UHGV virus genome: UHGV-0154499
DNA length: 39,490 nt
Strand: one strand, 5' to 3'
Origin: a virus
Position numbers and translations under genes: made by a program
The notes under the pieces: generated by a model
Told to the model about the DNA's origin: nothing
What the model saw: the letters and a program-made list of their open reading frames with translations, nothing else
Databases searched by the model: none
In this document: in pieces, positions 1 through 39,490 of the stretch
Layout of the letters: every line of letters starts with the position of its first letter
Numbering within the stretch: the first letter of the stretch is position 1

Positions 1-2887
1 GAACGAACTGGTTGGCGTTAAACCCGACGCGGGTGACTACCGGCTTACCCGCTTCGGCCAGCACGGCAATCGACATCCCGGCACCGTAAAAAATATCGTT
101 GATGCGCACTCCGACTTTCAGGGTATGAATGGCCGTAGCACTTGTAGCATCAACGGTGGCAGTGAGCTTATCCTCAAGCGAGGCGGTTACATCTTTAATC
201 TGCGCCTGCACCTGTGTGGACATTTCAGCCATCGCTTTATCAACATCAGCAATGGTCGTTTTAACCACCAGAATATCCGCACGTACCTCGCCGTACTGCG
301 CCCACTGGTGTTCCACGGTTGCATGGTTGGCCAGCGCGTTCTGCAATGCGGCTTCGAGGTTGGTATCAATGTCGCTTGTCAGGCGATCGCCGTCGGCAGA
401 CGTCAGGAAGTCATCAGCAATATCGCCCAGGTAGTCGTCAGCATTCGCATTAGATTCACCACGAACCCAGTCGGTCCAGCCTGATTCATTACCCGTTCTG
501 TCTACCAGCTGCGCGCGGTACCAGAATTCCTGCCCCGCCTTTAGTCCAAGTTGGGTGTATTCGGCTGACGGATAAGGCACATCCGACAGCAAAAGAGGAT
601 TAGAGAAATCACTGTTCGCGGTGTACTGAATTTCCGTTTTCAGTGTGTCCCCGGTGTTAGCCGGGAATCCCCAGTTCAGGCGAATCCCCCAGTTGATCGG
701 CGTTGTCGCAAAGCCGACAGGTTTTGGCGGATTTCCCACCTTACCCGTCAGCGTTTTTTCTTCGGAATAGCCCCAGCCAGAGGAAATTTCAGCGGCATTA
801 ATGGCACGCACACGCACGAGGTAGCGCCCTGCATAAATACCCGATACATCAAATGAGTTGGTGGAGCTGCGCGGCACGTTAACCCAGTTCCCGTCGTTGC
901 GGCGCCATTGCGCTTCATAGGAGATAGCGTTCTGCGCCTGGTCCCAGCTCACCCGCATGGTTTCGACGCTGATATTCTGCTGAACCACTGAAAACGAACT
1001 GATCACGATGTTGGCTGGCGGCGACTGGTTACCCGGCGGGATCACACTCACCGGCCGCTGGTCAATGATGGCTCCGGTATCAATACGGGCATATTTATCC
1101 GGGTCGTGCCATGCGCCGGTAATAGAGAAAGTGCCATCGCCATTATCGGAGACGCTGACAACACGATACTGCTGCGCGTAAAGCTCGTCCGACTCAACCA
1201 CCCAAACAGCTTCGGCCTGTGGCGTCTCACTGTATGCCGTAGTGACTGTGACTGATTGCCCGTTAACAGCCTGAATGGTCCTGCTCCGTGACGCGCCGGA
1301 GGGAAGATTGAGAATCAGACGATCACCAGCTACTGCATCCGCAACACGATCAAGCTTTATCACGCGACCGTTAACGGCGCTGATACGCCCGCCCAGAACT
1401 TTTCCGGACAGCAGTTCGTCTGACACGGCAATGATGTAGCCAGGCTGCGGAATGTTTCCGTCCAGGCCAACATCAAACGAAACAACGCGATCCTTATTGT
1501 TGGTGAGAATACCCCAGCGCCCCTTTCGGTTCGCTTCTGATTGCCGGTTGCAGCCGATGGCTGTCATTTCCAGCTGATTAAATCCGTAACGGGCCACCAG
1601 AGACTGCTCAAACACTGGCTCCATCGCATCCGCATAGGCGTTACCCGGATCAGACCAGGAAACCAGCGCCGTGGTATACCGCGTTTTTGTTGTACTGCTG
1701 GAATAGGTAAAGCGTCCGTCGATAACGTTAGCGCGGGTGTAAGCGTAATCCACATCTCTCGGCATATCGGCAAGCGCAACAATCTGATCACCGCCCCAGT
1801 ACGTCATACCCCGGAATATAGCCGCAAAGTCACGCAGCACGGTGTAAGCGTCATTCCTCTCCTGAACATAGACGTTACAGGTATAGCGTGGTTCGGTCCC
1901 GTTTCCACCCTTTCCATCCGGTACCGGCTGATCGCAATACTGCGATACCTGGTACAACGTCCATTTATCGATATTGGCGGCAGTCAGACGATTACCCAGA
2001 CCAAAGCGATCTGTAATCACAAGATCATAAAATATCCACGCCGGGTTATCGGTCCAGGCCCATTTAAACGCCCCTTGCCATGTACCGCTGTAAGTCCTCG
2101 TTTCAGGATCATAATTATCCGGCACACGGATCACGCGCATTTTTGGCTCGCAGGAAATCTGCGGGATAGAGCCATTGAACTGGCTTGAGTCGAACTCAAT
2201 GTAAAGCAGAGCGGTATTCGGATAACGTAATTTGGCGTCAATCACTTCCGTGAAGCTCTGCAGCGTCATTTTGTCACCGATCTTCGCGCTGTTTGCGTCA
2301 GCGGTAATCTTGCGTAACCGGATTGTCCAAGTGCTGCCAGCCTGTGGTAAATCAATACGGTGGCTGCGTTCGTAGCCTGAGGTGGTTTTCCCGGTTACGC
2401 TGGTATTCAGAACGGTTTGCCACGTACCACCATCGGTCTGCAGGTCTATCGCATAATTGACGGAATACCCAACCAGATCGCCGTTATCTTCCTGCTTAAA
2501 TAACGATGACCATTTCAGGCGCAGACGAACAGCTGAAAGCTGGGAATTGGTAAAGGTACGTGTCCATGCTGTTGCACTTGAAACCTCAGAGCCAACATTG
2601 ATCTCATTTTCAGTACCAGGGATACCCTGAATGTAATTCTGCGCCTGCGTCCCTGAACGGAACTCCCACACTACGCCACTGAAATTCTGCGAGCCATCCG
2701 CATTCTCAAGCGCGGTACCATCCAGATAAATATCCTTGCCAGTCAACTGTCCTGCGAACTCACCTTCTCCCAGCGCTACGAGTATTTTTGCCTTCGCTAC
2801 CGACTGCAGATCATCTGGCTGTTCGGTTGGGGTTCGGGAACTGGAACTGCCGCCCTTGCGGCCTTTAATCGTGGTTGCTAAAGCCAT
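1..2887 (-). CDS. J: Central tail fibre / host specificity protein J, partial (about 962 N-terminal codons; C-terminus lies beyond the window start)
   Basis: Manual translation of the minus strand from ATG near 2887 gives an uninterrupted frame to position 1 (MALATTIKGRKGGSSSSRTPTEQPDDLQS...), with fibronectin-like central and J-family motifs (YCDQPVPDG, TEPRYTCN). Missing from the ORF track because it has no stop in the window. Confidence 0.88.
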   Translation of the reverse strand, partial: MALATTIKGRKGGSSSSRTPTEQPDDLQSVAKAKILVALGEGEFAGQLTGKDIYLDGTALENADGSQNFSGVVWEFRSGTQAQNYIQGIPGTENEINVGSEVSSATAWTRTFTNSQLSAVRLRLKWSSLFKQEDNGDLVGYSVNYAIDLQTDGGTWQTVLNTSVTGKTTSGYERSHRIDLPQAGSTWTIRLRKITADANSAKIGDKMTLQSFTEVIDAKLRYPNTALLYIEFDSSQFNGSIPQISCEPKMRVIRVPDNYDPETRTYSGTWQGAFKWAWTDNPAWIFYDLVITDRFGLGNRLTAANIDKWTLYQVSQYCDQPVPDGKGGNGTEPRYTCNVYVQERNDAYTVLRDFAAIFRGMTYWGGDQIVALADMPRDVDYAYTRANVIDGRFTYSSSTTKTRYTTALVSWSDPGNAYADAMEPVFEQSLVARYGFNQLEMTAIGCNRQSEANRKGRWGILTNNKDRVVSFDVGLDGNIPQPGYIIAVSDELLSGKVLGGRISAVNGRVIKLDRVADAVAGDRLILNLPSGASRSRTIQAVNGQSVTVTTAYSETPQAEAVWVVESDELYAQQYRVVSVSDNGDGTFSITGAWHDPDKYARIDTGAIIDQRPVSVIPPGNQSPPANIVISSFSVVQQNISVETMRVSWDQAQNAISYEAQWRRNDGNWVNVPRSSTNSFDVSGIYAGRYLVRVRAINAAEISSGWGYSEEKTLTGKVGNPPKPVGFATTPINWGIRLNWGFPANTGDTLKTEIQYTANSDFSNPLLLSDVPYPSAEYTQLGLKAGQEFWYRAQLVDRTGNESGWTDWVRGESNANADDYLGDIADDFLTSADGDRLTSDIDTNLEAALQNALANHATVEHQWAQYGEVRADILVVKTTIADVDKAMAEMSTQVQAQIKDVTASLEDKLTATVDATSATAIHTLKVGVRINDIFYGAGMSIAVLAEAGKPVVTRVGFNANQFV

Positions 2888-2940
2888 ATCGCGCCCATAA
2901 AAAAAGCCACCCTGAGGTAGCCTGAGAAAAGAATTTTTTC

Positions 2941-3510
2941 TTACTGCTGATCTTCGACGTATATCCCAGCAGAAATAATCGCCCCACCAATTCGACGCTT
3001 ACCATACCCTAGGGGGACGGGATATCCCTGCGCCGCTGTATTAGTTACCCCGCCGAAAGCATACGAAGCGCGGTTATCTGCACTTTGTTTACTGGCAAGA
3101 CCTGATGGTTGTGGTGAGAGCATTTGAATAACTCCACCAGCAGCCAAAGAAATGCCTGCTGTAGCCACGTAATACTGCTGTGTTACAACCCCAACAACGA
3201 CCAAAGCAGCCCCAAGAATAGTTTGTAATAACCCTGCTTTTTTACTCCCAATAATTACAGGAACTATCCGTATAACCTCTCCTGTAACAGGATAACCAAG
3301 GTCACCCTCACCAATGTTTTTTTTCCCTTTAAATATGGCGTAAGTAAGCCCACGTCGTTTACTGGAGATCATATATTTCCGAAAACCATCTATGGTAGCC
3401 GAAAGAGCAACACCAGCTTCCTGCACATTGCTAATCAGTCGATGATGGGTCTTACCATAAATTTTCCCCAGATCTCCACCGAGTTCGATACGAGTCATTA
3501 CTTCAGTCAT
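2941..3510 (-). CDS. I: Tail assembly protein I
   Basis: Ubiquitin-like N-terminus (RIELGGDL), hydrophobic glycine-rich C-terminal half (GGVIQMLSPQ) as in lambda gpI. Start moved to the internal ATG at 3510, which has an AGAGG RBS; the track start at 3528 is TTG. Confidence 0.8.
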   Translation of the reverse strand: MTEVMTRIELGGDLGKIYGKTHHRLISNVQEAGVALSATIDGFRKYMISSKRRGLTYAIFKGKKNIGEGDLGYPVTGEVIRIVPVIIGSKKAGLLQTILGAALVVVGVVTQQYYVATAGISLAAGGVIQMLSPQPSGLASKQSADNRASYAFGGVTNTAAQGYPVPLGYGKRRIGGAIISAGIYVEDQQ

Positions 3511-3569
3511 TTGAACCTCTAAAAGCAAAAAACCCCGCCGTAGCGAGGTTTTGAAGAATATTAATTTGG

Positions 3570-3980
3570 TCAGAACGCCGTTGGGTGAATGCCAAAGTCG
3601 CCATTTGTTCCATAACCAATTCGGTACATGAGCGTGGCACTTTCAGTTACCTTGCCTGACTGTTCACTCATACCACCACCACATACACCTTTGGGCCATG
3701 CGCTAAAGATATGGTCACCTAATTTAGGGTAAACCGTTACCTTTTCAGCTGTATCTAAGTCCGCAACTTCTTTCCCATCAACATAGACACGAGTCAAACA
3801 TGCGCTACCCATAAATCCAGAATCCCTCTTGATGATCACCTTCCCTGTCCCATCATTTTTAACCAACATCGTATTGTCGATAATTTGTTTGACGGGAACA
3901 TCTTTTGCCTGCTCATTTGTTACCGGCTTAGTGGCGCAACCAACCATCAAAACTGCAAGTAGAATTATTCCTCTCTTCAT
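3570..3980 (-). CDS. Putative lipoprotein of unknown function (accessory gene; possible superinfection-exclusion protein)
   Basis: Internal start MKRGIILLAVLMVGC gives a signal peptide with a lipobox (LMVGC); the 19 residues upstream in the track ORF lack an RBS. No recognisable domain. Confidence 0.6.
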   Translation of the reverse strand: MKRGIILLAVLMVGCATKPVTNEQAKDVPVKQIIDNTMLVKNDGTGKVIIKRDSGFMGSACLTRVYVDGKEVADLDTAEKVTVYPKLGDHIFSAWPKGVCGGGMSEQSGKVTESATLMYRIGYGTNGDFGIHPTAF

Positions 3981-4020
3981 ATTCCTATCCCTTTGAGTCA
4001 ATTTGCTAAAATGGTAACAG

Positions 4021-4057
4021 GGAAAAGACAGCGACAAAACCCGCAGTTAAGCGGGTT
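4021..4057 (-). terminator. Rho-independent terminator downstream of the KilAC antirepressor gene
   Basis: Minus-strand hairpin AACCCGC-TTAAC-TGCGGGTT followed by TTTGTCGCTGTCTTTT. Confidence 0.5.
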
Positions 4058-4093
4058 GTGAGTAATACGATGAATACTTGAACTGTAGCCTGA

Positions 4094-4837
4094 TCAGGCC
4101 ACACTAGCCCCTTGGAGCAAATGTCGTAATGCCTTGATGCCTTCAGAGTTATAGCGAAACGCCTCAACCTGTTTATCGGAATGTTTCGACTTGTCGAGGA
4201 AGAATTTACCGTATTGCTCTGTTTTCAGATTGTGCTTGTTAGCCAAGCGACCAACCTTATTGGCAGAACAGCCGATCTCAGCAGCAACTTCTCCAGCGGT
4301 AGCGTAGTGTTCATCAATCAACGGCAAAGGCATGACCTCGTGCCCAAGCAGTGGATTAACAAGCGTTGCAACGATCACCTGGTTTGCTGATTCACCAAGT
4401 CTTGGGAACATTGACATCAACTCACGAGCTGAGGCGATATTTTTCTCCAGCGCCAGCGCTTTCAACTGCTCCGCCTTTGCACGTCGATATTCAGGAAGAC
4501 CCGAGCTATTTTGCGCTGAAATCTGGATAGCCTGCATATCTTCCAACTTATCAACTAGAGAACGTCGAACTGCTTTCGATTCACGAGCTGCTACGCGGAG
4601 GGCTTGCTTGATAGACATTGTAATTACTTCAATGTCTTGACCATTTTTACGACCTACACTTTTTGTGTAGGTCTCACCATCAAGCTCATCGACAACTTTC
4701 TCAATGAACTTGTTATTTCGGACAACCGGCTCACCGCACTGCTTTCGCGCGGCATTCACCATCTCCAGCAGGTACTGACTGTCAATGGTTTTCTCGGTGA
4801 CAACGCTACCCTTTGATGCTAAATTTAATGAAGTCAT
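4094..4837 (-). CDS. Phage antirepressor-like protein, KilA-C/ANT C-terminal domain
   Basis: C-terminal ATAGEVAAEIGCSANKVGRLANKHNL matches the KilAC (ANT) DNA-binding pattern; AAGGA RBS 9 nt upstream of the ATG. Confidence 0.65.
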   Translation of the reverse strand: MTSLNLASKGSVVTEKTIDSQYLLEMVNAARKQCGEPVVRNNKFIEKVVDELDGETYTKSVGRKNGQDIEVITMSIKQALRVAARESKAVRRSLVDKLEDMQAIQISAQNSSGLPEYRRAKAEQLKALALEKNIASARELMSMFPRLGESANQVIVATLVNPLLGHEVMPLPLIDEHYATAGEVAAEIGCSANKVGRLANKHNLKTEQYGKFFLDKSKHSDKQVEAFRYNSEGIKALRHLLQGASVA

Positions 4838-4864
4838 TAAGTGGTCCTTATGACGGTTTCATGG

Positions 4865-4899
4865 ATAGCCGATAGCTCGAACTATCGGCTATTCTTTTT
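4865..4899 (+). terminator. Perfect 11-bp inverted repeat with a plus-strand T-run (terminator-like, or a regulator binding site)
   Basis: ATAGCCGATAG-ctcgaa-CTATCGGCTAT followed by TCTTTTT, between the BRO-N and antirepressor genes. Confidence 0.4.
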
Positions 4900-4913
4900 G
4901 CATTTAAGCAAAT

Positions 4914-5495
4914 TCAATAAATCCTCGGTCGTTCTCCCTGTTGTAGTTGTTGATCAGCATATTCCTTAATCATATATATGAATGCCGCCCCATCATTAAA
5001 ACGATCATGAAGGCGACCAGCCAAAGGTGACTCTATTGCCCTCAAAGCTGGTTCTATCTGGTTAAACCATGCTTCACACATAACCTCGAAATAATCGAAC
5101 ATTGCGTTTGCATTGTGGGCGTGGATTTCACGATTGCTGAGCATCTTTGTTGCTGGAATGTTTATAGAAACCTCACGATCCAGAATGTCTAAAACCCAGC
5201 GTCGGAATTCTTTAGCAACTGGAGTTCTGGCAAACATAGCGACCATGTGTGCGCCACGTAGAGAAAAAACCCGAGTTTCCTGATTCCCACCAGGGGTGGT
5301 CAACCTGACCACCCTTGTCATTTTTTCTGTAAATTCATCACAATGCCTAGCATGTATGCGCTGTACAGCCTTATCGTCTGCATACTGAAGCGCAAAACCG
5401 ATCTGATTTGCGCTCAACCAAATTCCATCGATATCGGAGATGGTCTGAAAAGATACGCCTTGGAAGTTAAGCTCTGTTTTGGTTACACTATTCAT
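4914..5495 (-). CDS. BRO-N domain protein (phage antirepressor/regulator family)
   Basis: BRO-N-like N-terminus (ELNFQGVSFQTISDIDGIWLSANQIGFALQY...RVFSLRGAHMVAMFARTPVAKEFRRWVLDIL). Start set at the internal ATG (MNSVTK) with an AAGGAAA RBS; the track start at 5591 is GTG and overlaps the upstream small gene. Confidence 0.7.
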   Translation of the reverse strand: MNSVTKTELNFQGVSFQTISDIDGIWLSANQIGFALQYADDKAVQRIHARHCDEFTEKMTRVVRLTTPGGNQETRVFSLRGAHMVAMFARTPVAKEFRRWVLDILDREVSINIPATKMLSNREIHAHNANAMFDYFEVMCEAWFNQIEPALRAIESPLAGRLHDRFNDGAAFIYMIKEYADQQLQQGERPRIY

Positions 5496-5568
5496 GTCGA
5501 TATTTCCTTCGCGGGATTTGTTCGATAAGAAGCCCCGGCTATCGCAATTAGTTGGGGCTTCACTGTTT

Positions 5569-5736
5569 TTAAGCCTGAGCACTTTTTTCACCTGTCAAAC
5601 CATATGCCTTTCTCAGTTGGTAAATCAGTTCGGTATTGAACTGACGACATTCTTCCCCGCCATTCCTTTCAATCGCCTCGCGAACATCCTCCGGAATGCG
5701 AATTTTGCGCTGGTACATATCTTTCGCTTTTTGCAT
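5569..5736 (-). CDS. Small Arc-like ribbon-helix-helix protein (55 aa), not in the ORF track
   Basis: Manual translation MQKAKDMYQRKIRIPEDVREAIERNGGEECRQFNTELIYQLRKAYGLTGEKSAQA; strand-helix-helix pattern like Arc/Mnt; AAGGAG RBS 6 nt upstream; first gene of the minus-strand operon ahead of BRO-N. Confidence 0.55.
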   Translation of the reverse strand: MQKAKDMYQRKIRIPEDVREAIERNGGEECRQFNTELIYQLRKAYGLTGEKSAQA

Positions 5737-5854
5737 TTCATCTCCTTAAGCCCCACCGTGGGGCACTAAAAGTGTCACACCGTGCGTCATTGAAGTCAAC
5801 CCCACCGTGGGGCATAATTTACAAATTGTGAATTTTTAGAGGTCAAGCCAGCAA
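5737..5854. promoter_or_regulatory. Divergent promoter/operator region with two copies of the 13-bp palindrome CCCCAC-C-GTGGGG
   Basis: Palindromes at about 5751-5765 and 5800-5814. Plus-strand promoter TTGAAG-17 bp-CATAAT overlaps copy 2; minus-strand promoter TTGACT-17 bp-GACACT lies just upstream of copy 1. Confidence 0.55.
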
Positions 5855-6289
5855 ATGAGCAGAGAAGATCCACAGCTTAGAATCAGACTTCCTATTGAAT
5901 TGAAAGAAAAAATTGAGGAAGCAGCTAAGTCTAATAATCGCTCCATGAATGCAGAAATTGTTCAGCGTCTTGATGCCAGTTTCTTAAGCGAAATGCCGGT
6001 AGATGAATTAGTTTCAGCTGAAGAAGCCCTACTTATCGTAAGTCGCGCAAAGGATGAACTGTCAGGGATAATTTTCAAACGGACATTTTCCGTCATTAAC
6101 GAGAAGATCCGTATTGGGCACACTACATTCCATATCAGCCTTAGCGACTTAGACCTTGAAGGCTTGAGCGATGATGATTTTGAAGCTGTGTTTAAGTCTA
6201 CATTCTCCCGCCTAAAAAGCCTGGGTTACAACATTTGGGAGTCAAGCTGGGATGTGAACGGATTCATGGTTGAGATTCCTAAGAAATAG
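5855..6289 (+). CDS. Arc/Mnt-like ribbon-helix-helix repressor with a C-terminal extension (144 aa)
   Basis: N-terminus RIRLPIELKEKIEEAAKSNNRSMNAEIVQRLDASF is a canonical Arc/MetJ-family RHH motif; transcribed divergently from the small RHH/BRO operon. Confidence 0.7.
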   Translation: MSREDPQLRIRLPIELKEKIEEAAKSNNRSMNAEIVQRLDASFLSEMPVDELVSAEEALLIVSRAKDELSGIIFKRTFSVINEKIRIGHTTFHISLSDLDLEGLSDDDFEAVFKSTFSRLKSLGYNIWESSWDVNGFMVEIPKK

Positions 6290-6296
6290 ATTCACA

Positions 6297-6321
6297 GTAA
6301 AAGCCCACCTTATGTGGGCTT
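6297..6321. terminator. Bidirectional terminator between convergent gene K and the Arc-like gene
   Basis: AAAAGCCCAC-cttat-GTGGGCTT with U-runs on both strands; overlaps the K stop codon. Confidence 0.5.
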
Positions 6322-7030
6322 ATAAAAGATCCTTATACCGTAGAACCTTTGTCGTTCTTTCCTGCCAGTATCCCCCATACGGTACACGCTGACTCAAATG
6401 ACCATAAAGATGGTGGAGTAACATGTTACCTTCCAGCAGGATCCCTGCATGGTTCCACTTATTAGCCTGGACCTGCATGATAACCATATCACCTGGCTGC
6501 GGTACGCCACTGAATTCTCGGAATCCGCATTCATACCAGCAATCGTGGTAGAAATTTTCGGGGTAACTATCCTCCCACCAGGGATAATCCACGCGGTAAT
6601 CCGTCAGCTCAATGCTATGCGTTTGCCGGAAATAACTCATCACCAGCCCCCAGCAATCGAAATGGCCGAGCACGAACGGACGTTCCAGCAGCGGTAACTC
6701 GCCGCGCGGCTGAATGGTGCGTAAATCCCCTTCCGGCCAGCTGACGATATGCCAGGGAAGTAACGTAGCGTCACACTGTGCCTTATCCAGTTCGCTCGCC
6801 TGCGTCGTGGCATCCGGGTGGCTGTGGACAATGGCAATCACTGTTCCCCAGTCTTCGGCAGCGGCATAATCTTCCGGCGACAGGTGGAAATGCTCTGTTG
6901 GATCGGTTGCCAGATTACGGCAGGGAATGTACCGCTGCACCCTGCTTTTTTGCACCACTACGCCGCAGCTCTCCCGCGGATATTCAGCGGCAGCATGCGC
7001 CATAATGGCATTGATAATTCTCTGACGCAT
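6320..7030 (-). CDS. K: Tail assembly protein K (JAB/MPN plus NlpC/P60 domains)
   Basis: JAMM motif HSHPD and an NlpC/P60-like C-terminal half; sits between L and I as in lambda. Confidence 0.85.
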   Translation of the reverse strand: MRQRIINAIMAHAAAEYPRESCGVVVQKSRVQRYIPCRNLATDPTEHFHLSPEDYAAAEDWGTVIAIVHSHPDATTQASELDKAQCDATLLPWHIVSWPEGDLRTIQPRGELPLLERPFVLGHFDCWGLVMSYFRQTHSIELTDYRVDYPWWEDSYPENFYHDCWYECGFREFSGVPQPGDMVIMQVQANKWNHAGILLEGNMLLHHLYGHLSQRVPYGGYWQERTTKVLRYKDLL

Positions 7031-7031
7031 A

Positions 7032-7787
7032 TCAGCTCCTGATCAGGGATGTACCAGGGAAACCACCAAACGGTAACTCGTTCCCCACGCCATGTCGCAA
7101 CTTGCACGCAGTGAGCGTACCGGGGCATTCATCGAGCGAAGGATCGTTAACCGGGTTGTTGTGCTTGTCGAAATAACGCGTTCCGGCATAGTCACATCCA
7201 TCACCTGAGCGGTATTTGTTACGGATACACCAGGTACAAAGCGAATGTAGCTGGCGCGTCGGGATCATCAGTCCCTGCAGGTCCATTGGACTGGACAACG
7301 TAAACGCCACCACCTCGTTGGTTTCAGTGCTCTTGGCGTCAATGTAAAACACCTTCAGCTTTTCCTGCTGCGGATCCGCTGACGGGTTGCCCTCCGGATA
7401 GTTTTTCGCATCCAGATACTGCGCCAGCGTGTCATGAATCGTGACCTTTGCCTGCAGCAGGTCATCATAAGCAAGACACAGCGCCGTAATGGAACTATCC
7501 AGGTTAGCGACCGACAGCGTCGGCTGCGCGCTGGTCCCGTCGGTCGCCGTCTCAATACCCTCGATCTGGCAGGGCCAGGCTTTATATTCCTGCCCCTGCC
7601 ACCAGATTGATTTCGCCGGTAGCTTATTTTCATCTCCACCAGCAGCGGCAATTTCATCGGGAGTGTGGGCAATGTTGTGGGCGTGGAAGCGGAGAACGTC
7701 GGAAACACCAAATGCGGTGCCATCGACATCAAAAAGCCGGACAACATTGCCCGGCTCAAGTTTCTGGTAATCACTGTTTAAGCTCAT
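7032..7787 (-). CDS. L: Minor tail protein L
   Basis: Position and size as lambda gpL; C-terminal Cys cluster (CTWCIRNKYRSGDGCDYAG) typical of gpL. Confidence 0.85.
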   Translation of the reverse strand: MSLNSDYQKLEPGNVVRLFDVDGTAFGVSDVLRFHAHNIAHTPDEIAAAGGDENKLPAKSIWWQGQEYKAWPCQIEGIETATDGTSAQPTLSVANLDSSITALCLAYDDLLQAKVTIHDTLAQYLDAKNYPEGNPSADPQQEKLKVFYIDAKSTETNEVVAFTLSSPMDLQGLMIPTRQLHSLCTWCIRNKYRSGDGCDYAGTRYFDKHNNPVNDPSLDECPGTLTACKLRHGVGNELPFGGFPGTSLIRS

Positions 7788-8131
7788 GGTGCAAACGCCT
7801 GTTCAAAGGTGGCTGATACGGTTTCCACCGTTTTACTTTTGGTGACGCGCTGCAGGCTGTCTGCCTCAACGCGCCAAAGCGCAAGATCACCGCCTGGCGG
7901 GGTAAACGAAAATGATTTCGTCTTATGGCGCCGCAGAAAAGCATAGATATCCTTGACGGTTCCCGGTTCGCCGGTAAATGAAAACTCATAGCTGAGCGTT
8001 TCATCATTCATCCCGGCACCTGACACCTGCTTATAGCCATCACCAAACTGTGCCGTGCGGACGGTATCCTTACTTTTCAGGGTCGGCTGGCTGGATGCTT
8101 TAATCCGCCACGCAAAATGCTCGATCGCCAT
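7784..8131 (-). CDS. M: Minor tail protein M
   Basis: FGDGY motif and size of lambda gpM; 4-nt overlaps with neighbouring genes. Confidence 0.82.
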   Translation of the reverse strand: MAIEHFAWRIKASSQPTLKSKDTVRTAQFGDGYKQVSGAGMNDETLSYEFSFTGEPGTVKDIYAFLRRHKTKSFSFTPPGGDLALWRVEADSLQRVTKSKTVETVSATFEQAFAP

Positions 8132-8134
8132 TGC

Positions 8135-10651
8135 TTACCTCTGTTTTGTTGCATTCCAGATAATGCCTCCGGGCCGGACCTCTCTGGTGATACCTTCCCT
8201 GATGGAACTGTTGATCACCTGCTGATAGGCTTTCCCCAGCGCATCGCCGCTTCCTTTCTGTTGACCGGAATCCCCCTGGCCTGTTGTCACCGAAACCGGC
8301 GCATACACGCTGACGCCAAAAGGAGAAGCAACGCCACCGCCACTCACGCCGACCAGACCACCAGTCGCATAACCGCGCATCATGCGATAAAGGTTGCCGA
8401 CACCTATTCGGTTGGTGGCCTCCTGCGTAAAGACAAACTCGCCACGGTGCACCACACCTGCTGGCTCATACTTGCCGCCGGATCCGGTATAACCACCGCC
8501 AGCAAAACCCAGCGCTGACGTGGCAGAACTGACCAGGCCAGCCATGGCCTGCTTCATCAGGATCTGCGTCAGCATCGACAACGTTGAACGGGTGAAATCT
8601 GCCCAGTTTGCTTTCCCTGTCGTCAGCATATCGGCCATATTCTGGCTGATACCATCGAATGTGGCTGAAGCAGCGGACTTCATCGAACCATAGGCATCAG
8701 CTGCTGAATCGGCATAGTCAGCCCACGCTGATTTCGCCCCGGCCTGCCAGTTGCCGCGGAGCTCGTCCTGTGCGGCATAATATTTCTTCAGTGCATCCAG
8801 TTCGTTCTGATAACCCTGATCGGTGTCCGTACCGCCGGCATTCATCCAGCCCTGCCGCAGCTGTGCTTCTTCGTTTTGCCGCTGTGCGCCGCGACTGCTC
8901 ATGCTTCCCCCGGCCACAAGCGCCCGGGTTTTCTCCCCAATCTGGGTAACGTACTTCTGCGAGCTGTCCTGCAGGCGGTTTAACCGTTCCTGGGCAACAA
9001 TCTGATCGCCCAGCCGGGCATTCACTTCGGCCCGCGCCAGTACCTCGTCTTTGTTCGCCAGCACCGATTTTTCATCGGCGGTCAGCGCGCGCTTTTTGGC
9101 GGCTTCTTCCAGCACCGAAAAGCGGGATTGTTGTTTCCACAATTCCTGCCGCTGCTGGCTGATGGTATCCGTGATGCTCTTATGCTCCTGCAGGGTGCGT
9201 AACTGAGCCTCCAGCTCCAGCGTCTGCGCGCTGGCAGTATCGACACTTTTTACACCTGCAGGTGTTTTTACCGCTGAAGGGGCTTTGGGTTTCTTCAGCG
9301 AGTCGTCGTATTCTTTTTTCGCAGCTTCCAGATTGATGTTGTAATCAGCCTGGAGGATCCGTCCGTCTTTAAGCGCCTTGTTCAGTTCATTCTGACGGGC
9401 CGTGTACTTCTCCAGCGCAGTCTGCGTCTTTGCATAATTCGACTGCGCCTGCGCGGCATACTTCTGGCGGTCAGATTCAATCACCGCCTCGCGGGCGGCG
9501 TTATCCTCAGTGGCCTTTGCCACACTGGCCTGCTGCTGCGCCATTTCCAGTGCAAGGCGGGCAGACTCCCGATCGTTCCAGTAGCTGGCACGCGCATCAT
9601 CATTGACATAACCATCACCTTTACGCAGATTCCAGATTTCATCCGCCCGCTTAAAGGCCGCTTCCGCTTTGGCTACCATCTCCTGCGTGGTGTCAGGCCG
9701 CCCGATATCGAGCGCCGCATCCCACATCGATTTAAAGGCACGCTTCAGGCTGTCGGCAGCAGACTCAATCGACCCCATATTGTCGCGCAGGCTCTTTGTC
9801 TGCTCACGAAAACCGTTCGTCGCCGCATCATTAGCTGCCTGCAGTGCCTCGGCTTCATCCCCGGCACGCTGCAGCTGCGCCACATAAGCAATCTGTTCCG
9901 CTGTGACGTTGTGGAACTGCTGCGCCATGGCAATCAGACCAGAGGTCGGATCGTTCGTCAGTTTGCCGAATGCCGCCGCCACCTTATCGACCGGCACACC
10001 CGACGCATCGGTGAATTTCGCTACCGCCTGACTCATCTCATCGAACCGGGCACCGGCACGCACTCCGGCGTTGACAAGCTCTGTCAGCGCGCTGCTGGTC
10101 TGGTTAAACGTGAGTCCAGCCTGTTCGCCGGATTTCGCCAGCACCAGCATGCGGTTTGAGGTCAGTCCGGCAGTATTACCGGACAGAACCAGCGTTTTAT
10201 TAAAATCAGACAGCGTGGACGATCCCTGATACCAGGCGTAAACCACCGCGCCGGTGGCGGCTGCCAGCGCGCCAACCCCCACCATCACCGGCGATATGGT
10301 GCCCAGCAGCGCGCGGAAGGTCGGAATGATACCGCCGAAGGAGTCTTTCACCTGACCGCCCTGCTGCAGCAGGATAAGCCACGGACTCTGCCCGCCGGCC
10401 AGCTGTGTTGCAACATCCGTGAATTGCGCAGGCAGCATTCTCATCGCATTACTGTACTGCCCAATTGATAAACCCGCTTTCTTGGCGGCCAGCTCCTGAC
10501 GGGATAACGACTGCTGCACCTTCAGCGCAGAGTCGTTCGCCGCGTCACCCGTCTGCTTAAACTGCCGTTTTACGTACTCCATCTGCTCGTTGAACTTTGA
10601 CGAATTAACGTCAAGGTTAACGACCAGGTCACCCACTGCCGTCTGGGCCAT
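8135..10651 (-). CDS. H: Tail tape measure protein H
   Basis: 838-841 aa; coiled-coil-rich centre and glycine-rich C-terminus; N-terminus MAQTAVGDLVV aligns with lambda gpH MAEPVGDLVV, so the start is probably the ATG at 10651 rather than 10660. Confidence 0.9.
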   Translation of the reverse strand: MAQTAVGDLVVNLDVNSSKFNEQMEYVKRQFKQTGDAANDSALKVQQSLSRQELAAKKAGLSIGQYSNAMRMLPAQFTDVATQLAGGQSPWLILLQQGGQVKDSFGGIIPTFRALLGTISPVMVGVGALAAATGAVVYAWYQGSSTLSDFNKTLVLSGNTAGLTSNRMLVLAKSGEQAGLTFNQTSSALTELVNAGVRAGARFDEMSQAVAKFTDASGVPVDKVAAAFGKLTNDPTSGLIAMAQQFHNVTAEQIAYVAQLQRAGDEAEALQAANDAATNGFREQTKSLRDNMGSIESAADSLKRAFKSMWDAALDIGRPDTTQEMVAKAEAAFKRADEIWNLRKGDGYVNDDARASYWNDRESARLALEMAQQQASVAKATEDNAAREAVIESDRQKYAAQAQSNYAKTQTALEKYTARQNELNKALKDGRILQADYNINLEAAKKEYDDSLKKPKAPSAVKTPAGVKSVDTASAQTLELEAQLRTLQEHKSITDTISQQRQELWKQQSRFSVLEEAAKKRALTADEKSVLANKDEVLARAEVNARLGDQIVAQERLNRLQDSSQKYVTQIGEKTRALVAGGSMSSRGAQRQNEEAQLRQGWMNAGGTDTDQGYQNELDALKKYYAAQDELRGNWQAGAKSAWADYADSAADAYGSMKSAASATFDGISQNMADMLTTGKANWADFTRSTLSMLTQILMKQAMAGLVSSATSALGFAGGGYTGSGGKYEPAGVVHRGEFVFTQEATNRIGVGNLYRMMRGYATGGLVGVSGGGVASPFGVSVYAPVSVTTGQGDSGQQKGSGDALGKAYQQVINSSIREGITREVRPGGIIWNATKQR

Positions 10652-10994
10652 AGCGAACACCTCCTGAAATGCCCTCGGCCTTTGCCATCAGCACAGCGTC
10701 ACCGGGTTCATCGTCGGCAATATCCTCCGCAGAAGGTGAAAGCAGGCTGAAGCTGGCAGGGGTTGATGTGGTTTTGGGGTCAAGCGCGGTAATGACGATA
10801 TGCATCAGCGAGGAAAAATGCGCATCCAGTTGCACATCATTAAAAAAATTGTCCTGGTAGAACGTTCGCCAGTCGGCGTATTCCGTTGACGACATACCAG
10901 CAAGCATGGCGCGCCAGTCCGGGCGGCGAAATTCACGCGCCAGTTTCAGGACGAATGTCAGCTCACTGGCGAGGACTTTTCCAGACTGATCGGC
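10629..10994 (-). CDS. T: Tail assembly chaperone T frame, expressed as a G-T fusion by programmed -1 frameshift
   Basis: The -1 frame is open from about 10994 and overlaps the 3' end of G; translation (MLAGMSSTEYADW...PASFSLLSPSAEDIADDEPGD) matches lambda gpT; an A-rich slippery stretch CTGGAAAAG sits in the overlap. Confidence 0.75.
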   Translation of the reverse strand, partial: ADQSGKVLASELTFVLKLAREFRRPDWRAMLAGMSSTEYADWRTFYQDNFFNDVQLDAHFSSLMHIVITALDPKTTSTPASFSLLSPSAEDIADDEPGDAVLMAKAEGISGGVRYGPDGSG

Positions 10995-11365
10995 TCAGTC
11001 ACAGCTACATCCTCCGGATCATTTGCTTCCTGCAGCGGCACCATGCCGGACAGCAGCTTCACGCTGTACTCTGCAGCGGAAACAATCTCCAGCGGCCAGG
11101 TCATCAGCACTTCATTCTGGATCTGCTCAACGTCTTCTTTCGGCGTTTTGTGCGTCCCTTTCAGGGGATGTCCATGCCATAAAGACATGGCCACCAGCAG
11201 TGCGCCGGATTTAATCGTCATATCCATCGCCGCCTGCATGTCGGCATCGGTGATACTTTCCAGCGTCTTCAGGTGTTCAAGATGCTCAATACGCTGCAGC
11301 GCCGACAGTTCGTAGAGCGTGACGGTCTTACCGTTGCGTTCGAACGGCTCACTTTTTAAAAACAT
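10958..11365 (-). CDS. G: Tail assembly chaperone G
   Basis: MFLKSEPFERNGKTVTLYELSALQRIEHLEHL matches lambda gpG (MFLKTESFEHNGVTVTLSELSALQRIEHL). Confidence 0.9.
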   Translation of the reverse strand: MFLKSEPFERNGKTVTLYELSALQRIEHLEHLKTLESITDADMQAAMDMTIKSGALLVAMSLWHGHPLKGTHKTPKEDVEQIQNEVLMTWPLEIVSAAEYSVKLLSGMVPLQEANDPEDVAVTEPISLEKSSPVS

Positions 11366-11402
11366 GGGTTACTCCAGAAAGCGGGGCCACAAGCCCCGGA
11401 GG

Positions 11403-12140
11403 TCAGGAAATGGTGACTTTACAGGTCGCGACAAACAGCCCGTCGTTGGTCATCACGATAATGTCGGCGGTTCCGGCGGCAATGCCGGTTACCGTCAGCA
11501 CCGTACCGGCGACAGTCACCGTGGCTTTACCTGCATCCGTGGTGGTGGCCCGGAAAGATTGATCACTCGCGCTGGCTGGCGCCACGGTGACATTCAGCGT
11601 GGTGGTGGCAGCAACTGCAACGGTGGTGGTCGATTTATCCAGGCTGACGCCGGTTACGTCTATCACTGCAGCAGCGCTGTCTTCAGCAAGACCTGGCTTG
11701 CCGTTGTTACTGATTTTGACAGAACGGGTAATGGTGTCTTTTGCCGTCACCGTTTTACCCAGGCTGCTTACCCAGCCACGGAATACATCGATGGCGCCAT
11801 TCGGGTATTTGATTTTGTACGCCAGCACGGTACCGTCATCAAACCAGCGAACCAGATCCTGCTGCCCGCTCTCGGCAGGTTTCCAGGCCAGCGTAAAACT
11901 GGCCTCCCCCGCCGATTTCTGTCCCTGCGCGGTAGCAGTCCAGTCGGCATCATCGTCATCCAGATAGGTATCATCGTTTGATTCGGCAGTCAGTTCACCG
12001 GGCTGCAGATCTTTAATCTTTGCCAGGCGCGTCCAGTCAACATCCGATAATGGGTTGGCGAAGGCGTTACCCGATCCGGAATAAATCCAGAGCGTGGTGG
12101 TGGCACCCTTTACCGGCGCCAGTGGGTTTGGTGTTGTCAT
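11403..12140 (-). CDS. V: Major tail protein V
   Basis: Near-identity of recalled lambda gpV motifs (LSDVDWTRLAKIKDL, SFTLAW, VFRGWVSSLGKTVTAK); C-terminal Ig-like domain. Confidence 0.93.
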   Translation of the reverse strand: MTTPNPLAPVKGATTTLWIYSGSGNAFANPLSDVDWTRLAKIKDLQPGELTAESNDDTYLDDDDADWTATAQGQKSAGEASFTLAWKPAESGQQDLVRWFDDGTVLAYKIKYPNGAIDVFRGWVSSLGKTVTAKDTITRSVKISNNGKPGLAEDSAAAVIDVTGVSLDKSTTTVAVAATTTLNVTVAPASASDQSFRATTTDAGKATVTVAGTVLTVTGIAAGTADIIVMTNDGLFVATCKVTIS

Positions 12141-12147
12141 TACGTCC

Positions 12148-12546
12148 TCACATTTCGTAAGTAATGGAATATTTCAGATCAGCCGAACTCCACAGCCCAA
12201 GATCGTCATCGCGCTGGTAGTCATATCCCTGCTGCACCATGTTAGTGATCAACGCGGAAAGTTCTGGCACATTGCCAAGCACCGGATAAATACGTGACTC
12301 CATCCAGTCATCGAGCTCGGAATCGGGTACCTGCGCTGGTAAAAATATTTCGATATGCAGCGTGGCCTGCCAGATATCAGCATCCAGTTCTTCTCCGGTA
12401 TACCCTGCATCCGTCAGGAAGACAGCGACCGCCGGAAAATCCCCCTCCTCCAGTACCGCTGGACGTCCGTCAAAATAGAGTGCGCCTTTACCAATATGGC
12501 TCTCCAGCGCATCAATAATGGCCTTTCTAATATCAGTGTGTTTCAT
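12148..12546 (-). CDS. U: Tail terminator protein U
   Basis: MKHTDIRKAIIDALE...FDGRPAVLEEGDFPAVAV matches lambda gpU. Confidence 0.92.
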   Translation of the reverse strand: MKHTDIRKAIIDALESHIGKGALYFDGRPAVLEEGDFPAVAVFLTDAGYTGEELDADIWQATLHIEIFLPAQVPDSELDDWMESRIYPVLGNVPELSALITNMVQQGYDYQRDDDLGLWSSADLKYSITYEM

Positions 12547-13097
12547 CGTTTCAGAATCATCCTGAGTTGGTTTTTAAGGGATGCCCGAAGTTCTTTAGGC
12601 ATATCCGATTCCATGAGCTTCGGCAGCTCATCTTTAAATGCGGTCGTCAGTGGCGCTGCCAGTGGAATGCTGACCACTTCGATCGGATAGCGGGGTCTGG
12701 ATGTCCGTCGCATCACATGCCAGCGACCATTTTCCAGTTGTTGAATAAAGGCCCCGGGGAAACGAAAAGGGCCAATACGCAACACACTATTGGCCCCTTT
12801 TTTGTCCCGTTTTCTGCGGGATAACCGTACGCTGGCGGTACCGAGCTTTATCGCGGGCAGATTGCCCCGGTTCACGCGGATCATTGCCATCGGCTTTTTC
12901 GCCGTGGCGCGTTTTATCCTCGCGCGTTGTTTTACCAACTTGCGTGGCACCCGTGTATCTTTCGAGACAACGGCAACGCTTCGGCTGACAGCCCGGGTGG
13001 CGACACGGTTAACAGCCTGCGCCGAGGCCCGCGGAACCGCCGTATTGCTGATGCTGTTCAGGTTTGATATAGCCTGTTCAAGCCCTTTTAAAGACAT
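12543..13097 (-). CDS. Z: Tail completion protein Z
   Basis: Lambda gpZ-like (LKGLEQAISNL...IPGAFIQQLENGRWHVM); 4-nt overlap with U. Confidence 0.9.
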   Translation of the reverse strand: MSLKGLEQAISNLNSISNTAVPRASAQAVNRVATRAVSRSVAVVSKDTRVPRKLVKQRARIKRATAKKPMAMIRVNRGNLPAIKLGTASVRLSRRKRDKKGANSVLRIGPFRFPGAFIQQLENGRWHVMRRTSRPRYPIEVVSIPLAAPLTTAFKDELPKLMESDMPKELRASLKNQLRMILKR

Positions 13098-13106
13098 AGT
13101 TTTCCC

Positions 13107-13460
13107 TTAACGGCGCCGGGTCGCTGCGGGAGGAGAACCCGTACCAAGCCAGATATGGCAGGAGCCACAGTCATCAGGACCAATACGATCAACCCAGAAA
13201 GGTTTTCCGTTAATATCCAGCGTGTCCAGCCGCGCCAGTTGCCCAATCGTTGCTGATTTCACAAACAACGACGGGCTGGTCCCCTCGACACGGATGCCGG
13301 GTGTGGCGTAACCGATATTTTCCGGATCATCGAAAACACCACTCAACGTGACGCCAGAAATCGCGCCGGACGTTACCGTTGCAGAAGTCCCCATAACCTG
13401 CCGAATAGTGTCATCGGCCTGTGTTATTGCAGCATCAAAAAGGTTATCGAAATCAGCCAC
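13107..13460 (-). CDS. FII: Head-tail joining protein FII
   Basis: MADFDNLFDAAI...GVFDDPENIGYA is close to lambda gpFII; 117 aa. Confidence 0.92.
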   Translation of the reverse strand: MADFDNLFDAAITQADDTIRQVMGTSATVTSGAISGVTLSGVFDDPENIGYATPGIRVEGTSPSLFVKSATIGQLARLDTLDINGKPFWVDRIGPDDCGSCHIWLGTGSPPAATRRR

Positions 13461-13471
13461 ACAGCCCCCTG

Positions 13472-13876
13472 CTAGTACTCGCGGACCAGTCCGAGTGCAA
13501 CCAGGCTGTCCGCATCCGCTTGTGTCACGCGGATCACGGTACCCGCTTCCACAATAGATACCCGTTCATCGCGGGTCGCGTGCAGCGCCTCAATGTGCAG
13601 CGTGGCCAGCGTTTCGACGGCCATCAGCGCGCTATCTGTTCTGCCGCTTAACACAGTATCCACTGGCGGCACGGGTTCTGCGGCGCCGGTGGATGCACTA
13701 CCATCACTTACGCCACCATTTTCAACACTATCGGTATCAGTGCCGTCATTCAGTTCTTCCTCCAGCTCTGCAATGCGCATAGAGAGCTCCTGAATGGTGC
13801 CACTGGTATTCACTTCCCGACCAAGCTGCGCGCCAAGCTCATTAAGCCGCGCAATCAACTTTTCTTTTTCTGTCAT
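13472..13876 (-). CDS. FI: DNA packaging protein FI
   Basis: Size, position and N-terminal coiled-coil as lambda gpFI. Confidence 0.85.
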   Translation of the reverse strand: MTEKEKLIARLNELGAQLGREVNTSGTIQELSMRIAELEEELNDGTDTDSVENGGVSDGSASTGAAEPVPPVDTVLSGRTDSALMAVETLATLHIEALHATRDERVSIVEAGTVIRVTQADADSLVALGLVREY

Positions 13877-13921
13877 AAGAACAACTCCGGAACAGGGCCC
13901 CGCAGGGCCACAGAATGGACA

Positions 13922-14947
13922 TCAGGCGAGTTTGACAGACACGAACGCATCCGGGTCAGCCAGCAGCATCAGTGGTGCAGACTGGATCATGGTGAACTCA
14001 CGCGCCGGATCGCCTGTCTGTACCCAGTTTTTCGGATAACGCGTGGAAGCGTTAATGCCTTCACGCTGGGCATCAACATCCTGAATGCAGCCGTAGGTGC
14101 GCAAACCGCGCGCCTGGGTATTACCCAGCACCATGCTCAAATCCGGCAGGTAGTTCTTTTTGGTGTCGTCTTCAATGTATTGCCCGGAGTAAACGACAAT
14201 GGCCACATCGCCATACATTCCCTTATAGGAGACCGCTTCACCCAGATCTTTCAGCGCCGTTTCCAGTTCAGAGTTAGAACCGCGACGGGTGTCGAGCTTC
14301 TCTTTTACCGCTTTGAATGAACGGAACAACGCCCAGCCCTTCGGATCAAAGACGATAATATTGACCACGCCGCTGGCGTTCAGCGCATAGGTTTCAATAT
14401 CGTCAGTGGGGTCATAGGTTTCTTTGTCGCGGGTGCTCCATGCCGCAGCACCTGCCTGGATGATGTTGTTTCCGGCACTACGTCCCATATCCACCTCAAC
14501 CGGTTCAAACGCTTCGCCGGTCATGGTGTATTTACCGTTGAGAACAGCAGCCACAGCCTGTTTCTCTTCCACCTGGGCAATCGCCAGTTCTTCATCCTTC
14601 ATGTTCTGCAGGATAATGCGACGGCGGCGGTAGGCCGGGTCAGCCAGATTTTGCGGGTCTTCATCCGGCAGGCGGCGCAGCGTCATCTGCGGGTTTACCT
14701 CGTGCTTGGGCTTGACGTAACCCGGCGTAAACTCTGACGTTGTGCCACCACGGGAGCGGATAACCTTGCCGGAAATAACCGGCGAGACGTACAGCGCCAT
14801 GTTAACCATGCCCGGGATTTGCGACAGATACACCTTCTCGGTGCTGAAGGGGTAGCTTTCACGGAAGAAGATACGCAGGAAAAGCGGATCGAATTTGAAT
14901 TTCTTCTCATTGACCGCCAGTAGTTGGGCAGTTGTGTAAATTGACAT
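13922..14947 (-). CDS. E: Major capsid protein E
   Basis: From the internal ATG (MSIYTTAQLLAVNEKKFKFDPLFLRIFFRESYPF...) the sequence is near-identical to recalled lambda gpE (341 aa); the track ORF is extended upstream into D. Confidence 0.95.
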   Translation of the reverse strand: MSIYTTAQLLAVNEKKFKFDPLFLRIFFRESYPFSTEKVYLSQIPGMVNMALYVSPVISGKVIRSRGGTTSEFTPGYVKPKHEVNPQMTLRRLPDEDPQNLADPAYRRRRIILQNMKDEELAIAQVEEKQAVAAVLNGKYTMTGEAFEPVEVDMGRSAGNNIIQAGAAAWSTRDKETYDPTDDIETYALNASGVVNIIVFDPKGWALFRSFKAVKEKLDTRRGSNSELETALKDLGEAVSYKGMYGDVAIVVYSGQYIEDDTKKNYLPDLSMVLGNTQARGLRTYGCIQDVDAQREGINASTRYPKNWVQTGDPAREFTMIQSAPLMLLADPDAFVSVKLA

Positions 14948-15014
14948 AGATTTTCCCCGTAAAAAAAGCCGCGATGGCGGCTTCTGTGGATGATGGTGAC
15001 TGTTAAGTAGGATG

Positions 15015-15347
15015 TCAGACGATGCTGATGGCTGTACCCGTGAACGCGTTGCGCTTGATGTGTTCATCCGTCACCGCATCCGGCCAGAGCACATCTTCAA
15101 TACGGAAAGAGCCGGACTTATAGAACGCCAGCTCGGCGCTGATCTGGTCGGCGGAAACAGCCAGAATGCCACAGGCAGCCCCCGCATGCTGGCCATCCCA
15201 GACAGTCAGCTTGCCGGAAGTGGCATCCAGCATCAGAGGCGTCATCGCCGGTACTGCTTTCGTCAGTTCACCGGGTGCATAACCGGTATGCGCCGGATCA
15301 CTGTTCCCGAGGGGCTGATTGTGAGTAAATTGTTCAGTGTTAGACAT
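15015..15347 (-). CDS. D: Capsid decoration protein D
   Basis: 110 aa; GNSDPAHTG...AMTPLMLD matches lambda gpD. Confidence 0.93.
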
Positions 15348-15356
15348 GTTGACCTC

Positions 15357-16694
15357 TTAAACAGGCGTATTTAACAAATCGTCACCCGCCTCAGCAGAAG
15401 CGTTACCTGCCGTTACGGTGCCGGGTGCGGTTTCCATCAGACGATCCAGCGCGGTATCCGTACGCGCCTGAGCACTCTGAGGAGCCGCGGCAAGGATGCG
15501 CTGGGCACATTCCACCGTCATCCCCGGCGTTTCTGCCAGCGCGCGTGCCTGTGATTCACGCCCTTTCGCTTCTTCACAGTTCAGGATCCCCATAATGCGA
15601 CCGTTTTCGGCTGCGACCGCCGCTGCCACCTGGCTGCTGATATCAACAGTTGCGCCCGCGGCAGGGTCAGTAACGACCACAGCAGGCGCGTCAACGGTGG
15701 CCACGGTCTGGTTAGCAGATGCTGCTGGTTGAGTGGTATCTGCGGATGCAGTAGTACCTTTCATGCTTCCTCCTAGGGAAATCATCGTTCGTTTATTAAT
15801 TGCATCGCGCATAACGTTCAGCGCATCCATGTTGTTGACCAGCTGCTCCGCCAGGCCGTTGTCTACTGATTCCTGGCCTGAAAACACAGCCGCTTCAGTA
15901 TCAAGAACGGCCTGAACCGACATGCCGGTATAACCCGCCACCTTTTCAGCGAACATCTGCCGGGTAGCGTCAATACGCGCCTGAAAATCTGCACGTACCT
16001 CTTGGGGTAATTTCTCGTAGGGGTTCCCATCCACCTTGTGATCGCCGCTGTAAATCAACGTGACCTCAACACCGCTGGTTTTAAGGGCGGCACCGTAATT
16101 GCTGTGGGCCATCATGACCCCGATGGATCCCGTTCTGGCCGTCTGGGTCACAAGCCGACGTGATGCCGCACTGGCAATCAGTTGGCCAGCGCTGCAGTTC
16201 ATATCGTTGGCTAACGCCCAGATGGGTTTGATATCCCGCATGCGGGCGATGATGTCCGCACAGTCAAAGGCACCCGCCACCATTCCACCTGGCGTATCCA
16301 TATCCAGAAGAATGCCGTCTACACCCGGATCGCTGATGGCCTGCTGGAGGCGGGCGATAATGCCGTTGTACCCCGTCATCCCCGAATACGGCTGGAGTGA
16401 GCGGGTTTTACTGACCAGCGTACCGGAAACAGGCAGCACCGCGATACCATCAGTGACCTGGTAGCTTCGCGCCGGCTTTGGCCCCATTTCCTTATCATCA
16501 CCAAAGAGTGCCAGCGGTTCAGCCATCTGCTCTGCGCCAAGCGTAACGCCCGACACGGTGTCGGTCAGACGGGTGATACCTAACTGACCAGCGAGCGCGC
16601 AAAAGAAAACCCGCGCATAGGCGGGTTCAAGTAAAAGCGGCTCATTGAAGGCCATACTGGCAATGTGCGGGAGATTACGCAGCTCTGGCGTCAT
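15357..16694 (-). CDS. C: Prohead protease/scaffold C (with nested Nu3-like scaffold region)
   Basis: [37 protein letters not shown] matches lambda gpC (ClpP/S49-like); start set at MTPELRNL. Confidence 0.92.
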   Translation of the reverse strand: MTPELRNLPHIASMAFNEPLLLEPAYARVFFCALAGQLGITRLTDTVSGVTLGAEQMAEPLALFGDDKEMGPKPARSYQVTDGIAVLPVSGTLVSKTRSLQPYSGMTGYNGIIARLQQAISDPGVDGILLDMDTPGGMVAGAFDCADIIARMRDIKPIWALANDMNCSAGQLIASAASRRLVTQTARTGSIGVMMAHSNYGAALKTSGVEVTLIYSGDHKVDGNPYEKLPQEVRADFQARIDATRQMFAEKVAGYTGMSVQAVLDTEAAVFSGQESVDNGLAEQLVNNMDALNVMRDAINKRTMISLGGSMKGTTASADTTQPAASANQTVATVDAPAVVVTDPAAGATVDISSQVAAAVAAENGRIMGILNCEEAKGRESQARALAETPGMTVECAQRILAAAPQSAQARTDTALDRLMETAPGTVTAGNASAEAGDDLLNTPV

Positions 16695-18267
16695 CGGCCC
16701 CCTCCTCATTCGATTTTTTCAGTCCAGACTCAAAGGCCGAAGCCGCCCACGCTGGCGGTTTAAGTCCCGCTGCGCGGCGCTCCATCGTTTCGCGAACCTG
16801 CTGGGCAAAGATTTCCTGATAATCTTCCCCGCGTTTGGCGCATTCCTTCTCATAGGTGCTTAGTCCCGCCTCAATGAGCATGACAGCCTCCTGCACCTCC
16901 TTCAGACCGTCAATGGCCATTCTCCCGGAGCCGATCCAGTCAGCATTTCCCCAGGCGCTTCTCGCCTCCTGAAAACTGAATCGGGCTTTAGACGGTAGTG
17001 TCACCACCCGGCGAACAATGGCCTCTTCCAGCCAGCATAAAAACATCTGACAGGCCTGGCGGGAGGCAACAAATTTGCGGCGCCCCATAAAGTACGCCCA
17101 GGACTCGTTAGCACTGGCGCGGGCGGTGGAATAACTCATCTGCGAATAATTGCGAGAGAGTTGCTCATACGAAACACCCAGCCCTGCAGCAATGTAGCGC
17201 AGCAGAGATTGTTCAAACGTCGAATAGCCGTTATCAGTATCCTGCGCTGACTGAAGATTCAGGGAGTCGCCCGGCATCAGATGCGGTACCTTCGCGCCGC
17301 CGAGACGAACCGGCGCCGCGGAATAGTACGAGGCCATCTCCCCCAGCCAGCCAGTCATCTTGCTTTGCTGCTCTTTACTGTCTGAGCCGAGAATAAAGTC
17401 CATCGCGGTTTGCGTATCCAGCTCACTTTCGATCGTAGCGGCATACATCGCCTTGACAATCGCGCTCTGGAGCTGCGTATTCTGCAGTGTATCGAGCATT
17501 TTCATTTGCTCCATGACGCTGTAAAACACGTTAGCACCGCGTGTCTGCCCATCTTCCAGGGGTTCAAATACGTGGATAAAGGAAGGCCGCCCGCCTGGCA
17601 GCTCACGCGGGATGTAGGTCCACTTCTGCGCCATCCACCCCGGATAGCCATCTTCGCTGACGTAATATCCCAGCGCGGCGCCACTGTCATTTGTTCTGAC
17701 ACCTGCCCGACAGTTTCGCGTGTCTCCGGCGTTATTGGGGTTGCTGATGCGTTTTGGGCTAACCATTTTGAACTGTGTGCGGAAAAGACGCGTGGAATCA
17801 CTGTCCCAGGTGGCCTGTGCACATAACTCACCGTTAAACGCATGCATGGAAACACCCTCGCGGATCATCATGGTGAATGTACGCTTACGTTCCGCATCAA
17901 TGCAGCAGCAATCATCCTCCGCAAATTCTTTCCAGGCCGCCTCAACTTCACGGGAGAACGCCCGGGCCTCTTCCTCTCCAATGCCCAGAAAACGCCAGCT
18001 GGGGCGATAACTGAGCCGGAAAAACGATCCGACAATGTGGTCCTGATGGAGCTGTACCGCGTTTGCCGCATAACCGTTATTGCGGACCAGATCGTCAGCG
18101 CGCGCGTTACCACGGGAAAAATTAGGCAATAACGCAGCATCTGCGCTTTCACTCGGTGGATTCCAGGCGCGGAGCTGACCGCCAAAGCCACCAGCACCGC
18201 CATGATATCCGGCATAATCCCGCAGAGCGGTTTTACCGTCCGGTCCTAACAAAGCAGGTGTTTTCAT
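16675..18267 (-). CDS. B: Portal protein B
   Basis: 530 aa, lambda gpB-like over the full length ([19 protein letters not shown]...). Confidence 0.95.
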
Positions 18268-18470
18268 GCGTAAAATCCTGCCGGTCCCCGGCGTCGTGGA
18301 GTGGTGCCAACCTGTGACTCAAGTTCGGCAATGTATTTCTTCAGGTCACTGACTGAAGTCGCAGTGAACTCAACCCGCCGGCCGTCTTTTTGCACCGTTG
18401 CCACCCGCTTTCCCATCATGAGGTCATGCAACGCAGCACGGGCGGCATCCAGATCAGTCTGTGTCGCCAT
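18264..18470 (-). CDS. W: Head-tail joining protein W
   Basis: 68 aa; [31 protein letters not shown] matches lambda gpW. Confidence 0.93.
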
Positions 18471-20392
18471 TATTCATCTCCAGATAATGCCCGGGCATAA
18501 TCAGCCAGGGTTTTGTTATTGGTCCGCCCCCCCTCTTCCTCCAGCAGGCTCGCGAGCAGTGAATCAAGATTCAGTTGCCATCGCGAAATACTGATCCGCA
18601 GGGCCGCCAGCGCATACACGAAGCAGTCCAGCGCCTCATTTCGTCGCTTTTTGCTGTCCCAGACGATTTTCTTACGCCCGTCCACCCATTTTTCAACCTG
18701 CTCCTCAGCAGTAAGCTGCTGTGCCTCAGCCAGATCATAAATTTCGGGGTTATTGGGGAAATGCACGGCACCGGCAAGAGGATCACTCCCTTCCGGCTGA
18801 AGTGTGAAGCGGTTATAAATCTGCTCCTTTGCGGTATCAGTACCCACTTCCGTAAGATAAACGCCGTTCTTGTTGCGTTTACGCGGCATATTCGCGACGG
18901 GCTTGCCGTAAACGGAAGCCCCTTTAATCGGGATCACGCGAAACAGGCCATGCTTTTTTGAGCGATTGTAGACAATGGTGGGGTCAATACCGCCGATATC
19001 CCAGCAGATACGGGATACCGACATTTCCACGCCATTCTTTCGGGGGTAGGTTTTGTTAATCGCCTCGTCCACCCTGACGAGGGTCGCTTCATCATCATGA
19101 CGGCCCATAATGATTTGCCGGTCAATCAGCCAGCTTTCCTCTCCGGGTCCCCATCCCCAGACGCGCATTTCATATCGATCCAGCTGTGAGTCAATCCCGG
19201 CTGTCAGATAAGCAACACGATCCGGTACGGATGCCCCAAAAAACTCTTTGCGTTCGGCCATGAGCTCCGCGTCAGGCCGTTCACCAATTTTAGGCTCCCA
19301 TGTTTCGCCCAGAGTGGTGTTCACGAAGGTTTTACGCTTTCCGGTATCCCCTTTCGTTTTTAGCCAGTCTTTAACGATCTGTACCCAGGTGGTAAACGGG
19401 CTGTATGCCGTCCAGATGTGAAACGTCACGCTGTCTGGCGGGTCGATTTCGGTGCCTGTTGATGAAAACCAGGATAAACCATCACGCGTCCAGATCCCGG
19501 TGGTGTCACAGATGTAACGAGCTTCACTGAAATCCAGCTCCTGCTGCTTAATGACGCAGGCATTATGTTCACACAGGTAAAAGACGCTGGAGGGATCGCC
19601 AGGTGTCCATTTGAACCCGAACGGGGTTTCTTTGTCGCCGAACTTCAGGTACTGCTCTTCACCACAGTGCGGACAGGAAACATGAAAACGCATGAAATGC
19701 CCGGACTCGCTGGCAGCACGCTCAATCTGGCAGGTCCCCTTTGTTTTTGGCGTTGAGCCGCGAATAGATTTGGGCCAGACAGACCCCTCAATACGTTTAT
19801 CACCCAGGAACGTCGGGGAACCCTCTTTCTCAATATCCTCATCAAAAGCAGCGAGTTCGTCATAGCCGGCAACATCCACTGACTTTTCACGATAGTTTTT
19901 CGCCGCCTTACCACCCAGACACCAGAACCCGCGACCGTTGGAGAATCGTTTCATACTGAGCGTATTGTCCCGGTGCTTTTTGCCATACCAGGGGGCCAGC
20001 GCCAGAAGTGACGGAATATCGCGAATCGTCGGCTCAACATGCGACTTCATGAAGTTTTCGGCGTCACCATCAGTGGGCAGCCAGATAAGGGAATTTCGCT
20101 GCTTGTGCTGAATAAAATACGCATAAACACCCAGCAACATTTTTGAATAGCCAACACGGGCAGACTTAACAACGTTGACCTCACGTATGTAATCGTTACC
20201 CATCGCATTCATGATCGCGCGTTGAAACGGCAACGTTTCCCAGCGCCCTTCCTGGTAGGCCGACTCTTTGGGGAGATAGTAATTATCGTCTGCCCATTCA
20301 ACCGCCGTTTGCGGCTCAGGTCGGTACAGCGAAAGTAAACCCGCGCGCGCAGAGTGCTGCAGCCCCTTAACCTGACTGTTCGATATATTCAC
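18470..20392 (-). CDS. A: Terminase large subunit A
   Basis: 640 aa; long stretches match recalled lambda gpA ([33 protein letters not shown]..., Walker-like region, C-terminal nuclease). Confidence 0.96.
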
Positions 20393-20912
20393 TCAGCAAC
20401 CCCGGTATTATTTCATCCAGCGCAGCTGCTTTGTTCATGGCTTTAATGATGTCCTTCTTGAGGAAATCAATATGTCGGTTTTCCAGCTCCGGGAAGCGCC
20501 GCTGAACCGACAGAGGAACTCCATCAAGAATGCTGGCTACTTCTCCGGCCATCCGCGACAGCACGAACGTGCAGAATGCGGTTTCCACCACCTCAGCGGA
20601 ATCTTTTGCATTTTTTAGTTCCTGGGCATCTGCCTGCGCTCGGGTGAGGCGGTGACGCTCATAGTCAATCGTACCAGGCTGAAGGTCGGATTCCGATGCA
20701 AGACGAAGGTCTTCCACCTCCTTGCGTAATTTCTCATTCTCAATCGCCGCGTCGCGTGCGGAATACCATTCGATAGCCGCGGAAGATTCATAGAGGACCT
20801 CATTACCTTTTCCACCGCCACGTGCTACAGGCATTCCCTGATCCTGCCAGTTCTGAATGGTTCGCACGCTGACCCCAAATATTTCAGAAAGACGCTTTTT
20901 GTTGACCTCCAT
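20367..20912 (-). CDS. nu1: Terminase small subunit Nu1
   Basis: MEVNKKRLSEIFGVSVRTIQNWQDQGMPV... wHTH; near-identical to lambda Nu1; overlaps the start of A. Confidence 0.95.
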   Translation of the reverse strand: MEVNKKRLSEIFGVSVRTIQNWQDQGMPVARGGGKGNEVLYESSAAIEWYSARDAAIENEKLRKEVEDLRLASESDLQPGTIDYERHRLTRAQADAQELKNAKDSAEVVETAFCTFVLSRMAGEVASILDGVPLSVQRRFPELENRHIDFLKKDIIKAMNKAAALDEIIPGLLSEYIEQSG

Positions 20913-20929
20913 AGCTCACTCCATACACA

Positions 20930-21105
20930 AAAACAGAGAAAGGAAACGCCCTCTGGTTATTTAGCCGTTTTTAAGGCTTATCATTTCCTTTCTTTTCAGG
21001 GGGTGTTTACAGTTAAAACAATGAATTAGAGAGAAGAAGAACGGAAACGGCAAATGCCTGAAAATTTTCATAAATAGCGAGAATCTGCGAGGTCGCCGCC
21101 CCGTA
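20930..21105. other. cos site: cosN cohesive-end sequence at about 21090-21101 and cosB between cosN and nu1
   Basis: Minus-strand reading GGGGCGGCGACCTCGCAGATTCTCGCTATTTATGAAAATTTTCAGG...CGTTTCCGTTCTTCTTC is highly similar to recalled lambda cos (GGGCGGCGACCT 12-nt cohesive end, then cosB elements). Confidence 0.8.
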
Positions 21106-21278
21106 ACAAGCCAAATCGCCTGAAAGGACCCGTAAACAATAATGATTATCAATTACATATTATTGACGATAGATATGATTCCAGATAACTACTACCGAAA
21201 AACATTCCATCATGATAGCTTTGCGGCGTACAAGCATCGTAAATGACCAGTGACCGTTACGTCTCTTGTAATTAATTT

Positions 21279-22151
21279 TTAAAAAGCAATATCAATTAGT
21301 TCTCCTTTGCTCAATATTTTTCTAAAAATTTCAGCTCCATAAAGTGTAATAACACCTTCCAGAGTACAAAGAGGTTCCTTAGCACGAGCCATACATAAAC
21401 CACTTTTAGCACCGCCATTTAGTTTAGTATGAAGTGTTTTTGTAAGAATAGCAGCGAGTTCTAAGTCACTTATCTCTGCTACCGTATTTTTATTCAATTG
21501 TGACCTTTCGATTAGTTGAATAAAAATATCGATTCGACCAGGAGTTAACCCAAGATCTTGTGATAGCTCGTGTATTAAACCCCGTAAATCAACTTCAGCC
21601 TTAGGAGTAAAACGCCAATGTTTTATACCAAACTCTTTACCGTTACATGGTGCACCGATAACAACAGCCCTAAGTAAACTTAAAAATCCTTTACAAAACA
21701 CCCAGTTACCATCCGAGTATTCAATACCAAAATCACCACCCACACTATTTTTACTGTAAATATAATGATAATCCTCTGGTATACCAGACTCATGAACATC
21801 ATTACATCTTAATAAATGGTAAATTATATCTTCTGGTGCTGTCTCAGCTACTATCAACTGTGGGATTTCATCCCAATAATATGCTTCCTCAGGAAGGTTA
21901 TACCCCATAATTTGTTGTAACCTTACACGGAGAAATCTTTTATATTTTTCCCCATCTGTCATTCGTTTTTTTTGGGCTTGTCCCTTTGTTTTTTTTGGTT
22001 TAGTTATGGGTTCTTGTTCAAAAGGGAAAACTTTGAGAGCTGATCCAGATATAGCTGTCACCAAAAGCAGAAGTGCAGCTTCGTAACGACTATGAGAAAT
22101 CAAAAAATCAACATCATCCAAGCGTTTTTTTATGTTACTTACCTTTTGCAT
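21279..22151 (-). CDS. Hypothetical 290-aa protein, AT-rich accessory gene (moron) between cos and the lysis cassette
   Basis: Complete ORF with ATG, flanked by AT-rich noncoding DNA on both sides; GC visibly far below the phage backbone; no recognisable motifs. Confidence 0.6.
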   Translation of the reverse strand: MQKVSNIKKRLDDVDFLISHSRYEAALLLLVTAISGSALKVFPFEQEPITKPKKTKGQAQKKRMTDGEKYKRFLRVRLQQIMGYNLPEEAYYWDEIPQLIVAETAPEDIIYHLLRCNDVHESGIPEDYHYIYSKNSVGGDFGIEYSDGNWVFCKGFLSLLRAVVIGAPCNGKEFGIKHWRFTPKAEVDLRGLIHELSQDLGLTPGRIDIFIQLIERSQLNKNTVAEISDLELAAILTKTLHTKLNGGAKSGLCMARAKEPLCTLEGVITLYGAEIFRKILSKGELIDIAF

Positions 22152-22362
22152 GTTTCACCATTTTCACAAGATAGAAAACGATAAAACAACCACAATTCCC
22201 AATCAGAGGCAAGCTTTTAAATATAAAAATTAAGGATAGAATACAATAAAAATCATAATTCAAAAATTCGTATGCACTTAACTTTCATCCTACATAAGCT
22301 GAAGCATTATAAAACATGACTATATTATTGTTTCCATCAGATTACATTACCAGAAAAACCAA

Positions 22363-22575
22363 TTATTTCATGCAATTAGCTTGCACAGCTCTATTATGTA
22401 CCAGAATATCCCGTTTCGTCTGCCTATCCAGCACGGCAATATCATGCTCTGTGAGGTAGATGATGTTCACCCAGTCACAGGCCGTGTCCGTTACTTCAGG
22501 TTTTGCGGGTAAAGTTTTCGCGCAACTCGCGGTTAACATCGTCATCAGGAAGATGATTAACAGTCTGTTGTACAT
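22363..22575 (-). CDS. Outer-membrane spanin subunit (Rz1-like lipoprotein), overlapped architecture
   Basis: Signal peptide with lipobox (LTASC); AAGGAG RBS; overlaps the 3' end of the upstream i-spanin-like gene in another frame. Confidence 0.6.
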   Translation of the reverse strand: MYNRLLIIFLMTMLTASCAKTLPAKPEVTDTACDWVNIIYLTEHDIAVLDRQTKRDILVHNRAVQANCMK

Positions 22576-22765
22576 CCATGGCTCCTTTTGTTGTTTCTAC
22601 CCGGCGTTCTGCAACGGCTTCAGTAGCGGCTGCACGTTCTTCAGTGCGTTGCTGGTCTGCTTTTGTTTCAGCGATACTGGTACTGCGTGATTTACCCAGA
22701 CCAAAAGCACCGGCAATTGCTGCCAGCACGGCAACAACCAGGCCGATAATCATTTCAAGTCCCAT
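22496..22765 (-). CDS. Inner-membrane spanin subunit (Rz-like)
   Basis: N-terminal TM helix (MIIGLVVAVLAAIAGAFGL) then a charged, coiled-coil-like periplasmic region; directly downstream of the endolysin; start set at internal MGLEM with a GAGG RBS. Confidence 0.6.
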   Translation of the reverse strand: MGLEMIIGLVVAVLAAIAGAFGLGKSRSTSIAETKADQQRTEERAAATEAVAERRVETTKGAMDVQQTVNHLPDDDVNRELRENFTRKT

Positions 22766-22772
22766 AGTGACC

Positions 22773-23387
22773 TCACACCAGTGCAACTTTTGCTTTGGCG
22801 TAACGTTCACGGCGGTCTTTAATGCCGTTCTGTCCGCCGTTAATAATCTGCGTTACGCGTTCCACATCCCCCGAATACATCAGGCAACCGCGTAACGTGA
22901 AGTACCACGCCGCCGAACGAGCCGCGTGTCGCTCCTGCGTTAGCAATTCTGGTGTACTGACAAGGTCAAGTTTCAGCGCAGCACCACATTTGGTGTAGTT
23001 CTCACGGCCAGTAATTTGAAGCAGGCCACGACCGCGATATTTCCAGCCGTCACCCTGGCTGTTATTCCCCATGCGGTCACCGTAAACCAGATTGGCTATT
23101 TGCGGCTGGTGGGCGACCTGCTGACCATCGACACGCCCCAGCATTTCGCACTGATACGGCGTCAGACGCTTACCGAAGGTTTTCTTCAGCCCCTCAACCG
23201 AGTAGTTGAAGCTTTCTACCAGCGAAGTAAAACCAGCAGATTCATGCCCAACTTGTGCAATGAACATGGCCTGGTCGTTAAGTGCTGTAATACCAAACTC
23301 TTTCATTGCTGCATCAATGTGCAGAAACCAGCGTGCAGAAACCCCGGCGCTGATACCAGCCGCCTGCTGAAATTGTGATTGGTTCAT
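22773..23387 (-). CDS. Endolysin, glycoside hydrolase family 19 (chitinase-like)
   Basis: GH19 catalytic-region motifs (IAQVGHESAGFT, YRGRGLLQITGRENY). Confidence 0.85.
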   Translation of the reverse strand: MNQSQFQQAAGISAGVSARWFLHIDAAMKEFGITALNDQAMFIAQVGHESAGFTSLVESFNYSVEGLKKTFGKRLTPYQCEMLGRVDGQQVAHQPQIANLVYGDRMGNNSQGDGWKYRGRGLLQITGRENYTKCGAALKLDLVSTPELLTQERHAARSAAWYFTLRGCLMYSGDVERVTQIINGGQNGIKDRRERYAKAKVALV

Positions 23388-23542
23388 ATGTATACCGGAT
23401 TAAACCACTATTAATAGTAGGGATTAGAATTCACCTAAGATGATGAAATTCAATTTAATTTAAGTCACAATAAGACTTAAGATAAATCTTAATGATTTCA
23501 TCTTCTTTGCGGGTTGTAGCGATGTCGCTGCGACTCGCTTTT

Positions 23543-23824
23543 TTATTTGTGCACAGCATCAATAAGCCGCGCTACGTTGCCTCTGACGGCGACCAGCACG
23601 GACAAGAAAATAATGTTGGCCCCGATAGTGGCCCACGATGAGTAAGGGTAGATACCACACAGATACGCCAACGGAACGGCGCTGTAGATGACCGTAAGCA
23701 GCCACGCTAAGCGAGATATCCACGGTCGATGTCGGGAATCACCACGACGGTAAAACATCAGGGTCAACACTATCCCAGCGCAAAGCAGCGCGTTGATTGT
23801 TGCCGATGGGTCATTTAGTACCAC
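23543..23824 (-). CDS. Small membrane protein of the lysis cassette (second holin or antiholin-like)
   Basis: 93 aa with 2-3 predicted TM segments; overlaps the upstream holin gene by 14 nt. Confidence 0.55.
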   Translation of the reverse strand: MVLNDPSATINALLCAGIVLTLMFYRRGDSRHRPWISRLAWLLTVIYSAVPLAYLCGIYPYSSWATIGANIIFLSVLVAVRGNVARLIDAVHK

Positions 23825-24197
23825 CTGAACCTCCCCGGCGCGTTATCAGCGCCACCAGCGAGCCGACATCCTGGTTATTCAGAAACGTCAGGATTTTGAC
23901 AGCTAAAGCAGAAACGATTACGGCCCCGATAGCGTCCAGAGGCTTATCACTGTAACCAGTCCAGTCAGCCAGCTTTGAACCAACCAGCCCTGAGCAGATG
24001 ATCCCGGCAATGTAGGACACGACAAAATACGCCAGCCGGCGCGCTGCACTAAGGTCCGCGGCGGTTGCAATGTAAAATACAGCCCCGGCAAATGCGCCAA
24101 ACACCACGCCGTAATCGGTTCCGGAAAGAAATCCATAGACACTGGCCCCCGTCAGGACACCACCAGCCAGTCCAGTACCGGAAATCGGATCGGACAT
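23811..24197 (-). CDS. Holin-like membrane protein
   Basis: 128 aa, glycine/alanine-rich TM segments, charged C-terminus; first gene of the late lysis cassette. Confidence 0.65.
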   Translation of the reverse strand: MSDPISGTGLAGGVLTGASVYGFLSGTDYGVVFGAFAGAVFYIATAADLSAARRLAYFVVSYIAGIICSGLVGSKLADWTGYSDKPLDAIGAVIVSALAVKILTFLNNQDVGSLVALITRRGGSGGTK

Positions 24198-24240
24198 TTA
24201 GCCCCCTCTTTATTGCTGTGAGTCCTCTCAGAACGAGGGG

Positions 24241-24272
24241 AAAACAAAAAAGGCCGCCCTTGGGCAGCCCTT
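24241..24272 (-). terminator. tR'-like intrinsic terminator just upstream of the holin gene (candidate target of Q antitermination)
   Basis: Minus-strand GC-rich stem (GGGCTGCCCAAGGGCGGCC) followed by TTTTTTGTTTT, about 50 nt upstream of the holin start. Confidence 0.5.
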
Positions 24273-24379
24273 AAATGCATTAAACCTCATAAAAATGAGG
24301 TTCAGATATCGTTTTAAGTCCGTGGCGTAGAAACCACTCTTAACATGCTACATAATAAAATGCGGACCGCACAAAGGTT

Positions 24380-24420
24380 TTTTGATAAATTAAAGACTCA
24401 CAGCACATTAAAGTTCAAAT
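24380..24420 (-). promoter_or_regulatory. Candidate late promoter PR' (minus strand)
   Basis: TTGAAC-18 bp-TTTAAT on the minus strand, upstream of the tR'-like terminator; placement relative to Q is unusual. Confidence 0.3.
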
Positions 24421-24448
24421 GTTAACTATTAGATTCCAAAGGAATATT

Positions 24449-25390
24449 ATGACGACTGCAGTTGCGGTAAAAAAACCCAAAAAACTACGAATTGGATTCT
24501 ATACAAGTAGTTCTGGAACCATTCGGAGCCACTCTGTTGCCAAAGCTGCGATCGATAACCTTTACAGTACTTGCGTAAATGTAACTAATAATCATTTCGA
24601 TACTATATATAAAAATAAAAAATTGAAAATCGCATTTATTAATAAAGATGCCAATGCTAAATATTATTTTGGCTATATGTCTTGCTCAAGGGAAGAATAT
24701 CTACTGCCTTATATTGGAGATGAGAACTGGAAAGAACACAACATCCCATTAGATGATAAAAAATATATTGTCGAGCGCACTTATTTTTTGTATTACTACG
24801 AAAGTGACATTCTGATCCTTACGCAAAATCATCTTGGCCCCAAGGAATCGGATCTGGCTTACCTTTTATACAGCCAGAGTGGTCAACCAGGTAACAACTT
24901 TTCTTTCCAAGCTATTTGGAAGAAAGAAAGTATAAAAGAGCTTCTCGAAACAGGAAGTACACTTAGAAGCTGCGATCTCATTCTTGCTGCCCCAAGAAAT
25001 TTCGATGTGACTAATTATCAGTTAGATAGCTCATTTTCAAAAGATCTTCTGAATATGATGGTTGGCCTTGGCGGCACACATTTAAAACTCAATCTTAGGG
25101 GTAGAGCATCTGGCAGAGTTAAAGTTAAAGGCTATCTTTCGGATCTGATAAAAGATGGTATTAAAGAATTATTAGAAAAAATGCCAAATATTGTCAAAAA
25201 AGCAGCAGTAACACAGCCCAAAAATACTGTAGAGCAAAGCCTTCTTGAACAAGTTCTCATTTCGGAGAAAAACATTCATACCGTAAATGGTTATGGCACA
25301 GATAGCGATGTGCTCCAAGCGATGATTTCTGCTAAAATTGACAACAATGGTTACCTTATCCAGTACGACATAAGCAATAAGAAGGTATAG
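24449..25390 (+). CDS. Hypothetical soluble protein (313 aa), first gene of a two-gene accessory cassette; RexA-like by architecture
   Basis: AT-rich ORF; start at internal ATG with an AAAGGAA RBS; lysine-rich, no TM segments. Possible weak similarity to RexA from memory (GFY near the N-terminus, LGPKESDL...LL), unverified. Confidence 0.6.
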   Translation: MTTAVAVKKPKKLRIGFYTSSSGTIRSHSVAKAAIDNLYSTCVNVTNNHFDTIYKNKKLKIAFINKDANAKYYFGYMSCSREEYLLPYIGDENWKEHNIPLDDKKYIVERTYFLYYYESDILILTQNHLGPKESDLAYLLYSQSGQPGNNFSFQAIWKKESIKELLETGSTLRSCDLILAAPRNFDVTNYQLDSSFSKDLLNMMVGLGGTHLKLNLRGRASGRVKVKGYLSDLIKDGIKELLEKMPNIVKKAAVTQPKNTVEQSLLEQVLISEKNIHTVNGYGTDSDVLQAMISAKIDNNGYLIQYDISNKKV

Positions 25391-25393
25391 TTT

Positions 25394-25837
25394 ATGTTAT
25401 TGAGATATATAGCAAATATTTTAGGGAGCATTTTACTAACATATTTCTTACTGAAGTATGTCCCACTAATGCAACATAATGATATTCTTACGTCCGCAGG
25501 GGTTATCTCCACTGTGTCTGGGATTTTGTTTGGGTTTGTGCTTGCCACCATTTCAATTTTTAGCGCAGCTAGCGCTAATTCAAATGGGGTTTTAAAGGCC
25601 TTAAAAAACAATAACATACTCCAAGGAATTGTAACTAATTTATTAGCCGCTGGAGCGACATTAATTACAGCATGCTTGATTTCACTCGTTGCCATGTTTG
25701 TCAGTGACAATTTAGTCTACAATGACCAAAAAATAGAGTTTATATTCATAATTCAATCATTATCACTATTGATAGTAGCCGTCATAATGTTTGGGTTTAC
25801 TTGGCGTAAAATTAATTGGTTTTTACCACACATATAA
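25394..25837 (+). CDS. Small integral membrane protein with four predicted TM helices (147 aa); RexB-like by size and topology
   Basis: Four hydrophobic segments (about residues 5-24, 34-58, 75-103, 115-137); starts 4 nt after the upstream gene's stop; GAAGGT RBS. Confidence 0.6.
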   Translation: MLLRYIANILGSILLTYFLLKYVPLMQHNDILTSAGVISTVSGILFGFVLATISIFSAASANSNGVLKALKNNNILQGIVTNLLAAGATLITACLISLVAMFVSDNLVYNDQKIEFIFIIQSLSLLIVAVIMFGFTWRKINWFLPHI

Positions 25838-25858
25838 AAGGGCATCCGTGCCCTTTTT
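25837..25858. terminator. Bidirectional intrinsic terminator between the membrane-protein gene and convergent Q
   Basis: AAAGGGCA-tccg-TGCCCTTT with T/A runs on both sides, immediately after both stop codons. Confidence 0.65.
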
Positions 25859-25859
25859 A

Positions 25860-26222
25860 TCAATCCAAATCTAATCTAGCACTAATCATGCACAAACAGC
25901 CGTCAACAAAACCCTCTGCCATTTGCATCTCTATCCTTATTATTTTTTCGTCTTTTTTTTGAGCTTTAGCAATTTTACGCTTCGATACTCCATACAGATA
26001 ATGTGCGACAATAAGTGAATGCTCATATGGTTTCCTTTTCTTGAGGCGAGCTAAGCAACCTTCAATAATCAGAGCATCTTCATCAGTGCAAGAAAGGCGA
26101 GTCTTGCTCGTTTGGGGAAGTAGCCCTTTAAAGCCAGCTGCAATTGGTGAGTAATCCACGCCAGAACTATCGCTCGCGGCCCATCCCCCCCAACGTTCTA
26201 ATACCATCTGAATATCACGCAT
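25860..26222 (-). CDS. Q: Late-gene antitermination protein Q (phage 82/21-type family)
   Basis: 120 aa; MRDIQMVLERWGGWAA... N-terminus and Cys-rich region typical of 82-type Q antiterminators. Confidence 0.8.
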   Translation of the reverse strand: MRDIQMVLERWGGWAASDSSGVDYSPIAAGFKGLLPQTSKTRLSCTDEDALIIEGCLARLKKRKPYEHSLIVAHYLYGVSKRKIAKAQKKDEKIIRIEMQMAEGFVDGCLCMISARLDLD

Positions 26223-26239
26223 TACTTTTCTCCATACAC

Positions 26240-27235
26240 TTAAGCTTTCGCAATTACGCCGATCGCCAGCGCCCGATCCATAAAACGCAGTAGCAGCTCA
26301 AGCTGCGTACCATGCTTCTGCTCGAATGCCGGTACATCGGCGTGTAACTCGTCGTGGCACTCTCTGCACAGAGGGATCACGAAGAGGTCATGGGCTTTTG
26401 TTGCTGTACCACCCATACCGTGCCCTACGATATGGTGCGGATCATCTGCTGGCCGTCGGCAACACTCACAGGGTTGTGTTTTTACCCAGCGGGTGTAACT
26501 CTCATTTATCCAGCGGCGTCGCTTTGGCCTGAGCATGAAAGATTCTGGAGACTCCGGATCAACAGAGAGCGTGAGGATCTTCTTCGCCTTCTCCTGCACG
26601 AGGCTGGCTGCAGAAGCGGAAGGCACAATGTCGCTTTCCCTCATGACCGAGCGGATCTTCTCATCCGGAAGGCGTAGCCCCTTGTGCGCAACGCTTTCCG
26701 GAATTACATCAGCCAGGTCGTTTCTGACCATCCACCAGCACAGTTCCGGAAGCGTCAGGATATGCGACTCGGGAAAACCAGAATCACGCCGAATGACTTC
26801 CAGAATCCAGGATACCAGGTTTCCTGCCGCTATACCTGCAAGCTGTTCGGTATGCTGCCCCGACAAAGTGTGATCGCAATGCCAGCACAGGCGAATACTT
26901 CCTGGTGGGTGCCGCATTGTTGTGAAGTTCTTGTCGTGCCACGATGAATGTGGCCACTGGCATTCAAACCGATTACTCAACCATTGCTCAAGGGAAGGAA
27001 GCCCACCAGCACGCTGAATAACCCGATCATTCTCGAAGACCTGCCGCATTACCGGATCATCAGCCAGCGGCTGAATGGCGGCGGGAACAGCTCCTGTACT
27101 GAATGACGCCATTTCTTCTGGTTCAGGTTCGAGAAGGACGCGACCGCGCATAAAGAGGTGCATCAGTTCCGCACCGGGACGAAACAACACAATCCCCATG
27201 CGATGGGCCACTTCAGGAGTTAACAAAGCCCTCAC
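26240..27235 (-). CDS. DUF968-family lambdoid prophage protein (YdfU-like) with C-terminal HNH-like zinc motif
   Basis: C-terminal CECCRRP...HHIVGHGMGG...CRECHDELH pattern; nin-region position. Confidence 0.65.
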   Translation of the reverse strand: MRALLTPEVAHRMGIVLFRPGAELMHLFMRGRVLLEPEPEEMASFSTGAVPAAIQPLADDPVMRQVFENDRVIQRAGGLPSLEQWLSNRFECQWPHSSWHDKNFTTMRHPPGSIRLCWHCDHTLSGQHTEQLAGIAAGNLVSWILEVIRRDSGFPESHILTLPELCWWMVRNDLADVIPESVAHKGLRLPDEKIRSVMRESDIVPSASAASLVQEKAKKILTLSVDPESPESFMLRPKRRRWINESYTRWVKTQPCECCRRPADDPHHIVGHGMGGTATKAHDLFVIPLCRECHDELHADVPAFEQKHGTQLELLLRFMDRALAIGVIAKA

Positions 27236-27918
27236 GCCGCCTGCCCTCTTGCAATATGTTCAGCCCACAAGCCACCAATCCAGCGTACTCCCTTGGCAGT
27301 GAAACGCGTCTGGCTAAATGCGTGATTAGATGTGCTCGATGTTCCCGTCTTAACTTCAAATCTCCCCGCGGAAATGTGCTGCGCCATGGGGGTAAGTGTG
27401 CCGCCGAGGCGATACAGGATATTGCGTTCAATAAGGAACAGACGAAACTCAGTTTCTTTTGCGTTAAGCAATTTGGCTACCTGCCGGAATGACATGGAGC
27501 CTTTTGCAGAGCAATAACGATCAACAAACTCCACTTTTGGCGCCGCGGCTGCCAGCTGGATCGTCAGTTGCTCTTTCTGCTCGGCTAAATCAGCAGCCAG
27601 GCGAAGCGCTTCCGGTAATGAGCGGGGAACACTGACACTCTGCCCTTCTTCCAGTTCCTGCCAGCGATCGACAACCGCGGCGGTAAATTCAGGTGACAGT
27701 CTGGCAACAATCACCAGAGAGTCGCGTTTGTTAAAACGATACTCCTGGTACACATTACCGTTATGCTCAAAATCGAACTGCGCCAATGGCGCGGTTAAAA
27801 TTCCCGCAGCAACAAGACGCTCAGCCGAGCGTTTCACGTCACTGTGTTTACTCTGAACCAGATCCGCAATATCACGGCTGGACATTGTTACTACACCATT
27901 CACGATTAACTGGCTCAT
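27232..27918 (-). CDS. Rha-family phage regulatory protein
   Basis: N-terminus MSQLIVNGVVTMSSRDIADLVQSKHSDVKRSAERLV matches the Rha pattern; start set at the ATG with a GGAG RBS. Confidence 0.7.
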   Translation of the reverse strand: MSQLIVNGVVTMSSRDIADLVQSKHSDVKRSAERLVAAGILTAPLAQFDFEHNGNVYQEYRFNKRDSLVIVARLSPEFTAAVVDRWQELEEGQSVSVPRSLPEALRLAADLAEQKEQLTIQLAAAAPKVEFVDRYCSAKGSMSFRQVAKLLNAKETEFRLFLIERNILYRLGGTLTPMAQHISAGRFEVKTGTSSTSNHAFSQTRFTAKGVRWIGGLWAEHIARGQAA

Positions 27919-27931
27919 ACTTTTCTCCATA

Positions 27932-28318
27932 TCAGGCGGCTGCACCCGCCGGTTCATATCTGCTGATCGTTATCTCTACCCGACCTTTCGGCACTACGGG
28001 TCCCCATTCCACCAGCATGCGCTTAATCTGGCTGTCATCTTCCCAGACACCCGCATGCGTCAGCGCGTCAAACAGGGCTTTGTTGTAATTATCGATATCC
28101 CGGCGGCGCGCATCCGGCGGGTACAGAGTGATTTCTACCGCTGCCAGTTCAGTCGATGGCTTCGGGAGACGTCGTAATTGCTCAATGATCGCCACGCAGG
28201 CAGCGCTCTGGTATTTACGGCCATCAGCGCTAATGAGGTGACGACCGGCCAGCGGCCCCTTGTTAGGGGCGCGCCAGTAGGTGTTCACGCTGGGTGGAAA
28301 TGGGAGTATGAGCCTCAT
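27932..28318 (-). CDS. rusA: Holliday junction resolvase RusA
   Basis: MRLILPFPPSVNTYW...RRDIDNYNKALFDALTHAGVWEDDSQI is the canonical RusA fold signature. Confidence 0.9.
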   Translation of the reverse strand: MRLILPFPPSVNTYWRAPNKGPLAGRHLISADGRKYQSAACVAIIEQLRRLPKPSTELAAVEITLYPPDARRRDIDNYNKALFDALTHAGVWEDDSQIKRMLVEWGPVVPKGRVEITISRYEPAGAAA

Positions 28319-28432
28319 TAAAAGCCTCCGTCATAATTCCTGAAACATACCTCAACTTTCCCGCTATAGTGACGAACACGTTGAACAACATCCGAAATAG
28401 GCGCTATGCCAGCATGGAGATAAAAGACTGTT

Positions 28433-29326
28433 TCACGCATGAGTTACCCCCCGCATGCTGTCGACAAGACCTTGCGCAATTGTGATGATTTCGCTGGTGG
28501 CCGTTCGTTCCAGCCATAGTTGATTGATATTGGCTTTCAGCTTGTTCTGCTGTGGTTCCTCCAGCATGTCAGCCCCTTCCACCTGGTTAAACACAATATC
28601 CACCTCAAGTGGCCAGATGCGTGATTCAACTTCTGGCAATGACAGCGGCACAGCAGCGGGCATTTCACGTGGTTGCACTGCTGGTGGCTGAACCTTCGCG
28701 GCGACAAACGTGGCCAGAGCCATAGAAGCACGCCCTTTTGCCTCCAGTTCTGTGCGGTTGATGTAGCTGAACCGCTCACCACGCCATGACTTATCGAATA
28801 CAGCTATGGCACCGGCAAAAAACGCGCTGGTGGGCTTCTGTTTTTCGTCAGCAGGTACAAACCACACAGGCAGATCGAACCCAATGCGCCCGCGAATGAA
28901 TACAATGTGATCGGCATCTTCCGGCCACCACGTTTCACTCGGCGCGGCTTTTATCAGGAATACATAGCGACCGCCCTTTTCGCGCTGGGCTGCTGCGTAC
29001 TTCATGATGTGCGTCATACCAGTGATCGCCTGTTTCTCGTGGTACTGCGAACGGCTATACGGTGGGTTGCCATAACCTGCACCACCTAGTTCTGCCAGAC
29101 GTTCAGACCAATCCTGGGTCAGCGCGTTATCTTCGGCGGTGTACCATGCCGGGCATTTCGCGTTGTCGTCGTCAGCAAACAAGTCCAGAACTAATGGGCC
29201 AAATAACGCGTTGATCCCCCAGAAAAGCAGATCAGGTGTCCGCCACTGATCGCCAACTTCTTTCAATTCGTGGGCTGATTGTCTACGTAGTGCCGCCAAC
29301 GCCTGGCAATATTTGTTTAACGTCAT
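28433..29326 (-). CDS. Phage DNA N6-adenine methyltransferase (Dam-like, orphan)
   Basis: NPPY catalytic motif (GYGNPPYSRS) and a phage Dam-family N-terminal region; no adjacent restriction endonuclease gene. Confidence 0.8.
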   Translation of the reverse strand: MTLNKYCQALAALRRQSAHELKEVGDQWRTPDLLFWGINALFGPLVLDLFADDDNAKCPAWYTAEDNALTQDWSERLAELGGAGYGNPPYSRSQYHEKQAITGMTHIMKYAAAQREKGGRYVFLIKAAPSETWWPEDADHIVFIRGRIGFDLPVWFVPADEKQKPTSAFFAGAIAVFDKSWRGERFSYINRTELEAKGRASMALATFVAAKVQPPAVQPREMPAAVPLSLPEVESRIWPLEVDIVFNQVEGADMLEEPQQNKLKANINQLWLERTATSEIITIAQGLVDSMRGVTHA

Positions 29327-30180
29327 CCTCTGAACCCCGCAGGAATCGTTGCATCAACCGGACCAAAAGCCATCACATCGCGCTTTTTCTCCCCCCAGTC
29401 AGCGCGCTTAGGCCGTCCCTTCTGATCCCAGCGGGTAGCGCTTTGCAGATAGCTCTCGAATTTCTTCGGGCCGAACAGCGTTTCCGGTCGCATGTACTGG
29501 TACTGCTCGTCGTTCTCGTGCCAGTGCTCATGCTTCAGGTCAATAACCAGTTGCAGGTCTGCAACGCTGTATCCCTCACGCAGTCGGGCGCGGATGTTTT
29601 CCAGGGATGTTTTGGATTTCTGATACCGGGATCCGCTGATCTGGTTCAAATGGGTCAGAACCAAAATCGCCTGGTCAGTAATCACAACTTCAGGGTCTGG
29701 TTGCGCCGCAACCGGACAAGAGGGTTTTGAAGTTACTTGTGGATCTTGTGTTGATTTTACTGACGGATCCCCGCCAGATTCTGACGGGTCAAAACCGCCG
29801 TTTTTGCCAGATTTCGACGGGTCAGATTTTGAGGCGTCAAATTTTGATGCGTCAGATTTTGACGCGTCAGAATCTGACAGTTGAGAAAATGCAGCAGTCT
29901 GAAGTTTCGCCACATTCAGGCGGTACACGTTAGAAGCATTACGATTACCATTACGGCGCTGTGTACGCGTCAGCCAGCCATCTTTTTCAAGCTTAGCGAT
30001 TGCTGTTCTAATGGTGCTCGGACCCGCGCCAAGCTGGCGAGCAATAGTTTCAATGGACGGCCAGCACACGCCCTCATCGCTGCTGAAATCAGCAAGGCGA
30101 GCCATGATCGCGACACTAGACAACTTCATGCCCGACGCCGCGCAACCATCCCATACGTAGCCGGTTAATTTAGTGCTCAT
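29323..30180 (-). CDS. Replication initiator protein, O-like (wHTH N-terminus, iterons inside the gene)
   Basis: N-terminal wHTH replication-protein pattern (SIETIARQLGAGPSTIRTAIAKLEKDGWL); the internal acidic repeat SDSDASKSDASKFDASKSD is the translated iteron array. Confidence 0.8.
   Translation of the reverse strand: MSTKLTGYVWDGCAASGMKLSSVAIMARLADFSSDEGVCWPSIETIARQLGAGPSTIRTAIAKLEKDGWLTRTQRRNGNRNASNVYRLNVAKLQTAAFSQLSDSDASKSDASKFDASKSDPSKSGKNGGFDPSESGGDPSVKSTQDPQVTSKPSCPVAAQPDPEVVITDQAILVLTHLNQISGSRYQKSKTSLENIRARLREGYSVADLQLVIDLKHEHWHENDEQYQYMRPETLFGPKKFESYLQSATRWDQKGRPKRADWGEKKRDVMAFGPVDATIPAGFRG
29761..29880. repeat. Replication-origin iterons (5-6 direct repeats of about 15 bp) inside the O-like gene
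   Basis: Plus-strand units gacgggtcagatttt / gaggcgtcaaatttt / gatgcgtcagatttt / gacgcgtcagaatct, with degenerate copies upstream. Confidence 0.75.
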
Positions 30181-30189
30181 GATCGTCCG

Positions 30190-30516
30190 TTATCTCCCTG
30201 AACTTTTGCCTGAAATGCTCAAGTGGGCTGAAGCATTCGTGCGGGTAGCCATCACGCAGATAGATAACGCGCTGTGTTTCTGGCTCCCAGCGGATAACAC
30301 GGACTGGCACTCCGCGGTGGTCTTTGAACCTTCGGTTAAGTTCGCGCACAGGCGTTTTGCCCTCCGGTAGTAGACCCCCACAATTACAGAGGCCTGACTG
30401 TGGTTACATGACACCCAGCGATTTGATACTTTGCATTCATACCGAAACAGCGGAAGACCCGGAACCGGGATCATTCGCAGTTGCGGTAAGTGAGGATTTA
30501 CGATTAAATTGCTCAT
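30190..30516 (-). CDS. Hypothetical small protein between the cII-like and O-like genes
   Basis: Internal ATG 6 nt after the cII-like stop, preceded by GGAGAAAT; ends 10 nt before the O-like start; translation is partly low-complexity, so coding status is uncertain. Confidence 0.35.
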   Translation of the reverse strand: MSNLIVNPHLPQLRMIPVPGLPLFRYECKVSNRWVSCNHSQASVIVGVYYRRAKRLCANLTEGSKTTAECQSVLSAGSQKHSALSICVMATRTNASAHLSISGKSSGR

Positions 30517-30521
30517 GCGGA

Positions 30522-31073
30522 TTATTTCTCCATACTCGAAGAGTTGTTCGCCAAGGCGCCCGGAGCTGCACACTCGCGGGCGTCACTCATTTCTGGAAGG
30601 CAATAAACTCGAGAAATCAGGTTCAGAAACGTCATAAGCGTTACCCGGAACTGGTAGGCGATTTCGTTCAGACTGTCCCACTCACCTTTATCAACCACGC
30701 CATCATCGATGTATCGACGGTATGCGTTGACCAGATCCCCGAGCCTGCCCACCAGCTCAGCCAGCTTTAAGCCAATCTCTTCGTTCTCTGTTTCTGGTGC
30801 CGCGCCCGGGATATGGATCCCGTTATCTGTTTGACGAGAAAACGCGTCAGCTATGTAGCTAACACCGGCTGCTTTCTGTAAAACCATCGCCCACCCCATA
30901 GGGAAGATCTGATCACCATCTACGCGGAGGCGGTTAAACAGTGCGTTCTCTGTTACCCCCAACCATTCCGCCGCTTCGGCGTAGCCACCAGGCAGATCGG
31001 TAATCGTCTTTTTAATCGCTACCACCAGCCAGATTGGCTGACGTTCAACTTTCCAAATAGGTTCGTTACCCAC
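30522..31073 (-). CDS. cII-like phage regulatory protein (CP76-type)
   Basis: Position directly after cro; HTH region (GGYAEAAEWLGVTENALFNRL); GTG start with an AAGGGG RBS. Confidence 0.65.
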   Translation of the reverse strand: MGNEPIWKVERQPIWLVVAIKKTITDLPGGYAEAAEWLGVTENALFNRLRVDGDQIFPMGWAMVLQKAAGVSYIADAFSRQTDNGIHIPGAAPETENEEIGLKLAELVGRLGDLVNAYRRYIDDGVVDKGEWDSLNEIAYQFRVTLMTFLNLISRVYCLPEMSDARECAAPGALANNSSSMEK

Positions 31074-31101
31074 GGTTAACCCCTTAATTCTGTGGTTTTA
31101 A

Positions 31102-31299
31102 TCACGCAGCCGAATGGCTACGCTTTTCATAAAGTGATTGGTCAACTTTCAAATCACCTTTCGTCAGCGCTTGGATCTCAAATGCTCGTCCCTTTGGAAT
31201 AATTTCATCCCAGCCCGACACGGACGCATGAGAGATATTCAACGCCTTAGCGGTTTTCCCTACGCCACCGAAGTAAGAAATAACGTCATTCTTTTTCAT
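31102..31299 (-). CDS. cro: Cro-like HTH repressor
   Basis: 65 aa; HTH (KTAKALNISHASVSGW); divergent from cI across the operator region. Confidence 0.8.
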   Translation of the reverse strand: MKKNDVISYFGGVGKTAKALNISHASVSGWDEIIPKGRAFEIQALTKGDLKVDQSLYEKRSHSAA

Positions 31300-31398
31300 T
31301 TTTCCCTCTGGAGTTAAGTAATGCAGTGCACTGATAGTAGGATATCTTACATTAAATGGTCAAGCACTCCTACATCAGATAATGGTAGGATTGCCTAC
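31300..31398. promoter_or_regulatory. OR-like operator/promoter region between cro and cI (PR/PRM)
   Basis: Operator copies TAGTAGGATATCTTACAT (about 31335-31352) and TGGTAGGATTGCCTACAT (about 31383-31400), plus a third inverted element CCTACATCAGATAATGGTAGG. Confidence 0.65.
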
Positions 31399-32055
31399 AT
31401 GAAAATGAATGATCGAATCCGAAGCAGACGAAAAGAGCTAAAGATGACGCAATCTGTCCTGGCAAAGCTTGTCGGGGTTAATCGCGTCACCATCACCGGT
31501 TGGGAATCCGGTGACTACAAACCGGGTGGTGAAAACCTCCAGGCGCTTGCGGCTGCACTAGAAAAGACGCCGCAGTGGTTACTGGAAGGAAAGGATGATG
31601 GAAGTCAGCAACCACCAACCATGGACCCGGAGCAAAGATTCGGAATTAGGTCAGTTCCCGTTCTCACATGGGTACAGGCCGGGGAATGGACGGCCAATAG
31701 CGGAACGATCACAGAGCGGGACATTCATGACTGGGTCTATACTTCGGCTGCCGTTTCTGAAAGCGCATTTGCACTCATTGTTCGCGGCGACTCGATGACC
31801 AACCCTACAGGTGCACCAAGTATCCCCGAGGGCTCTATTGTCGTTGTAGAGCCTGATTTTGGTGATGCCAGTCAAGCTAATGGAAAAATTGTTATTGCAC
31901 AGCTTCTGGGAAGTGATGAAGCCACTATTAAAAAGTTCGTCATTGATGGGCCGCTGAAATACCTAGTACCTCTCAACCCCAATTACAGGATTTTAGAAGT
32001 CAATGGCAACTGCCGATTGGTAGGGTTAGTAAGACAAGTAATAATGGATTTATAA
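31399..32055 (+). CDS. cI: CI-like repressor (HTH plus LexA/S24 peptidase-like C-terminal domain)
   Basis: N-terminal HTH (LKMTQSVLAKLVGVNRVTITGWESG) and C-terminal S24 domain with the Ser region (IVRGDSMTNP) and the Lys-containing region (VIAQLLGSDEATIKKF); start set at MKMND. Confidence 0.88.
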   Translation: MKMNDRIRSRRKELKMTQSVLAKLVGVNRVTITGWESGDYKPGGENLQALAAALEKTPQWLLEGKDDGSQQPPTMDPEQRFGIRSVPVLTWVQAGEWTANSGTITERDIHDWVYTSAAVSESAFALIVRGDSMTNPTGAPSIPEGSIVVVEPDFGDASQANGKIVIAQLLGSDEATIKKFVIDGPLKYLVPLNPNYRILEVNGNCRLVGLVRQVIMDL

Positions 32056-32056
32056 G

Positions 32057-32082
32057 AAAACCGGGAATACCCGGTTTTTTTT
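32057..32082 (+). terminator. Intrinsic terminator directly after cI
   Basis: AAAACCGGG-aatac-CCGGTTTTTTTT starting 2 nt after the cI stop. Confidence 0.8.
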
Positions 32083-32091
32083 CGCCCCTCA

Positions 32092-32146
32092 ATGTAAGTT
32101 ATCCAACATTTCCCCTTGACCTCAAATAGTAAGTTATCCTACATTA
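32092..32146 (+). promoter_or_regulatory. OL-like operators with candidate PL promoter
   Basis: Two copies of the same 18-bp operator family as OR (ATGTAAGTTATCCAACAT and TAGTAAGTTATCCTACAT) flanking TTGACC, with a weak -10 (TACATT) inside the second operator. Confidence 0.6.
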
Positions 32147-32249
32147 TTCACATCAACAGCGAACAGGCAGGACGCCCATGAAGTAGCCGCCCGGGGCATA
32201 TGAAGGCCAGGATGATTCGCTAACACATAAATTCTCAAGGGGCTTCAGG

Positions 32250-32492
32250 ATGAAAGAGAACGAACCACATATTTATGCCGGTAGCATGAGCAACGAAGAG
32301 CTTTATCAGTGGCTGTGTAAGAAGGTTGAAGCAATGGCGCATCTTCGTCAGTTACATATGGATAAAGCCTCCTGTGTGCGAAGGCTTGAAGAAGTGGATT
32401 CAATGATCACTGAAGCTACCCTTGAATCTCAATTAGAAATTTCTCGGACAACTCAGGGTCCCATTCAGCGTCCAAATAATCAGGGAAGTTAA
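32250..32492 (+). CDS. Hypothetical 80-aa protein, first ORF downstream of the candidate PL
   Basis: ATG with moderate RBS; helical-looking composition; overlaps the 3' end of the convergent minus-strand gene, so one of the two may be spurious. Confidence 0.3.
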   Translation: MKENEPHIYAGSMSNEELYQWLCKKVEAMAHLRQLHMDKASCVRRLEEVDSMITEATLESQLEISRTTQGPIQRPNNQGS

Positions 32493-32862
32493 CTGGGTAA
32501 TTTGAGTGAGTAATGCGCGAGAGATATTCACTTGCTGGCTCCGGAAGAGCAGAGAACTGGATTTCATCGTGCAGGGCAAGCAGCGCATCAGTAAGTGTTA
32601 AATCTCGAATTACTGACAGCGGCCATTTGTATTTGAGAAGCAACTTGTGGTGAAGAGCCTGTTTTCCGTTAAGTCCATTGAGTTGATTCCCGTACTTTTT
32701 ACGGTGCTCATAGAGAATGATGTCTAGAGCACAGATTAGCACGGCGCGGTTTGTGACACAGGAAACTTCAGAGCTATCAACATAGCCACTGATTTGGATA
32801 CCGCGAAGTTGAGCAATATTGCTTTTGATCTGCGTAAAGAGGTGAGCGATTCCATTAATCAT
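32416..32862 (-). CDS. Hypothetical 148-aa protein encoded convergently inside the early-left region
   Basis: Internal ATG (MINGIAHLFTQ...) preceded by AAGGAA at 6 nt; GC lower than backbone; the upstream in-frame part of the track ORF (GTG start, Cys/Trp/Arg-rich) looks non-coding. Confidence 0.4.
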   Translation of the reverse strand: MINGIAHLFTQIKSNIAQLRGIQISGYVDSSEVSCVTNRAVLICALDIILYEHRKKYGNQLNGLNGKQALHHKLLLKYKWPLSVIRDLTLTDALLALHDEIQFSALPEPASEYLSRITHSNYPVNFPDYLDAEWDPELSEKFLIEIQG

Positions 32863-33446
32863 TTTGATTCCTTCGGGGTTGTAGGGACTTTGAAGGATAC
32901 CACCACGCCTGATGTGGTTAAAAGCAGGCCAAAGCAATAACAAGTAACTCCCTGTTCTGGCGGCCCGGTGTTTTCCCGTGTATTTCCGGTAACCGCCAGC
33001 CTTTTTCAGGGAACAACGACGAGAGCATTGACGAGCAAGGCATAAGTGCTGGTTCGATTCCAGACAGTCCCATTCAGTTGGGAGGGTTGGGCAGGGAAAA
33101 GGTTCGTTCGATTCGGACACCGGCAGTGTTCTCTTCGTTGTGGTGAATTGCAGTCCATCGAGACAACCAGAAGATAAGCATCTGGCGCCACAACCTTATT
33201 GCTGTGTGTAGTCTTGGCGGTACCAGGGTCTTCAACCTTATACAAGGGGGACGAAGATAATGTTCTACCTCGTTACCGCCCTTTTTACGCAACAGAAAAG
33301 GGCATCACCGGGCGACGGGCTCATAACCCAATCCACCCGGGCAAAAAGAAAGCGGTCTCTGCAAGCCGCCGACCAATGCAGGTGCCCTTCTCTGTTGTGT
33401 ATGGAGAAAGTTCGGCGGTTGCAGCCGCCTTAACGAGGGTAAAACC

Positions 33447-33818
33447 ATGAGTAATGACCGCATGACCGTAGTGCCAGATTTTCTTGGCGAACTGGATGCC
33501 GGCGTGTTCATGAACAAAATCGCGGCAGCACTTAATACCACCGCGCTTGGCGTTCTAAACAACGGCAACAAAGGAAAAGTAGTCCTCACCTTTGATTTTG
33601 AGCGCATGGGTAATTCCGTTGAAGAGAAGCGCGTCAAGATCAAACACAAGCTGAACTACAGCACCCCGACACCGCGTGGTAAAGCCTCCGAGGAGGACAC
33701 AACCGAAACCCCGATGTGGGTCAACAAAGGCGGGAAGCTCACCATCCTGCAGGAAGATCAGGGGCAACTGTTCGGGATCACTGGCGCGGTGGATGGAAAG
33801 CTTAAAGCGGCTCAGTGA
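33447..33818 (+). CDS. Hypothetical early protein (possibly YfdP-like, as in E. coli prophage CPS-53)
   Basis: 123 aa; first clear gene of the plus-strand early-left operon; family assignment is from memory. Confidence 0.6.
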   Translation: MSNDRMTVVPDFLGELDAGVFMNKIAAALNTTALGVLNNGNKGKVVLTFDFERMGNSVEEKRVKIKHKLNYSTPTPRGKASEEDTTETPMWVNKGGKLTILQEDQGQLFGITGAVDGKLKAAQ

Positions 33819-33874
33819 TCCGCAACAACAAACTCACTGATACCACTTCGATCATCAGTTAATAAGGAATTTTT

Positions 33875-34702
33875 ATGTCTCAGCTAGACAGCGGTACCTT
33901 CAAGCAGGTCAAAGACCTGGTTCTTTCCGGTTATCACCTGAATGATATTCATGGCCTGGCTTGCCCGACCGCATTACTGCCAGAGGGTACTGGCATTGAA
34001 AGCCTCGAGCGCTTTTCTCTGGAGCGTTTCCGCTTTCGTGGTGCAATGACCACAACCAGTATTGATGACTTCGCACGTTATTCTAAAGGTTACGCCAGCG
34101 ACAGTGAGCCAGCTCGTTGCTTTATTGACGCTGACAACATGACCGCTCGTTCAGTGTTCAACATCGGCACCCTGGATAATCCCGGTCACGCCGATAACGT
34201 TGCTTCAATCACCCTGAAGAAAACCGCCCCGTTCCGCGCGCTACTGCAGATCGATGGTCAACGCCTGAAGCAAAAGCAAATCGCCGAATGGCTGGAAGAC
34301 TGGAGCGATTACCTTCTGGCGTTTGATGCTGATGGCAATACGATGCAGATTTCCCAGGCTGCTCAGGCTGTGCGTCGTATCACTATTCAGCAAGCAACAC
34401 AGCAAGACCATGAAACTGGTGATTTCGCTGGTAAAAAATCGCTGATGCAAAGCGTTGAAGCAAGCAGCAAAGACGTAATGCCTGTGGCGTTCGAGTTCAA
34501 ATGTGTGCCGTATGAAGGTCTGGGCGAACGCCGCTTTAGCTTGCGTAACAGCCTGCTGACCAGCGATGAACCCTGCTTTGTTCTGCGCATCGTCCAACTT
34601 GAAGCCCAGGAAGAAGAGATCGCCAACGAATTCCGCGATTTGCTGATCAGCAAGTTCGAAGGTGAATCAGTGGAAACTTTCATCGGTAACTTTAAAGCCT
34701 AA
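33875..34702 (+). CDS. DUF2303-family protein (possibly YfdQ-like)
   Basis: 275 aa; N-terminus MSQLDSGTFKQVKDLVLSGYHLNDIHGLACPTALLPEGT resembles recalled YfdQ. Confidence 0.65.
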   Translation: MSQLDSGTFKQVKDLVLSGYHLNDIHGLACPTALLPEGTGIESLERFSLERFRFRGAMTTTSIDDFARYSKGYASDSEPARCFIDADNMTARSVFNIGTLDNPGHADNVASITLKKTAPFRALLQIDGQRLKQKQIAEWLEDWSDYLLAFDADGNTMQISQAAQAVRRITIQQATQQDHETGDFAGKKSLMQSVEASSKDVMPVAFEFKCVPYEGLGERRFSLRNSLLTSDEPCFVLRIVQLEAQEEEIANEFRDLLISKFEGESVETFIGNFKA

Positions 34703-34713
34703 TTGCTCTGCAT

Positions 34714-34745
34714 TAAATCCCCGGCGCCGCGGGGATTTATTGAAG
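34714..34745 (+). terminator. Intergenic hairpin with weak U-run inside the early-left operon (possible attenuator)
   Basis: AAATCCCCG-gcgc-CGGGGATTT followed by ATTGAA; perfect 9-bp stem. Confidence 0.35.
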
Positions 34746-34830
34746 CGTAATTCCATTAATTATCGCCACCCGGCGAGGGATTCTTGCAACCAAAATCTGC
34801 GCGGTGCAGCGCGCCAATATGGAGAAAACC

Positions 34831-35370
34831 ATGAGCTACATTCAGACATTATCCGGTAAAAAATTTAACTACCCGACCGCCACAATCGACGATATTGATA
34901 TCGAGGATATCGCGACTGCTCTTTCCAACATCTGTCGATTCGCTGGGCATCTTCCAGAGTTCTACAGCGTGGCCCAGCACTCTGTGCTTGTAAGCCAGAT
35001 TGTGCCGCCAGAGTTCGCCTTTGAAGCGCTGATGCACGACGCTGCGGAGGCATATTGCCAGGATATTCCTGACCCGCTCAAAGCCCTGTTACCTGACTAC
35101 CAACGCATGGAAACTTATGTTGATGGTCTTATCCGCTTTAAATTCGGTATCTCTCTCGAACAAGCTGCTGTCGTGAAATATGCCGATCTAACCATGTTAG
35201 CCACCGAGCGCCGTGATCTGGAAATCGATGACGGTTCGAAGTGGGAAATTCTCGAAGGTATTCCCTGCTCTGATCTCGTTCAGGTTATCCCCCTCCGTCC
35301 TGGTCAAGCCTATGGCCTGTTCATGAATCGCTTTAACGAACTGGTGGAGCTGCGCCAATGCGCCGCATGA
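34831..35370 (+). CDS. HD-domain phosphohydrolase (YfbR/YfdR-like 5'-deoxynucleotidase family)
   Basis: H...HD metal-binding motif (SVAQHSVLVSQ...ALMHDAAEAY); start set at MSYIQ with a GGAGAAAA RBS. Confidence 0.7.
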   Translation: MSYIQTLSGKKFNYPTATIDDIDIEDIATALSNICRFAGHLPEFYSVAQHSVLVSQIVPPEFAFEALMHDAAEAYCQDIPDPLKALLPDYQRMETYVDGLIRFKFGISLEQAAVVKYADLTMLATERRDLEIDDGSKWEILEGIPCSDLVQVIPLRPGQAYGLFMNRFNELVELRQCAA

Positions 35371-35534
35371 AGGTAAAAGAACTCGTTGCGGAGGCTTTTG
35401 CCTCCGTTGCTGAATTGCCACCAAAGCATGCACCGCTTATGCGCGAAGTCGCCACCAGACTGGACGCTACGTTCGCAGCATTAAAAGAGTCTCTGGTGCA
35501 ACTGGAACAGGAACGTAAAGGTAAAACGCCATGA
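35367..35534 (+). CDS. Small hypothetical protein (55 aa), translationally coupled on both sides; not in the ORF track
   Basis: ATGA start overlap with the upstream stop and ATGA stop overlap with the downstream start; translation MKVKELVAEAFASVAELPPKHAPLMREVATRLDATFAALKESLVQLEQERKGKTP. Confidence 0.5.
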   Translation: MKVKELVAEAFASVAELPPKHAPLMREVATRLDATFAALKESLVQLEQERKGKTP

Positions 35535-35785
35535 CCGTATTTGAATATCTCCAGGCTCATCCGAATACCACCAGCGGTGAAATCGCCAAAGGTATGAACA
35601 AAACGACGCCCGCGGTCGCTGGCGCATTATCGCAACTCTATGGCACCGGCCGGATCGTGAAGTCTGGTGTTCGCAAGGGCATTCCAACATACCGTGTTAA
35701 CGATATGCCGTTTGGGTGCAGTAACAGCCTAACCATGATGTTTAACCAGCTATTGAATAGCGCCAGACAGGGAGCAGCCCAATGA
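35531..35785 (+). CDS. Small winged-helix DNA-binding protein
   Basis: 84 aa; HTH-like TSGEIAKGMNKTTPAVAGALSQLYGTGRI. Confidence 0.6.
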   Translation: MTVFEYLQAHPNTTSGEIAKGMNKTTPAVAGALSQLYGTGRIVKSGVRKGIPTYRVNDMPFGCSNSLTMMFNQLLNSARQGAAQ

Positions 35786-35813
35786 CCGCACTTAACAAAC
35801 AGGAGCGTGCAGC

Positions 35814-36329
35814 ATGACAGTGCATACAATTAAGCAATGCCGTCCTGACCAGAAAGAAACCGAGTATTTCTGGAAGTTGTTTCATGCGGCACAACGCAAT
35901 GACGCTCGCTGGCACGGTAGTGAAATCAGCATTATCGCTGATGAGCTATCACGAACGGATTTAGATCGTAACCAAAAACTGTTTCTTCTCCGCGCCTGGC
36001 AAGTGCTTGTAGACGACAAAGGTGGATTCGGGCGCTTTATGGGTGCCTTTGATACTTACGTCTACAACATGCAGGACCCGGATGATGACTGCGTAGCGTG
36101 GAAGCCTGAACTTAGCAAACTGCTGTGTGACGGGCAATTGTTGGACGTGATTATCGATGCTTATCAGTCTGCTCGGCAGCGCATAGCAGAACTGGAGGCG
36201 CGGACAGTGACGCTTCCACCGACTTTCTGGTACGAGCACGATGATTTATCTCGCGACATTCCGGTGCTCGATAAGCGACTCGTCAAAAAAGCAATCCGCG
36301 CCGCTGGCATTGGCGTGAAGGGGGAGTGA
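35814..36329 (+). CDS. Hypothetical protein (171 aa)
   Basis: Complete ORF in the operon context; no recognised motif. Confidence 0.6.
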   Translation: MTVHTIKQCRPDQKETEYFWKLFHAAQRNDARWHGSEISIIADELSRTDLDRNQKLFLLRAWQVLVDDKGGFGRFMGAFDTYVYNMQDPDDDCVAWKPELSKLLCDGQLLDVIIDAYQSARQRIAELEARTVTLPPTFWYEHDDLSRDIPVLDKRLVKKAIRAAGIGVKGE

Positions 36330-36330
36330 G

Positions 36331-36504
36331 ATGGCTAAATCAATTATCGTGACAATTGAAATTGATATTCCTGACGAGGCGACAGACAAAGATATCACTG
36401 ATTTTGTCGATGTTGAGTACGGTCAGTGTGGATCCATGAAGATGGATAACCCATGCCGTGGTGATGCGGTGGAGATATTCGGCGCCACTTGGAAGAAGGA
36501 CTAG
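36331..36504 (+). CDS. Small hypothetical protein (57 aa); not in the ORF track
   Basis: ATG 2 nt after the upstream stop with a GAAGGGGGAG RBS; stop 4 nt before the next gene; translation MAKSIIVTIEIDIPDEATDKDITDFVDVEYGQCGSMKMDNPCRGDAVEIFGATWKKD. Confidence 0.45.
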   Translation: MAKSIIVTIEIDIPDEATDKDITDFVDVEYGQCGSMKMDNPCRGDAVEIFGATWKKD

Positions 36505-36507
36505 CCC

Positions 36508-37224
36508 ATGACAACTAACAACTACCCGGCGCTCGGTCCTGTGTCACTCGATCGCCTGCATCAGATACGCGAAATACTCAGCAAAGCATCAGCACAAAGT
36601 GACGGCGGTAATCTCGGCTACGCAATGGCTGATGCTGTGAAGGTGATTGATGGGATGATTTCTCGCGAACTGGTACGCCGTGAACATGCAGCATGGTCAG
36701 ATGAAACATTCGGCGATGTCGGTCCAGTTGGTCCGCTGAAGCACCTTTCCAAAGAAGCTATCGAGGCTGCTGCGGAACCAGACGAGATGAGCGAATTGGC
36801 TGACATGCAATTCCTGTTATGGGATGCGCAACGTCGTGCCGGTATCAGTGATGAGCAGATTACCCAGGCGATGGTAGAAAAGCTGGCGGTTAACAAACAG
36901 CGCAAATGGCCTGAGCCGAAAGATGGTGAGCCGCGACTGCATATCAAAGAGCAGCCTGCGCCGGTTGTGCCAGATGGTTACTGCATCATGCCTGTAGCGC
37001 TGACTGCCAAAAATGGCGCGAAATGGGCCTTGTCTGGTGAGTTCAGTACCGCACGCGAAGTTACCTGTCCTGAGTGTGAAGGTGATGGTTGCAGTGATTG
37101 CGACGGAAGAGGCGATTGGTACGAGGACCAGGCTATCGACTGGACAACTATTAAAGAAATCTACCGCAGAGCAGTTGAAGTGTGCGCGCTGCCAACTGGA
37201 CAAACTCAGGATAAAATAGCATGA
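36508..37224 (+). CDS. DUF550-like phage protein with C-terminal Cys-rich zinc-ribbon-like motif
   Basis: 238 aa; CPECEGDGCSDCDGRGDWY near the C-terminus; 4-nt overlap with the downstream gene. Confidence 0.6.
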   Translation: MTTNNYPALGPVSLDRLHQIREILSKASAQSDGGNLGYAMADAVKVIDGMISRELVRREHAAWSDETFGDVGPVGPLKHLSKEAIEAAAEPDEMSELADMQFLLWDAQRRAGISDEQITQAMVEKLAVNKQRKWPEPKDGEPRLHIKEQPAPVVPDGYCIMPVALTAKNGAKWALSGEFSTAREVTCPECEGDGCSDCDGRGDWYEDQAIDWTTIKEIYRRAVEVCALPTGQTQDKIA

Positions 37225-37793
37225 ACAATTTAATGATCGATCTCGAATCCATGGGCAAAAAACCGAATGCCCCTATCGTCTCCATTGGTGCCGTGTTCTT
37301 CGATCCGCAAAGCGGTGAACTGGGTCAGGAGTTTTACACCGCCGTTAACCTTGAAAGCGCTATGGAGCAGGGAGCGGTGCCGGATGGTGACACTATTCTG
37401 TGGTGGTTAAGACAAAGCTCAGAAGCGCGATCAGCAATCTGTGTTGATGATGCGATGCCGATATCGTCTGCCCTATCTGAACTGAGCCATTTCATTAATC
37501 GGCATTCTGATAACCCAAAATATTTAAAAGTTTGGGGCAATGGAGCTACTTTCGACAACGTTATATTGCGCGGCGCATATGAGCGCGCCGGCCAGGTTTG
37601 TCCGTGGCAATTTTGGAACGATCACGACGTCAGAACCATCGTCACATTAGGCAGAGTTGTTGGTTTCGATCCTAAGCGAGACATGCCATTCGATGGGGTG
37701 GCACATAACGCACTGGCCGATGCGCGCCATCAGGCAAAATACGTGTCCGCGATCTGGCAGAAATTGATTCCGACCACCAGCAGCGAGCTTTAA
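37221..37793 (+). CDS. DEDD-type 3'-5' exonuclease-like protein
   Basis: MIDLESMG (Exo I-like acidic motif) near the N-terminus and FDGVAHNALADARHQA (Exo III-like H...D motif) near the C-terminus. Confidence 0.65.
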   Translation: MNNLMIDLESMGKKPNAPIVSIGAVFFDPQSGELGQEFYTAVNLESAMEQGAVPDGDTILWWLRQSSEARSAICVDDAMPISSALSELSHFINRHSDNPKYLKVWGNGATFDNVILRGAYERAGQVCPWQFWNDHDVRTIVTLGRVVGFDPKRDMPFDGVAHNALADARHQAKYVSAIWQKLIPTTSSEL

Positions 37794-37831
37794 TTTCCCC
37801 TGGGTGCAGCCAGGGTAATGGATAAATAACC

Positions 37832-38068
37832 ATGAGCAATATTTTCCAGTTAGCCCCCAACGAGTGGGTTTGTGAAAGCGTTCTTATCGCGGTTACCGGG
37901 CTCAAGCCCGGTACCATCCTACGGGCAAGAAAAGAATGCTGGATGGTCGGGAGGGAGTATATCCACGTATCGCCTGACGGGAATCCTAAACCTTCCAGTG
38001 AGTGCATGTATAACAGAAAGGCTGTAGATGCCTGGGTCGCTTCAATGAAAAGCAAGCAGCCAGGGTGA
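37832..38068 (+). CDS. xis: Excisionase
   Basis: 78-aa protein immediately upstream of int; wHTH-like N-terminus typical of lambdoid Xis proteins. Confidence 0.7.
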   Translation: MSNIFQLAPNEWVCESVLIAVTGLKPGTILRARKECWMVGREYIHVSPDGNPKPSSECMYNRKAVDAWVASMKSKQPG

Positions 38069-38126
38069 TTTGATGCCATGAAAAAGGTAAGCTCGTATCG
38101 CTCTTGGGCGTCTGGAGGTAACACAA

Positions 38127-39440
38127 ATGGATAAAGTCACATATCCAACAGGCGTCGAAAACCACGGTGGCACATTACGCATCTGGTTTAATTTTAAAGG
38201 TAAGCGTGTCAGGGAAAGTCTCGGTGTCCCTGACACCGCTAAGAACAGGAAGATAGCCGGGGAACTGCGGACATCAGTATGTTTTGCCATCCGCACAGGA
38301 ACCTTTGATTATGCAACTCAGTTTCCTGACTCCCCTAACCTCAAGGCTTTTGGTGTAAGTAAAAAAGACATTACAGTGAAAGAACTTGAAGAAAAATGGC
38401 TGGATCTGAAACGGATGGAAATCTGCGCGAACGCATTCAATCGCTATGAGTCTGTCGCAAGGAATATGGTGCCGAGGATCGGAGGTAATCGCCTGGTGTC
38501 AGCAGTAACCAAAGAGGAATTGCTGTATCTCAGGAAAGATTTGCTAACTGGTTACCAGAATCCGACGAAAAACAAAGCTCCGGCAAAAGGGCGAAGCGTT
38601 GTTACTGTGAACTATTACATGACGACAATGGCCGGAATGTTTCAGTTTGCTGCAGATCACGGTTACTTAGAGGTGAACCCATTCGAGGGAATTAAACCTC
38701 TGAAAAAAGCCAGGGCAGAACCAGATCCGCTGTCTCGTGATGAATTTATTCGCCTGATAGATGCATGCCGGCATCAGCAGACGAAAAACCTGTGGTCATT
38801 AGCAGTGTACACAGGAATGCGTCACGGGGAACTGGTCTCCCTGGCCTGGGAAGATATCGACCTGAAGGCGGGAACAATTACCGTCAGGCGTAATTATACG
38901 AAACTTGGTGAGTTCACTCTACCGAAAACCGAGGCAAGCACAGATCGAGTGGTGCATCTTATCCAGCCCGCAATCAGCATCCTGAAAAATCAGGCTGAGA
39001 TCACAAGGCTGGGCAGGCAACATCACATTGAAGTTCAGTTACGTGAGTACGGCCGTTCGGTGAACCATGAGTGTACATTCGTCTTTAACCCGCATGTGGT
39101 CAGACGCAGTAAGCAGGTCGGATTTATCTACCGGGTCGATTCAGTAGGCGACTCATGGGAAGCTGCACTTAAGCGCGCGGGGATCAGACACAGAAAGGCG
39201 TACCAGTCACGACATACCTATGCGTGCTGGTCATTATCTGCTGGTGCAAATCCGAGTTTTATTGCCAGTCAGATGGGACATGCGAGCGCGCAGATGGTGT
39301 TCAATGTTTACGGTGCATGGATGGCTGACAGCAGCGCAGAGCAAATAGCAATGCTCAATCAGAAGCTGGCAGATTTTGCCCCATTGATGCCCCATAGCCA
39401 CGAGAGCAGTACGGGAGGATTATTAAAATCAGTAAGTTAA
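38127..39440 (+). CDS. int: Tyrosine site-specific integrase with N-terminal arm-binding domain
   Basis: N-terminal GTLRIWFNFKGKRVRESLG arm-binding domain; C-terminal catalytic region with the R...H..R...Y signature (GMRHGEL, HTYACW, VFNVYGAW). Confidence 0.9.
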   Translation: MDKVTYPTGVENHGGTLRIWFNFKGKRVRESLGVPDTAKNRKIAGELRTSVCFAIRTGTFDYATQFPDSPNLKAFGVSKKDITVKELEEKWLDLKRMEICANAFNRYESVARNMVPRIGGNRLVSAVTKEELLYLRKDLLTGYQNPTKNKAPAKGRSVVTVNYYMTTMAGMFQFAADHGYLEVNPFEGIKPLKKARAEPDPLSRDEFIRLIDACRHQQTKNLWSLAVYTGMRHGELVSLAWEDIDLKAGTITVRRNYTKLGEFTLPKTEASTDRVVHLIQPAISILKNQAEITRLGRQHHIEVQLREYGRSVNHECTFVFNPHVVRRSKQVGFIYRVDSVGDSWEAALKRAGIRHRKAYQSRHTYACWSLSAGANPSFIASQMGHASAQMVFNVYGAWMADSSAEQIAMLNQKLADFAPLMPHSHESSTGGLLKSVS

Positions 39441-39490
39441 CCCCTAACGCCCGTCATGTTAACTGCGTGGAGGGCAATACCACGCTGTAT

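Follow-up and report, generated by a model that had tools for sequence, protein, structure and literature searches.

What do the near-palindromic repeats around the repressor gene of this phage do, and do they set its immunity? The genome UHGV-0154499 was analysed over its whole stretch of 39,490 nucleotides (39.5 kb, hereafter the window), and an earlier note on it had taken four copies of such a motif for a shared family of operators at OR and OL that defines the immunity specificity. Having combined motif and promoter scans, domain searches and a comparison with related loci, we consider it very probable, judging from sequence, that these motifs serve as operators in a lambdoid CI/Cro switch of the P22/phage-21 (immC) type. 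Every defining feature of this subtype of lambdoid switch that lent itself to testing was found. By its half-sites and recognition helices, however, the window falls outside the P22/21 specificity group, and represents a new, as yet uncharacterised class which is common and of a well-known kind.

Operator sites in OR and OL

The motif of the earlier note, a 19-mer consensus, was scanned over the whole window allowing up to three mismatches, and matched at 31334-31352, 31382-31400, 32091-32109 and 32126-32144, leaving the rest of the window empty. Shuffled sequence yielded a mean of 0.12 matches, and none of 100 shuffles reached four. In its symmetric 18-mer form, ATGTARG-N4-CYTACAT, the motif returns the identical four sites at the same threshold (31335-31352, 31383-31400, 32092-32109 and 32127-32144), with zero others in the 39.5 kb. 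As such, the four copies are real, and the whole-window scan, which had been set as a check, confines them to OR and OL rather than spreading them through the genome.

Two of them are located in the gap of 99 bp between cro and cI, which are divergently transcribed. OR1 (31335-31352) reads TAGTAGG-ATAT-CTTACAT and OR3 (31383-31400) reads TGGTAGG-ATTG-CCTACAT; the latter shares 2 nt with the cI start codon (ATG, 31399-31401), in keeping with the earlier observation that one copy lies on this codon. The other two, OL2 (32092-32109, ATGTAAG-TTAT-CCAACAT) and OL1 (32127-32144, TAGTAAG-TTAT-CCTACAT), follow the cI terminator (32054-32081) and flank a TTGACC at 32116-32121, again as had been noticed. 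No strand is assigned to any of these sites. The two copies in OR are not the full set, however, as a third site between them had been overlooked. This fifth copy, GGTCAAGCACTCCTACAT (OR2, 31358-31375; GGTCAAG-CACT-CCTACAT), has one perfect half-site but four mismatches overall and was found only at that threshold, where it scores no better than 12 background matches of the 18-mer in the window. At -41 from the cI ATG, GTCAAG-N4-CCTAC is nevertheless kept as a block in all relatives, and the spacers to either side of it vary. OR is therefore best described as a predicted tripartite rather than bipartite operator, in which OR2 is revealed by comparative conservation and not by its score. It should be noted that the left half of OR2 is under additional constraint from the -35 of PR.

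The centres of the three OR sites are spaced 23 and 25 bp apart, and those of the two OL sites 35 bp. When the OL alignment was inspected for an OL3, or for a site between OL2 and OL1, no half-site was present in either stretch; the surroundings of OL2 and OL1 that were searched for OL3 are unconserved except for the -35 and the terminator.

The cI and cro genes

On the forward strand, cI (31399-32055) encodes a protein of 218 aa, the N-terminal domain of which is assigned by Pfam to HTH_3 and the C-terminal one to Peptidase_S24. Its start is the ATG at 31399, not the open upstream ATG at 31321. Among PDB entries the N-terminal domain is nearest to P22 C2 (1adr, 2r1j and 3jxb; E ~4e-16, gapless alignment), of which 2r1j and 3jxb are co-crystals of this domain with operator DNA. 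Its PDB matches comprise P22 C2 and 434-type repressors only, with none to lambda cI. The C-terminal domain, on the other hand, is nearest in the PDB to lambda cI (E ~1e-21). In that alignment VQAGEW, GDSM and IKKF stand opposite VQAGMF, GNSM and FKKL of lambda, and the cleavage and catalytic residues of lambda find their counterparts in Ala94-Gly95, Ser132 and Lys178. On the opposite strand, cro (31102-31299) encodes 65 aa of the P22_Cro family (Pfam PF14549; E 5e-21 and 74.7 bits, the cut-off being 30.2), with SHASVSGW as the predicted recognition helix.

Promoters and terminator

A consensus scan placed PR on the reverse strand at 31334-31363 (-35 TTGACC at 31363-31358, an 18-nt spacer, -10 TACTAT at 31339-31334), from which transcription would start near 31327. 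PL was placed on the forward strand at 32116-32145 (-35 TTGACC at 32116-32121, an 18-nt spacer, -10 TACATT at 32140-32145), with a probable start near 32152. The two promoters have their architecture in common, TTGACC-N18-TAC(T/A)AT with an operator lying across spacer and -10: OR1 spans these elements in PR, and OL1 in PL. The -35 of PR lies within OR2 and coincides with its other, left half, and a gap of 6 nt separates OL2 from the -35 of PL downstream of it.

So where is PRM? The two-hexamer promoter scan gave no match for it. Read from the sequence, an extended -10, TGgTAGGAT, is found within OR3 on the forward strand (31383-31391), and we tentatively propose, at somewhat less than even chances, that this is PRM, with a start at about 31397-31399 and a cI mRNA that would be leaderless or nearly so. 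The element is favoured as a candidate because the TG at positions 1-2 of OR3 is near-invariant in the family; the equivalent positions of OL1 vary freely. GATAAT at 31378-31383 was ruled out as the -10 of PRM, being unconserved in relatives. In lambda, where the cI mRNA is leaderless, OR2 is centred at roughly -42 from the PRM start. With a candidate start near 31399, the centre of OR2 in the window would lie near -32, and OR3 would cover both the extended -10 and the cI ATG. This geometry, with OR2 away from about -42, lends no support to PRM being activated in the manner of lambda by CI bound at OR2.

The intrinsic terminator of cI (32054-32081, forward strand) consists of a 12-bp stem followed by UUU, with part of the U-run included in the 3' arm. 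As the stem takes in the T-run, the terminator scan passed it over; folding confirmed the hairpin (-15.5 kcal/mol, z -4.0). Most relatives retain a hairpin and a T-run at this position.

Conservation among relatives

A repressor search provided 73 IMG/VR loci, several genomes and coliphage mEp390 for comparison. The closest cI relatives are from Kluyvera cryocrescens (98%), followed by those from Rahnella, Atlantibacter, Kosakonia, Pseudescherichia and Serratia. In nearly all of the approximately 80 loci, OR1, OR2 and OR3 are located at -64, -41 and -16 from the cI ATG. The OL pair is present in 73 of 80 relatives, always with the 35-bp spacing, and the other seven are without it within the locus sequence examined. 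Off target, the 18-mer at three mismatches has only about seven matches in about 290 kb of these loci.

Aligning 57 unique OR and 60 unique OL sequences gave a footprint in which conservation is confined to the five dyads and to TTGAC and TACATT, the latter two as the elements of PL in the 60 OL sequences, against variable spacers between the operators, a variable cro 5' UTR and variable flanks. Both hexamers of PR fall inside conserved blocks of the OR alignment. OR1 is an invariant block across the 57 sequences and identical in 76 of 82 family loci, and two variants of OR3 likewise account for 76 of 82; this family-wide invariance is partly due to the promoter elements embedded in both sites, and much of the OR conservation stems from fairly close relatives. 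The distal half-sites, which lie outside any promoter hexamer, are conserved as well.

The position of OL relative to cI is far less constant than its internal spacing. From the cI stop to OL the distance ranges from 35 to 1260 bp, with the 35 bp between OL1 and OL2 retained throughout. Relatives within this operator family carry cargo genes between cI and OL: in L045 and in the loci L060-L073, the OL pair is found some 0.5-1.3 kb past the cI stop with additional ORFs in between, and upstream of OL, L060-L073 show no relationship to the window in sequence. By this comparison, the operators go with PL and not with the end of cI. The earlier note had singled out the location of OL directly behind cI, rather than behind rexAB as in lambda; the position is right, but it is the ordinary layout of phage 21 and does not distinguish this phage. 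The L060-L073 loci are furthermore about 80% identical to the window in the CI N-terminal domain and about 77% in Cro, but only about 25% in the CI C-terminal domain, which identifies the N-terminal domain of CI, OR and cro as the conserved module.

The reverse test started from the DNA. The exact tripartite OR pattern was found in 101 IMG/VR contigs, once per contig, and in all 101 a CI starting from the OR3 ATG carries GV(N/S)RVT(V/I)TGWES. Of the Cro ORFs that could be parsed from these contigs, 98 of 99 carry (I/L)SHASVSGW. The operator family is not private to the phage in the window, but is found in mEp390, the Yersinia phages YeP1-3, the E. coli phage Lys8385Vzw and at least 101 IMG/VR contigs. 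When compared by the CI N-terminal domain alone, Stx2c-converting phages, SKA5 and 720R4 are 66% identical. Our literature search returned no paper containing these operator strings or describing the operators of mEp390.

Specificity classes

Across groups of phages, the half-site changes along with the recognition helices of both proteins. In the family of the window, a CI with ..TGWE and a Cro with ..VSGW pair with the half-site ATGTARG; in a sister group formed by Klebsiella phi6.3, Pantoea AH07 and Pectobacterium ZF40, ..TKWE and ..VCRW pair with ATGTAAC; and in phage 21, ..SQWE and ..VSQW pair with ATTTAAG, the type that P22 belongs to as well. The residue preceding the tryptophan of helix 3 thus shifts in parallel in CI and Cro, being G and G in the window family, K and R in the sister group, and Q and Q in phage 21/P22. 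The 18-bp format of 7-4-7 is retained in all three classes. Moreover, an Arg at the position of P22 Asn32 accompanies the G at half-site position 3, where the residue-to-base contacts are presumably those of the P22 C2-operator structures.

Compared to P22, the CI helix reads NRVTITGWE instead of SNVAISQWE (S31N, N32R, A34T, S36T and Q37G in P22 numbering), the Cro helix reads SHASVSGW where P22 and phage 21 have SDAAVSQW, and half-site position 3 is G instead of the T of P22/21. The homoimmune group of P22/21 is characterised by ATTTAAG and SNVAISQWE, and the window has ATGTA(A/G)G and NRVTITGWE. With both half-site and recognition helix different, an immunity specificity different from that of P22/21 is to be expected. 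The claim that this operator family defines the immunity specificity is supported by all of the comparative evidence, in which the operators stay together with the DNA-binding portions of CI and of Cro and change in step with them. ATTTAAG, ATGTARG and ATGTAAC, together with the parallel changes in helix 3 of CI and Cro, would make up a natural recognition-code series.

A proposed mechanism and its alternatives

How would such a switch operate? A CI dimer, with a helix-turn-helix like that of P22 C2, is predicted to bind the 18-bp sites as two inverted copies of ATGTA[A/G]G separated by 4 uncontacted bp. Occupation of OR1, over the spacer and -10 of PR, and of OR2, over its -35, would switch off cro and the early-right operon, and occupation of OR3, over the cI start codon and the candidate PRM, would limit the expression of cI itself. 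On the other side, CI at OL1, across the spacer and -10 of PL, and at OL2, upstream of its -35, would keep the early-left operon off. Cro, which belongs to the P22_Cro family, is expected at the same sites as CI. Upon SOS induction, self-cleavage of CI stimulated by RecA would inactivate it and lead to induction of the prophage. At spacings of 23, 25 and 35 bp, or about 2.2-2.4 and 3.3 turns, neighbouring dimers would be roughly in phase on the helix, an arrangement that would permit them to bind cooperatively. The sites, their excess over chance, their overlap with consensus promoters, their conservation and their covariation with helix 3 of both CI and Cro are seen in the sequences; CI binding, its cooperativity, the order in which the sites fill and the position of PRM are what we infer from this arrangement.

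Several other explanations for the repeats have to be weighed. Chance, or AT-rich low complexity, might be suspected for a motif that is short and AT-rich, and of which the window contains the 12 background matches at four mismatches; the shuffles, none of which held four matches, the constant positions relative to the cI start across some 80 loci and the scarcity of off-target matches (about seven in about 290 kb) reduce this to a negligible chance. It is also very improbable that the palindromes are merely homologous or duplicated promoter sequence, PR and PL both being TTGACC-N18-TACxAT, and not protein sites at all. The likeness of the two promoters and the embedding of their -10 hexamers in operator half-sites do speak for this, and the -10 could indeed account for the lack of variation in the halves of OR1 and OL1 that lie nearest to the promoter. 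Yet OR3 and OL2 bear the same dyad outside PR and PL, the distal half-sites are conserved too, and in sister groups the dyad shifts along with helix 3 of CI and Cro, with TTGAC and the layout left unchanged.

Binding by another regulator, be it a CII-like protein, a host factor or a regulator linked to an antirepressor, is likewise unlikely to a high degree, if slightly less so. A CP76-like CII candidate is in fact encoded beside cro, on the basis of a weak Pfam match (E 7e-4) that is below the cut-off. The operators, however, are accompanied by a single type of CI helix 3 in each of the 101 contigs and by one Cro helix in all but one of the 99 ORFs, and they are retained in loci that differ in the genes nearby and in the C-terminal domain of CI. 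In addition, their format is that of phage 21, in which the OL sites are labelled as CI binding sites, and by their sequence they are unlike the LexA box, the consensus of which is CTGT-N8-ACAG. Operators for CI and Cro remain the reading that we prefer.

Comparison with known switches

The closest known counterparts are phage 21 and P22. As in these two phages, the CI N-terminal domain of the window aligns to P22 C2 without gaps and Cro belongs to the Pfam family P22_Cro; the CI N-terminal domain of phage 21 itself equals P22 C2 at all but two aligned positions. The operators of phage 21 are 18 bp long as well, with two 7-bp half-sites and a 4-bp centre of the type ATTTAAG-N4-CTTAAAT. In its annotation, the three OR centres are separated by 22.5 and 25.5 bp (23 and 25 bp in the window), OL1 and OL2 flank a TTGACC at a spacing of 35 bp with OL directly after the cI terminator, and OL2 is equal in position to OL2 of the window. 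It is the phage 21 record that labels the OL operators as CI binding sites. Besides the differences in half-site and helix, PR in the window is shifted by one operator, with the -35 in OR2 and the -10 in OR1 as in the lambda register, whereas OR2 of phage 21 lies in the spacer. A further difference is that no OL3 can be detected in the window.

With lambda, the window has in common the divergent cI and cro genes, a tripartite OR with centres approximately 23-25 bp apart, OR1 and OR2 over the -10 and -35 of PR with OR3 beside cI, and a second operator cluster that controls PL. The CI C-terminal domains are homologous with the cleavage and catalytic residues kept, and a leaderless cI mRNA is possible in the window too. 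In contrast, the operators of the window are 18 bp instead of 17 bp and unrelated in sequence, no rexAB is present between cI and OL, and OL consists of two sites 35 bp apart where lambda has three adjacent ones. Neither N nor nut can be recognised behind PL, and OR2 is off the position that lambda uses for the activation of PRM.

Much nearer are mEp390 (NC_019721), YeP1-3 and Lys8385Vzw, which share the operator family, the positions of its sites and the recognition helices of CI and Cro with the window, and whose CI N-terminal domains are 66-76% identical to that of the window by tblastn. Their genomes are sequenced, but the operators are neither annotated nor characterised. Differences are an E before the Trp in Cro of Lys8385Vzw, where the window has G, and a PL leader in mEp390 unlike that of the window. 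From these sequences, mEp390, the Yersinia phages YeP1-3, Lys8385Vzw and the window probably constitute one immunity group or closely related ones. The sister group (Klebsiella ST101-KPC2phi6.3, Pantoea AH07 and Pectobacterium ZF40) retains the gene order and an 18-bp dyad; its OR3 likewise overlaps the cI start codon and its OL sites flank TTGAC, but the dyad reads ATGTAAC-N4-GTTACAT. Within this group, AH07 and ZF40 share the PL leader RNA of the window.

The switch as such is textbook biology and will not surprise a specialist. What is gained is a fixed annotation of the switch, including operator positions, PR, PL and the true cI start, for prophages that are widespread in enterobacteria (Kluyvera, Rahnella, Kosakonia, Atlantibacter, Serratia, Yersinia and E. 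coli), and homoimmune phages become predictable from the operator family. Moreover, a third and a fourth specificity class are added to the P22 C2 family, of which repressor-operator complexes are solved, and the parallel helix-3 changes in CI and Cro are ready-made swaps for testing the evolution of helix-turn-helix specificity.

A structured leader RNA downstream of PL

Adjacent to OL, alignment and RNAalifold point to a conserved, structured leader RNA of the PL transcript (32159-32220, forward strand), which is not an operator. It is 62 nt long, starts about 7 nt from the probable PL start and occurs in at least 43 phage records covering at least two immunity groups, with SfII, SfIV, SfV, ST64B, SPN3UB, mEp460, phiNP, AH07, ZF40 and YeP1-3 among its carriers. 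The fold derived from 32 aligned sequences has an outer helix (GCGAACA/UGAUUCGC), a small hairpin and an inner hairpin of 5 bp. Strong compensatory change is seen in the inner hairpin, where one column pair is CG in 14 sequences and GC in 12, and another is UA in 13, AU in 10 and GC in 6. Its covariation score was reached by none of 500 shuffles, and slid controls collapse. As there is hardly any variation in the outer helix and small hairpin, covariation speaks neither for nor against them, and the copy of the window folded alone does no better than shuffles (z +0.44).

Rfam returned no match to the whole window, to the immunity region within it or to the PL leaders taken from eight related loci. 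A covariance model found no second, putR-like copy of the leader in the window, the best hit scoring 101 bits and the next 14 bits, and a literature search with leader strings found no report on operators of this family. Of the serotype-converting phages of Shigella, the carriers SfII, SfIV and SfV are reported to be without N, whereas SfI, Sf6 and SfX have it (PMC3851460). The latter three are not among the leader-RNA matches listed. Could the leader be a new cis-acting RNA that replaces N and nut for the early-left operon, as a put-like processive antiterminator or by protecting the transcript? We regard this as rather unlikely; if it were true, antitermination based on an RNA would be controlled from the immunity region.

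The alternative PL leader of the mEp390 type is common to epsilon15 and SPN1S-like phages, and carries the label 'RNaseIII' in epsilon15. That it would be the put of HK022 was ruled out, as HK022 was unmatched in the search. ARAGORN detected no tRNA in the window, although the stretch at 33014-33143 matches one that is annotated as tRNA-Arg in other phages.

A structured RNA in the PL leader

Downstream of the operator pair at PL, the early-left promoter, the leader carries a conserved structured RNA (window 32159-32220, + strand), present in a single copy in the window. The alignment and RNAalifold give it three paired elements: the outer helix, one small hairpin, and another hairpin of 5 bp that is supported by covariation and capped by a conserved 12-nt loop. 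The element occurs in 43 phage records spanning at least two immunity groups; none of these 43 records carries an RNA annotation for it, and no matching Rfam family was found. Among the phages that carry it are the Shigella phages SfII, SfIV and SfV, which have been reported to be without N (PMC3851460).

In some phages, a second conserved type of PL leader (..GGCACATGTGCCGCAGCGG..CCGGAATGTGCAAG..) replaces that of the window at the same position. These phages have either the same operators as the window (half-site ATGTARG) or those of the sister group (ATGTAAC), and they include mEp390 (leader at 3497-3680 of its locus) as well as the relatives' loci L045-L053 and L090. The alternative leader is also common to epsilon15 and SPN1S-like phages, and the epsilon15 record tags part of it as 'RNaseIII'. 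That it represents the put element of HK022 was considered and rejected, as HK022 was not matched.

Small RNAs of another kind are found in Lys8385Vzw, a phage with the same operators as the window. At 51-236 of its locus (- strand), upstream of a cII-like gene, lie a C4 antisense RNA, scoring 75 bits, and isrK, scoring 62 bits. Neither was found in the window in an Rfam search.

The PL operon downstream of the leader

Beyond the leader, a phrog_5286 gene in convergent orientation (32416-32865, - strand) breaks up the PL operon. It is followed by a non-coding gap of approximately 580 nt that contains hairpin and T-run features, and the next (+) gene begins at 33447. With this gene and gap in the path of PL transcription, the integrase gene (38127-39440) would be reached only by read-through of 32416-33446. 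Within the gap, a non-coding stretch at 33014-33143 is about 93% identical to sequence found in SPN1S/SPN9TCW, SPC32 and Edwardsiella phages, and some of the matching records label it tRNA-Arg. It contains a T-arm-like GGTTCGATTCC, and ARAGORN detected no tRNA in the whole window. The stretch could be what is left of a tRNA gene, or else an element that resembles a tRNA.

The start of cI and its surroundings in relatives

The cI frame is open upstream across OR to an ATG at 31321 (window 31321-31398), as it is in L060, an IMG/VR locus, and mechanical ORF calling therefore yields a 'repressor' of 244 aa. The operator footprint and the homology with P22 C2 put the real cI start at 31399. In the phage 21 record (OL657228; 1420-1564 of the locus), cI is annotated from an internal Met (MVGVSNVAISQ..) that lies within the HTH; the ORF that opens with the ATG at 1486 of the locus reads MNTQLMGERIR.. 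and matches P22 C2. The same record gives the label 'OR2' to two OR sites, numbering from the cro side.

The IMG/VR loci L060-L073 carry a mosaic joint within cI (1501-2151): their CI shares about 80% identity with that of the window in the N-terminal domain and only about 25% in the C-terminal domain, and it has a different C-terminus (..KVEYVAGILKASRHVEDEEVNHSKL). Operators and Cro are unchanged. In relatives, cargo ORFs are also found in the interval from cI to OL, the position held by rexAB in lambda. That of L060 (2591-2935) encodes a 114-aa protein, and that of L045 (2208-2672) a 154-aa protein whose N-terminus is hydrophobic and by eye resembles a signal peptide.

Follow-up and report, generated by a model that had tools for sequence, protein, structure and literature searches.

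Introduction

Processive antitermination by the put RNAs of phage HK022 requires no phage protein and depends on the zinc-binding domain of the RNA polymerase β′ subunit. Next to the repressor, lambda rexAB and P22 sieB/esc are exclusion genes expressed in the lysogen (morons), and P22 Esc lets the phage escape its own SieB effector. No recognisable N is known from a large number of temperate phages of enterobacteria, including SfII, SfIV, SfV, ST64B and e14. In HK022, putL adjoins PL directly downstream (PMC9378689).

The window, i.e., the whole stretch of DNA analysed here, is the 39,490-nucleotide virus genome UHGV-0154499. A sequence-only reading of the region behind its cI gene had described about 1.3 kb that held only two open reading frames, an 80-aa one on the plus strand and a convergent 148-aa one on the minus strand. 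The statement is correct for the reading frames; however, it does not hold for the content of the region, where three conserved structured RNAs, all on the PL strand, occupy approximately 320 nt of the ~1.3 kb stretch 3′ of cI. These three RNAs are supported by covariation, are unannotated and were missed in that reading.

Results and Discussion

Operators and Promoter Behind the Repressor Gene

The features at the end of the repressor gene are as follows.

31399-32055, plus strand: cI-type repressor gene (Pfam HTH_3, E 3e-15; Peptidase_S24, E 4e-19)
32054-32083, both strands: predicted bidirectional intrinsic terminator at the cI end (inverted repeat with flanking A- and T-tracts)
32094-32110 and 32129-32145: OL operators, 17-bp copies of GTAAGTTATCC(A/T)ACATT
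32116-32121 (-35) and 32140-32145 (-10), plus strand: PL promoter, TTGACC-18-TACATT

The inverted repeat behind cI, AAGAAAACCGGG / CCCGGTTTTTTT (32054-32081), has 12-nt arms that are 92% complementary and a 4-nt loop, and its first base lies within the cI stop codon. With an A-tract on its 5′ side and a T-tract on its 3′ side, it shows the GC-rich hairpin and T-run of an intrinsic terminator, as predicted from the sequence. A simple terminator scanner overlooked it, probably by absorbing the T-run into the stem. The OL 17-mers are related, according to the repeat analysis, to two copies between cro and cI (31337-31353 and 31385-31401). The two operators bracket PL (32116-32145), which shares bases with the second of them. 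The terminator and the two OL-like operators are, accordingly, located behind cI where the sequence-only reading had placed them. The GC content is 0.44–0.455 at 32200-32900 and 0.51–0.56 at 32900-33500, and much of the early genes, the first long one of which begins at 33447, shows 0.51–0.565.

Leader RNA at the Start of the PL Transcript

The first of the three RNAs lies immediately behind the promoter.

32152-32226, plus strand: PL leader RNA with a structured core at 32159-32220 (covariance model R2, covariation)

The leader folds into a 5-bp outer stem and two hairpins, of which one, GGC-AGGAC-GCC, is invariant and the other, of 5 bp, covaries; it also contains a conserved GGAUGA. The copy in the window scores 97.3 bits with R2. 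In the alignment, 96.2% of the cells are paired as compared with 22–46% in the slid controls, and compensatory changes are found at 9 of the 13 pairs. The window copy has a C·A mismatch in hairpin 2 (A at 32209), and its folding energy is no better than that of shuffled sequence (z +1.05). The 5′ end of the leader falls at approximately +1 of PL, 6–7 nt past the -10 element, both here and under unrelated PL promoters. The gene directly behind the leader varies among phages, and there is none at all in the related locus L018.

The leader was found in 1844 of the 5426 complete E. coli genomes (about one third), including K-12, where it lies in the e14 element between cohE (ymfK) and ymfJ with a score of 75.4 bits. 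It is also present in SfII, SfIV and SfV, three phages in which N, cII and cIII are reportedly missing (PMC3851460).

The leader resembles HK022 put in that each is a structured RNA of ~70 nt with which the PL transcript essentially begins, in a lambdoid phage without an N antiterminator, and the two have the short motifs CGAAC(N)GGC and GGAUGA in common. However, HK022 put consists of two tandem stem-loops (I and II) over ~70 nt, whereas the leader, as shown by covariation, has an outer stem enclosing two hairpins. HK022 also possesses a second site, putR, downstream of PR, whereas R2 detected one copy per phage and none behind PR in the window and six other leader-bearing loci. The sequences of putL and putR were derived from the HK022 genome and the numbering of the cryo-EM paper. 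When R2 was run against the HK022 immunity region, no match was obtained at E ≤ 5 with the filters off, and neither putL nor putR was scored. The leader was rejected as a homologue of put, since only the short motifs align and R2 scores neither site.

The leader occupies the position that lambda N/nutL has in the operon, and in both cases downstream signals must be read through; the difference is that the window has neither an Arg-rich first PL gene nor a boxA. The combination that marks lambda N/nut, an Arg-rich N as the first gene with boxA and boxB, was not found: the first PL gene, orf80, encodes a long helix that contains few Arg residues and has no Arg-rich N-terminus, and a search near PL in the window allowing 2 mismatches gave no boxA. 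The absence of an N-like Arg-rich antiterminator, which had been noted from the letters of the sequence, is thereby supported.

In eight relatives, a hairpin and a perfect rrn-type boxA, GCTCTTTAACAA, stand directly 3′ of the leader, and most relatives are without boxA. Because of this boxA just behind it, the leader is perhaps only part of a nut-like site in the eight. It is also conceivable, although we consider it rather unlikely, that the leader is not an antiterminator but a 5′ module that controls message stability or translation for the first PL genes, whether as a protective 5′ structure, as a structure bound by a protein of the host or the phage, or as one half of a nut-like site whose activity requires boxA and Nus factors. 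The likeness of the invariant GGC-AGGAC-GCC hairpin to a protein-binding boxB-type hairpin fits such a module, as do the boxA of the eight relatives, the lack of a second copy for the PR operon and the failure of the put tests. However, boxA is missing in the window and in most relatives, the leader is not tied to the translation of one gene because the first gene varies or, as in L018, is absent, and the phages carrying the leader include those reported to lack N. The leader is regarded as the best candidate to explain the absent N, and it may stand in for the N antiterminator.

Convergent Gene Pair Behind the Leader

Two genes that converge on each other follow the leader.

32250-32492, plus strand: orf80, 80 aa, first PL-sense gene (phrog_1744, E 1.5e-13)
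32416-32862, minus strand: ECs1072-family gene, 148 aa, antisense to PL (NCBIfam NF033230)

The 148-aa protein scores 171.4 bits against NF033230, whose cut-off is 70, with residues 4-143 aligned to positions 2-141 of the 142 in the profile; by this profile match, it is a member of the catalogued ECs1072 family. AAGGA stands 6 nt before its ATG, which, together with the GC content of 0.44–0.455, bears out the good ribosome-binding site and lower GC attributed to the gene in the sequence-only reading. The promoter scan found no promoter consensus for it, and a weak extended -10 element is visible by eye. A GTG-started extension of this gene to 234 aa was rejected because all homologues begin with MINGxxHLF; the phrog_36251 match of the N-terminus of that extension is the antisense of the T-arm RNA described below.

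The 3′ end of the ECs1072-family gene overlaps orf80 by 77 nt. The homologues of orf80 fall into eight clusters; the length is 95 aa in one of these and exactly 80 aa in the other seven. The AF2 model of its product (pLDDT 81.6) is one long helix over residues 15-67. In Enterobacter and Serratia, orf80 homologues of 37–38% identity are convergent to ECs1072 genes; in these prophages, the ECs1072-family gene comes directly after cI, antisense to PL, with an overlapping orf80-like partner. The 3′ overlap of the pair is kept even in relatives with only ~50% and ~37% protein identity. Conservation of both ORFs, the lack of which would have counted against the earlier reading, is seen in the homologues found for each of them, and judged by this homology both are real, conserved genes.

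An antisense gene in this slot had been called unusual; this view is not upheld, as the arrangement recurs in the Enterobacter and Serratia prophages and e14 has an equal layout with unrelated genes. By sequence comparison, the convergent pair after cI is a recurrent rather than an odd feature. Like the window, e14 shows in order a cI-type repressor, a member of the leader family, a small PL-sense gene and an overlapping convergent antisense gene. Its ymfJ/ymfI pair is an analogue in layout of orf80 and the ECs1072-family gene; however, the products are not homologous, YmfJ and YmfI showing no homology to orf80 or the ECs1072-family protein. In e14, the SOS response induces ymfJ late, and the distal gene intE as well (PMC11002266). 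Transcription from PL that runs on across the antisense ymfI would fit this pattern, although a single continuous transcript cannot be seen in those data.

The gene pair constitutes a lower-GC cassette of ~690 bp, the swap junctions of which are located at 32220 and 32910 by comparison with L018. Two loci, L018 and L072, have a cI gene 96–100% identical to that of the window and the leader, without orf80 or ECs1072, and two others, L056 and L064, have the identical cassette behind a different cI. Comparison with related prophages, which had been proposed as a check, thus shows the cassette to be missing from a sister phage with the same cI. Among the 5426 complete E. coli genomes, the cassette was found in one.

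The absence of rex is corroborated, as neither orf80 nor the 148-aa protein matches a Pfam or PADLOC family above noise, and no structural or fold match was found for either product. The cassette is similar to lambda rexAB and P22 sieB/esc in lying beside cI, in its lower GC, in its apparent independence of PL and in its sporadic distribution. However, its genes have no sequence or fold relationship to those genes, and it differs from them in that one gene is antisense to PL and has a convergent, PL-driven partner. From its position, we would guess that the ECs1072-family gene has a role in exclusion or defence. In uninduced O157 Sakai, the namesake gene ECs1072 was listed among those whose transcripts vary between growth phases (PMC2241611).

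A more specific reading, which we regard as tentative and on balance improbable, is that the two products form a toxin-antitoxin-like or abortive-infection pair, in which the ECs1072-family protein would be the effector in the lysogen and orf80 its neutraliser early in lytic growth, with P22 Esc as the model for orf80. The pair is strictly co-conserved and convergent with its 3′ overlap kept, it occupies the place of rex or sieB-type genes, the opposed transcription fits, and one long helix, as in orf80, is often found in small binding partners. However, there is no PADLOC, Pfam or structural match, and the antisense partner could instead regulate lysogeny.

Structured RNAs Ahead of the First Early Gene

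Between the cassette and the first early gene, the following features were found.

32907-32929, plus strand: P0 hairpin GCCUG...CAGGC, at the right junction of the cassette, where the conserved non-coding block begins
32949-33012, plus strand: terminator-like GC-rich long hairpin with CCUUUUU at 33000-33006 (MFE -26.7 kcal/mol, z -2.1)
33012-33142, plus strand: double T-arm RNA, 131 nt (model R1, 160.8 bits; R1 finds no second copy in the window)
33287-33400, plus strand: 'down' RNA, 114 nt (covariation, folding energy)
33414-33429, plus strand: small covarying hairpin, with the Shine-Dalgarno sequence GAGGG at 33435-33439, before the early gene at 33447

The position of P0 at the right junction of the cassette was seen by comparison with L018. 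P0 is conserved in ET5, Kp4866, sal3, SfV and F1055, and relatives vary between CCUGG/CCAGG and CCUCG/CGAGG. The terminator-like hairpin between P0 and the T-arm RNA is lineage-specific and is absent in F1055-type relatives, where P0 abuts P1, the closing helix of the T-arm RNA. It may not terminate, because an outer closing stem takes in its U-tract. Another terminator candidate, formed by GGACACCGGCAGUGUUC and UCUUCGUUGU, was rejected, as its stem is not kept in relatives.

In the double T-arm RNA, the 19-bp P1 encloses hairpins A (33049-33063), B (33068-33083) and C (33102-33118), where A and C are T-arm look-alikes and B is a variable hairpin. The T-loop pattern (G53-C61 with U54 U55 C56 R57 A58 N N) occurs twice. 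Among 32 distinct sequences, the arms CUGG-UUCGAUU-CCAG and GUUCG-UUCGAUU-CGGAC are nearly invariant, while the remainder covaries. In the alignment, 93.8% of the cells are paired as compared with 35–55% in the slid controls, with 9 compensatory pairs, and the MFE is −50.9 with z −4.2 on the plus strand as against z −0.8 on the minus strand. An alternative pairing proposed by RNAalifold, GGCA-UAAG-UGCU, which competes with hairpin A, was rejected since Kp4866- and phiNP-type sequences disrupt it, and a G-quadruplex in the G-rich strand was rejected since the G-tracts are lost in Kp4866- and F1055-type sequences.

The T-arm RNA was found in 115 other loci, with ~82–93% identity between phages of different types; where enough flanking sequence is available, it is mostly in the same place after cI. 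It is absent from e14, which differs from the window in this respect. In four epsilon15-like phages, it is not part of an immunity region, and a tRNA-Arg(UCU) gene follows directly on its 3′ side. A scan of species-representative genomes for the T-arm pattern returned mostly chance matches, of which R1 confirmed only those in Edwardsiella, Buttiauxella and Rouxiella. Sometimes a spurious ORF is predicted opposite the T-arm RNA, on the other strand.

Rfam 15 gave no gathering-level match in the whole window, nothing at E ≤ 1 in 30500-35000 except for one chance snoRNA match, and none on the long form of the T-arm RNA in L001, L003 and L008. RNase P RNA, which had been raised by the strings GAGCAAGGC and GGGCAGGG, was rejected because no match was obtained at E ≤ 10 in the 330-nt long-form loci. 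A full-text literature search with the RNA sequences found no paper. The T-arm RNA was also rejected as a tRNA, with no ARAGORN tRNA in the window and no match to Rfam RF00005. It is like a tRNA in its T-arm hairpins with the UUCRAUU loop, and some phages cotranscribe it directly upstream of a tRNA; however, it is not a cloverleaf, having two T-arms and neither an anticodon arm nor a CCA end. T4 species 1 and 2 RNAs and the bacterial Y RNAs (YrlA) presumably provide parallels for the way in which a tRNA-like domain is joined to a long terminal helix.

The 'down' RNA has a 20-bp closing helix, whose sequence is related to that of P1 in the T-arm RNA, around three short helices, and R1 matches it weakly (13.8 bits). 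In its alignment, 93.8% of the cells are paired as compared with 36–51% in the slid controls; 9 pairs are compensatory, and pair 15-112 is divided evenly (CG:9/GC:9). Its MFE is −50.2 with z −4.8, and the MFE fold is the proposed fold. The small hairpin that follows reads GGCGG..CCGCC here, and CGACC..GGTCG or GGCGA..TCGCC in relatives, as compared by eye.

The order cI ... T-arm RNA, 'down' RNA, first gene is fixed with any cI allele and any first gene, the latter being p123+DUF2303 or RdgC. The blocks of the T-arm and 'down' RNAs are argued to be non-coding because of frameshifting indels in sequence that is otherwise 90% identical, and the conserved non-coding block ends ~45 nt before the first early gene. 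Such blocks could be mere recombination linkers at the boundaries of mosaic modules, without RNA function, and the junctions do fall exactly at their edges: after GATTCGC, before CCTGATGTGG and after UGUAUGGAGAAA. We consider this highly improbable: the compensatory changes in all three RNAs are far above the shuffled and slid controls, both the G·U pairs and the folding energy point to the PL strand, and the T-arm RNA also occurs beside a tRNA gene in a non-lambdoid setting.

The helices of the T-arm and 'down' RNAs resemble RNase III sites (T7 R-sites, the lambda N-leader) in being ~20 bp long with a single internal mismatch and in separating one functional unit from the next on a polycistronic early transcript. 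They differ in that they close elaborate conserved domains rather than simple hairpins. The two RNAs may be processing or insulating modules, probably of the RNase III type and possibly assisted by RNase P, as the helix length and the T-arm mimicry suggest.

The T-arm RNA might, alternatively, be more than a processing site, namely a tRNA mimic that is freed from the PL transcript and acts in trans. It could serve as a sponge or decoy for a host factor that binds the elbow or T-arm of tRNAs, such as TruB, TrmA, RNase P or a defence nuclease directed against tRNAs; in hosts that have it, Ro/Rsr could also be the target, as with Y RNAs. Both hairpins bear the G53-UUCRAUU-C61 signature, nearly invariant while the remainder covaries; in the epsilon15-like phages, cleavage of tRNA-Arg(UCU) by RNase P would release the T-arm RNA; and the long terminal helix with a tRNA-like domain recalls the bacterial Y RNAs. 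However, neither ARAGORN nor the Rfam tRNA model recognises it, and only a variable hairpin is found where the anticodon arm would sit. Rsr is also not known from most of the hosts concerned. We regard the trans-acting mimic as unlikely.

Proposed Course of Early Transcription

Taken as a whole, the stretch may be the promoter-proximal leader of the PL operon in an N-less lambdoid prophage, which would combine N-independent, RNA-based control of read-through with an opposed accessory gene of the lysogen; we regard the chances of this explanation as evenly balanced. The stretch is built from exchangeable modules, with a variable slot behind the leader RNA that in this phage contains the cassette. 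In the lysogen, the ECs1072-family gene would be transcribed as an accessory gene from its own promoter. After induction, convergent PL transcription and the PL-encoded orf80 would oppose it. The leader would act in cis on the elongating polymerase or the transcript, in a manner similar to HK022 putL. By this means, PL transcription would proceed without N past the antisense gene, through the terminator-like hairpin and along ~1.3 kb of RNA that is for the most part untranslated. Processing at the ~20-bp helices would then separate the early mRNA from the leader and the cassette, and the T-arm RNA may be set free as a stable molecule in the process.

A bolder version can be stated, which we put forward as speculation and judge to be doubtful. 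The leader would be a second, far more widespread put-like family that reprograms E. coli RNA polymerase without a phage protein, and the T-arm RNA would be a new class of tRNA mimic that engages a host factor for the elbow or T-arm as a decoy, sponge or processing guide. Jointly, the two would amount to an all-RNA early control in N-less lambdoid phages.

Conclusions

The leader is an immediate candidate for how early operons without N pass terminators and long untranslated leaders, and because it resides in E. coli K-12 itself, it is open to simple genetics in e14. orf80 and the ECs1072-family gene, a cassette composed of a conserved PL-sense partner and an antisense gene, are added to the accessory genes of immunity regions that are worth testing for exclusion or defence. 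The T-arm RNA, with very strong conservation for a non-coding sequence, no annotation and clear tRNA mimicry, is a good candidate for a new class of functional RNA.

Organization of the immunity region

The window is a lambdoid prophage whose structural genes share 78-85% identity with their counterparts in mEp237, N15 and phi80. The features of its immunity region are listed below.

Features of the immunity region and the adjoining non-coding block
30522-31073 (-): cII-like gene
31102-31299 (-): P22_Cro-type gene
31399-32055 (+): cI gene, with HTH_3 and Peptidase_S24 domains
32094-32110 and 32129-32145: two 17-mers, GTAAGTTATCC(A/T)ACATT, of a repeat family common to cro-cI sites
Between the two 17-mers, rightward: PL, the early-left promoter, TTGACC-18-TACATT
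32152-32226: leader RNA, a conserved sequence of ~70 nt starting 6-7 nt past the -10 hexamer
32250-32492 (+): orf80, 80 aa
32416-32862 (-): ECs1072-family ORF, 148 aa, with AAGGA ahead of its ATG
32949-33012: 64-nt GC-rich hairpin with CCUUUUU after it, an insert that separates the P0 hairpin from the T-arm RNA
33012-33142: double T-arm RNA, a conserved stretch of ~135 nt
33287-33400: 'down' RNA, a 20-bp closing helix ACGCAACAGAAAAGGGCAUC/GGUGCCCUUCUCUGUUGUGU around three short helices

The inverted repeat AAGAAAACCGGG/CCCGGTTTTTTT at the end of cI carries an A-tract and a T-tract on its flanks and is predicted to be the bidirectional intrinsic terminator of cI. The cro-cI intergenic space contains two sites of the same repeat family as the 17-mers around PL. 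The GC content falls to 0.44-0.455 across orf80 and the 148-aa ORF, which overlap by 77 nt. The layout described in the sequence-only reading, namely cI, a terminator, OL operators, and an 80-aa ORF with a convergent, lower-GC 148-aa ORF, is present in all its parts.

At the edges of this region, 4.3 tandem copies of the 15-bp unit CAGATTTTGACGCGT at 29808-29871, which are probably origin iterons, lie inside a 285-aa gene (29323-30180), whose same-position counterpart in ET5 is annotated as a 'conserved phage C-terminal domain-containing protein'. A 437-aa ORF (38127-39440, +), which lies at the distal end of the PL-sense genes, is a candidate integrase by position.

The orf80/ECs1072 gene pair

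Over its full length, the 148-aa protein belongs to NCBIfam NF033230, 'ECs1072 family phage-associated protein', scoring 171 bits where the cut-off is 70; it also matches phrog_5286. A longer, 234-aa reading of this ORF was excluded by the start MINGxxHLF, which is shared by 42/42 homologues. The product of orf80 matches phrog_1744, has a predicted fold of one long helix, and is exactly 80 aa long in seven of eight homologue clusters.

ECs1072 homologues of ~50% identity also occur in prophages of Enterobacter hormaechei and Serratia, where they follow cI immediately on the opposite strand and each faces a convergent, overlapping orf80-like ORF (37-38% identity, E values of 1e-12 to 1e-14). 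Because the pair recurs in this arrangement, orf80 and the ECs1072-family gene form a single conserved module. The pair is also a cassette, of ~690 nt. Two related loci (L018 and L072) have the window's cI (96-100% identity), operators and leader, with ~170 nt of unrelated sequence replacing the cassette; two others (L056 and L064) have an identical cassette downstream of a different cI. The cassette is present in only 1 of 5426 complete E. coli genomes.

The E. coli K-12 prophage e14 has a matching layout of unrelated genes, where ymfJ is PL-sense and the overlapping ymfI is antisense. Since e14 and the Enterobacter and Serratia prophages share this layout, an antisense gene in the PL slot, called unusual in the sequence-only reading, is a recurrent design. 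Diverged members of the ECs1072 family may collect in the slot: a distant antisense ECs1072-like ORF (29% identity, tblastn) occupies the equivalent slot in another phage (L103), 356-790 nt upstream of its T-arm RNA, and a second weak match was observed in L028. In uninduced O157 Sakai, the transcript of ECs1072 itself is listed among those whose levels vary with growth phase (PMC2241611).

Leader RNA

The leader follows otherwise differing PL promoters, each with its own operators, and is found always just after cI in SfV, SfII, SfIV, ST64B, mEp237, YeP1, ZF40, phiNP and others. Covariation supports three helices: a 5-bp outer stem, for which mEp237 has a complete swap to CCACC/GGUGG; an invariant GGC-AGGAC-GCC hairpin; and a 5-bp hairpin with many compensatory variants. 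The fraction of paired cells was 96.2%, compared with 22-46% when the partner positions were slid, and 9 of 13 pairs showed double changes.

The covariance model found one copy per phage. Of 5426 complete E. coli genomes, 1844 carry the leader, in up to four copies, and it is never annotated there. In K-12, the e14 copy lies between cohE (ymfK) and ymfJ (75.4 bits). Both ymfJ and the distal intE are late-induced in the SOS response (PMC11002266), a pattern that fits PL transcription across the antisense gene. SfII, SfIV and SfV, reported to have no N, cII or cIII (PMC3851460), are all leader-positive.

The position of the leader matches that of the antitermination RNA putL in HK022 (PMC9378689). 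However, it differs from put RNAs in architecture, sequence and the absence of a PR copy, and the model gave no match on HK022; the leader is therefore put-like in position only. Directly after the leader, eight related phages (L059, L067, L075, L123 and four more; for example, L123 1404-1415) carry a perfect rrn-type boxA (GCTCTTTAACAA) and a hairpin, which suggests that some relatives pair the leader with Nus-factor antitermination; this leader-adjacent boxA is absent from the window. The window's copy alone showed no thermodynamic stability (z +1.05), and it may be weakened because A at 32209, which is G in close relatives such as L064, creates a C.A mismatch midway along the covarying 5-bp hairpin (hairpin 2).

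Double T-arm RNA

The T-arm RNA has a 19-bp closing helix with compensatory changes, one variable hairpin with strong covariation, and two nearly invariant hairpins with a G-C closing pair and a UUCRAUU loop. These two hairpins copy the tRNA T-arm, whose closing pair and loop occur twice in the phage RNA. The fraction of paired cells was 93.8%, compared with 35-55% in the slid controls, with nine compensatory pairs. The G.U pairs and the folding energy (−50.9 kcal/mol and z −4.2 on the PL strand; z −0.8 on the complement) indicate that the PL strand is the structured one. The RNA gave no match to Rfam families, the tRNA model or the RNase P model.

A protein-coding role was excluded by 1- and 4-nt indels within the highly conserved sequence. 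The antisense match to phrog_36251 (window 33010-33117, −) and the minus-strand 'hypothetical proteins' F1055_0036 (F1055) and 118970sal3_00050 (118970_sal3), with ORF calls at L006 2408-2980 (−) and L007 2207-2623 (−), are probably spurious calls over the conserved RNA.

Between otherwise unrelated phages, the RNA is ~82-93% identical. In Stx2a_1447 and 1720a-02 it likewise lies between cI and the first PL gene, and it also occurs in Edwardsiella EPP-1, Klebsiella Kp4866-6, Citrobacter phiNP and Salmonella F1055; in the epsilon15-like SPN1S and SPN9TCW a tRNA-Arg(UCU) gene follows it immediately on its 3' side, and the cassette that carries it there runs against the structural genes. A further 107 stretches came from a pattern scan of viral contigs. 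The RNA is found in 78 of 5426 complete E. coli genomes, and model-confirmed copies among species-representative genomes are limited to Edwardsiella, Buttiauxella and Rouxiella. In loci with sufficient flanking sequence, cI is usually followed by a variable slot, often with the leader in between, and then by the T-arm RNA; the 'down' RNA lies about 215-300 nt farther on, ahead of the first early gene (p123 and DUF2303, or RdgC).

A shared, conserved 5' extension of ~190 nt (ACGGCRUAUGGCACAUG...GGUAGCCGGAAUGUGCAAG...), which begins near the promoter, precedes the T-arm core in the epsilon15-like, Stx2a_1447 and Kp4866-6 lineages (L001 2800-3000, L003 2790-3000 and L008 2300-2500), where the full RNA may be ~330 nt long. 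Stx2a_1447 also carries C4 antisense RNA (83.6 bits) and isrK RNA (67 bits) at L003 537-738 (−), on the PR side adjoining an antirepressor gene; the window has no Rfam match to either.

The 'down' RNA and its flanks

For the 'down' RNA, 93.8% of cells were paired, compared with 36-51% in the slid controls, with nine compensatory pairs, one split CG:9/GC:9, and the minimum free-energy fold is the proposed fold (z −4.8). The T-arm model matches it weakly because their closing helices resemble each other (...CAAC...AGRGCAU / GUGCYCU...GUUGUG). About 370 complete E. coli genomes contain portions of the 32896-33446 block. The GC-rich hairpin insert is found in the window's lineage, and a small covarying hairpin lies ahead of the ribosome-binding site of the first early gene.

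Proposed mechanism and implications

From the modular anatomy, conservation and RNA structures observed here, we infer the following functions. In the lysogen, the ECs1072-family gene would be transcribed leftward from its own promoter, for which only a weak extended -10, TGGTATCCT, can be made out by eye, and its transcript would end at the bidirectional cI terminator. On induction, PL would fire and the nascent leader would fold; by positional analogy with putL, the folded leader would let elongation resist pausing, termination or Rho. Transcription would then traverse orf80, run head-on over the ECs1072-family gene and silence it, and continue via the terminator-like hairpin into the conserved RNA block. 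The two helices of ~20 bp, which are in the size range of RNase III cuts in phage early operons, would release the structured domains and set the 5' end of the early mRNA, after which the T-arm RNA may survive as a tRNA mimic.

This composite of ECs1072 expression in the lysogen, leader-aided read-through, helix processing and T-arm RNA persistence seems to us evenly balanced between right and wrong. That the leader is a true antiterminator, as the analogy would have it, is judged less likely than not, and RNase III-type processing at the ~20-bp helices slightly less likely again.

Rfam 15 has no entry for any of the three RNAs, and a full-text literature search for their sequences found no paper; in kind, they are variants of phage leader RNAs and tRNA mimics. 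The gene pair belongs to a catalogued family and sits in a known kind of slot. The region merits follow-up, chiefly for the features that lie beyond the sequence-only reading.

Follow-up and report, generated by a model that had tools for sequence, protein, structure and literature searches.

Layout of the early-left leader

In the 39,490-nt viral stretch analyzed here (UHGV virus genome UHGV-0154499; hereafter the window), the segment at 33120-33446 forms the distal part of a modular, untranslated early-left (pL) leader of ~1.3 kb. Beyond the cI terminator hairpin (32054-32082), a promoter scan placed pL at TTGACC (32116-32121) and TACATT (32140-32145), separated by an 18-nt spacer, and pL has two operators, GTAAGTTATCCAACATT at 32094-32110 and GTAAGTTATCCTACATT at 32129-32145; the operator repeat also occurs, inverted, in the cI-cro intergenic region (31337-31353). 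The promoter, its operators and every leader element described below lie on the + strand. pL sits 1.3 kb 5' of a yfdP-like gene, whose ATG at 33447 follows the Shine-Dalgarno (SD) sequence GAGGG (33435-33439), and besides pL the scan detected no + strand sigma-70-like site before 33446. The first-pass annotation had placed the segment before the first early gene, which is inaccurate: pL lies at 32116-32145, and an ORF of 80 aa, preceded by an SD, begins at 32250, ahead of 33120-33446. Pfam searches of the neighboring ORFs returned DUF2303 on a yfdQ-like protein and a weak YfbR-like (HD-type) match, and were otherwise uninformative.

Across ~100 related prophages, three conserved elements recur within 33196-33446: an sRNA-type module, a long-range stalk with its cargo, and a hairpin ahead of the SD. 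The earlier description of the segment as a structured untranslated region of the early-left leader is supported, as folds, covariation and + strand orientation are all present and no coding is conserved; 33120-33446 is a conserved, non-coding and strongly structured + strand RNA. The Rfam search that had been suggested as a check yielded no family at gathering thresholds over the whole 39,490 nt, and in E-value mode (32300-33900, 32925-33450 and 32040-32300) it returned a weak DicF match alone. Neither ARAGORN nor the Rfam tRNA model (RF00005) called a tRNA at the elements, in the window or at ~70 homologous loci, and neither catalogues of Salmonella sRNAs nor maps of RNase III targets yielded anything on the early-left leader locus. 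Two sets of known RNAs were considered as matches and rejected: svsR maps to the 3' end of cI (PMC12803456), and the Pas sRNAs lie near structural genes (PMC13192938).

A coding explanation would make a true small gene of one of two ORFs, of 83 aa (33199-33450) or 57 aa (33260-33433). Two + strand frames are free of stops over long stretches in most homologues, and some annotations carry a yfdP-like CDS upstream across the region. Among 38 homologues, however, the frame, the start (-39 to -361) and the start codon all vary, four have no ORF over the motif, and an indel of 25-27 nt falls within the ORF. The start codons of the two ORFs fall within a variable loop or the seed described below, an SD motif is apparent upstream of neither, and the substitutions are paired and compensatory rather than synonymous. 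The first-pass annotation had seen only weak overlapping ORFs here, as we do, and had named conservation of the 83-aa ORF as a translated gene among the observations that would overturn its RNA reading; this ORF is not conserved. We rejected both ORFs as genes, and the idea that either is translated as such is scarcely credible.

The DicF-like module and the stalked junction

Two inverted repeats had been singled out in the segment, and both occur at their described positions. The first, loosely boxB-like, would join GCCCTTTT (33278-33285) to AAAAGGGC (33296-33303) across 10 nt. Its pairing over 38 non-redundant homologues amounts to 80.8%, a value reached by 93 of 500 shuffles, and 127 of 500 attain its covariation score; with the partner shifted by +2, pairing still stands at 74.8%, which marks the complementarity as a matter of T-run/A-run composition. 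With pairing no better than in shuffled controls, this hairpin was rejected. Its two halves belong to different structures, GCCCTTTT to a terminator hairpin, as 3' arm and U tract, and AAAAGGGC to a long-range helix (P1), as 5' strand, and compensatory changes support both. Folding and covariation across prophages, the check proposed at the time, left the first repeat without covariation support and upheld the second, GGCGG-ttgcag-CCGCC, as a conserved hairpin.

The module at 33196-33287 is of the DicF/STnc100 type, as judged from a weak DicF match and a covarying terminator hairpin. It combines a conserved single-stranded 'seed', UUAUUGCUGUGUGUAGUCUU (33196-33215), with hairpin arms at 33216-33228 and 33268-33280 and a U tract at 33281-33287, in which T5 is invariant. 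The hairpin is 81% paired with double changes in 7 of its 11 pairs (for example GGCGGTACC/GGTACCGCC versus GTCGGCGTC/GACGCCGAC), and none of 500 shuffles was as good. Its interior is unusually large and irregular (39 nt), and a simple terminator scan did not call the hairpin at 33216-33287. The resemblance of GGCGGTACC in the hairpin arm to an RfaH ops element was judged coincidental, as the G8 position is not conserved.

The DicF model (RF00039) matches 33203-33281 with 16.7 bits, short of its gathering threshold of 48; the Qin locus scores 76.7 bits and a relative, L025, 30.3. With the STnc100 model (RF02076; gathering threshold 47), the SfV homologue scores 39.5 bits and that of ST64B 35.1, while the shorter version in the window gave no match at E <= 10. 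The SfV homologue aligns to the full 206-nt model, from GGUGAAU just past a closing helix to the terminator, although it stays below the gathering score. The STnc100/PasD family is prophage-borne and mosaic (PMC13192938).

Both layout and sequence resemble the dicF region of the Qin prophage, with whose dicF locus the relatives have ~55 nt of flanking sequence in common. As in Qin, the module lies within a repressor-controlled early-left operon downstream of a cI-like gene, ends in a GGCGGUA...UACCGCC hairpin plus U tract, is flanked by long-range helices and is followed by genes that read-through would reach. It carries, like DicF, its own intrinsic terminator, here a covarying hairpin with T5 at which termination is putative. 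It differs from Qin DicF in its seed (UUAUUGCUGUGUGUAGUCUU) and its much larger hairpin interior, and the downstream stalk bears a tRNAfMet-arm junction that Qin does not have. RNAduplex predictions against the ftsZ translation-initiation region were no better than for shuffled sequences, even for DicF itself, so that the comparison has no power. Through these homologues, what was known of DicF/STnc100 in a single cryptic prophage extends to numerous active phages, and several new seed variants are added.

The U tract leads into cassette C (33287-33400), a three-way junction supported by covariation, RNAalifold and minimum free energy (MFE). It is closed by P1, a long-range helix of 18-20 bp (33287-33306 with 33381-33400), and contains an arm, P2 (33308-33340), holding the invariant core GACGGGCUCAUAACCCAAUCCA at 33314-33335, and a variable hairpin, P3 (33341-33379). 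Over 47 distinct sequences, 95% of cells in the cassette are paired and 10 pairs show double changes. P1 itself (18 pairs, plus 2) is 95.7% paired, with double changes at 6 pairs and slid controls at 41-54%, and RNAalifold recovered it independently. The cassette folds with an MFE of -55.4 kcal/mol (z = -5.38), the single-sequence fold agreeing, and G-U pairs in P1 identify the + strand as the RNA strand. As a ~20-bp long-range duplex kept by compensatory change, P1 is a putative RNase III stalk. Such stalks are known from rRNA operons, T7 early mRNAs and the lambda N leader; as there, a duplex of about two turns is predicted to bracket a structured RNA within a polycistronic transcript, and the gene after the stalk would take its mRNA 5' end from the cut. 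The RNA bracketed in cassette C differs in being a new motif, for which cleavage is predicted.

The apical hairpin of P2, CGGGCTCATAACCC (33316-33329), equals the anticodon stem-loop of the initiator tRNA: a 14-nt identity to E. coli K-12 metY spans the three G-C pairs, the CUCAUAA loop and the CAU anticodon of tRNAfMet. The surrounding 22-nt core is invariant in Escherichia, Salmonella, Citrobacter, Enterobacter, Klebsiella, Erwinia and Pantoea, and in the Pantoea copy the flanking stems are fully compensated around an unchanged core, a combination that indicates selection on the RNA fold. Unlike tRNAfMet, cassette C has neither a D arm nor a T loop and is unrecognised by ARAGORN and the Rfam tRNA model. 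The junction matched no Rfam 15 family and was not found in the literature searched. A type-2 variant of the arm starts exactly 19 nt past the last tRNA of a tRNA array in 85 of 100 other phage loci, where its 6-bp stem is followed by RCCA; the window copy has the 18-20 bp stalk and no CCA. The type-2 variant thus forms the final unit of phage tRNA arrays, a position that fits a separately released, trans-acting RNA. The T4 tRNA cluster also yields stable RNAs of unknown function. We regard the tRNAfMet-arm junction as a new RNA motif that does not vary between genera and is associated with the tRNA arrays of phages. The full sets collected comprise about 120 type-1 and 100 type-2 sequences, 87 sequences of cassette B (below) and 106 of the promoter-proximal leader element treated further on.

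Past the stalk, a conserved GGAGAA (33403-33408) may pair with the terminator U tract and would then lengthen the stalk in read-through transcripts. The proposal is no more than suggestive, as the corresponding RNAalifold pairs (2-126, 3-125, 4-124 and 6-122) show no double changes. An analogous pairing in Qin covers the dicB SD. The pre-SD hairpin CGGCGG-UUGCAG-CCGCC (33413-33429), for which 60 distinct downstream sequences were folded, ends 5 nt 5' of the SD. Its stem differs by lineage (GGCGG/CCGCC, GACC/GGTC, GCCCC/GGGGC or GGCGGCC/GGCCGCC) around a UGCAG loop that is kept, and it remains with the leader where rdgC replaces the downstream gene. Some relatives carry the UGCAG-loop hairpin twice, as P3 and as the pre-SD hairpin.

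Further upstream, a first terminator-type hairpin (32957-33007; CTGGCGG...CCGCCAG, then CCTTTTTC) is recognizable from its sequence and resembles the DicF-like hairpin. In cassette B (33013-33143), which lies directly 3' of it, the strands 33013-33030 and 33124-33143 form a long closing helix that encloses one covarying hairpin (33067-33084) and a pair of T-arm-like hairpins, each with the loop UUCGAUU (33049-33063 and 33102-33118). Its MFE is -50.9 kcal/mol (z = -3.26 on the + strand versus -0.76 on the - strand), and RNAalifold over 39 distinct homologues found double changes at 8 pairs. In its long closing helix and its T-arm mimics, cassette B recalls Y-RNA/YrlA; it has no Rfam match. The hairpin and cassette B make up a unit that is apparently related to the downstream one and has its layout, with another cargo; in four relatives (L030, L079, L084 and L091) the same hairpin is joined directly to cassette C.

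The tRNA-derived motifs invite the explanation that these blocks do not function as RNA and are either decayed phage tRNA remnants or a DNA-level element, for instance an att core that came from a tRNA-Met gene. Both a T-loop-like UUCGAUU and the tRNAfMet anticodon arm are present, neither tRNA search tool calls a tRNA, and related blocks adjoin genuine tRNAs in other phages, as in SPN9TCW, where the cassette B block abuts the 5' end of tRNA-Arg. Decay is nevertheless hard to reconcile with a 22-nt core that is invariant across seven genera within compensated stems, or with a fold made strand-specific by its G-U pairs, and the element adjoins the immunity region and not the integrase. We consider this explanation highly improbable.

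Antitermination and the promoter-proximal element

The first-pass annotation had considered a nut-like or put-like antiterminator at 33120-33446 conceivable; its hairpins would act in cis, either as a nut site with an unrecognised N or as a put site, and modify RNA polymerase for read-through of terminators further down the early-left operon. Several features speak for such a device: the phage lacks an obvious N, its leader has at least two hairpins of the terminator type (32957-33007 and 33216-33287), the region is a conserved structured RNA, and the duplicated UGCAG loop of some relatives could be a protein-binding site. A lambda nut site, however, consists of boxA and a boxB hairpin, and its cognate N, an arginine-rich protein, is encoded just downstream; the boxB-like fold here has no covariation support, and no boxA (CGCUCUUA-like) was found at <= 1 mismatch in 32146-33446. 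Nor is there similarity to HK022 putL/putR: a blastn-short comparison of 32146-33446 with the nun-cI-cro region of HK022 returned 10-12-nt chance words only, and the phage families recovered by blastn with putL and with the early-left leader did not overlap. The two phages are alike in being lambdoid and N-less, with structured early-leader RNA and terminators nearby. The HK022 put site, by contrast, comprises ~70 nt in two stem-loops, lies upstream of the terminators that it suppresses and works in cis through the zinc-binding domain of the RNA polymerase beta' subunit, whereas 33287-33400 folds into a three-way junction with a closing helix of 18-20 bp and lies downstream of both leader hairpins. 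With the terminator hairpin upstream of it, the junction cannot act on that terminator co-transcriptionally. It is moreover present in a single copy per genome, absent from the pR side, and its invariant arm also stands at the ends of tRNA arrays in other phages, where antitermination makes little sense. Taken together, antitermination by 33120-33446 is very unlikely.

An RNA-based device in this N-less phage could still be the right idea, in which case a conserved element nearer the promoter would fit it better. In this element (32158-32221, outside 33120-33446), AGCGAA/UUCGCU forms a closing stem, and there are two hairpins, one invariant (GGC-AGGAC-GCC) and one covarying (32190-32211). In 89 distinct sequences, located after at least a dozen promoter/operator types, 94% of cells are paired, and none of 500 shuffles reached its covariation score. 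The structure emerged only by covariation, the single-sequence fold of 32146-32245 showing no excess stability (z = +1.56), and a search of 32040-32300 gave no Rfam family. Like HK022 put, the element is promoter-proximal and ~70 nt long, and it has CGAAC(A)GGC followed by CAGGAUGA 45-49 nt on; the common GGAUGA stands in another structural context, and the element occurs once per phage and is absent from HK022 itself (model R2). The element at 32158-32221 is a better put-like candidate than 33120-33446, and it offers a testable candidate for the means by which these N-less phages pass the terminators in their own leaders.

Proposed processing, the Qin parallel and the tRNA-like cargo

We lean, with some reservation, toward 33120-33446 being an RNA-processing unit that acts through partial termination and RNase III excision, not an antiterminator. 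The efficiency of termination, the cleavage by RNase III, and the release and function of a tRNA-like RNA are steps that we infer. pL transcripts would reach 33196-33287, where some would terminate to yield an sRNA with a single-stranded seed, as DicF does in Qin. Read-through RNA would at once form the P1 stalk, and RNase III would cut it, detaching the upstream RNA, freeing a three-way-junction RNA of ~75-110 nt and leaving a yfdP-like mRNA with the pre-SD hairpin as a 5'-proximal protective structure. The freed RNA, with its copy of the initiator-tRNA anticodon arm, would probably be trans-acting and target a host factor by which this arm is recognised.

The Qin prophage provides the closest parallel. 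There, the DicF terminator gives rise to a 1146-nt terminated and a 1608-nt read-through transcript, and the 5' end of a 190-nt DicF species depends on RNase III (PMC10448788). This end falls at about L162 2746, a position derived from the reported size and not a mapped coordinate, and there it is within the 3' strand of a Qin helix predicted to span ~20 bp, CCAUAACGCGAAAGCGCAUGG / CCGUGCGCUUCCGGUUGUGG. Judged by eye, that helix resembles the closing helices of the window (...GAGAGCAUUG / CAGUGUUCUCUUCGUUGUGG, and GGUGCCCUUCUCUGUUGUGU), and in Qin, too, a long-range stalk directly follows the DicF U tract. The location of the Qin helix at the RNase III-dependent processing site of DicF makes partial termination with RNase III excision the best model for the window. 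A long helix such as P1 can have other roles, including protection from Rho or nucleases and folding of the junction.

The same arm could instead work in cis, binding the 30S P site, IF3 or MetRS and so recruiting or blocking ribosomes for the yfdP-like gene ~115 nt downstream, a mimicry of the thrS-operator or IRES kind. Its exact three G-C pairs and CUCAUAA loop of tRNAfMet, its place in the 5' UTR, immediately ahead of the SD, and the complementarity of the window loop to AUGAG at the start codon would all suit this role. The downstream gene and its first codons vary, however, while the arm does not; the type-2 variant follows tRNA arrays, remote from start codons; and the 18-20 bp stalk suggests excision. 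Translational control in cis is accordingly improbable in our assessment.

Returning to excision, a broader and more tentative proposal, which we hold to be possible but well short of probable, is that enterobacterial temperate phages encode a new class of D-arm-less tRNA-like RNAs, defined by the tRNAfMet-arm copy and a conserved internal loop (GAC...AAUCCA), that serve as decoys in trans. Such RNAs would arise by two routes, as the final member of a tRNA array, with RCCA encoded at the end, or by RNase III excision from the immediate-early pL leader, the route taken in the window. Candidate targets of a decoy or inhibitor are a VapC-type toxin or defense nuclease that cuts initiator tRNA, IF3 together with the 30S P site, and MetRS. 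If the arm does decoy factors that read the anticodon arm, it would amount to an RNA-based counter-defense expressed first after induction. Should the proposal hold, cassette B (a double T-arm mimic), 32158-32221 (a possible put analogue) and the tRNA mimic would together form an RNA-only early 'operon'.

More generally, the early-left leaders in a large group of N-less lambdoid prophages are seemingly assembled from exchangeable RNA modules, an sRNA with its terminator followed by a processing stalk with structured cargo. Phages with such leaders include SfV, SfII, SfIV, ST64B, phiNP, mEp460 and some Stx2 phages, and among the relatives the leader module is retained while the gene behind it differs (yfdP-like, rdgC or others). 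Several records annotate 'hypothetical proteins' or an N-terminally extended YfdP over the RNA region.

The early-left leader and its inverted repeats

The immunity region of the window is of the lambdoid type, with a P22-Cro-like gene (31102-31299, - strand) and an HTH + S24 peptidase repressor gene (31399-32055, + strand) that carries its own terminator hairpin (32054-32082). A sigma-70-type promoter beyond it (TTGACC-18 nt-TACATT; 32116-32145, + strand) is overlapped by two copies of a 17-nt operator; because the same operator recurs, inverted, between cI and cro, we identify this promoter as pL, with the early-left transcript starting at ~32152. A promoter scan detected no further + strand promoter-like site ahead of 33446. 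The yfdP-like gene at 33447, taken as the first early gene in the first-pass annotation, is therefore preceded by a leader of ~1.3 kb, which contains an 80-aa ORF with a Shine-Dalgarno (SD) sequence (32250-32492, + strand) and, on the opposite strand, a 148-aa ORF (32416-32862, - strand). These two ORFs, which overlap convergently at their 3' ends by 77 nt (32416-32492), separate the promoter-proximal element from the RNA cassettes and gave no Pfam match. Since most relatives lack them, they look like moron-type insertions.

Homologues were gathered by blastn and pattern scans from phage records, about 120 IMG/VR loci and GTDB (one genome per species). Within these sets the element is confined to Enterobacterales prophages, in genera that include Escherichia, Shigella, Salmonella, Citrobacter, Enterobacter and Klebsiella, and further Kosakonia, Leclercia, Mixta, Erwinia and Pantoea.

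The earlier proposal of a nut-like or put-like leader RNA at 33120-33446 drew on two inverted repeats, both of which we located in the sequence at the positions described. For GCCCTTTT/AAAAGGGC, 80.8% of cells are paired across 38 non-redundant sequences; as 93 of 500 shuffles matched this value and a partner shifted by two columns still gave 74.8%, the pairing reflects base composition rather than conservation of a hairpin. A genuine conserved hairpin is formed by the second repeat (33413-33429), in which UGCAG is retained in the loop while the stem varies among GGCGG/CCGCC, GACC/GGTC, GCCCC/GGGGC and GGCGGCC/GGCCGCC (60 distinct sequences). The 83-aa ORF that might have been a conserved gene is not conserved: it contains a 25-27-nt indel among homologues, the ORFs spanning the motif begin at different positions, with different start codons and in different frames, and four homologues lack one altogether. 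In several records (KU927493.2, PP925821.1, PQ793805.1 and others), the structured RNA is covered by an annotated 'hypothetical protein' or by a YfdP CDS with an extended N terminus; these are probably mis-annotations.

Covarying RNA folds ahead of the yfdP-like gene

The feature is real and conserved, and is other than the one first proposed: folding and covariation across related prophages recovered conserved, covarying RNA structures that differ from the boxB-like hairpin. A terminator-type hairpin that precedes an invariant T5 (arms 33216-33228 and 33268-33280) has 81% of cells paired and changes on both sides in 7 of 11 pairs, as in the compensation of GGCGGTACC/GGTACCGCC by GTCGGCGTC/GACGCCGAC in ST64B; none of 500 shuffles attained its score. 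Directly after the T tract, ACGCAACAGAAAAGGGCA (33287-33304) pairs with TGCCCTTCTCTGTTGTGT (33383-33400) in a long-range helix, P1, which delimits cassette C (33287-33400). Pairing over the full structure reaches 95% in 47 distinct sequences, against 41-54% in slid controls, and ten pairs show double changes. P1 alone contains 6 covarying pairs (e.g. AU in 21 vs CG in 21; GC in 36 vs CG in 10), and its frequent G-U pairs identify + as the RNA strand. RNAalifold recovered P1 independently, two pairs longer, and the window sequence, folded singly, gives this structure too (-55.4 kcal/mol, z = -5.38).

Two arms extend from the three-way junction that P1 closes: P2 (33308-33340), whose basal stem covaries (GC in 24 vs AU in 17), and P3 (33341-33379), a variable hairpin with short and long forms. 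Within P2 lies an invariant 22-mer, GACGGGCUCAUAACCCAAUCCA, kept even in a divergent Pantoea copy whose P1 and basal P2 stem have both been wholly re-paired (AAGGCG/CGCCUU and GUAUG/CAUGC). Compared with metY, the hairpin at the tip of P2, CGGGCUCAUAACCC (33316-33329), matches the anticodon stem-loop of the E. coli initiator tRNA base for base. Three G-C pairs separate initiator from elongator tRNAs, and these fall inside the shared part. Neither ARAGORN nor the Rfam tRNA model called a tRNA at cassette C.

A variant of this arm, type-2 (GACGGGCUCAUAAUCCAAUCCA), was recovered from Klebsiella phages and from another 100 IMG/VR loci, in 85 of which it follows the 3' end of the final tRNA (Asn, Arg, Thr, Phe or Met) in a phage tRNA array, beginning exactly 19 nt beyond it, with the spacer GAUAAU. 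In this variant P1 is only 6 bp long (GGCCUG/CAGGCC), with RCCA after it; copies lie at L128 2509-2574, L154 2218-2284 and about 100 IMG/VR loci (L243-L320), and tRNA finders did not call the element. Judged from sequence, one arm appears in two settings, as the tRNA-like last unit of tRNA arrays or, as in the window, inside a long early-leader stalk. In Klebsiella phage GZ7, a type-2 element sits between Q and the lysis genes.

The interval 32957-33143 forms a second unit of the same layout, in which a GGCGG...CCGCC terminator-type hairpin with T5 (32957-33007, + strand) precedes cassette B (33013-33143, + strand). The helix enclosing cassette B, ACAACGACGAGAGCAUUG / CAGUGUUCUCUUCGUUGUGG, resembles by eye the P1 strands ACGCAACAGAAAAGGGCAUC / GGUGCCCUUCUCUGUUGUGU, and the fold is strong and strand-specific (z = -3.26 on + vs -0.76 on -). 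In its 39 distinct homologues, one hairpin covaries and another is T-arm-like (GUyCG-UUCRAUU-CGrAC); the window has two of the latter kind, with the loop UUCGAUU. In epsilon15-like Salmonella phages, the cassette-B block is surrounded by structural genes and lies immediately 5' of tRNA-Arg(tct), in contact with it (L002 3001-3130); in some relatives, the first hairpin is joined directly to cassette C. At another locus (L089 1077-1203, - strand), the Rfam tRNA model matches 127 nt at 43.9 bits, the anticodon arm being replaced by a 64-nt insertion; the match lies between a cassette-B-like block and a DicF-like hairpin, and ARAGORN did not call it.

A probable DicF-type unit and its counterpart in prophage Qin

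The sole Rfam similarity in the interval is to the prophage sRNA DicF, at 16.7 bits and hence below the gathering score of 48. The link nevertheless exceeds a chance match, since relatives score higher (30.3 bits), the SfV homologue covers the entire STnc100 sRNA model (39.5 bits vs a gathering score of 47), and about 55 nt upstream of the hairpin are common to the relatives and the dicF locus of prophage Qin (L162). The SfV match starts with GGUGAAU just past a closing helix and ends at the terminator. The feature is best read as a novel form of the DicF-type unit (sRNA plus putative RNase III processing), whose cargo would be a tRNAfMet-anticodon-arm RNA; this RNA was found neither in Rfam 15 nor in the literature searched.

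In Qin, DicF belongs to an equivalent repressor-controlled operon. Its 3' end is its own terminator, at which a 1146-nt transcript ends while a 1608-nt transcript reads through, and the 5' end of a 190-nt DicF species depends on RNase III (PMC10448788). That size places the RNase III-dependent end at about L162 2746, on the 3' side of a helix of ~20 bp predicted there (CCAUAACGCGAAAGCGCAUGG / CCGUGCGCUUCCGGUUGUGG), which by eye resembles the closing helices of the window. A long-range stalk of ~28 bp (L162 2936-3100, z = -4.39) is also predicted immediately downstream of the DicF U tract; its outermost pairs connect that tract with the dicB SD region and cover the SD, and this predicted fold suggests coupling of DicF termination or processing to dicB translation.

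In the mechanism we propose, pL transcripts would partly terminate at 33286 to give a DicF/STnc100-type sRNA, whose 5' end would be made either by RNase E or by RNase III acting on the cassette-B stalk. Transcripts reading through would fold into the P1 stalk, and RNase III cleavage there would release the tRNA-like junction RNA, which may function in trans, and leave the yfdP-like mRNA with a 5' hairpin before its SD. The analysis shows the folds, their conservation, their strand and a layout similar to that of Qin, and from these the termination, the cleavage and any action in trans are inferred.

The seed ahead of the terminator hairpin (33196-33215 and relatives) falls into at least two classes: UGCUGUGUG(U/A)AGUCUU in the window, SfV, ST64B and phiNP, and ACAGCCACUGCUUU in the Stx2a_1447 type. 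By their sequences, these suggest sRNA paralogues with different targets. Stx2a_1447-type relatives also carry a C4 antisense RNA (about 83 bits) and isrK (64-67 bits) beside the antirepressor gene on the pR side (L003 537-725; L013 5052-5240); the window has no equivalent of either at threshold.

Antitermination and the promoter-proximal element

A nut or put function for 33120-33446 is not borne out: the interval has no boxA and no similarity to put, its architecture and element order do not fit put, and the element occurs once per genome. As a lead, an RNA that would allow polymerase to read past the leader terminators is better sought in the opening ~65 nt of the pL transcript (32158-32221, + strand), almost invariant across 89 distinct sequences and found behind at least a dozen promoter/operator types, that is, in heteroimmune phages. 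Its closing stem (AGCGAA/UUCGCU) and covarying hairpin (32190-32211) are 94% paired, with a covariation score attained by 0 of 500 shuffles; it is present in a single copy per phage and matched no Rfam family. The element is not in HK022; it resembles HK022 put in position, size and two short motifs but differs in fold, and is possibly a functional analogue of putL. Two mini-ORFs lie in this conserved leader region, ATGAAGTAG at 32178 and ATG AAG GCC AGG ATG ATT CGC TAA at 32200-32223 with GGGG ahead of it; the latter is not kept in relatives, where the hairpin arms differ.
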